A stretch of 32,000 bases of DNA, taken from the NCBI RefSeq assembly GCF_019457615.1, contig NZ_CP080414.1:3632237-3664236 (forward strand). The letters run 5' to 3'. The DNA comes from Shewanella zhangzhouensis. Its GTDB lineage: Bacteria > Pseudomonadota > Gammaproteobacteria > Enterobacterales > Shewanellaceae. Below, in pieces: positions 1-32,000 of the stretch (its first letter is position 1; every line of letters begins with the position of its first letter). Made by a program: the position numbers and the translations under genes. The notes below the pieces were generated by a model that saw nothing but the letters and a program-made list of their open reading frames with translations, did no database searches and was not told the origin of the DNA.

Positions 1-733
1 CAAGCGAATTCATAACTGGCATTTTTATCATCCCGATAAAACCGCTGACGCCCAGCGGCTGGCGGGTAAAACCGATATGTCCATGGCGCGCCTGTGGCAG
101 GCCGCACTTACAGGGCTTGAGCAGGCACCCGCCGAGCACAGAGCTTATTACCTTGGTGCACTTATTCACCTGGTCCAGGATGTCACTGTACCTGCCCATG
201 CGGTGCCCGTGTATCACGGCCCCAAAATCATCGCCTGGCAGCGGGAATTTGCGCCATTGGTGGACTACCTGGGTTTCGGATTTCGCGGGATTTTTGTTAT
301 CCATGACCCGGTGGACGACTGGCCGGCGAGCCCAAGTGGCGCTGACGAGCGTCTTCAAGCCATTCCCTGCCCCACTCCCGCCGAGGCTTTCGACGACCAC
401 TCAGCAAACTTTGACGCATTAAGAGCAGGAGTGGCCAGACAAACCCTGGCCGCGCTGGATAACCCTATTCCGGGGTGCGCCGCCCCTTGGCGACTCTTTT
501 GGAGTGAAGACCTGGGCCACAGATACTTTGCCGGCTACAAGCAGGGCATCAAGCCCTTTGGCAGGACCAAAACCCTCAGTGGTGACGGCATCAGTATGGA
601 TGGCAGGCCATGTGAACCTGATTATCAGGGCTTTGTCGAAGCAAGGCACAGGGCAGCAATAGAGGCCACCATGGCGGCGCTGCAGCTGGGCCAGCTGGGA
701 TTAGCCAAACCCGCATCCGCCGGAGCTGAATAG
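1..733 (+). CDS. 5'-truncated CDS; zinc-dependent phospholipase C / P1-nuclease-like protein
   Basis: The frame of the 77..733 ORF stays open back to base 2 (KRIHNWHFYHPDKTADAQRLAGKTD-MSMARLW), so the gene starts upstream of the window. The motif HLVQDVTVPAH has the H-x3-D-x3-P-x-H spacing seen in Zn-phospholipase C metal sites (recalled from memory, not searched). Confidence 0.5.
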   Translation, partial: KRIHNWHFYHPDKTADAQRLAGKTDMSMARLWQAALTGLEQAPAEHRAYYLGALIHLVQDVTVPAHAVPVYHGPKIIAWQREFAPLVDYLGFGFRGIFVIHDPVDDWPASPSGADERLQAIPCPTPAEAFDDHSANFDALRAGVARQTLAALDNPIPGCAAPWRLFWSEDLGHRYFAGYKQGIKPFGRTKTLSGDGISMDGRPCEPDYQGFVEARHRAAIEATMAALQLGQLGLAKPASAGAE

Positions 734-737
734 TCAA

Positions 738-2219
738 CTAACTCATCAAGGTTTCGAGGGCGTCTGCAAGCCGACTGATGGCAGGCGTGTAAACTGGTTG
801 AGGCAGGCGGCAGAGCAGGCGCTCTTCGAGCCGGTAAAGCAATCCGCTGGCGCTGTATCCAAGCCAGGGAAAGGGCTCAGACTCCCAGCGGCGCAGATGC
901 TCACTCACGGCGCCCCGGTATGCCCATGGCATACCAGCCAGCTCACCATCGGGCCGGGCAATCAGCTCGGCCAGGGTTTCCCCAAAGAGCATACTGGCGC
1001 CCACGCCTTCGCCGCCATAACCGCCCACAAAGGCAAGCCCCGCAGCTTCATCGAAGAGTGCATGGGGGCGAAACGCCCGCGAGAGTGACAAACAGCCGCC
1101 CCAGCCATGGGTGATTTGAGTCCCCTCAAGGGCGGGGAAAAACGCCTGCAACAGTTGACTTCTCAGGTCAAAGATATCGCCTCTTGGCGCTTCGCCCAGT
1201 GTACGGGGCGCAAAACCAAATCGGGTTTTCACCGCGCCGCCAAAGCCATAGCCACCACGGGCACCAAACACCAAACGATTATCCGCGCTGCGCTGGCCAT
1301 AAGTGATAAGCCGTGAGGCATCGGCAAAGGTCTCGCGGTTTTCAAGGCCGATATTGGCCCATTGCTGCTCGCTCAATGGCTCGGTGGCACAGAGCACACT
1401 GAATACCGGCAAGCTGGTTCTGTTATCAAGTCCCAGAAGCCGCTGGTAACCTTCGAGCGCGGCCACCACCACAGCGGCTCTGACCGAGCCCTTCGGGGTG
1501 TGCACCTTATTGCCAGGCGCTTTCTGGCCGCGTTCTGATAGGGTAATCCTGCTATTTTCAGTGAGATGCACAGGGCTTTTCTCATAGATGATCACCCCCG
1601 CCCGCTCTGCGGCGCGGGCAAGGCCACGGGCCAGTTTTAATGGATGCACCCGGGCACAGTGAGGGGTGTAGAGCGCAGCTTGTGTCCCCGGCAGATTAAG
1701 GGCTTGGCCCGCCTCTGTGGCCGACAACAGGCGATAGTCCGCTTCATCAAAACCGGCTTCACGAAAGTGCGCCAGCTCGGCTTGTAAACGCTTGAGCTGC
1801 TCAGGGTAGCGCGACGCCTGATACAGGTTACCGCCATGGTGGAAGTCGCATTGAATACCCAGCTCACTGAAGGTATCGGCCGCCCGGACAACCGTGCCTG
1901 TAATGACCTGTTTGGCCCTTCGTCGAGGCTCGCCATCCAGCTGCGCCAGATAGCCCAAATCGCCACCAAAGCTGCCCATCAGCCAACCGCCATTGCGCCC
2001 GGACGCCCCTTCCCCGGCCATGGCTGCCTCGAGCACAACCACCTTGAGAGCAGGCTGTTTCTGTTTTAGGAACAGTGCCGTCCACAGGCCCGAGTATCCG
2101 GCGCCCAAAATGCAAACATCCGCCTCTATATCATTTTCCAGCGAAGCTCGGGGCTCCATGGGCTCCCCAAGGGTCTGATACCACAGGCTCTCATCGAGCC
2201 CGCCCACGGAGGAAATCAT
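738..2219 (-). CDS. FAD-dependent oxidoreductase (DAO family, gamma-glutamylputrescine-oxidase-like)
   Basis: 493-aa ORF with an N-terminal dinucleotide-binding motif DVCILGAGYSGLWTALFL (GxGxxG). Its ATG overlaps the stop of the upstream wHTH gene (ATGA at 2216-2219). Confidence 0.85.
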   Translation of the reverse strand: MISSVGGLDESLWYQTLGEPMEPRASLENDIEADVCILGAGYSGLWTALFLKQKQPALKVVVLEAAMAGEGASGRNGGWLMGSFGGDLGYLAQLDGEPRRRAKQVITGTVVRAADTFSELGIQCDFHHGGNLYQASRYPEQLKRLQAELAHFREAGFDEADYRLLSATEAGQALNLPGTQAALYTPHCARVHPLKLARGLARAAERAGVIIYEKSPVHLTENSRITLSERGQKAPGNKVHTPKGSVRAAVVVAALEGYQRLLGLDNRTSLPVFSVLCATEPLSEQQWANIGLENRETFADASRLITYGQRSADNRLVFGARGGYGFGGAVKTRFGFAPRTLGEAPRGDIFDLRSQLLQAFFPALEGTQITHGWGGCLSLSRAFRPHALFDEAAGLAFVGGYGGEGVGASMLFGETLAELIARPDGELAGMPWAYRGAVSEHLRRWESEPFPWLGYSASGLLYRLEERLLCRLPQPVYTPAISRLADALETLMS

Positions 2220-2572
2220 GTTCCGTTCCCGGCAGTGGCCTGCCCGTCGGTATCCTCCACGCCAAGCAGGCTCTTCACCTGCTCCACATGGGTGTCCATC
2301 CAGGCGCTGCTGATGGGCCCCCAGGTGCGAATACGGTAATAACCGGCGTTATGGCGCTCGCCGTCCTGAACAAACTCCACCTCAATACCTATGTCGGCAA
2401 AACTAGCGATGGCATCCTGCAAGGTGCGCCTCGGCATGCCGGTAAGCTTGCCCAGCGACAACAGATTATGGCGCGCATCGTCCATCAGATGGGCCAGATA
2501 CAATTTACGCAAAAAGGCCTTGTGCTGTTTGCTGACCTGATTGCCTGGAGCATAGTCCTGGGTCATCACCAT
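2216..2572 (-). CDS. small helix-turn-helix (winged-helix-like) DNA-binding protein
   Basis: 118-aa ORF. The segment LSLGKLTGMPRRTLQDAIASFADIG looks like an HTH. It is translationally coupled to the oxidoreductase through the ATGA overlap. Confidence 0.55.
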   Translation of the reverse strand: MVMTQDYAPGNQVSKQHKAFLRKLYLAHLMDDARHNLLSLGKLTGMPRRTLQDAIASFADIGIEVEFVQDGERHNAGYYRIRTWGPISSAWMDTHVEQVKSLLGVEDTDGQATAGNGT

Positions 2573-2740
2573 GATTCCTGTAGGGAGATTGAATCCAAAT
2601 TACTTGAAATTCAGTCGCTAACCAAGAGCCAAGCGTGTTCTGATACGGCTTTGCAAGCAAATATTTCCACTGGCTGGATCCACGCAAGATTTCACTGCTA
2701 TATTGGCCGTGAATACAAAAATGTCACAAGGATGACACAA

Positions 2741-3271
2741 ATGCAGGCGCAAGACGCTGAATTACAAGGACTCTTGTTACCCAAGGACCGCTGGACTCCC
2801 TTCGAAGCTCCCGTGCTCATCCCGGCGGATCCCCGCTATGCCACCCTGGTGATGGTCACCACGGCCCTGACGTTTTTGGTGATATTCCTGCCGATTTCCC
2901 TGCTGCTTATCTTCGCTGGCGTACCCGACATGATAGTACTGGCAATCAGCAGCGCTGGCGTCTTGCTGGCGGCCCTCGGCCTGTGGCTGGGCAATCGCTG
3001 GGCCAATGCCCTGGGCTACGGCGTTGGTGAGCTGGACCTGCTAAGCCAAACCGGAGTGTGGTGGCAAAAGCGCACCGCCATGCCCTACAGCCGTATCCAG
3101 CATGTCACCCTGTCGCAGGGGCCCATGGAGCGGCGCTACGGCCTCGCCTGCATCAAGTGTTTCAGCGCCGGCAGCGGCAGCGCTGAAATTGAAATTCGTG
3201 GCCTGCCCATAGACGATGCGGAGGCGCTGCGGGGTCATCTGCTCGCCCGTGCAGGAGTAACTGAACTGTGA
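2741..3271 (+). CDS. YdbS-like membrane protein with bacterial PH (bPH_2) domain
   Basis: This is the C-terminal part of the 2075..3271 ORF. It has two TM helices followed by RTAMPYSRIQHVTLSQGPMERRYGLACI, typical of bPH_2. AGGA lies 8 nt upstream of the ATG at 2741, and an alternative in-frame ATG sits at 2732. The long N-terminal extension is antisense to neighbouring genes. Confidence 0.7.
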   Translation: MQAQDAELQGLLLPKDRWTPFEAPVLIPADPRYATLVMVTTALTFLVIFLPISLLLIFAGVPDMIVLAISSAGVLLAALGLWLGNRWANALGYGVGELDLLSQTGVWWQKRTAMPYSRIQHVTLSQGPMERRYGLACIKCFSAGSGSAEIEIRGLPIDDAEALRGHLLARAGVTEL

Positions 3272-4746
3272 GTGCCACTGCCGAGAACTGGCAAAGCCTG
3301 TCACCCTGGTCTGTGGTCAGTTTTACCCTGGGCACGGCCCGTCAGGTACTGACCCAGGGCTATGCCCTCATCCCCATCGTCTTTACCGGCTGGAAACAGG
3401 GATTCGACTCACCTCTGGTCATTTCCGTGGCCTTACTGGTGCTGCTGGGCATTCTCACCTTCGCCCTGGTGCAATATGCCACCTACAGGTTTCGCCCCGG
3501 CAGTCACAAGCTGGAAGTGCGCCGGGGGCTGTTTTTCAAACGCAAAGATGAGTTACCGCTGGATAAAATTCAGAACGTGCGGCTCGACCAACCCTTTTAC
3601 TTTAAACCCCTGTTGCTCTGCACCCTGGTGGTCGAGACCGCAGGCTCCCGAAAGGATGAGGTGCAAATTGCCGCCATGCCCATGAGCGATGCCATGGCAC
3701 TCAAGTCGCATTTGCTGCAAAAGCCTGCCGAAGCTGTTACCCATCAGGAGGAACAAACGGATTCACTGCTGCTGGAGAGAGGCGGCAAACCGCTGTTTTT
3801 ATTCGGGCTTTACCACAATAATTTTGTCTGGTTTATGGTGTTTGCCGGCTCCATCATGGGGCAGCTGCCGGTGGAGAGCTGGTTCGAGTCTCTGGGCCTC
3901 AACACCTTTTTGCGTATCGAATCCCAGGGGCCGCTGTGGGGCACCTTAAGTGTGATAGCCCTGATTTTGCTGGGATACCTCTGTTTTGCGCTCATCTCGG
4001 TGATGTTTGCCTTTTTGAAATACTATCCCTATCGGCTCAAGCTTGGCGCCGAATCCACTCTGGAGCGCACCGGCGGCATATTGGCCCACCAGCAGGATGC
4101 GCTGGCGATGAAACGCATCCAACTGGTGGAATTCAATCAGCCCCCTATTGCACGGCTGCTGAAGCGCTGGACCGTGTTTTTCCGCCAGGTGCAGGGCCAC
4201 GAAGTCGAACAACACCTCAAACTGCCGCTGCTTATTCCCTCTGTGACTCCCGATGAGTTCCCGCCCCTGTTTGCCCAGCTCAAGGCGCTGCCCGGCAAAG
4301 ACAGCCTGCCGCCATCGGTGCATGAACTGCGGCCCATCCACAGTGGCTGGCTGAAACGCAGACTCGCATTTTTCTGGCTACCGGCGCTGCTGACGATGCT
4401 GATTTCCCGGGAGCTGGTTGTCATGGAGTTCGCTCTTACCGTGGCCATACTGGGCTCGATCGGACTTTGGCTCAGGTTCAAACACTGGGGCTACAGGCAC
4501 GACGATACCCTGGTGTGGCAGCGAACCGGGCTGCTTGGCCAAAGTCTCAAAAGAGTGCCCCTGTACAAGGTGCAGCACGTGAGCCTGCTGCAATCGCCCG
4601 GGCAACGTAAAAAAGGCCTGGCGACCCTGGAGCTGGGGCTTGCCAGCGGTAAGATTTACCTGCCGTGGATCCCCTACAGTGAAGCCAGAACCATAGCACT
4701 GGCCGCACTGACACAGCTGGACAAGCACAGAGGTAACTGGATTTAA
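3268..4746 (+). CDS. YdbT-like membrane protein with repeated bPH_2 domains
   Basis: 492 aa with a GTG start overlapping the ydbS-like stop (GTGA). It has alternating TM pairs and three PH-like segments (LPLDKIQNVRLDQPFY..., MKRIQLVEFNQPPIARLL..., VPLYKVQHVSLLQSPGQRKKGLATL). Confidence 0.75.
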   Translation: MSATAENWQSLSPWSVVSFTLGTARQVLTQGYALIPIVFTGWKQGFDSPLVISVALLVLLGILTFALVQYATYRFRPGSHKLEVRRGLFFKRKDELPLDKIQNVRLDQPFYFKPLLLCTLVVETAGSRKDEVQIAAMPMSDAMALKSHLLQKPAEAVTHQEEQTDSLLLERGGKPLFLFGLYHNNFVWFMVFAGSIMGQLPVESWFESLGLNTFLRIESQGPLWGTLSVIALILLGYLCFALISVMFAFLKYYPYRLKLGAESTLERTGGILAHQQDALAMKRIQLVEFNQPPIARLLKRWTVFFRQVQGHEVEQHLKLPLLIPSVTPDEFPPLFAQLKALPGKDSLPPSVHELRPIHSGWLKRRLAFFWLPALLTMLISRELVVMEFALTVAILGSIGLWLRFKHWGYRHDDTLVWQRTGLLGQSLKRVPLYKVQHVSLLQSPGQRKKGLATLELGLASGKIYLPWIPYSEARTIALAALTQLDKHRGNWI

Positions 4747-4757
4747 CGGGAGCGCGA

Positions 4758-5300
4758 ATGATGCATTGGCAGCAGATCACCGATTTTTGGTTCAGCGAAA
4801 TCAGCCCCAAACAATGGTGGCAAAAGGATGCTGACTTTGACCGCCTCATAGGGCAACGATTTGCAGAAGTACTTGTTGCTGCCAAACGGGGAGAGCTGTT
4901 TGGCTGGCGGCAACACCCGATGGGGCGCCTGGCGGAGATTATCGTTCTCGATCAGTTTTCCCGAAACCTCTATCGCGATACCCCGGCCGCATTCGACGCC
5001 GACCCCATGGCATTGGTGCTGGCACAGGAGGCCGTTGCTCTGGGTGTGGATAGCGAGCTGCCGGATAAGATGGTGCCCTTTTTGTACATGCCTTATATGC
5101 ACAGCGAGTCGGCCCTTATCCACGAAGAGGCCGTGAAACTCTTCTCCCGCGAGGCCGCCCGGGGCAACCTGGAGTTTGAAATTCGCCACAAGGCCATCAT
5201 TGACCGCTTTGGCCGCTATCCCCACAGAAACGCTATTTTGAGGCGGGAATCCAGCGCAGAAGAACTGGCTTTTTTACAAGAGCCCGGTTCTTCATTCTAA
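4758..5300 (+). CDS. DUF924 family protein
   Basis: 180 aa. The N-terminus (ITDFWFSEISPKQWWQKDADFDRLI) and the later motif RFGRYPHRNAILGR-like (RFGRYPHRNAILRRES) are characteristic of DUF924. GGGAG lies 5 nt upstream of the ATG. Confidence 0.8.
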   Translation: MMHWQQITDFWFSEISPKQWWQKDADFDRLIGQRFAEVLVAAKRGELFGWRQHPMGRLAEIIVLDQFSRNLYRDTPAAFDADPMALVLAQEAVALGVDSELPDKMVPFLYMPYMHSESALIHEEAVKLFSREAARGNLEFEIRHKAIIDRFGRYPHRNAILRRESSAEELAFLQEPGSSF

Positions 5301-5422
5301 AAATTATTCCAACCGCTATTGCGCAGGGAGTGAACTAGACTCAATACTGACTCGACAACCCAAGACGGCCCGCCGACAGAGCGACTAAAAATAATGCCGT
5401 CCCCCTGAGAACTTAGTTAACA

Positions 5423-6223
5423 ATGAAAAACAAAAGCAGCCTTTTCAAAACCTTGTTCCTGGCAAGCCTGGGAGCGACGACACAGGTTTCTGCCGAAACC
5501 GTGAACGTGGGCGTGAGCTTTGCGATACCGCCCTACGTGATACAACAGGAAAACGGCGGTCTGGAGCTGGATATCCTGCGTCAGGCACTGGCCCGTCGGG
5601 GGCATTATGCGGTGATACACTATATGCCGCTGTCCCGCACCTTTCGCGAGCTCAAAGACGGCAAGCTCGACGGCATCATCAACACCAAAGAACATATGCT
5701 CGACGGCGTGTTCTACAGCGATGAAGTCATTCGCTTCCATAACTGCGTTATCAGCCTCGAGTCCCGCAATCTGGAGATTAACTCCATTAACGATCTCAAA
5801 GACTTGAGCGTCGTTGCCTTTCAGCAGGCTGCGCGGATTTTGGGAACTGAATTTGGCCTGACGGTGGCCAAATCGCCTTCCTACAGCGAAATCGCGGCCC
5901 AGCGCCATCAAATCCATCTGCTGTTCAAGGGTCGAACCGACGTGATAGTCATGGAAAAGAACATCTTTGCCTACTATCGCAAAAAAGAGCTGGAGGCCGG
6001 CTTTTTGGAAGCCAGGCTCGATGTGCGGGAGGCCTGCATTTTTGAGCCGACAGGCTACCGCTTTGCGTTTCGTTCAGCGCGCATTCGGGACGACTTCAAT
6101 GAGGGGCTAAGCTCAATGCGGGAAGACGGCACCCTCGCTGCCATTTTGCAAAAGTACAGCGCCTTGATGACGATGGAACCCTCGATAGAAGAGCTGCAGC
6201 AAGCACAGCCGGAACACCCCTGA
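5423..6223 (+). CDS. periplasmic substrate-binding protein (family 3 SBP-like), secreted
   Basis: 266 aa with a signal peptide MKNKSSLFKTLFLASLGATTQVSA. Length and pattern fit amino-acid-type solute-binding proteins. No cognate permease or ATPase is adjacent. Confidence 0.65.
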   Translation: MKNKSSLFKTLFLASLGATTQVSAETVNVGVSFAIPPYVIQQENGGLELDILRQALARRGHYAVIHYMPLSRTFRELKDGKLDGIINTKEHMLDGVFYSDEVIRFHNCVISLESRNLEINSINDLKDLSVVAFQQAARILGTEFGLTVAKSPSYSEIAAQRHQIHLLFKGRTDVIVMEKNIFAYYRKKELEAGFLEARLDVREACIFEPTGYRFAFRSARIRDDFNEGLSSMREDGTLAAILQKYSALMTMEPSIEELQQAQPEHP

Positions 6224-6350
6224 CATCAGGGCGTCAGCCGTCTCTTAGACTAAAATCCAGCACATTTCCCGGGGCACACATCTTGTGGCGCCCCGGGGGA
6301 ATGGCTATCTTGTCTGCCCCTGTCCTGCATCCGTTGTCGGAGCCCGTAAG

Positions 6351-7244
6351 ATGCAAAGCGGTTTTTACTTGTTGGCAGCCCTGTCGGCCATTCTCATGGG
6401 TACCATTGGCATCATTGCCCGGTTTGGCGAGCTGGATGCGGCCATGCTCACCTTTTACCGGCTCGGGCTTGGCGCCCTCATTCTGATGCTGTTTTTACTG
6501 TTTCGTCGTGAAACCGCCAGGCTCTGGGTAAAGCCCCATTGGGGCACAGTCGCAGGTGGGGTGCTGCTGGCAACCTTTATTCTGTGCTTTCTCAAAGCCA
6601 TAGAAACCATTCCCATGTCCCTCGCCATCATGCTGGTATACCTTGCCCCTGCGGTGGCGGCCATTGGCGCGCATTTCCTGTTTTCGGAGCGCTTGGGCGC
6701 TGCGGCTTTTAGCCTGATTCTGCTGGCCTTTTTTGGCTTTGCCATGCTGCAGGAATTCAAGTTGGATATGGCTGGCGCCGAGGCCATCGGCATGAGCTAC
6801 GCCCTGGGCTGTTTGCTGGCCTACACCGCCTTTATCCTTATCAATAAAAAAATTCCGCCCGCCAGCGACCCCTACGCCAAAACCTGGGTGCAACTGGCGG
6901 TGGGCGCCCTGGTGACCCTGCCCATGGTGTGGGGCGACCCTTTGCCCAACGCCAGTGAATGGTTCTGGTTGATGATTGCCGCGGTCTTTCCCGGCTTTTT
7001 AGCCATTCTCTTTGCGGTAAAAGCCATTACCGCACTGCCCGCCAAGATGTTCGGTACCCTGGCCTACCTCGAGCCCCTGATGGTGGTATTAACCGGTTAT
7101 CTGCTGTTTAACGAGCCCATGTCAGCCCTCAAATGGGGAGGCTGTGCCCTTATCCTGCTGTCAGGCATCGCCCAGGTGCAACTGGCAAATGCCGCCAACG
7201 CCCGCGCTCAGGCTGGCAATGGCAGTCCCCTTAAGGTAAGTTAA
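6351..7244 (+). CDS. EamA/DMT-family transporter
   Basis: About 10 predicted TM helices in two halves, typical of DMT. The start is placed at the internal ATG (MQSGFYLLAALSAILMG) because the 22-aa extension from 6285 is non-hydrophobic and Cys/Pro-rich. Confidence 0.8.
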   Translation: MQSGFYLLAALSAILMGTIGIIARFGELDAAMLTFYRLGLGALILMLFLLFRRETARLWVKPHWGTVAGGVLLATFILCFLKAIETIPMSLAIMLVYLAPAVAAIGAHFLFSERLGAAAFSLILLAFFGFAMLQEFKLDMAGAEAIGMSYALGCLLAYTAFILINKKIPPASDPYAKTWVQLAVGALVTLPMVWGDPLPNASEWFWLMIAAVFPGFLAILFAVKAITALPAKMFGTLAYLEPLMVVLTGYLLFNEPMSALKWGGCALILLSGIAQVQLANAANARAQAGNGSPLKVS

Positions 7245-7290
7245 GCGCCTAAAAATAAGCCGCATTGCGGTAACTTGAAGGAAGTCTCAC

Positions 7291-9918
7291 GTGAAGTTCT
7301 TAAGCCAAGCCTGGGTGGCCGTTGCCGCTGTCACCCTGGTGTCCTGCGCCTCCACCGACAAAACCCATCCACTGGAGCGGGATACAACGCCGTATATCAG
7401 CGCCGAACAGGCAGCAAATCGCAGCCAACGTGTCAGTAACGTGCATTATGAGCTGGACTTCAAACTCAATGGCAGTGCCGAATTCAGTGCCACCAGTAAA
7501 GTGCGTTTTCAGCTCAGCGATACCCTGTCACCGCTGACACTGGATTTGAACAAGGCCCGCATTACCGAGCTGTTGATTAACGGCGCCAAGGTATACCCCA
7601 ACTACAATGGCAGCTACCTGACCTTAAACCCCAGGCTGCTGGTGAGCGGCGAAAACCAGCTGCAGGTAAGCTTTGTCCGCCCCCACAGCACCAATGGCGA
7701 AGGCCTGCACCGCTTTGAAGACCCGGTCGATGGCCGTGTCTATCTTTACTCCCATTTTGAACCCGCCGCCGCCCAGCAAATGTTTGCGGTGTTCGACCAG
7801 CCGGATCTCAAGGCCAGCTACAAGGTGAAGGTAACTGCCCCCGCCGACTGGCAGGTAGTGACCACCACGCGGGAGAGCAGGATCAATGTTGAAGGCAATA
7901 TGCGGGTGTGGGACTTCCCCGAAACCCCGCTGCTGAGCCCCTATAACTTCTCGCTCCATGCCGGCCCCTATCAGGTATGGGAGAGCGGCGAAGCGCGCTA
8001 CCCCATGCGCCTCTTCGCCCGCCAGTCCATTGCCGACAAGGTCACACCGCAAGATTGGTTCCGCTACACAGCCCTGGGCCTCGAGTACTTTGAGCAATAT
8101 TTTGGCATTCCCTATCCCTTTAAAAAGTACGATCAGCTGCTGGTGCCCGACTTCCTCTACGGCGCCATGGAAAACGCCGCCGCCATTACCTTCTCCGAGT
8201 CGGCTTTTGTCTCCAGTGGTGAGATGAGCCTAGCCCAGAAACAGTCGCTGGCGGGAGTCATCATGCACGAGATGGCTCATCAGTGGTTTGGCGATCTGGT
8301 CACCATGAAGTGGTGGAACGGCCTGTGGCTGAACGAGAGTTTTGCCTCCCTGATGGGCACCATGGCGCTGGCGAAAATCCCTGAGTTTTCCCATGCCTGG
8401 CAAAGCTTTTATGCCGGAGGCAAACAGCGGGCCTACACCCTCGACAGCCTGGTAACCACCCACCCCATCGAGGTGCCCGTGCCCACATCGGGCAATGCCT
8501 TCGACAATATCGATGCCATCACCTACCAAAAAGGGGCCGCCAGCCTGCGTCAGCTGAGCATACTGCTGAGCGAAGAGCCTTTCAGGCGCGGCGTATCCGC
8601 TTACCTCAAGCAGTACAGCTACCGCAACGCCACCCTGGATGACTTTATCGGCAGCCTGGCACAGGCCGCTGGCCGGGATTTAACCCAGTGGACCCGGGAT
8701 TGGTTCTACCAACCCGGGGTAAACAGCATCGAAGCCGAGTTCAGCTGTGACGGCGAGCAAATCAGCCACTTCGCCCTGCGCCAGAGAGCACCGGCCGAAT
8801 ACCCGGTACTGAGGGAGCAAAAGGTGCAGGTGGCACTGTTTGATGCCGACCGCCACGGGCTGCACCGCGACCGGGTGGTAGAAGTTATCTTCAAGGGAGA
8901 GCGCACCGAGGTGCCCGCCCTTATCGGTCGCCAGTGCCCCAAACTGGTGTACCCCAACTATCAGGACTGGGGCTACGTGAAGGTAAACCTGGATCCCCGC
9001 TCCTTTGAGACCGCCCGCAGCCAGCTGTCCCGCACCGAAGACCCCCTGCTCAGGGCCATGCTGTGGCAAAGCCTGTGGGACAGCGTGACCGATGGCAAAC
9101 TGCCGCTGCAGGACTTTTTGGCAACGGCACTGGTCAACGCCCCCATGGAAAAGGATCTGCAGCTGAGCGCCCAGATCATCGACAAGCTACAAGCCAGCGC
9201 CTTCTACCTGCAAAGCGCCAACAAAGGCAGGGGCAGCTTTGCCGACAAGGGCCTGCGCGCCCTGTCGCAAATGAGCCTGCGCCGCGCCATGGAAAGCCGG
9301 GGCGACAAAGAGCTGCAGGGCCGTTGGTTTGATGCCTATATCAGCCTGGCCTACGGCGGCGAAGCCATTGATCATTTGAATGATTTGCTCGATGGTGCCA
9401 GCAAGGTGCAGGGGCTGGAAATAGATCAGGACAGACGCTGGGACATCATAGCCCGCTTGAATCGCCTCGATGCCCTCGGCGCCGAGCGCCGGGTGCGTGA
9501 GGAGCAGATCCGGGATAACAGCGACAGCGGCCAGAAATCCGCTATTCGCGCCCGGGTACAACGCCCCGATGGCAGCATCAAGCGCCAGTGGCTGAGTAAA
9601 ATCGCCGCCGGCAGCGAGCCCTTCCCCAAGCTGAGGGTAGCCATGGGGAACCTGTACCAGCCTGAGCAGCGCCTGCTTGCCAATGCCAGCAGCGACGAGC
9701 GCCTCGCCATGCTGCCGGACCTGGACGCCAAGGGACCCGTGTTTGCCCGCTCGGCCGCCGCCCTCATCCCCGGCGATTGCAGCCAGCAGGGGGTGGATGC
9801 CCTGAGCCGTTACATCGACAGCAAGCCTGCCCTCTCCAGCGGTATGCACAGGGCGCTGTTGGAAGCACGGCAGTTGCAGCAGCGCTGCGTGAAGGTGCTC
9901 TCGGCGCTGCCCAACTAA
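7291..9918 (+). CDS. pepN: M1-family aminopeptidase N, predicted lipoprotein
   Basis: 875 aa with the GAMEN exopeptidase motif and the zinc site HEMAHQWFGD...WLNESFA. GTG start with GAAGGAAG upstream. The lipobox is TLVSC. Confidence 0.9.
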   Translation: MKFLSQAWVAVAAVTLVSCASTDKTHPLERDTTPYISAEQAANRSQRVSNVHYELDFKLNGSAEFSATSKVRFQLSDTLSPLTLDLNKARITELLINGAKVYPNYNGSYLTLNPRLLVSGENQLQVSFVRPHSTNGEGLHRFEDPVDGRVYLYSHFEPAAAQQMFAVFDQPDLKASYKVKVTAPADWQVVTTTRESRINVEGNMRVWDFPETPLLSPYNFSLHAGPYQVWESGEARYPMRLFARQSIADKVTPQDWFRYTALGLEYFEQYFGIPYPFKKYDQLLVPDFLYGAMENAAAITFSESAFVSSGEMSLAQKQSLAGVIMHEMAHQWFGDLVTMKWWNGLWLNESFASLMGTMALAKIPEFSHAWQSFYAGGKQRAYTLDSLVTTHPIEVPVPTSGNAFDNIDAITYQKGAASLRQLSILLSEEPFRRGVSAYLKQYSYRNATLDDFIGSLAQAAGRDLTQWTRDWFYQPGVNSIEAEFSCDGEQISHFALRQRAPAEYPVLREQKVQVALFDADRHGLHRDRVVEVIFKGERTEVPALIGRQCPKLVYPNYQDWGYVKVNLDPRSFETARSQLSRTEDPLLRAMLWQSLWDSVTDGKLPLQDFLATALVNAPMEKDLQLSAQIIDKLQASAFYLQSANKGRGSFADKGLRALSQMSLRRAMESRGDKELQGRWFDAYISLAYGGEAIDHLNDLLDGASKVQGLEIDQDRRWDIIARLNRLDALGAERRVREEQIRDNSDSGQKSAIRARVQRPDGSIKRQWLSKIAAGSEPFPKLRVAMGNLYQPEQRLLANASSDERLAMLPDLDAKGPVFARSAAALIPGDCSQQGVDALSRYIDSKPALSSGMHRALLEARQLQQRCVKVLSALPN

Positions 9919-9919
9919 G

Positions 9920-9971
9920 GCGTTCAACTCAAGCGTTCAACTGAAGCGCCTTACTGAAGCGAATAAGTTAA
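9920..9971. repeat. degenerate 13-bp tandem repeat (about 4 units) directly after the pepN stop
   Basis: The units are GCGTTCAACTCAA, GCGTTCAACTGAA, GCGCCTTACTGAA and GCGAATAAGTTAA. The last 13 nt of pepN (GCTGCCCAACTAA) resemble the unit. Confidence 0.6.
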
Positions 9972-10007
9972 AGAGGCTGACGACAGCAGTCGCCACCATT
10001 CGGATAC

Positions 10008-10041
10008 AAAAAGCCTTCCCATTGCGAAGGCTTTTTCTTTT
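10008..10041 (+). terminator. intrinsic terminator of pepN
   Basis: AAAAAGCCTTC-ccattgc-GAAGGCTTTTTCTTTT: a 7-bp GC stem plus a T-run. Confidence 0.75.
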
Positions 10042-10146
10042 GCTGCCCTGTCATTTGCATGTCATGGTTCGTTAACGGGGCTGTCTTGGGCATGTCACAG
10101 AGCGAGGTTAGGTTTACACCAATTTTTCTACTTTGGAATCAATACG

Positions 10147-11421
10147 ATGCTCCGTAAAGCCTACCCTTTGCTCTGCCTGTTGCCTCTGCTGGCACTGAGT
10201 GCCTGCAATGATAACGACAGCCCACAAACCGAAACTGAAGTCACCCCACCTGCCGCCACCAGGGTACCCGCTCAGGTGGGCGTACGCCCGGCGTACCTGA
10301 TTTCACAAATGGCCGAAGGTGAGCTCAAATCGGCGCTGGCTCAGTGCAAAGACATGCCGTTTTACCGCAGCGACTTTTCCATCGGCCACCGGGGCGCCGC
10401 CATGCAGTTCCCAGAACACACCCGCGAGTCATATCAGGCCGCCATCGATTCGGGCGCCGGGGTACTGGAGTGTGACGTGACCTTCACCGCCGACAAGGCG
10501 CTGGTTTGCCGCCACTCCCAGTGCGATCTGCACACCACCACCAATATTCTCGCCATCCCCGAACTTGCCGCCAAATGCAGCGAGCCATTCAGCCCCTTTG
10601 ATGCCGCCACCGGCACCCCTGCCTCGGCCAAGTGCTGTACCAGCGACATCAGCCTCGAAGAGTTTATGAGCCTCAAGGGCAAGATGGACGGTGCCAACTC
10701 CAGGGCCACCACGGTGGAAGCCTATCTGGCCGGTACCCCGGGCTGGCGTACGGATCTTTATGCTGCCACCGGCACCCTGATGACCCACGCCCAATCCATT
10801 GAGATGTTCAAGGCCGCCGGCGTTAAAATGACCCCTGAGCTCAAGTCCCCCGCCGTCACCATGCCCTTCGATGGCATGAGTCAGCAGGAATACGCCGACA
10901 AACTGGTGGCCGAGTATCAGGCCGCCGGTGTAATGGCCGACCGGGTTTATCCCCAGTCCTTTAATCTGGACGATGTAAAACACTGGATTGCCACGGCGCC
11001 GGAGTTTGGCCAGCAGGCCGTGTATCTGGATGACAGGGACGAAACCCTGCCCGGCTTCGACCCGATGAACCCTGCCACCTGGCAGCCTGATATGGCCAGC
11101 CTCAAGGCCGATGGTGTGGAGGTAGTGGCGCCGCCTCTATGGATGCTGGTGACGCTGGATAACGACGGCAAGATAGTGCCATCCGAATATGCCAAGGCCG
11201 CCAAAGCCGCCGGGCTTAAGATAATCACCTGGACACTGGAGCGCTCTGGCCACCTCACCAACGGCGGCGGCTGGTACTATCAAAGCATTACCGATGCCAC
11301 CACCAACGAAGGGGTCACCTACGAGCTGTTGGACGTACTCGCCAGGGACGTGGGCGTGATAGGGGTATTCTCCGACTGGCCAGCTACCGTCACCTACTAC
11401 GCCAACTGCAAGGGGCTGTAA
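10147..11421 (+). CDS. glycerophosphodiester phosphodiesterase (GDPD) family lipoprotein
   Basis: 424 aa with lipobox LALSAC. The GDPD signature is [46 protein letters not shown]. Confidence 0.85.
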
Positions 11422-11463
11422 TTGGCGATGCCAACGCCCTTCCGGAGATTGCAGATACAAAAA

Positions 11464-11490
11464 GGCCGTGTCTTAGACACGGCCATTTTC
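11464..11490 (+). terminator. intrinsic terminator after the GDPD gene
   Basis: GGCCGTGTC-tta-GACACGGCC (9-bp stem) followed by ATTTTCACTTTT. Confidence 0.7.
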
Positions 11491-11762
11491 ACTTTTAACT
11501 GCCTGTCAGCCATTGAACTGTTCATCTCACCGTGTTTTGCATTCGGCTGAATAACCTGCTCAATTTCACCCAACATCCCCTTCCGCCGAGATGGATTTCC
11601 AGACCATAAAAAGGTAACTGGTACACCTTGGTTAAACGCTACTCTTCTTCAGCAAACCGATTTTTGGATTCACGTTTCCAGTGGCCCCATACCACTCTTG
11701 CCTTCAAACATAAAAAGCCAATAAAATCAATATGAAGCCATAAAACATTGACAAGGAAAAAG

Positions 11763-13118
11763 TTAATGAACGACCTTCATTTTCACTTCTTCTTCGCCCT
11801 TTTCCCCTAACCTGGTCGACAGCCTGTCGCCATTGTCTGAAAGAGTAAAATAAACAGGTTCGGCGCCGACCTGGTCATACACAAAACGGCCATCGCCTTC
11901 GTATCGCAGCGCCTGGGTATAACCATCGGGAAACTGATTGGCGAGCTTGCCATCGAGGTTAACCAGGGTCACCCCGTAGGGATCGTCAGGGATGGCCTGA
12001 TACAGACCCACATAGCGCGCCAGCTCTTCTGCCGCGACAGGCAGATCAGTCAGGGTTTGATTAAAGTAGCTTTTCAGCATCTGTTGATAGGTGTCATGAA
12101 AGTTATCATTTGAGCCATTGGATGCTAAAACCAGCGTCATCTTTTCCTGAGGGAAATAGGCCGCTATCGCGTTATATGCGTCAAAAGTCCCACCGTGCCC
12201 AAATCCCTGCTTGTCAAAAAACTCAATGGGTTTAATACCCAAACCAAAACCATTTTGGGTCTGCTTCATGGTATCAACCAATGGCAAAGGAATAATCTCA
12301 CCGGAAAACAAGGCATGATAAAAAATCGCAACCTCGGTGGGTGTCGCCTTTATGGAACCCGCCCCCAGACCAACAGAGAGATGGGATGCAGGAAACATTA
12401 ACCACTGGCCATTCTCAAAGGTGTACGAATGTTGAGTTTGATGGCTGTCGCGCACATGTACCGTTTGAGTCAGGTTTAACGGCGTTGTTATCTTTTCACT
12501 GAGTATCTCACCAAAGCTTTTTTGGTATACCTTTTCCAGGATGAGCGCCAGCAGGTAATAGTTGGAGTTGCTGTACTCCGCTTTGGTGCCTGGCTCAAAA
12601 TCGCTGCCCAACGCCAGAATTCGATTGAGCATACTCTCACTGCTTTGATTTTCTGTCCGATAGTCAAAAAATCCTTTTCCTTTTTTGGTGTAGTTGCCAA
12701 TGCCACTGCTGTGCTGAAGCAGATTTTTGATGCTGATTAGGTGTCCATTTTCAAGGGTCGGAAAAAATGCCTCGAGCGTTTGTTCCAGAGTCAGCTTTTG
12801 CTCATCAACCGCCTTTAGCACCAGGGCAGCTGTGTAGGTTTTTGACACTGAACCAATTAAGTAAGCTGATTGTGTGGTCGATTGTTCATTCTTGCTTATG
12901 TCATCGAAGCCCGAGCTATCTGAAAATATCACCTTACCTGACTGCATCAGCACAACACTGCCCATAAAGTCAGATTGCGAGCGAATATCATCAAATGCCC
13001 GGTGCAGCCTCTCCTGTCTGGACTGAATATCGTCAATTTGCGTGGTATCTGTGTCTTTTTTGCCACAAGACATCAACACAGCTGCACTGCACAGTACGGC
13101 AAGTAAAACTCTAGTCAT
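11763..13118 (-). CDS. beta-lactamase/transpeptidase-fold serine hydrolase, lipoprotein (AT-rich island)
   Basis: 451 aa with lipobox VLMSC. It carries S-x-x-K (GSVSKT), Y-x-N (YSNSNY) and an HGG box (FGHGGT). AAGGA lies 8 nt upstream of the ATG. GC content is visibly lower than in flanking core genes. Confidence 0.8.
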   Translation of the reverse strand: MTRVLLAVLCSAAVLMSCGKKDTDTTQIDDIQSRQERLHRAFDDIRSQSDFMGSVVLMQSGKVIFSDSSGFDDISKNEQSTTQSAYLIGSVSKTYTAALVLKAVDEQKLTLEQTLEAFFPTLENGHLISIKNLLQHSSGIGNYTKKGKGFFDYRTENQSSESMLNRILALGSDFEPGTKAEYSNSNYYLLALILEKVYQKSFGEILSEKITTPLNLTQTVHVRDSHQTQHSYTFENGQWLMFPASHLSVGLGAGSIKATPTEVAIFYHALFSGEIIPLPLVDTMKQTQNGFGLGIKPIEFFDKQGFGHGGTFDAYNAIAAYFPQEKMTLVLASNGSNDNFHDTYQQMLKSYFNQTLTDLPVAAEELARYVGLYQAIPDDPYGVTLVNLDGKLANQFPDGYTQALRYEGDGRFVYDQVGAEPVYFTLSDNGDRLSTRLGEKGEEEVKMKVVH

Positions 13119-13202
13119 CAGTCACGTCCTTGTTTTAATGCACAAGCTGAGGCTTTCACAGGGATAATACCAACCACTCCGTTTTTCAGTTGCTGGTTAT
13201 TG

Positions 13203-13922
13203 TTAGGCATTTAGTTCTACAACCTCAAAACATGCATCGCCACGATGATGTCCTGTATGCGCTTGAAATAACTTACCCTTAACTTTTGCATTTTTAAGCA
13301 CAATATTTCTGTGATCATCATAAAAACATGGACTAACTACTAATTGTAGCTTTTTGACATTATCGATTCTAAATGTATTACCATGCACGAAACCAGAAGC
13401 TAGTAATGATATTGGTTTGGGAAGCACCAACATCCAGTATGTCTCTAGAGAATCTTTTTCGAAGGATTTATAGTTGGGAGGACCAGGAAATGCCTCTCGC
13501 CAAACAAAACCTGTCAGCTCAATTTCCTGTCCCTCGTAAACCTCATCAACTTCATCTCCCATCTCCTTCTGAAGCCTCTGCGCCTCTAAAGCGAATGATT
13601 TCACTGCGTCATACCAACGCTCCCTATGCATCCTAAGTTCTGATTCTGAATACTTTGTCCCCTTGGGGTGTTTAGGATTGTAATGCCCTACGTCAGCATG
13701 ACAATTGAAACAAAGCGGAATGCAATTATGCAAATCAGAACTTCCGCCTTTCGACTCTTCAACAATATGGTGAAGCTCTATTTTCGTTCCGCAAAAGCCA
13801 TGACATATGCAACAGCTTCTGCCGCACAAAACTAAGACTTCGTCTTTTACTGATCGTGGCCACATATCTATTTTTTTCCTAACGCACCCAACCGGGGCCG
13901 AGCATAGCGAGATCCCGCGCAC
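13203..13922 (-). CDS. HNH endonuclease domain fused to a C-terminal GPPNY...HTGHH domain (DUF4431-like by recollection)
   Basis: HNH core: CCIC...ELHHIVE...HNCIPLCFNCH. The C-terminal half contains LTGFVWREAFPGPPNYKSF and GKLFQAHTGHHRGD. The start is ambiguous between GTG at 13922 and ATG at 13865 (AGGA 11 nt upstream). Confidence 0.75.
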   Translation of the reverse strand: MRGISLCSAPVGCVRKKIDMWPRSVKDEVLVLCGRSCCICHGFCGTKIELHHIVEESKGGSSDLHNCIPLCFNCHADVGHYNPKHPKGTKYSESELRMHRERWYDAVKSFALEAQRLQKEMGDEVDEVYEGQEIELTGFVWREAFPGPPNYKSFEKDSLETYWMLVLPKPISLLASGFVHGNTFRIDNVKKLQLVVSPCFYDDHRNIVLKNAKVKGKLFQAHTGHHRGDACFEVVELNA

Positions 13923-13931
13923 GCAGTGCGC
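13917..13931 (-). other. short GC hairpin between the 222-aa gene and the HNH gene
   Basis: GCGCAC-gca-GTGCGC (6-bp stem, 3-nt loop) inside a locally GC-rich patch (13881-13931) of an otherwise AT-rich island. No U-tract follows. Confidence 0.4.
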
Positions 13932-13955
13932 ATTTCTAATTGGACTTGTTATAAA

Positions 13956-14624
13956 TCACTTTACAACCCTCATGTAGGGTGGCAATCGAATCTTTCCGAC
14001 TTTCTCAACTTGCTCCCCAAGAAATTCACTTCTGGCACTATCAAGAATCTGCTCAAGCTTATCTAAGTAATATTCACATAATTCTTCGATGGGTTTGGAT
14101 TTTAGCTCATCATCCTCAGGAACTGGCAGTTCAGTAAAGTGTTGCTGTACATCGGCCATGCTAGTTGGAATATCGACATAATAATTCTCTGTTGAACCAT
14201 CAGGTAACTCTACAATCCAGCCACTACCACCAAGCTGGTCACCAATGAAGAAGCTAGAAGCTCCCGGTGGTGGCGGTCCCAACTTATCCATATCACCCTG
14301 ATTGATATTGATTGTCGCCGATGTTGAAACGGGTAGCTTTCCTTGCTTCAAAATCTCATTGCGCAATGTGACGAAGTATTTCATTACAACGTCAGACTTC
14401 ATTTGCTCCTGTATGGGGCCATACCATCGTTCAAAGGTATCAGAGCCAACAGGTGTCTTTAAATTTTGAATAACAAAAGTCACAGAGCGGCCAAATACAA
14501 TAAGATTCCTTAATCCCGAGTACCGACGACGTCTACCGCATGCAGTGAGGTCGTCAAAACCAAACTTAGCTGTCTGAAAGGTATCTTCAGCTTTCTGAAT
14601 AATTGCCTTAACCTCTGAATTCAA
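13956..14624 (-). CDS. hypothetical protein, no recognisable motif (middle gene of the island cassette)
   Basis: 222-aa ORF with a TTG start preceded by a strong SD (AAGGAGAGttgtaTTG). It has no TM segment or signal peptide and is acidic at the C-terminal end. It contains PPPP and GGSG linker-like stretches. Confidence 0.7.
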   Translation of the reverse strand: MNSEVKAIIQKAEDTFQTAKFGFDDLTACGRRRRYSGLRNLIVFGRSVTFVIQNLKTPVGSDTFERWYGPIQEQMKSDVVMKYFVTLRNEILKQGKLPVSTSATININQGDMDKLGPPPPGASSFFIGDQLGGSGWIVELPDGSTENYYVDIPTSMADVQQHFTELPVPEDDELKSKPIEELCEYYLDKLEQILDSARSEFLGEQVEKVGKIRLPPYMRVVK

Positions 14625-14761
14625 TACAACTCTCCTTGTGATTTATAACGCCCATGTAACCGATAGTTTTTGAGGAGAAGTTTTGTGAAAAATAGAGCGG
14701 AATGCACAAAAGTGCGGAGCAAAAGCTGTCCGGTTGACATGTTTGTTAGGCTATTGAAGGA

Positions 14762-14836
14762 CCCTACTAGGCCCAGTCCTCGCAGAGGACTGGGCCGACA
14801 GCACCTCGCACCCTCATAGATTGGGAGGGCGTAGGG
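14762..14836 (-). other. about 75-nt GC-rich nested-stem element in the intergenic gap between the Ntn-like gene and the 222-aa gene
   Basis: A perfect 12-bp hairpin GGCCCAGTCCTC-gca-GAGGACTGGGCC (14770-14796) and a second hairpin CCCTC...GAGGG (14811-14829) are enclosed by CCCTAC (14762-67) and GTAGGG (14831-36). No U-tract follows on either strand. Confidence 0.5.
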
Positions 14837-14843
14837 AGTTGCT

Positions 14844-15659
14844 CTATTTGCAACGAAACGGTGGCTGGACTTGAGCATCAGGCTCTCTTTGTTTCGTATG
14901 CGGATTAGTTATTTCGAAGTTACCATTAAACCACTGCAGGCCGAGAGGAGCAATATCTCTATCTATCAATTGCCCTGAGATATACCTTTGCCCCTCAATA
15001 ACAACCCCACAATGAGAGCCTCCAGTGTTAGGCTTGCGAATAACAGAGACGATTTGTGGAATTGGGCCAACAGTGTAATTTTTACTTTGACTAATAGTTT
15101 GATAAAAGGAATGAAAAACGTCACGACTGGTTGATTTGTTAGGATTTTCGATTATTTGGCGCTTTTTATATTGGATTTCAAATTCGTTTCTCCCACTACC
15201 AGCAACAACTATGGGGCCTGACACACCAGGAAAATTTAATTTCGTTTTAGTTGTTTTATTAAAATTAGAATCAATACGAAAGCATTCAAAGTCGCCAGCT
15301 GAACTCACTGTCGATTTTCCGCATATTACAACGGTAAAAGCTCCGGTTGACAGCTTAGCTGGGTATTGCTTGTAATTTCTTACAATAAGGCGGATGAATA
15401 TATCTACTAAGTCTTCAAGACTCGTACCCTTGTATTCAGGTATCGCCTCAATCACTGCTATCGCTTGTGAGATGAGCATTTGACTGGAAAGTGAATCTCC
15501 ACAATAACCTAATATTGCTGGAAATTGTCGTAGCGCAAAGGTTTTATTTGCATTATCAAAATAGTCCTGCTCGCCCCAAGAAACTCTACTATCGGTAGCT
15601 ATATATACCGAAGCGGGGCTTCTAGAATCGATACCAGTCCAAGCTACAAGTAATGTCAT
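14844..15659 (-). CDS. proteasome beta-subunit/HslV-like N-terminal-nucleophile (T1-type) peptidase homologue with C-terminal extension
   Basis: 271 aa starting MTLLVAW, with Thr directly after the initiator Met. ATDSRVS...ANKTF gives Asp and Lys 16 residues apart, matching D17/K33 of proteasome beta subunits. GYCGDSLSSQ parallels AGxxGDAQ, and VVAGSGRNEF parallels the GSG motif. All motif matches were made by eye. Confidence 0.7.
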   Translation of the reverse strand: MTLLVAWTGIDSRSPASVYIATDSRVSWGEQDYFDNANKTFALRQFPAILGYCGDSLSSQMLISQAIAVIEAIPEYKGTSLEDLVDIFIRLIVRNYKQYPAKLSTGAFTVVICGKSTVSSAGDFECFRIDSNFNKTTKTKLNFPGVSGPIVVAGSGRNEFEIQYKKRQIIENPNKSTSRDVFHSFYQTISQSKNYTVGPIPQIVSVIRKPNTGGSHCGVVIEGQRYISGQLIDRDIAPLGLQWFNGNFEITNPHTKQREPDAQVQPPFRCK

Positions 15660-15868
15660 GTATTTGAATGCCTAAAATTTGTATAGTGTGCTGGCTCGTT
15701 TATCACCTCAGACCAGTGAAAAACGTGCTGGTGAATGTTCAATGGACTTAATCACTTAGCTGATATCGTCCAGATAACTTACCAGTGCAAAGCGTGCCTG
15801 CACGGTTTCTCGCCTGTTATCTGCCCCGTCGATTTCGCAAGCACCTATTTTTAAATGGCAAACACTCA

Positions 15869-16126
15869 TCACTGAGCAGCAAAGCGTACCTGATGGCAGA
15901 CTGCGGCATACTCACAAGGGCAAAGCCCGGCTAACTGACAGGGGCAGCGAAGCGCCTTTCTACTGATGGAATAAACCCTAATTGGGGGATACAAGCGGTG
16001 AAGTGGATTCCAGGCAATGCCTTTGAGCATGGCTACCGCATGGGCTGGAGTGAGATACTGCGTCCCTGAGAAGTGTTTTTGATCCATCAAATCAGCATCT
16101 TGGCATAGGTTTATCAGCCGGGGCAA
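15869..16126 (-). CDS. possible small Cys-rich protein at the island edge (uncertain)
   Basis: 85-aa ORF (TTG start, internal ATG at MDQKHF) ending in RCPCQLAGLCPCEYAAVC. GC is core-like and I recognise no family. It could be a gene remnant. Confidence 0.3.
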   Translation of the reverse strand: MPRLINLCQDADLMDQKHFSGTQYLTPAHAVAMLKGIAWNPLHRLYPPIRVYSISRKALRCPCQLAGLCPCEYAAVCHQVRFAAQ

Positions 16127-16155
16127 GCGCGTTAACTGAATTCGCCTTAAGCCAC

Positions 16156-16198
16156 AAAAAAAAGCCGTGCCTGCTGATTAGCAGTAGCACGGCTTTTT
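16156..16198 (-). terminator. strong bidirectional-looking terminator downstream of the phosphoribosyltransferase gene
   Basis: AAAAAAAA-GCCGTGCCTGCT-gatt-AGCAGtaGCACGGC-TTTTT. The run of As on the plus strand supplies the U-tract for the minus-strand transcript. Confidence 0.75.
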
Positions 16199-16287
16199 AC
16201 AAATCGCGAAAAAGCACAGAACTTAGTTCGCGGGCTTAAGTAGCAGGCTCACATCACGGGCTTATGCAACAAGCTTATGCATCAGGC

Positions 16288-16854
16288 TTAGATAAACAGC
16301 TCGGCGATGTTTTTCAGGTCGCTCTTGCCGTTAGCAATCTCATCCGGTGTCAGGCCCGAGACTTCGTGGGGGAACACCAGCCAGTCTTCAGATGAGTGGA
16401 TGTAGTAATCCGGCTTTAAGGGCACGGCGGTGTTTTTGGGCTTGTAGTATGGGCAGGCGATGCGGATGTCGCGGGGCATGTTGAGGCGCATCAACTGAGA
16501 CAGTTTTTCTTTCAGGGCATGGATGCTGCGGCCTGAGTCGAATACGTCGTCCACAATCAGCAGGCCGTCGTCGGCGTTGCAGTTTTCGATGATGTAATGC
16601 AGGCCGTGGACCTTGATTTCCTTGCTCTGCTTGTCGGTACCAATGCCGTAATAAGAAGAGGTACGCACGGCGATATGGTCGGTATCGACCTTTTTGAAAT
16701 CAAAGTATTCCTGCACCGCAATCCCTATGGGTGCACCGCCACGCCAGATCCCCACAATAAACTGCGGACGAAAGCCGCTTTCATACACCTGGGCTGCCAG
16801 GCGAAATGAGTCTTCCAACAGCTGCTGTGCCGTAATGTAATGTTTGTCTGACAT
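16288..16854 (-). CDS. type I purine phosphoribosyltransferase family protein (Gpt/Hpt-like)
   Basis: 188 aa with the PRPP-binding motif LLIVDDVFDSGRS and the N-terminal layout FIVGIWRGGAPIG, as in Gpt-type enzymes. GGGGA lies 7 nt upstream of the ATG. Confidence 0.8.
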   Translation of the reverse strand: MSDKHYITAQQLLEDSFRLAAQVYESGFRPQFIVGIWRGGAPIGIAVQEYFDFKKVDTDHIAVRTSSYYGIGTDKQSKEIKVHGLHYIIENCNADDGLLIVDDVFDSGRSIHALKEKLSQLMRLNMPRDIRIACPYYKPKNTAVPLKPDYYIHSSEDWLVFPHEVSGLTPDEIANGKSDLKNIAELFI

Positions 16855-16894
16855 TGAAGCGTCCCCATCATCCTATTGCTGTTTTTGGTAATTC

Positions 16895-16934
16895 GCGGAT
16901 GAGGCCCAAACCCGGTATCCGCCATGATTTGGGC
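16895..16934 (-). promoter_or_regulatory. candidate structured 5' leader (two interleaved helices) upstream of the phosphoribosyltransferase gene
   Basis: GCGGAT (16895-900) pairs with ATCCGC (16917-922). GCCCAAA (16904-910) pairs with TTTGGGC (16928-934). The helices interleave, so they form either a pseudoknot or mutually exclusive hairpins. A TAAAAT -10-like box (rc of 16939-44) lies just upstream on the minus strand. Confidence 0.3.
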
Positions 16935-17008
16935 GCGCATTTTACACAAATTTTTGCCCCGTGACTGCTGCAAGCATAACAAGCCGGAGAATTTCCTCCA
17001 CTGAGCAT

Positions 17009-17038
17009 AAAAAAATCCACCCAATTGGGTGGATTTTT
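17009..17038 (-). terminator. terminator of phoD (palindromic, bidirectional-looking)
   Basis: AAAAATCCACCC-aatt-GGGTGGATTTTT, with an 8-bp stem flanked by A and T runs. Confidence 0.8.
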
Positions 17039-17067
17039 AGCGCTGTGCCTTGTTAGCGGGAAACGGA

Positions 17068-18837
17068 TTACACCACAGCCTCAATCACATGGCTGCCTGC
17101 CAGTGTGCGGGCGCTGTAGCCACGGGCGCTTGCCTCGGTAAAGTCTTTCTCCAGAATGGACGAGACATAAATCCAGTCGCTGCGCACCTCGTCTTGGGTG
17201 AAGGTCAGCACCATAAAGCCCCTGTCCTTGAGGTTGGCGTACTTGAGATCATCCACCAGCCCCACCACGGCCGCTTCGGTGGCCGGAATTTGTTCGGCCG
17301 GCAATTGCAGGTAGTACTCAAGACCCGGAGACGACACTGAGCTGGTCGCAAACTCCACGCCAACGGCGGCGCCATTCACGTCCTTGAGTTCGTTGGCCCA
17401 GGCATTGTGGGTATCACCGGCCAGCACCACCAGGTTGGCATTCACCGACTTGGCGGTGCCCAGAATCACTTCACGCTCGTAGGCGTAACCGTCCCAGGCA
17501 TCCAGGTTGTAGGGAATGGATGGCAGTTGCAGCAGGGCTATCACTTCCGGCGTCAGCTTGTGCTGGTTGGCCGCAAGATACATCAGTTCTTCCTGAGTCA
17601 GGGTAGGGTCGCCCGCCTGAGCACGGGCGGCGAGCTGCGCCAGGCCAGCCAGCTCGGCAAACTGAGGTATAGACAGCTGCTGGGTGGCAATGGCCGCGGG
17701 CAGCAGCATCTTGCCCATCAACACCTGTTGGCCCAGTACCTGCCATTTGGCTTCGTTTGCCAGTAGCTTGCTTTGCAGCCACAGCAGCTGCAGTGCGCCC
17801 AGCATGGTTCGGCTGGTGCTGGTGACATCGGCCATAAAACTGGTGCCGTCGAAGGCGCCGGTGGCCGGGTCCAGGTAGGTTTCAAACTGCAGCTGCTCGT
17901 CACGGCCCAGCAAACGGGTGTCCAGCATGTGCAGGTCAACCAAATCGCCAAAGGCAAAGCTTCTGAAGATTTCTTCGTGGTTACCTTCGCGCCATGGGCG
18001 GATGGGCAGCCACTCAAAGTAGGCCTGCAGCGCCGCCTGTTTACGGGCCTCAAAGTCGCCCTCGCCATCGTTGTGGTTTTCAGCGCCATCGCGCCAGGCA
18101 TCGTTGCAGACCTCGTGGTCATCCCACACTGTGATAAAGGGCACCAGGGCATGGAGCTTTTGCAGGCTCTCATCGCCGCGGTACTGGGCATAACGGGTTC
18201 GGTAGTCATTCAGGCTCAGAAGTTCATGGGTTGGCAAGACTTCTCGGCCTAGAGCGGCCGCGTTTTCGCTGGCATAACCGCCACGGGGATATTCATAGAT
18301 GTAGTCGCCCAGATGCACCACGGCATCCAGCGAACCCTGGGCCGCTGCCAGCTCGTACACGTTAAAGTAACCGGCCGGGAAGTTGGCGCAGCTCATTACC
18401 GCCAGTTTCACCTGGGATACGGCGCCCTCCGGCAGGGTGCGGGTTTTGCCCACGGCCGAGGTTTTATCGCCGCACATAAAGCGGAAGTAATAGGTGCTGC
18501 CGGCAGCAAGGCCCATGGCATCCACCTTTACTGTGTAGTCCCTGTCTTTATTGGTCATGGTGCTGCCATCTGTCACCAACTCGTTGAAGTCGGCATCTTT
18601 GGCCACCTGCCAGGACACACTGAGGTCGGCATCGCCTGTGGGAGTCACCCGGGTCCAGATAATCACCGCGTCATGGGCCGGGTCGCCACTGGCAACACCG
18701 TGCATAAAGCTGACGGGCACAGATGGGGCATCATCATCGCTGCTGGAGCAGCCCATCAGGCCATAGGAGACCACTGCGGCACCAACGCCTTTGGCCGACA
18801 TGGCCAGGAAGTCACGACGTGAATAAGACCGTTTCAT
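17068..18837 (-). CDS. phoD: alkaline phosphatase D (PhoD family), Tat signal plus lipobox
   Basis: 589 aa. The twin-arginine signal is SRRDFLAMSAKGVGAAVV, followed by LMGCSS. Metallophosphatase motifs are HLGDYIYE and VWDDHE. AGGAA lies upstream of the ATG. Confidence 0.9.
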   Translation of the reverse strand: MKRSYSRRDFLAMSAKGVGAAVVSYGLMGCSSSDDDAPSVPVSFMHGVASGDPAHDAVIIWTRVTPTGDADLSVSWQVAKDADFNELVTDGSTMTNKDRDYTVKVDAMGLAAGSTYYFRFMCGDKTSAVGKTRTLPEGAVSQVKLAVMSCANFPAGYFNVYELAAAQGSLDAVVHLGDYIYEYPRGGYASENAAALGREVLPTHELLSLNDYRTRYAQYRGDESLQKLHALVPFITVWDDHEVCNDAWRDGAENHNDGEGDFEARKQAALQAYFEWLPIRPWREGNHEEIFRSFAFGDLVDLHMLDTRLLGRDEQLQFETYLDPATGAFDGTSFMADVTSTSRTMLGALQLLWLQSKLLANEAKWQVLGQQVLMGKMLLPAAIATQQLSIPQFAELAGLAQLAARAQAGDPTLTQEELMYLAANQHKLTPEVIALLQLPSIPYNLDAWDGYAYEREVILGTAKSVNANLVVLAGDTHNAWANELKDVNGAAVGVEFATSSVSSPGLEYYLQLPAEQIPATEAAVVGLVDDLKYANLKDRGFMVLTFTQDEVRSDWIYVSSILEKDFTEASARGYSARTLAGSHVIEAVV

Positions 18838-19036
18838 TATTATTATTCCTTTGGTTATATGAGAGGTATGAGGTCCAATGAGTCTTAGTTTGCAACATTA
18901 CTATTACACAAGCATGACGCCCTTGGTAGAGTTTTGCGGACTAGAACATTGAAAAACAACCAGTTAAACAGGATGCTATACTCCTGCTGACCGGATCTGC
19001 AGTGGATTAACCGGCAACGAGCCCATGGAGGACGCT

Positions 19037-19456
19037 ATGCAAGTCAAAGACATCATGACCCCCAACCCTGTCTGCATCAGCGAGGGTGCCAGCCTCAAGG
19101 ATGCACATCTGCTGATGCAATCCCGTGGGGTGCGCCACCTGCCGGTGGTGGGAGAACAGGATGGCCACTACAAGGGCATTCTTACCCACAAAAAAATGAT
19201 TTCGACTGTCGTCAGCCTGCTGAACAAGTATGGTCAGGGCGCCCTCGAGCGCAAGGAGCGGCAATATCTGGTGAGTGAGCTGATGGACAAAGACGCCCAG
19301 CGCCTGAGCGACGATGAGCCATTGGCCGTGGTGGTTGACTACTTTATAGAGAACAAGCTGGGTTGCCTGCCGGTGGTGGACGGCGAGCAAAAGGTGCAGG
19401 GGATAGTGACCTCCTCCGACTTTGTGAAGCTGTGCAAAACCCTGCTTTCAAAATAA
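19037..19456 (+). CDS. CBS domain pair protein
   Basis: MQVKDIMTPNPVCI...GVRHLPVV and a second CBS repeat ...LGCLPVVD..GIVTSSDF. GGAGGA lies 4 nt before the ATG at 19037. An alternative upstream ATG sits at 19025. Confidence 0.8.
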   Translation: MQVKDIMTPNPVCISEGASLKDAHLLMQSRGVRHLPVVGEQDGHYKGILTHKKMISTVVSLLNKYGQGALERKERQYLVSELMDKDAQRLSDDEPLAVVVDYFIENKLGCLPVVDGEQKVQGIVTSSDFVKLCKTLLSK

Positions 19457-19479
19457 AAAAAAGCCGGCGAAACGCCGGC
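19455..19479 (-). terminator. terminator of the lrgAB-like operon (shared convergent gap with the CBS gene)
   Basis: GCCGGCG-aaa-CGCCGGC. On the minus strand the hairpin is followed by TTTTTTTTATTTT. There is no T-run on the plus strand. Confidence 0.7.
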
Positions 19480-19504
19480 AAACACACGCAACAAAGGGAA
19501 AGGG

Positions 19505-20194
19505 TTATACGAGAAACAGAGCAAACACAGGCGCACCCAGTACCATGGCGATTCCGGTGAAAATCATGGTGAGGCTGGCAACCACGGCCTCTTCCTCACC
19601 GTACTCACGCGCCTTGGCAGCGCCGGCACCGTGAGCCGATGCCCCAAGGGCAACACCTCTGGCAAGGGATGAACGCACCCTGCCAAAACGAAACAGCGGC
19701 CCGCACAGCAACATACCCACCACACCTGTCATCAACACCACCATGGCCGTTAATTCGGGCACACCGCCAAAGGCCGTGGTGGCTTCCATGGCAAAGGGGG
19801 TAGAGACAGAACGCACCAATACGCTGTGGCCAATTTCAGGCGGCAGGGCAAAGAGTTTCACCAGCCCCCAGGACGACACCAGCCCCAACAACAAGCCGGC
19901 CATCACACCCAATGTGAGGGTGATGGGGTAGCGGCGGATAAGGGCCCGCTCACGGTAAATGGGCAGCGCAAAAGCGATGGTGGCAGGCCCCAGCAGGAGC
20001 ACCAGAAAATGGGTGTACTCGAAATAGCTGGGCAGCGGGATATCCAGCAGCAAGACAGCGGCAATAATCAGTAAGGGCGCCAGCAGAATAGGTGCAGCCC
20101 ACCAGTAGCCCAAGCGGCTATATAAACGCTTGGCACCGTAATAGCCCATCAGGGTAATCACTAAACTCAGCAGCGCCAGACTGGTATGACTCAT
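19505..20194 (-). CDS. lrgB: LrgB/CidB family membrane protein
   Basis: 229 aa and polytopic. Its start overlaps the upstream gene's stop (TAATG). Size, hydrophobicity and pairing with a holin-like gene are typical of LrgB. Confidence 0.8.
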   Translation of the reverse strand: MSHTSLALLSLVITLMGYYGAKRLYSRLGYWWAAPILLAPLLIIAAVLLLDIPLPSYFEYTHFLVLLLGPATIAFALPIYRERALIRRYPITLTLGVMAGLLLGLVSSWGLVKLFALPPEIGHSVLVRSVSTPFAMEATTAFGGVPELTAMVVLMTGVVGMLLCGPLFRFGRVRSSLARGVALGASAHGAGAAKAREYGEEEAVVASLTMIFTGIAMVLGAPVFALFLV

Positions 20195-20625
20195 TACAGG
20201 CGTCCTCCGGCGCGGGCCAGATGTAAGCCACGCTCAAACTTAAAGGCTTTATCCACCACCCAGCCGGTGCCCAACAGCACGGTCACACTGCCTGCCACCA
20301 AAAAGCCCAGCATGCGGGCGCCATATTGCTCAATCATGGCTTCATACTGAATGACTGAGATCACCGGCGGAATGAAAAACAGCAACAGGTCCCCCAGCAG
20401 CCAGGCCGCACCGGCCTGCAGGGCCTTTTCGGGCACCCACTTAAGCGACAAGAGCGCCAGCAATACACCGAGCCCCACCACGCCGCCGGGCACCGGCAGC
20501 GCAAGATACAGCACCAGCGCATGGGCGAGCCAGGCGAGCAAACAGATAGCCGCCGCCTGCAGCAGGGTCAGGCTGGCCCTTTTGGCACCGGTTTTGAGTC
20601 TGACTTTGCCTTCACTGAGGGTCAT
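20194..20625 (-). CDS. lrgA: CidA/LrgA family holin-like protein
   Basis: 143 aa with about 4 TM helices, immediately upstream of and coupled to the LrgB-like gene. Confidence 0.75.
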   Translation of the reverse strand: MTLSEGKVRLKTGAKRASLTLLQAAAICLLAWLAHALVLYLALPVPGGVVGLGVLLALLSLKWVPEKALQAGAAWLLGDLLLFFIPPVISVIQYEAMIEQYGARMLGFLVAGSVTVLLGTGWVVDKAFKFERGLHLARAGGRL

Positions 20626-20728
20626 GGTGGCTATCGCTGTGAAAAATGGAATGTGCTTAGTGTAGGTTTGCCATTTGAATAAAAAAAATGAATATTAAGC
20701 ATAGATATCATTACCAAAGGATATTCAA

Positions 20729-21637
20729 TTGGATCTCAGGGCCATCAGATACTTTATGGAGGTGGTGGATGCCGGTGGCTTTGCCAAGGCCTCCGAGAAG
20801 GTGCACCTCACCCAACCGGCGCTGTCAAAGGCGGTACGCCTGCTGGAAGAGAGCCTGGATCTCCAGCTTATCGAGCGGGGCAAGCGCGGGGTGCATTTAC
20901 GCCTCACCCCCGCCGGTGAAGTGGTCTATCGCCATGGTTTAGCCCTGCTGGCCACCCGTGATGACATGCTGGCCGAGCTTGAAGCCATGCGAAGCCTCAG
21001 GGGCGGTCGGCTTAAGTTTGGGCTGGCGCCCCTTGGCAGCGCCGAGCTGTTCGCCCCTGTCATCGCCCGCTTTCGCAGCCTCTATCCCAAGATTGATATG
21101 CAGCTGCTTGTGCGTGGCGGCATTGAGCAAACCAATGCGCTGCGCAAAGGCGAAATTGAGCTGGCCACCGGCATCACGGCGCTGGACAGCGAATTTGAAG
21201 GGCTGCGCATTCGCAAAGACCCCATGGTGGTGGTATTGCCCAAACAGCACAGGCTGGCGCACCGCCAGGAGCTGAGATTGCAGGAGCTGGCAGACACGGC
21301 GCAGATTTTGTTTGAGCGGGAATATGCCCTGCATCAGCTGGTGTTTGAGGCCTGTGAGCGGGCGGGCTTTATCCCCGCCAATGTCACCCGGGTAAGCCAT
21401 CCTGATTTTGGTATTGCTCTGGTGGCCGCCGGTACGGGTGCCATGATATTGCCAAGCTATATCGCCGAGCGCCACGCGGTGGCAGGCGTGATTGCCGTGC
21501 CACTGAAAGAAGCCGATCTGCACTGGGAGCTGTCGATCTTTTGGCGCAGAGGTCAGCCTCTGTCGTTTGCGGCAGAGGCCATGATAGCTCTGGTACGGGA
21601 GCGACTCTCTAACTCACCAGGGCAGGGTCAGATATAG
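20729..21637 (+). CDS. LysR-family transcriptional regulator, divergent from lrgAB
   Basis: The N-terminus MDLRAIRYFMEVVDAGGFAKASEKVHLTQPALSKAVRLLE is the canonical LysR HTH. TTG start with AGGA 8 nt upstream. An ATG-N9-CAT dyad (T-N11-A type) lies in the 103-bp divergent region. Confidence 0.85.
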   Translation: MDLRAIRYFMEVVDAGGFAKASEKVHLTQPALSKAVRLLEESLDLQLIERGKRGVHLRLTPAGEVVYRHGLALLATRDDMLAELEAMRSLRGGRLKFGLAPLGSAELFAPVIARFRSLYPKIDMQLLVRGGIEQTNALRKGEIELATGITALDSEFEGLRIRKDPMVVVLPKQHRLAHRQELRLQELADTAQILFEREYALHQLVFEACERAGFIPANVTRVSHPDFGIALVAAGTGAMILPSYIAERHAVAGVIAVPLKEADLHWELSIFWRRGQPLSFAAEAMIALVRERLSNSPGQGQI

Positions 21638-22429
21638 TCTGAACAAGCTGTCTGTATCCCAGGGGAGAATCGGCAAATACCGGTCGTCTTGTTTGGGGAG
21701 CAGATCGTAGTGATCCAGGTTGTACTGGTTTTGCTCGAAAGACAGGGTCATGACCGAGTTCGCCAGCAAACTATGGGTATCAACACTGAGCGATGCGCCG
21801 TAGCGGGTTTCCAGGCGCTCGCTGCCATCGGACCAATGGGTCGCGCTGGCCGACAGCGTCCAACCGGGCGCCAGCATCAGATAACCGCCACCACTGAGCA
21901 TCCAGGCGGTGGCATCGTTGCCGAAATCACCCCGCTGGTAGCCGCGCTCCTTGGGCACATCATCGTCAATTTCCAGAAAATAATAACCGATACCCGCTTC
22001 CAGATTGGCGCCAAATGCGGGCCTGTGATAGTCCAGCACCAGTGACGGATACAGGGTGATTTGTTTTTCGATGGAGCTGACAGTGTTCCTTTTACCGCTG
22101 AGGGTGGCTTGCCAATCGAGTCTTAAGTCTTCGCCCAGGGTAAACAGCTTGCCTCTGGCAAAGTAAGAGGATTGAAACCAGATGGGGATATGGTCCGGGT
22201 CGAGCTTGTCTTTGTCCCGGTCAAGGTAGGTGTTGAGGTTGGCGTGCAGCTTGATGCCGCCATCGGTGACCGTATCCAGACTGATGGCCGCATGGGCACC
22301 AAAGGTGTCTGAACTCTCCACCTGAAAATCATGTATACCGAAAGAGAGTCGCCAATCCAATGGCTCTGATTCGGCCTGCGCCACGGCACTGCCAAGCACG
22401 AGTGGCAGTAACAGCATAGATGTCTTCAT
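21614..22429 (-). CDS. outer-membrane beta-barrel protein (hypothetical)
   Basis: Signal peptide MKTSMLLLPLVLGSAVAQA, alternating beta-strand-like pattern and a terminal aromatic (LYLTLPW). The start is placed at the internal ATG with GGGGGA upstream. The 3' end overlaps the LysR 3' end by 24 bp. Confidence 0.6.
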   Translation of the reverse strand: MKTSMLLLPLVLGSAVAQAESEPLDWRLSFGIHDFQVESSDTFGAHAAISLDTVTDGGIKLHANLNTYLDRDKDKLDPDHIPIWFQSSYFARGKLFTLGEDLRLDWQATLSGKRNTVSSIEKQITLYPSLVLDYHRPAFGANLEAGIGYYFLEIDDDVPKERGYQRGDFGNDATAWMLSGGGYLMLAPGWTLSASATHWSDGSERLETRYGASLSVDTHSLLANSVMTLSFEQNQYNLDHYDLLPKQDDRYLPILPWDTDSLFRLYLTLPW

Positions 22430-22448
22430 CTTATCCCCCATCCAGGAT

Positions 22449-23177
22449 TCAGGCGGGACGCGGCAGGCGTCCTTCGCGAAAAAATGCTTCCACTTCATAG
22501 TATCGCGGCATATTCCCCCGGCCGCGTTCGGTAAAAGCGAGTCTGGCAGGCTCCAGCTGACAAATCCAGTAGCTCTGATCCAAAGGTGCGGACGCCATCA
22601 CACCCGGATCAGCCACCGCCAGGTTAACCCCTCCCGGTTCACGGGCCGAATAGCTGCGAATAAGCTGGCAGTCACGCTCAAGCAATTGCTGCCCCAGCGC
22701 CTGGGTAAAGCGGTAATCTTCACCGTGGGTCAGCTGTCGTTGCAGGGTATCATCAGCAATTCGGGTGAGGTCGGCGCAGCGCTTTGCACTGAGCAATACC
22801 CTGAACATCATGTGCTCCGAGTGCAGCACCCCCTGATAAGGCACAGCCATGTCCTGCAAGAAGACAAAGCGGTAATAGGCCACTTCGGTCAGACAGGTTT
22901 GCACCGACTCACTGCCATAAAAAAAGCTTGGCATCAGGCGGGTGCCAAAACGCGAGCCGTGCCTTAAGGGCGGATAACGAAAAGGGGTTTTCAGCAGATA
23001 GTGCAAATGGGCTGTGCCCTCCCGGTAAGGGGGTTTGGCACCATCCAGCAGGCTTTCCAGCAGCATTTGCTCGTCAAAATTATCCACCAGGCTCAGGGTA
23101 GCCGCCTCTTCCTGAGACTCCACCAACCGGTAGCAGCTGCCCTCATAGGGCACTTCGGGGATTGAAAGTAAGTCCAT
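22449..23177 (-). CDS. RES-domain toxin (RES-Xre / MbcT-ParT-type family)
   Basis: 242 aa. GSRFGT (Arg), CLTEVAYYRF (Glu) and a downstream Ser arrangement fit the RES domain. It directly abuts the antitoxin gene (TAAATG). Confidence 0.8.
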   Translation of the reverse strand: MDLLSIPEVPYEGSCYRLVESQEEAATLSLVDNFDEQMLLESLLDGAKPPYREGTAHLHYLLKTPFRYPPLRHGSRFGTRLMPSFFYGSESVQTCLTEVAYYRFVFLQDMAVPYQGVLHSEHMMFRVLLSAKRCADLTRIADDTLQRQLTHGEDYRFTQALGQQLLERDCQLIRSYSAREPGGVNLAVADPGVMASAPLDQSYWICQLEPARLAFTERGRGNMPRYYEVEAFFREGRLPRPA

Positions 23178-23540
23178 TTACACCTTGCCACGCATGGCAT
23201 CGAGGTATTGATTCACACTGACCAGGCCCACCACAGACTTGACCAGCTCCCGGGGTATGCCCCCAAGTGCATGGTTGGGACTGTTGAGCCAGTGGCGCAT
23301 AAAGTCCTGCTGCCCACCGGCCAGGGCATACAGCGAGCGGTACAAACGCACCAGCTGCAACTGCAACTCCCCTTGTTTTGACTCGGGTTTAAAGCCATTG
23401 GCAGCATTGCGGCTCAGGGTACTGGGGTTGACCCCTATGATATGGCTGGCTTCGGCATTGGTCAGTTCCAGCGCCTGACAGGCATTGGTAAAGGCCTTGA
23501 ATAAGACCCCGGATGCTGTGGGTTTGGCTATGGCAGACAT
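23178..23540 (-). CDS. Xre/MbcA/ParS-type antitoxin (DUF2384 C-terminal domain)
   Basis: 120 aa with an N-terminal HTH-like segment LTNAEASHIIGVNPSTLSR. The C-terminal segment WLNSPNHALGGIPRELV..GLVSVNQYLDAM is typical of DUF2384. Confidence 0.8.
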   Translation of the reverse strand: MSAIAKPTASGVLFKAFTNACQALELTNAEASHIIGVNPSTLSRNAANGFKPESKQGELQLQLVRLYRSLYALAGGQQDFMRHWLNSPNHALGGIPRELVKSVVGLVSVNQYLDAMRGKV

Positions 23541-23589
23541 AGTGGGCGCTCCTGACGGTCACTGAAGATATTTTAGCCAACAGATGAGC

Positions 23590-23628
23590 GCACTTGCAAA
23601 TAAAAGACAAGATACGTGCATTTGCAAT
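23590..23628. promoter_or_regulatory. candidate operator upstream of the antitoxin-toxin operon
   Basis: Two copies of GCAnTTGCAA (23590-23600 and 23618-23628). The TTGCAA core is itself palindromic, and TTGCAAAT / ATTTGCAA form an 8-bp inverted repeat 18 bp apart. Confidence 0.35.
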
Positions 23629-23782
23629 CAGCCAAGTCTGATATACCCAAATCATTCATGGATAAAAATCCGGTTATATTCAAAATATTTTTGAAACTAT
23701 AGTCAGCCAAAGCCGATTGTTTTTACGGTGTGCGCCATTAGAATGCCAGCCATATCCCCCAGCATTTTTCGCGGAGAATCCC

Positions 23783-24436
23783 ATGCAGGAATTAAGTTTG
23801 CTTGTGCAAAAGCGTCACACCAGCAAGGCGTTTGACCCATCCCGGACTATCAGCCCGGAGCAGATTGCCGAACTCAAAACCCTGTTGCAGTTTGCCCCTT
23901 CGTCCACCAACTCGCAGCCATGGCACTTTGTGCTGGCCTCCACTGCCGAAGGCAAGGCGACCATTGCCAAGTCCACCGAGCAGTTTGCCTTCAACACCCC
24001 CAAAATCCTCAATGCTTCCCATGTGGTGGTGCTCTGTACCAAGACCCAGATGGATGAGGATCACCTGCGCAAAGTTTTGGCTCAGGAAAAGGCCGATGGC
24101 CGTTTCGCCAGCGATGAAGCCATGCAAAATCAACACAATGGCCGCTCGTTCTTCGTCAATATGCACAGATACGAACTCAAAGACGCTCAGCACTGGATGG
24201 AAAAGCAAGTGTATCTGGCGTTGGGAACCCTGCTGTTGGGCGCGGCGGCACTGGAAATCGATGCCTGCCCCATTGAGGGTTTTGATGCCACAGCCCTGAA
24301 TAAGGAGCTTGGCCTCAGAGAGCAAGGCCTGTGCGCCTCTGTCATTGTGGCCCTAGGCTACCGCTCCGGCGATGATTTCAACGCGGGGCTGCCCAAGTCA
24401 CGCCTGCCCCAGGCTGACATCTTTACTGAGATCTGA
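23783..24436 (+). CDS. nfsB: oxygen-insensitive NAD(P)H nitroreductase
   Basis: KRHTSKAFD...LLQFAPSSTNSQPWHFVLAST closely follows the NfsB N-terminal pattern. 217 aa from the ATG at 23783, with GGAG 7 nt upstream. Confidence 0.85.
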   Translation: MQELSLLVQKRHTSKAFDPSRTISPEQIAELKTLLQFAPSSTNSQPWHFVLASTAEGKATIAKSTEQFAFNTPKILNASHVVVLCTKTQMDEDHLRKVLAQEKADGRFASDEAMQNQHNGRSFFVNMHRYELKDAQHWMEKQVYLALGTLLLGAAALEIDACPIEGFDATALNKELGLREQGLCASVIVALGYRSGDDFNAGLPKSRLPQADIFTEI

Positions 24437-24457
24437 CATCAAGCCCTGATGCCCGTC

Positions 24458-24486
24458 GCCCCGGCATATTCCTGTCCTGCCGGGGC
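24458..24486 (+). terminator. probable terminator of nfsB
   Basis: GCCCCGGCA-11 nt-TGCCGGGGC (9-bp stem) followed by a moderately T-rich tail (aacttctttgttc). Confidence 0.5.
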
Positions 24487-24575
24487 AACTTCTTTGTTCA
24501 TAATTAATTCGCATTTGTCATCCCGTCACCCTGTGGCATAGTGGTTTGAGTCACAATTCAGGATGAATCGCGCCT

Positions 24576-25226
24576 ATGCTGCTGCCACCGCTGGTTCCGT
24601 TAATCGATAACAATACAACCGAAGTATCAGCCCACAAAGGCGACAACCCCCTCATCTGGCCCCTGCTGAGTTTGCTGCAAAAGTCAGTTCAGGGATGGAA
24701 AGTCCACCACCTCGCCAGCGAACTCCAATCCCAGGGATTAATGCACGACCTGGACCCCGCCCCGGAAAAAGACCTCTTTAAACGCAATTTTCTACTGATG
24801 AATGCCCTGTTTGAACTGCAGGACATGCTGCTGCCCAATCAGTGGGTGCAAACCCAGGCCATGGATATTCGTATTCTGCGTCTCATCCCAAGCGACATCG
24901 ACCTTATTCAGCATCAGGAAGCCGGACTGAAGAGCTATTACCTCGACTGGGGCAATTACGACACCAGCACCAATGTGGTGCGCGAGATGCTTGAGTCTTT
25001 CTGGACCAGCTACAAGGACTACATCGGCATCAATGGCCGGGTGATGCACCTGACCCAGGCACTGCGGGTATTCGAACTCGATGCCAGCGCCAGTGACAGA
25101 GACATTCGCCGTCAATGGCGCAAACTGGCGCTGAAATGGCACCCCGACAGACAGGGCGGCGATGCTGCGCGATTCAGGGAAGTGTGTGAGGCCTGGCAGG
25201 CGCTCAGGGTGCGGGAGTCGGCCTAG
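24576..25226 (+). CDS. DNA-J-related protein with C-terminal J domain
   Basis: The C-terminus DIRRQWRKLALKWHPDRQGGDAARFREVCEAWQAL contains the HPD tripeptide. The N-terminal region is uncharacterised. Confidence 0.75.
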   Translation: MLLPPLVPLIDNNTTEVSAHKGDNPLIWPLLSLLQKSVQGWKVHHLASELQSQGLMHDLDPAPEKDLFKRNFLLMNALFELQDMLLPNQWVQTQAMDIRILRLIPSDIDLIQHQEAGLKSYYLDWGNYDTSTNVVREMLESFWTSYKDYIGINGRVMHLTQALRVFELDASASDRDIRRQWRKLALKWHPDRQGGDAARFREVCEAWQALRVRESA

Positions 25227-25385
25227 TCACCCTCAAGCCATGCCAATTCGTTGAAGTTAAGGACAGATCACAGTTACACACGGGCTTTTGCCCCGGGATT
25301 CAGAGATAATTAAGCCTTTCCTTTCAAACTGTTTTACCTGAACTTTCCAGTTTGAAACTTAAAACGCCTGATACCCGGAGCCATT

Positions 25386-26132
25386 ATGCACAAACGTCTG
25401 ACGCTGGCAGCCACCCTGGCCGCCCTGCCATTTTGCGGCTTTGCCGCCGATTTTGTCGAAGGCAAACACTATGTCCAGGTCTCTGACCAGGCCCCCAGCA
25501 AGTCCCCAAAGGTGACCGAGTTTTTCTCTTTCTACTGCCATAACTGCTTCAATATGGAAGTCATGTACCTGCCGGCCATCAAGCAAGGGCTGAAGGACGG
25601 TATCAGCTTTGACACCAAGCACGTGGACTTTATGAACAGCGACATTGGCACCGAAGTAATGCGCGCGCTGGCCGTTATCCACGGCAGTGACAAACAAGGC
25701 GAGCTGACCCATGCCATGTTCGCCGCCATTCAGGGCGCCGAGGGTGGTCAGGGCCACCACGACCACAGCGCTCCCGGCCATTCCCACGAGCCTGAAATCA
25801 GCAGCCGCGACGACATCAAAGCCGTGTTCGCCAAGTTTGGCATCGACGGTGCGGCCTACGACAAACTGGCCGACAGCAAGGAAACCGATGCCAAGCTGGC
25901 GCTGTGGCGTGAGCAGCAGCAAGCCTTTGAAGTGCAGTCGGTCCCAAGCTTTGTGGTAAACGATAAGTATCGGGTGAACCTGCAGGAAATCCGTACCCTG
26001 GAAGAACTCAGCGCCCTGATTAATTATCTGGCCACCGAAAAAGATGCCGCCGAAGACAAGGGTGGCAGCCTGGGTTGGGCGGTTCTTGCCATGTTGGCCC
26101 TGGCCGCCATCGGCCGCAGACGCCTGGTGTAA
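25386..26132 (+). CDS. DsbA-family thiol:disulfide oxidoreductase with His-rich insert and GlyGly-CTERM-like sorting tail
   Basis: Signal peptide, active site FYCHNCF (CxxC) and cis-Pro loop VPSFVV. It carries an insert GGQGHHDHSAPGHSHEPE. The C-terminus GGSLGWAVLAMLALAAIGRRRLV has the layout GG, then a TM helix, then basic residues. Confidence 0.8.
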   Translation: MHKRLTLAATLAALPFCGFAADFVEGKHYVQVSDQAPSKSPKVTEFFSFYCHNCFNMEVMYLPAIKQGLKDGISFDTKHVDFMNSDIGTEVMRALAVIHGSDKQGELTHAMFAAIQGAEGGQGHHDHSAPGHSHEPEISSRDDIKAVFAKFGIDGAAYDKLADSKETDAKLALWREQQQAFEVQSVPSFVVNDKYRVNLQEIRTLEELSALINYLATEKDAAEDKGGSLGWAVLAMLALAAIGRRRLV

Positions 26133-26206
26133 CTTGGTTCACAGCGCCGAATTAAGCTCAGGCGCTGACGCTCCAGCCAAGCCTTGAGCCCGGGTCCCGG
26201 CCAAAG

Positions 26207-26246
26207 CTGAACCTGAACCTGAACCTGAACCTGAACCTGAACCTGA
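26207..26246. repeat. hexanucleotide microsatellite (CTGAAC)x6 plus a partial unit
   Basis: Six perfect tandem CTGAAC units followed by CTGA, located between the dsbA-like stop and its terminator. Confidence 0.95.
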
Positions 26247-26266
26247 GCAAAGCCCGGACTGAACAG

Positions 26267-26293
26267 AGCCCCGCCCATGCGGGGCTTTTTATT
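26267..26293 (+). terminator. intrinsic terminator downstream of the dsbA-like gene
   Basis: AGCCCCGC-ccat-GCGGGGCT followed by TTTTATT. Confidence 0.8.
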
Positions 26294-26438
26294 GCCTCTG
26301 TTCCGGATAACCCCGTCTTGCCCAGCGCCTATTGGCCAGGATTGAGCCAGACTTTGGCATTCTGTGCCCCATTCATCTCCCCCTTTAACCGCCGCGTTAC
26401 AATTTATAAATAGAAGTAAAACCATCTAGACGTCTAAA

Positions 26439-26467
26439 TTGACAGATGGCTGGCTATCTCATATTCT
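26439..26467 (+). promoter_or_regulatory. sigma70-like promoter for nhaC
   Basis: TTGACA (26439-44), a 17-nt spacer and TATTCT (26462-67), about 108 nt upstream of the nhaC start. A 10-bp palindrome TAGACGTCTA abuts the -35. Confidence 0.45.
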
Positions 26468-26574
26468 TTCGCCTAAGTTGTCGGGAGATGAAGCCGTAAC
26501 GACACAAATATTCAGCGAAATCGCGGTGATGCAGGAAGAACCCGCCGTTTCGCCCCCGATAAAGAGAGATAACC

Positions 26575-27912
26575 TTGAATCAATCCCCAGACACTCAGGG
26601 CAATGCAAGTGCTGCTTCATTCGTTGCCCTGCTGCCACTGTTTCTGTTTTTGGCGCTCTTCATTGGCGCCGGTGTGTACTTCACCAGTCAGGGCGTGGAC
26701 TTTGCCTTCTATCAGTTGCCCAGTGTTGTGGCCATTCTGCCCGCCATAGTGCTGGCGTTGCTGCTGTCAAAGCAGAAGCTGAATCAGGCCATAGACACCT
26801 TTATCGGCGGTATTGGCCACAGCAACATCATTGCCATGTGCTTGATTTACTTGCTGGCTGGCGCCTTCGCCTCGGTGGCCAAGGCCACAGGTGGCGTGGA
26901 TGCCACAGTATCCCTCGGCCTGTCACTCATTCCCTCTGATTTGCTGCTGCCGGGCTTTTTCGTGATTGCAGCCTTTATTGCCACCGCCATGGGCACCTCC
27001 ATGGGCACCATAGCTGCGGTCGCGCCCATTGCTCTGGGTGTTTCCCAGGAAGCCGATATTTCGCTGCCACTGATGGCCGGTGCCATCATTTCCGGCGCCC
27101 TCTTCGGTGACAACCTGTCTATCATTTCCGACACCACCATTGCCGCTACCCGCACCCAGGGCTGCAACATGAAAGACAAGTTCCGTGAGAACCTGATTTT
27201 TGCGCTGCCTGCGTCACTCATCACCCTGCTGGCCTTTACCCTGGCCGGTCAGGGCGAAGCCAATGTGGCGCCTCAGTCGGTGGACATCGTCAAGGTGCTG
27301 CCTTATCTGTGCATCCTGTTTTTGGCGGTTGCCGGGCTGAACGTGTTTGTGGTGCTGGGTATTGGCATTCTGCTGGCCGGTTTGGTGGGCATGTTCACCA
27401 CCGACTACAGCTGGGTCAGCTTCAGCAAAGATATTTACGCCGGTTTTGGCAACATGCAGGAAATCTTTATCCTGTCGATGTTGGTGGGTGGCCTGGCTGC
27501 GCTGATGCAGCAGCAGGGTGGCCTTGCCTTTGTCAGCCGCTTTATCGAAGGACTGATTGCCCGTTTCTCCAAGGCGAAGGGCGAAGCTTCCTGCCGCGCC
27601 GCCGAATTGGGTATGGCAGGCATAGTGTCCCTGACCAATGCCTGCGTGGCCAACAACACAGTATCCATTGTGATAAGCGGTGATATCGCCCGGGATCTCG
27701 CCCAGAAGCATGGCGTCAGCGCCAAGCGCAGTGCCAGCGTGCTCGATATTTTTTCCTGTATTGTTCAAGGACTTATACCGTACGGCGCCCAGGCACTTTT
27801 GATTGGAGCAACCTTTGCCATTACCCCCCTGGAGGCAGTATCCTATGCTTGGTACTGCATGATATTGGCGCTGGTAGCCGTTCTGATTGTGACGTTCAGA
27901 AAACGTCACTGA
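26575..27912 (+). CDS. nhaC: Na+/H+ antiporter NhaC family
   Basis: 445 aa with about 11-12 TM helices; length and hydrophobic pattern fit NhaC. TTG start, with no in-frame ATG nearby. Confidence 0.8.
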   Translation: MNQSPDTQGNASAASFVALLPLFLFLALFIGAGVYFTSQGVDFAFYQLPSVVAILPAIVLALLLSKQKLNQAIDTFIGGIGHSNIIAMCLIYLLAGAFASVAKATGGVDATVSLGLSLIPSDLLLPGFFVIAAFIATAMGTSMGTIAAVAPIALGVSQEADISLPLMAGAIISGALFGDNLSIISDTTIAATRTQGCNMKDKFRENLIFALPASLITLLAFTLAGQGEANVAPQSVDIVKVLPYLCILFLAVAGLNVFVVLGIGILLAGLVGMFTTDYSWVSFSKDIYAGFGNMQEIFILSMLVGGLAALMQQQGGLAFVSRFIEGLIARFSKAKGEASCRAAELGMAGIVSLTNACVANNTVSIVISGDIARDLAQKHGVSAKRSASVLDIFSCIVQGLIPYGAQALLIGATFAITPLEAVSYAWYCMILALVAVLIVTFRKRH

Positions 27913-27942
27913 GGAACCGGAGACTGCCACCCGGGAAAACCT

Positions 27943-28635
27943 ATGACAACCAAAGACAGAAACGACTATGGACAATTTGATCCCCACCGACTGGTGTTTC
28001 ATATGTCCATTGGCGGGGTGATGATTTGCGCCTTCGGTGCGGCCGTCTCCATTATGTCTGTGCTGGGAACCCTTGGGTGGCAGGTAATCAATCTGCGAAT
28101 CGATCGTCTGGGGGACTACCTGAGCTCCCCTCTGGCTTACGTCTACAACATCTGTCTGCTGTTTGCCGGTGCCAGTTTTATGATTGCCATGCTGGGCCTC
28201 TTCAGCATGCGCTATAACAATTTCAGCCGCTATATTGCCATCATCGGTGGCTGCACCGGCCTTGGCATCATGCTGCTGGGCATTTATCCCTATAACGACC
28301 CCGACTCCCACCGACTGGCGGCGCTGGTATTTGTGAATTCCAGTCTGGCCATGTTTGTGCTGCTGATATTTACCCGCCGCAATAATCAGGAACTGTGCAG
28401 CCTACCCATGTTCTTTGTGGCTCTGGTTGGACTGGCCTCGAGCATTGGTTTACTGGCTCAGATTGACCCTGACACCCTGGATTACCTGCCCTGCGGTCCG
28501 CTGGAACAATTCTGTCCGTTGGCCATGACCATGTGGATACACACTTCAGCCACCATGCTGGCCGGTGTCGGCCTGGCGCTGATGGCACGCTCCCTTATCC
28601 ATCAGGCGCTGGAAGAGCGCCGCCTCAAACCTTGA
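27943..28635 (+). CDS. integral membrane protein (DUF998-like, tentative)
   Basis: 230 aa with about 6 TM helices. The family assignment is from memory only. Confidence 0.55.
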   Translation: MTTKDRNDYGQFDPHRLVFHMSIGGVMICAFGAAVSIMSVLGTLGWQVINLRIDRLGDYLSSPLAYVYNICLLFAGASFMIAMLGLFSMRYNNFSRYIAIIGGCTGLGIMLLGIYPYNDPDSHRLAALVFVNSSLAMFVLLIFTRRNNQELCSLPMFFVALVGLASSIGLLAQIDPDTLDYLPCGPLEQFCPLAMTMWIHTSATMLAGVGLALMARSLIHQALEERRLKP

Positions 28636-29354
28636 GTGACAGCGCCTTAACCAAAGGCACTCGCCTGTGTAAATACCTCGCCGAGGCAGGCGTGGCCTCA
28701 CGGCGCGGCGCATCGCGCCTGATTGAAGCCGGCAGGGTCTGTATTGATGGGCAACAAGCCTCCCACAGCGACAGGGTACTTGGCGCAAGCCTGGTGACCC
28801 TCGATGGCGAGCCCCTGTGTCCCGCTCAGGCCAAGGCGTACTTCCTTTACCACAAACCCGTTGGCATCGACTGTCGCCTGCGCGCGGAAGATCCCCACAG
28901 CCTGATTCATCTGCTACCCGCCGGTTTGCGACTGTTCCCTGCCGGGCGACTGGATAAAGACTCCCGTGGCCTCCTGCTGCTGACCAATGACGGCGAGCTG
29001 ACACAGCGCCTGATGCACCCTGACTTTCACCATCAAAAAGGCTATCTGGTTACCCTGAATAAAGCGCCAGGCTCCGATGACATTGCGGCCATTGCGGCGG
29101 GTTTTGATTACGGTGAAGGCCCTACCCGCCCCTGCCGGATTGAACCCCAGGATGCTTTAAGCGTGAGGATGTGGCTCACCGAAGGCAAGAAGCGCCAAAT
29201 CCGGCGCCTGTGGAAGGCACGGGGCTACCTTGTGGTGGATTTACTGCGGGAGTCTATTCAAACCCTGACACTGGGCGAGCTTGGTGAAGGACAGATGAGA
29301 GCGCTCGATGAGACAGAGCGCCTCGCACTCCTGACTGCGCTGGGCCCGAAATGA
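28632..29354 (+). CDS. RsuA/RluF-family pseudouridine synthase with S4 domain
   Basis: S4-like N-terminus RLCKYLAEAGVASRRGASRLIEAGRVCIDG and catalytic motif GRLDKDSRGLLLLTNDG. The start is set at the in-frame TTG overlapping the upstream stop, because the ORF region upstream of it overlaps the preceding gene. Confidence 0.8.
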   Translation: MSDSALTKGTRLCKYLAEAGVASRRGASRLIEAGRVCIDGQQASHSDRVLGASLVTLDGEPLCPAQAKAYFLYHKPVGIDCRLRAEDPHSLIHLLPAGLRLFPAGRLDKDSRGLLLLTNDGELTQRLMHPDFHHQKGYLVTLNKAPGSDDIAAIAAGFDYGEGPTRPCRIEPQDALSVRMWLTEGKKRQIRRLWKARGYLVVDLLRESIQTLTLGELGEGQMRALDETERLALLTALGPK

Positions 29355-29418
29355 AGGCAACGCTGTACCGCGAATAATGACAGCGCTGGACGAAAGCTGA
29401 ATAAGGATGTTGCAGCAT

Positions 29419-29450
29419 AAAAAAACGGGGCCATCTGGCCCCGTTTGTAT
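29419..29450. terminator. bidirectional terminator between the pseudouridine synthase and the S46 peptidase (convergent)
   Basis: AAAAAAA-CGGGGCC-atct-GGCCCCG-TTTGTATT. Confidence 0.7.
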
Positions 29451-29464
29451 TCAGTCACAGACTG

Positions 29465-31621
29465 TTATTCAACGATTTCCATCTCGGCCAACAGGTTGTC
29501 TGCATTGTCGAGGTACTTCATCACCCACAGCATATAACGGCTGTCGACGTGGATGGAGCGGTTGATGTTGTCGTCGTAGTTCCAGTCACCGATGATGCTC
29601 TCGTACACGCCATCAAACAGCAGACCCACCAGTTCGGCGCGGCCGTTCAGGGTTGGCGAACCTGAGTTGCCACCTGTGGTGTCCACGGTGGACAGGAAGT
29701 TAACCGGTACAGAGTCGATGTCTTTCACGTAGAAATCACCGTACTGCTTGGCTTCAATCAGCTCCAGCTGCTTCTTGGGGGCATCGAACGGGTCAACGCC
29801 TGTGTCTTTCTGGGTGATACCTTCAAGACGGGTAAATGGCACGGCATAGAGGCCATCTTTTGGTGAGTAACCCTTCACGTTGCCGTAGGTCACACGCAGG
29901 CTTGAGTTGGCATCGGCATAAACCGGCTTACCCAGCTCGTTGTTGTAGGCGATGATGGCTTCCATATAGGCAGGACGCACCTTCATCAGCTCACCACCCA
30001 GCTCCTTCTGGGCCTTTTCACGGGCCATGGAGGTGTCGAAGGTGGCAACAGCCAGCTGAATGAATGGGTCTTTGCTGGCTTTGAAGTCATCAACTGACTT
30101 GTCCATCCAGGCCATACGCACGTCTTTGTTACCGATTTCGGTTTTGTCGTACATCTTGTCGAGCTGCTTCTTGAGCTTCTTCTCGTCAAACTTTTTGCCA
30201 ATACCGAAGAAGGCATCGATGTCGCCGCGGCGCTTGTCAGCAGGCAGGGCGGCGTAGCGCTTGAGCATCTCAAACAGCACAACCTTGTCGACACTGGCAT
30301 CGTAACGACGGTCAATACGCTCAAGACCGGCGGTAAAGCGGGTCATATCGCGGTCCTGGAAGCCTGGCTCACGCTCCATGTCCGGCAGCTGCTTTTCATG
30401 GGCCAGACGATACAGGCGCGCCGCAGTGCTCATAGGGGTGGAGTAACTCATGTAACCGAGGATCAGATCCAGCTCCTGGGTCTTGTTACCTTCGGTAACC
30501 AGACGCTCGAGGTCAGCCAGGGTTTGACCATACTTGGCCTGACGCTTGGCATCGGCCTTGATCCAGTTGGCAAGCTCAGCTTCACGAGCCTTGCGGTCTT
30601 CCAGCATGGTGGACTTACCGTAAAACTCGATCATGGAGGCGAAGTTTTTGGCGTAGTTGGCCAGGCTTGCCAGGGTGCTTTCGTACTTGATACGGGCATC
30701 GCTGCCTTCAGGCGCGCTGGTTTTGATGATGTCGATGATCTGTTCGCGCAGCTCGCGGCTGGCCGGGTAGTTCCAGGTGAACTGGTTTTCGACTTCAGAG
30801 GCGGTGCGGTAGCGGTTGGTGCGGCCCGGATAGCCGGTCACCATCACAAAATCGCCATCCTTCAGACCCTTGGCAGAGACTTTCAGGAAGCTCTTGGGCT
30901 CGTAAGGCACGTTGTCCTTGGAGAAATCGGCCGGCTTGCCATCTTTACCCACGTAGGCGCGGTAGAAAGAGTAGTCACCGGTATGACGTGGCCACATCCA
31001 GTTGTCGATATCACCGCCGTACTTACCCACGCTGCCTGCTGGGTTATGCACCAGACGCACGTCGCGGATTTCCATCTGCTTGATGAGGTAATACTCGAGA
31101 CCGCCGTGGAAGCTGTATACGTTACAGCGGTAGCCGTCTTCTTTTTCACACTCGGCAACCAGGGCTTTTTCTTTGGCTTCAACGCCCTTGTAGAAGGCAT
31201 CACCCTTGAGGGAATCAAGACCTTCGTTGATCTGTGCGGTCACATTGGTCACAGACTCGGTCACGTAAACACGTGAACCCGGGGCGGCAGGCAGCTCTTC
31301 ATCGAAGCTCTTGGCCAGGAAACCATCCGCCAGCAGATTCTTTTCGGCGGTGGAATTGTACTGGATAGAGCCATAGGCACAGTGATGGTTGGTGACCACC
31401 AAGCCTTTGGGAGAAACGAATGATGCGGTACAGCCGCCCAGGCTGATAACGGCATTCATCGGGAATTCGGTCAGTTTGGAGATGGACTCAGGGTCAATTT
31501 CCAATCCCTTGGCTTTCAACGTCTTGGCCAGTGCAGGAAGCTGATGTGGCTGCCACATACCTTCATCTGCCTGGGCACCGAAGGCGGCCGCGATGGCGGC
31601 AGTCAGTAACCATTTTTTCAT
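29465..31621 (-). CDS. S46-family dipeptidyl-peptidase (DPP7/DPP11-like), secreted
   Basis: Signal peptide MKKWLLTAAIAAAFGAQA followed by DEGMW. The catalytic His is in VVTNHHC and the Ser in TGGNSGSP. The start is at the internal ATG 31621, since the 20-aa extension is implausible. Confidence 0.9.
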   Translation of the reverse strand: MKKWLLTAAIAAAFGAQADEGMWQPHQLPALAKTLKAKGLEIDPESISKLTEFPMNAVISLGGCTASFVSPKGLVVTNHHCAYGSIQYNSTAEKNLLADGFLAKSFDEELPAAPGSRVYVTESVTNVTAQINEGLDSLKGDAFYKGVEAKEKALVAECEKEDGYRCNVYSFHGGLEYYLIKQMEIRDVRLVHNPAGSVGKYGGDIDNWMWPRHTGDYSFYRAYVGKDGKPADFSKDNVPYEPKSFLKVSAKGLKDGDFVMVTGYPGRTNRYRTASEVENQFTWNYPASRELREQIIDIIKTSAPEGSDARIKYESTLASLANYAKNFASMIEFYGKSTMLEDRKAREAELANWIKADAKRQAKYGQTLADLERLVTEGNKTQELDLILGYMSYSTPMSTAARLYRLAHEKQLPDMEREPGFQDRDMTRFTAGLERIDRRYDASVDKVVLFEMLKRYAALPADKRRGDIDAFFGIGKKFDEKKLKKQLDKMYDKTEIGNKDVRMAWMDKSVDDFKASKDPFIQLAVATFDTSMAREKAQKELGGELMKVRPAYMEAIIAYNNELGKPVYADANSSLRVTYGNVKGYSPKDGLYAVPFTRLEGITQKDTGVDPFDAPKKQLELIEAKQYGDFYVKDIDSVPVNFLSTVDTTGGNSGSPTLNGRAELVGLLFDGVYESIIGDWNYDDNINRSIHVDSRYMLWVMKYLDNADNLLAEMEIVE

Positions 31622-31737
31622 TGTGTTATTCCATTGTTTATTGTGATGATGTCGAGCGCATTGCCGTGCCCAATTAGCCATTTAATCGAGTCATTGATGT
31701 TTGGTTTAAAACATCAATCACCCCAAAAGGCGGATAC

Positions 31738-31763
31738 AAAAAAGCCGGGCGCGAAGACCCGAC
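31738..31763 (-). terminator. terminator of the partial gene at the window end
   Basis: The minus strand reads GTCGGG-tcttcgcg-CCCGGC-TTTTTTGT (one G-U pair). Confidence 0.5.
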
Positions 31764-31821
31764 TTTATCACAGGGTTACAAGCTGTCACAGCCTTGGCAA
31801 ACTTCCGTTACAAAAGGCTTT

Positions 31822-32000
31822 TTACAGTGCCACCCACAGCTGGGCAGCAATGATGGCTACCCCGGCAACACCAATCAGCGACAAGGCCAGCTTGCCGCCA
31901 CTTACCTGATAGCCATCCCGGTACTGGGCACGCTGATTCAGCGCCATGGCAATGGGCAGGAAAATTATCATAAACACCAGCGGAATGGCGGCAAAGCCCA
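31822..32000 (-). CDS. 3' end of a membrane protein gene (start outside the window)
   Basis: The minus-strand frame is open from the window edge to TAA at 31824-31822. It translates to ...GFAAIPLVFMIIFLPIAMALNQRAQYRDGYQVSGGKLALSLIGVAGVAIIAAQLWVAL, which is two hydrophobic helices. It is absent from the ORF track because it has no start codon in the window. Confidence 0.45.
   Translation of the reverse strand, partial: GFAAIPLVFMIIFLPIAMALNQRAQYRDGYQVSGGKLALSLIGVAGVAIIAAQLWVAL

Follow-up and report, generated by a model that had tools for sequence, protein, structure and literature searches.

The window, by which we mean the whole 32-kb stretch of DNA that was analysed, carries a low-GC island in which one gene encodes a protein resembling proteasome beta subunits and HslV. 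The gene is followed by a structured RNA element and by an attC-type recombination site, and the features are located as follows:

11500..16300 (borders approximate), minus-strand genes: low-GC island of four co-oriented genes, read as a cassette array (GC profile, ORFs)
14649..15675, minus strand: single-gene integron-type cassette, the mobile unit, from TTAGGC (15675-15670) to the G of R' (14649) (blastn against L090)
14844..15659, minus strand: gene for the proteasome-beta/HslV-like Ntn hydrolase, 271 aa (ORF, homologs, AF2, Foldseek)
15654..15656, minus strand: Thr2 codon, predicted N-terminal nucleophile (conservation, start of strand S1, alignment with HslV Thr1)
15591..15593, minus strand: Asp23 codon, D17 equivalent within the D-S-R motif (invariant in 67 sequences, aligned with HslV D17)
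15543..15545, minus strand: Lys39 codon, K33 equivalent (invariant, aligned with HslV K33, directly before strand E40-43)
14761..14842, minus strand: structured RNA element, 82 nt (MFE, covariance models, covariation)
14643..14751, minus strand: attC-type site (sequence and fold, read by eye and with ViennaRNA)

The hydrolase ORF runs from MTLLVAW to PPFRCK on the minus strand and ends with a TAG stop at 14844-14846. No in-frame start lies upstream of its ATG, and the plus-strand translation of 14844-15659 is riddled with stops. The original prediction had described a protein with threonine directly after the initiator methionine and no propeptide, which agrees with the MT start and the lack of any in-frame start further upstream. 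The motifs it quoted are all present, namely ATDSRVS (D23), ANKTF (K39), LGYCGD (G51...G54-D55) and AGSGRNEF (G154-S155-G156), and K39 lies exactly 16 residues past D23 as had been stated. The C-terminal extension of about 90 aa that was also claimed proved too long: Foldseek alignments span 213–231 columns, the final core strands finish near residue 227, and only about 45–65 aa lie beyond the proteasome-like core. This addition is conserved and contains the invariant residues W243, N245, F248, E249, Q263, Q265 and P266. The first hairpin of the family is 5 residues longer than that of HslV. Family members are mildly basic (median pI 8.6), and no recognisable RNA-binding domain was found in the hydrolase.

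Sequence searches yielded 66 homologs of the hydrolase and, in a library of 1.84 billion proteins, 1065 clusters at 50% identity that span at least 10 phyla, all with lengths of about 270 aa. Protein identity drops to about 30% across phyla. In the homolog alignments D23, S24, R25, K39, G54 and G154 are invariant, while M1, T2, G51, Y52, C53, D55 and G156 are at least 90% conserved; M1 and T2 show no variation in alignment A1 and reach the 90% level in A2. The quoted motifs are accordingly no chance resemblances. Pfam (PF00227 included), NCBIfam, PHROG and PADLOC models gave no match to the hydrolase at E ≤ 1, and nothing relevant was returned by phmmer or by the family profile against PDB sequences. 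Profile alignment with hhalign, first to one E. coli HslV and then to a 20-sequence HslV profile, placed T2 on T1, D23 on D17, K39 on K33 and G51 on G45. The alignment is not significant (P = 0.019), and the HslV profile is shallow because the search for HslV homologs gave only sequences at least 86% identical. A phage origin of the family was considered and rejected on account of the blank tblastn result in phage genomes, 50,697 records having given no match when queried with the window protein, nor with a homolog from Nocardia.

Structural comparison was carried out on an AF2 model of the hydrolase (pLDDT 91, pTM 0.91). Foldseek returned 501 matches in the PDB at E ≤ 0.001, and the best 50 of these are all proteasome subunits, nearly all of them beta. 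The best matches have E values of about 1e-7, a probability of 1.00 and a target-normalised TM-score of about 0.65. Matches in BFVD include phage proteasome-like proteins and an HslV. The AF2 model and the Foldseek matches agree on a four-layer alpha-beta-beta-alpha Ntn fold, and the model reproduces the order S1–S5, H1, H2, S6–S9, H3, H4, S10–S11. The GxxGD motif G51-Y-C-G54-D55, equivalent to the Gly47 oxyanion hole, lies at the end of strand E48-54, and G154-(S/T)-G156, equivalent to the Gly-Ser129-Gly loop, at the end of strand E148-154. We take D-S-R at positions 17–19, GxxGD and the GSG loop to be as in catalytic beta subunits (beta5, Thermoplasma beta). No obvious equivalents of Asp166 and Ser169 were seen in the alignment or the model; the candidates are T177-S178-R179 at the start of H4 and G198, P201 and Q202 after H4, all of which are conserved. 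The specificity of methionine aminopeptidase is such that an initiator methionine is removed before threonine.

The proteasome-beta/HslV-type fold that had been predicted, with its D17/K33 register, GxxGD oxyanion-hole motif and GSG loop, is thereby borne out on the structural side, where the Foldseek comparison with the PDB is decisive and Thr, Asp and Lys align with the catalytic residues. It found no backing in profile similarity (no PF00227 match at E ≤ 1, no PDB profile match, hhalign P of about 0.02). As similarity to PF00227, HslV and PDB profiles is not significant, homology rests on the predicted structure and membership is assigned at the superfamily (fold) level only. The ORF is taken to encode a genuine representative of the proteasome-beta/HslV (Ntn, Thr-1) superfamily, probably an active one.

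The GC content of the island is 42–47%, versus 55–60% outside it. The attC-type site consists of R'' GCCTAAC (14751-14745), L'' CATGT(C)AACCG, L' CGGTTACATG and R' GTTATAA (14649-14643). Its L stem has an extrahelical base (C), and its bottom strand folds better (-33.1 vs -20.2 kcal/mol). A screen of the island for RYYYAAC...GTTRRRY was blank because R' reads GTTATAA, and the site was found by reading. A single ORF lies between the TTRRRY core and attC, as judged by eye and by folding. Blastn against L090, where the encoded protein is 91% identical, matched only positions 14747-15675 (88.8% over 929 bp). GTTAGGC or GTTGGGC cores are present upstream of the ATG in L001, L005 and L008, and an integron integrase stands upstream and divergent in L005/L006 (TIGR02249, 4e-58, truncated) and in L029. 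No IntI homolog was found in the 32-kb window by tblastn, from which we conclude that the array here either lacks an integrase or has decayed. As read from the sequence, gene, RNA and attC are one integron-type cassette in a low-GC array. Most family members in other phyla are without integron features.

The single ORF, the TTRRRY core with attC, the co-oriented low-GC arrays and the IntI genes of L005/L029 are shared with toxin–antitoxin (TA) and defence cassettes of integrons. The present cassette differs from these in the extra conserved structured element between ORF and attC, and the window's array in having no integrase within 32 kb. The extra element is not the attC of the cassette, since a canonical attC directly follows it. 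The integron-associated DUF1874 motif was likewise rejected as its identity, being of a different pattern and occurring in consecutive intergenic regions (PMC5737381). The original prediction had spoken of a cassette shared with a nuclease. This did not hold: the 91%-identical copy resembles the window no further than the limits of the single-gene cassette, and neither the HNH gene nor any other gene of the island stands beside the homolog in any of 94 loci. The HNH nuclease was accordingly rejected as a conserved cassette partner and belongs to an unrelated neighbouring cassette.

The RNA element begins 2 nt past the stop codon of the hydrolase. Its layout from 5' to 3' is a GCAACU tail, P1, the P2 hairpin, the invariant junction GCGAGGUGCUGUCGG, the P3 hairpin, CCUAGU, the 3' strand of P1 and a U. 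Across homologs it is a three-way junction of about 80–115 nt with a 15-nt junction that is nearly invariant across phyla. The window copy has an MFE of -43.4 kcal/mol (z -4.2) and scores 70 bits (E = 4e-14) with covariance model (CM) R1 and 76 bits (E = 2e-11) with CM R2. A MAFFT alignment made without structural information has 93.1% of its cells paired, compared with 42–63% when the partners are slid. The same alignment holds 70 double-change cells versus at most 16, and the observed value was reached by none of 500 shuffles. An alignment of 63 element sequences showed 96.1% pairing and 349 double-change cells, so that pairing overall amounts to 93–96% versus 40–63% in the controls. G.U outnumbers A.C at 107:11, and this settles on which strand the element functions. 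No relevant match among the 4227 families of Rfam 15 was found for positions 11000–17000 of the window at E ≤ 1, or for a 181-nt slice (L014 10780-10960) even at E ≤ 10. Pseudoknot pairing of the GCAACU tail with the junction was rejected, as the tail variants in L011, L038 and L048 are, by eye, without compensating change.

To evaluate the linkage of the element to the gene, 85 sources totalling 1.4 Mb were searched on both strands with the CMs. The first CM gave 47 matches at E < 1e-6, one per locus, each just downstream of the gene's stop. With the iterated CM the element adjoins the gene in 66 of the 85 sources, and the sole match elsewhere is weak (E = 0.035). Roughly 16 sources had no match at E ≤ 0.1, four having weak matches at the expected position. 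In about 16 distant loci, mostly of Actinomycetota, the element lies upstream of the gene and is usually divergent from it. The reverse test led to the same pairing: the gene ends 3–24 nt before the motif in 50 of 64 loci selected by motif, and the hydrolase family accompanies 50 of the 55 genuine motif matches. Four complete copies of the element (L135, L144, L155 and L110), and a weaker one (L164), follow a SIR2-like gene instead, and in one case the element is retained beside a decayed gene remnant. No domain common to the Ntn and SIR2-like partners was detected, and a common mode of RNA binding is therefore not evident. Three matches to the motif pattern in viral contigs were discarded as chance occurrences inside coding sequence.

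In its covariation and its two-way genetic linkage the element is on a par with accepted RNA families. On comparative evidence from these loci, the hydrolase and its adjoining conserved RNA element travel together across many bacterial phyla. No description of the pairing was found in Rfam 15, Pfam, NCBIfam, PADLOC or PHROGs, nor in the open-access literature, preprints included.

Protein partners were sought by using blastp to cluster every ORF that lies no more than 6 kb from the gene in 84 loci, by a relaxed all-against-all comparison of upstream genes and by a hydrophobicity screen for small membrane proteins. Neighbour clustering revealed no conserved protein partner besides integrases, which were found in 8 of 80 loci, and no AAA+ family is conserved among the neighbours in these 80 loci. 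The small membrane proteins seen in L001 and L005 are not conserved on the hydrophobicity screen. E. coli HslU gave no tblastn match in the 32-kb window. The ATP-grasp and transglutaminase-like Pfam families of the Anbu operon were not found in the window either, and are absent among the most frequent immediate-neighbour families listed. The original prediction that no HslU, AAA+, ATP-grasp, transglutaminase or alpha-subunit gene lies nearby is thus true of the whole 32-kb window. Its description of the gene as an orphan has to be given up, as a structured-RNA partner is strictly linked to it.

A proteasome homolog without a partner, which had been put forward as unusual, is not a novelty, since a census by Fuchs, Alva and Lupas in 2021 already lists 22 uncharacterised families, e.g. 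GPH, DAH, RPC and PMI-4, without AAA+ partners (PMC8665760). Representatives of the census families include WP_152342571.1, WP_085249540.1 and HDY66466.1; some homologs carry C-terminal domains of unknown fold, and no informative genomic context and no RNA were reported (PMC8665760). The hydrolase has in common with these families, and with BPH and Anbu, the active-site residues, the lack of a propeptide and the lack of an AAA+ partner (PMC8665760). Compared by descriptions, distribution and architecture only, it fits none of the 22 cleanly. By description RPC and PPH lack H2, which the hydrolase has, and PMI-4 has large insertions that the hydrolase is without; DAH, PPH and AAH occur in phages, whereas the present family had no match in the phage records.

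With HslV (ClpQ, MEROPS T1B) the hydrolase shares the Ntn fold, the MT start and the D17/K33/G45 register. It differs in having no HslU partner and no significant sequence-profile similarity, in being about 95 aa longer, with the 5-residue hairpin insertion and the conserved C-terminal addition, and in its RNA partner. The family is moreover sporadic and mobile, whereas hslVU is a housekeeping operon. Beta subunits of the 20S proteasome (archaeal, actinobacterial and eukaryotic) are the best structural matches; in contrast to these, the hydrolase has no propeptide, alpha subunit or PF00227 match, and no D166/S169 equivalents were identified. Connectase (DUF2121) is reported to be a monomeric archaeal proteasome homolog that ligates proteins, an example that homologs of this kind are not necessarily bulk proteases; like the hydrolase it has a proteasome-like core, family-specific additions and no ATPase (PMC7980362; PMC8665760). 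It lacks H1/H2, has a helical insertion between S3 and S4 and is confined to methanogens (PMC8665760). The hydrolase family, on the other hand, is bacterial, keeps H1/H2 and has no Pfam match.

In type III TA systems (ToxIN, CptIN, TenpIN) an effector is coupled to an adjacent structured non-coding RNA in a compact and mobile unit found among defence genes. There a tandem-repeat RNA precedes the toxin, an endoribonuclease that processes the RNA. The structured RNA element adjacent to, and co-inherited with, the hydrolase gene resembles this arrangement by analogy only. It differs in being present as one copy, usually after the gene, and in accompanying an Ntn or SIR2-like fold; given the single, usually downstream copy and the Ntn fold, we compare the system with type III TA but do not class it there.

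On balance we lean towards an ATP-independent Thr hydrolase that, together with a dedicated RNA, would make up a self-contained module of the TA or abortive-infection kind. Removal of the initiator methionine would expose Thr as residue 1, and Asp23, Lys39, Gly51 and the GSG loop would complete the catalytic apparatus, with no propeptide, ATPase or other protein partner involved. The RNA would be produced together with the enzyme and would bind or control it, serving as the controlling or sensing part of the module. The Thr hydrolase would then be the effector that damages the cell or the invader once control fails. The likeliest role, we infer, is that of an RNA-controlled toxic or defence effector. 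A broader formulation is put forward more tentatively, as a possibility: an ancient RNA and a Thr-1 hydrolase, occasionally replaced by a SIR2-like protein, may form a two-part module that is carried on integron cassettes and defence islands in most phyla, with the RNA as antitoxin, sensor or guide.

An alternative that differs from the toxic or defence effector solely in what the enzyme acts on is a protein that is no general peptidase but a Connectase-like sequence-specific ligase or transpeptidase, or an amidohydrolase with a non-protein substrate, for which the RNA would be substrate, cofactor or guide and not inhibitor. Connectase is an example of a monomeric proteasome homolog that has extra elements and works as a ligase (PMC7980362; PMC8665760), and the hydrolase does carry extra elements, i.e. 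the conserved C-terminal addition and the longer first hairpin. The lack of identified D166/S169 equivalents is also in keeping with such an activity, as is an RNA junction conserved as strictly as in catalytic or ligand-binding RNAs. The absence of similarity to Connectase (DUF2121) and of any Pfam match at E ≤ 1, the retention of helices H1 and H2, unlike in Connectase, and the absence of a candidate substrate gene conserved nearby nevertheless make this alternative unlikely.

The proteasome-like fold with its catalytic residues and the lack of a nearby ATPase gene would also suit a protein that stands alone, as the original prediction had it, in the form of a self-compartmentalising ring peptidase of the HslV/BPH type. 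AAA+ partners are likewise lacking in BPH and in several families of the census of 22 (PMC8665760). The element, found at the 3' end of the gene in most loci, would then be only a stabiliser of the transcript end or a terminator. Such a role would not hold the 15-nt junction near-invariant across phyla between which only about 30% of the protein sequence is identical, and the element is without a U-tract. In distant homologs it lies upstream and usually on the other strand, and therefore cannot be the 3' end of that gene; it is also kept beside the SIR2-like gene and beside the decayed gene remnant. We consider this explanation distinctly improbable.

It is very unlikely that the element acts as folded single-stranded DNA, for example as a recombination or mobility site, instead of as RNA. 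Gene and element do move as one unit, the setting is that of integron cassettes, where attC sites act as folded single-stranded DNA, and the cargo has been swapped to a SIR2-like gene; single-stranded DNA and RNA motifs are, besides, indistinguishable by comparative analysis (PMC5737381). Against this, a canonical attC directly adjoins the element in gammaproteobacterial copies, and conservation of the element extends to phyla and loci that show nothing of an integron. Recombinases co-occur with it only as the integrases of 8 of 80 loci, and essentially one protein family is accompanied (50 of 55 genuine matches) rather than diverse cargo. Strand-specific G.U pairs are abundant, though G.T pairs are also possible in DNA.

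Hardly any weight is attached to a cis-regulatory RNA physically unrelated to the protein (a riboswitch-like sensor, or a self-cleaving ribozyme acting on read-through cassette transcripts), although riboswitches and ribozymes typically have three-way junctions with invariant junction sequences and covarying stems, and a processing site at the cassette end is plausible as integron cassettes are co-transcribed. None of the 4227 Rfam families, which generally cover riboswitch and self-cleaving ribozyme classes, gives a match, even at E ≤ 10 on the 181-nt slice. Riboswitches are seldom found 3' of a gene or divergent from it, and a generic processing signal would not predict linkage to one protein family in either orientation and both inside and outside integrons.

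The two-part module of RNA and hydrolase, if true, would be of a previously unrecognised kind, a toxin or anti-phage system of a new class with a non-nuclease effector under RNA control, and would include the first RNA-regulated member of the proteasome superfamily. The hydrolase by itself is one more uncharacterised proteasome homolog. The RNA, which accompanies it from Proteobacteria to Actinomycetota, provides a functional clue that the census of proteasome homologs had not found in genomic context. If functional, the pairing would give an experimental handle on an orphan branch of the superfamily, would add a new structured RNA class and may define a new TA or anti-phage logic, with a protease or NADase-type effector under the control of an RNA. 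Being self-contained and only about 1 kb long, the module is easy to clone and test.

Immediate neighbours listed at the homolog loci, which may point to a defence setting, include AriA, mad3, retron and DRT reverse transcriptases and the Cap4 nuclease. Pycsar TIR, HamA, AbiGi, AbiEii-type ATPases and Schlafen were further neighbours observed, again at homolog loci.

The open reading frame of the original prediction was confirmed on the minus strand, and all of the motifs quoted for it were found in the translated protein; plus-strand translation of the same interval was interrupted by stops.

14844-15659, minus strand: target ORF, 271 aa, MTLLVAW start, PPFRCK end

D23 lies within ATDSRVS and K39, exactly 16 residues on, within ANKTF, and the further motifs LGYCGD and AGSGRNEF are present. 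At E<=1, Pfam, NCBIfam, PADLOC and PHROGs gave no match to the protein; PDB sequences, searched with the single sequence and with a family profile, likewise yielded no relevant relative. One search returned 66 homologs, and 1.84 billion representatives searched with a profile yielded 1065 clusters at 50% identity, 491 of them at E<=1e-30. Family members are nearly all ~270 aa long and are annotated as hypothetical throughout. D23, S24, R25, K39, G54 and G154 were invariant in a 67-sequence alignment, with M1, T2, G51, Y52, C53, D55 and G156 conserved in at least 90% of sequences.

An AlphaFold2 model built from this alignment (pLDDT 91, pTM 0.91) gave 501 Foldseek matches in the PDB at E<=0.001. 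The best 50 of these were all proteasome subunits, nearly all beta (probability 1.00, E ~1e-7, TM ~0.65 normalised to the target, 11-19% identity), and BFVD matches included phage proteasome-like proteins and an HslV. The closest structures are 20S beta subunits and HslV. The conserved residues of the model occupy positions of beta-subunit catalytic residues: Thr2 begins strand S1, Asp23 lies just after S2, Lys39 just before S4, G51...G54-D55 at the end of S5 ahead of helix H1, and G-S-G at the end of S9 ahead of H3. Alignment by hhalign with E. coli HslV (NC_000913) and with an HslV profile placed T2, D23, K39 and G51 on T1, D17, K33 and G45, the first hairpin of the target having 5 inserted residues. 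The hhalign score was non-significant (P ~0.02) and the homology claim therefore rests on the predicted fold and the conserved-residue pattern; as the family is not matched by the PF00227 profile, it is filed at the superfamily (fold) level only. The modelled proteasome-like fold and active-site assignment are considered highly probable, and the protein had been identified correctly as proteasome-beta/HslV-like. Its C-terminal extension, put at ~90 aa beforehand, comes to ~45-65 aa beyond the core, is modelled as well ordered, and carries conserved W243, N245, F248, E249, Q263, Q265 and P266.

The closest concept is that of the 22 uncharacterised proteasome homologs of Fuchs, Alva and Lupas 2021 (PMC8665760), for which those authors found neither genomic context nor a co-occurring AAA+ partner hinting at function (PMC8665760). 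Going by the published descriptions, the target family fits none of the 22 cleanly. RPC and PPH are without H2, whereas the target family has it; PMI-4 carries large insertions that the target family does not have; and DAH, PPH and AAH are found in phages, whereas the target family had zero matches in 50,697 phage genomes.

As predicted, the protein is without an ATPase or alpha partner, in that no HslU-like, AAA+, ATP-grasp, transglutaminase or alpha-subunit gene was found in the 32-kb window. Around target homologs, 80 loci were fetched from GTDB species genomes representing 10 phyla or more (Pseudomonadota, Bacteroidota, Actinomycetota, Planctomycetota, Verrucomicrobiota, Acidobacteriota, Nitrospirota, Bacillota, Cyanobacteriota, Deinococcota and others). 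Clustering of all ORFs within 6 kb at these loci gave no recurrent neighbour but integrases (8 loci), and the co-directional genes immediately upstream were mutually unrelated. Scanned with Pfam and PADLOC, the adjacent genes proved a varying mix of defence and mobile-element genes, tallied as a plain listing, among them integrases, resolvases, Schlafen/AlbA_2, Cap4 nuclease, Pycsar-type TIR, HamA, AbiGi, AbiEii-type ATPases, PARIS AriA (3 loci), mad3 (3 loci) and retron/DRT reverse transcriptases.

The target is contained in a low-GC island at ~11500-16300 (42-47% GC vs 55-60% in the flanks), together with three other genes co-oriented with it.

Features of the island around the target gene
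11763-13118, minus strand: beta-lactamase-fold hydrolase (PF00144, 1e-44)
13203-13922, minus strand: HNH+DUF4431 protein, 239 aa
13956-14624, minus strand: 222-aa protein, best match an unknown-function PHROG (E=0.009, unconvincing)
14751-14643, minus strand: attC, with R'' GCCTAAC, L'' CATGT(C)AACCG, L' CGGTTACATG and R' GTTATAA (14649-14643)
14761-14842, minus strand: structured RNA element, MFE -43.4 kcal/mol, z -4.2

The cassette with a nuclease that had been proposed did not hold up. The island neighbours have zero homologs in 94 target-family loci, and nucleotide similarity to L090, a locus encoding a 91% identical protein, is limited to 14747-15675, which points to a coincidence of adjoining cassettes as the reason for the HNH nuclease lying beside the target. 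The similarity block starts at a TTAGGC core (15675-15670), with GTTAGGC or GTTGGGC likewise placed in the homologous loci L001, L008 and L005, and terminates within GCCTAAC (14751-14745), which serves as R'' box in an attC with an extrahelical base, whose bottom strand is the more stable one. Integrases were located upstream of, and divergent from, the target homolog in two loci.

L005 (Zhongshania) 6508-7236, minus strand: integron integrase homolog (TIGR02249, E=4e-58)
L029 ~7115-7750, minus strand: IntI homolog

The Zhongshania integrase covers just positions 1-179 of the 315 of TIGR02249 and so is probably truncated and inactive. IntI was not found in the 32-kb window, so that its array is integrase-less or decayed. 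That the target gene is an integron-type cassette is considered very likely.

Several minor features of these arrays were recorded. The serine hydrolase at 11763-13118 is low in GC, distant from class C and D-aminopeptidase models, has a lipoprotein-like N-terminus (MTRVLLAVLCSAAVLMSCGKK) and is the island's last gene, followed by a hairpin and T-run at ~11440-11480. The next cassette(s), 13203-14624 (minus strand), hold the 222-aa gene, then 33 bp and the HNH+DUF4431 gene, whose HNH part has a weak likeness to IscB and type IV restriction HNH domains and whose stop codon is overlapped by an R''-like GCCTAAC box (13208-13202). The ~630 bp upstream of the target (15660-16287) are without a convincing ORF, the sole candidate being a TTG-start 85-aa ORF (15869-16126); GC climbs across them toward the flanking phosphoribosyltransferase gene (16288-16854), and they may be the decayed head of the array. 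The L005 array contains, among others, genes for AbiJ_NTD4, AraC-regulator, acetyltransferase and AAA_18 kinase-like products. Small predicted membrane proteins lie directly upstream of the target in two gammaproteobacterial loci, L001 (7422-7868, plus strand, 148 aa) and L005 (7518-7850, plus strand, 110 aa); they have ~3 hydrophobic helices, are mutually unrelated in sequence, are absent from the window and are probably separate cassettes. Directly downstream of the cassette in L001 is a REP-associated tyrosine transposase (9119-9844, plus strand; NF047646, 2e-19), and short direct repeats (GAACCAATGGGGTCAG-like) occur in a row beyond the attC. The gene after the target copy in L090 (3782-4579, plus strand) matches the NCBIfam 'LAPAL motif-containing putative phage structural protein' (4e-47), and small co-oriented ORFs without Pfam matches throughout this 6-kb contig give it the look of a cassette array.

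All close homologs carry a near-identical ~80-105-nt element between stop codon and attC. Of 84 loci, 43 have its core, GCGAGGTGCTGTCGG, 17-79 nt past the stop codon, some of them with proteins just 30-36% identical to the target. The element is a three-way junction in the order GCAACU 5' tail, P1, P2, junction, P3, CCUACU and P1 3' strand. P1 closes it and varies from CCCUGG/CUCAGGG to CCCUAC/GUAGGG, CCCCGA/UCGGGG, CCCCAA/UUGGGG etc.; the P2 hairpin varies in sequence and length, the junction after it is invariant and the P3 hairpin is variable. RNAalifold predicted these stems from a MAFFT seed, 16 of the 24 pairs showing compensatory changes, and pairing exceeded that of slid partners in both alignments. 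G.U pairs outnumber A.C pairs 107:11, giving 97.0% pairing on the GCAAC strand vs 90.2% on its complement, so that the functional strand is the one co-directional with the target gene in the window. The element has no match in Rfam 15, and no description of it was found in the literature searched.

Covariation of the element
MAFFT seed, 17 sequences, structure-naive: paired 93.1%, partners slid 42-63%; double-change cells 70 vs <=16 slid; shuffles attaining observed 0/500
Model-fitted alignment, 63 sequences: paired 96.1%, partners slid 40-62%; double-change cells 349 vs <=56 slid; shuffles attaining observed 0/500

Linkage to the gene was evaluated by covariance-model search of 85 sources (1.4 Mb, both strands). 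The first model gave 47 matches at E<1e-6, one per locus, beginning shortly after the stop of the gene, at 1-24 nt in most loci. The exception, L047 (11869-11947, plus strand; 61 bits), lies ~1.1 kb downstream of a truncated gene copy (query residues 1-237), the gap holding an opposite-strand ORF, and is the only strong match not immediately adjacent. With the iterated model, 66 of 85 sources had the element adjoining the gene, and a single match, weak (E=0.035), lay away from it; of the sources without a match, 3 end at a contig edge and 4 more show weak matches at the expected position. The original prediction, correct on the protein, fell short in calling it an orphan, given the linked RNA element, and was mistaken on the nuclease link. 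Among the most divergent homologs (Nocardia, Lentzea, Streptomyces, Kribbella, Arthrobacter, Curtobacterium, Solirubrobacterales, some Acidobacteriota, Novosphingobium, Buttiauxella and Dolichospermum) the motif is found 50-170 nt upstream of the gene, mostly on the opposite strand and on the gene's own strand in L065, L068 and L087. That linkage outlasts changes of position and orientation speaks for a functional partner in its own right and not simply a signal at the 3' end. A cis-regulatory RNA or ribozyme is considered an unlikely alternative.

The reverse test, in which metagenome and viral collections were scanned for the motif alone (GCAACTCC, 14-44 nt gap, core), selected 64 loci. The Ntn gene, i.e. 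the target homolog, ended 3-24 nt ahead of the motif in 50 of these; 7 were chance matches within high-GC coding sequence and 2 had too little contig. One (L119, 8690-8784, plus strand; 71 bits) has an intact element behind a decayed 30-codon remnant ending in ...RQFRC*, the family C-terminus, suggesting that the RNA outlived the gene or that the gene was disrupted recently. In the remaining 4, complete motifs (E ~1e-10) follow another gene by 4-21 nt. That the element is real and functionally tied to the gene is considered highly probable.

Elements following a SIR2-like gene
L135 1484-1582, plus strand
L144 10302-10400, plus strand
L155 302-401, minus strand
L110 409-508, plus strand; contig cut, only the gene's final 128 aa visible
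L164 3590-3687, plus strand; weak match

The SIR2-like protein (~353 aa) carries a CxxC zinc ribbon besides GAGFS and HG motifs; its matches are PADLOC Aga_SIR2 (4e-7) and Pfam SIR2_2 (8e-4, below gathering). The SIR2-like family has 1438 homologs; the element is confined to a subclade at least 80% identical, L164 included, weakly, and five members at 54-66% identity are without it. The element here is of the Bacteroidota type, as beside Ntn genes such as L066, and no common domain of the two proteins was detected by hhalign. The pairing is read as a rare effector swap beside an old RNA.

Removal of Met would uncover Thr1, and the enzyme would be an ATP-independent hydrolase. The element would work as RNA, binding or controlling the hydrolase, and the pair may form a toxin-antitoxin- or abortive-infection-like module in which the RNA would be the controlling or sensing part and the hydrolase would be the effector. 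This is suggested because the module is compact and mobile, because its neighbours are defence and mobile genes and it also occurs in integron arrays, a common home of addiction modules, and because the Ntn gene can give way to a SIR2-like enzyme, of a domain class known above all for defence effectors that deplete NAD. The mechanism is tentative and is given somewhat less than an even chance. Less likely alternatives are Connectase-like or RNA-directed chemistry of the enzyme and an ssDNA or mobility site in place of an RNA. An unpartnered ring peptidase would agree with the fold and the missing protein partner, and sits poorly with an RNA element tied to the gene.

The protein-RNA pairing appears undescribed in the databases and literature searched and is readily testable. 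It would work somewhat like a type III toxin-antitoxin system; identity with this type was rejected, the element being single copy and the protein not an RNase. Separately, a classic type II toxin-antitoxin pair, consisting of a RES-domain toxin (22452-23177, minus strand; PF08808, 1e-27) and an Xre/MbcA/ParS-type antitoxin (23181-23540, minus strand), is found in the normal-GC part of the window.
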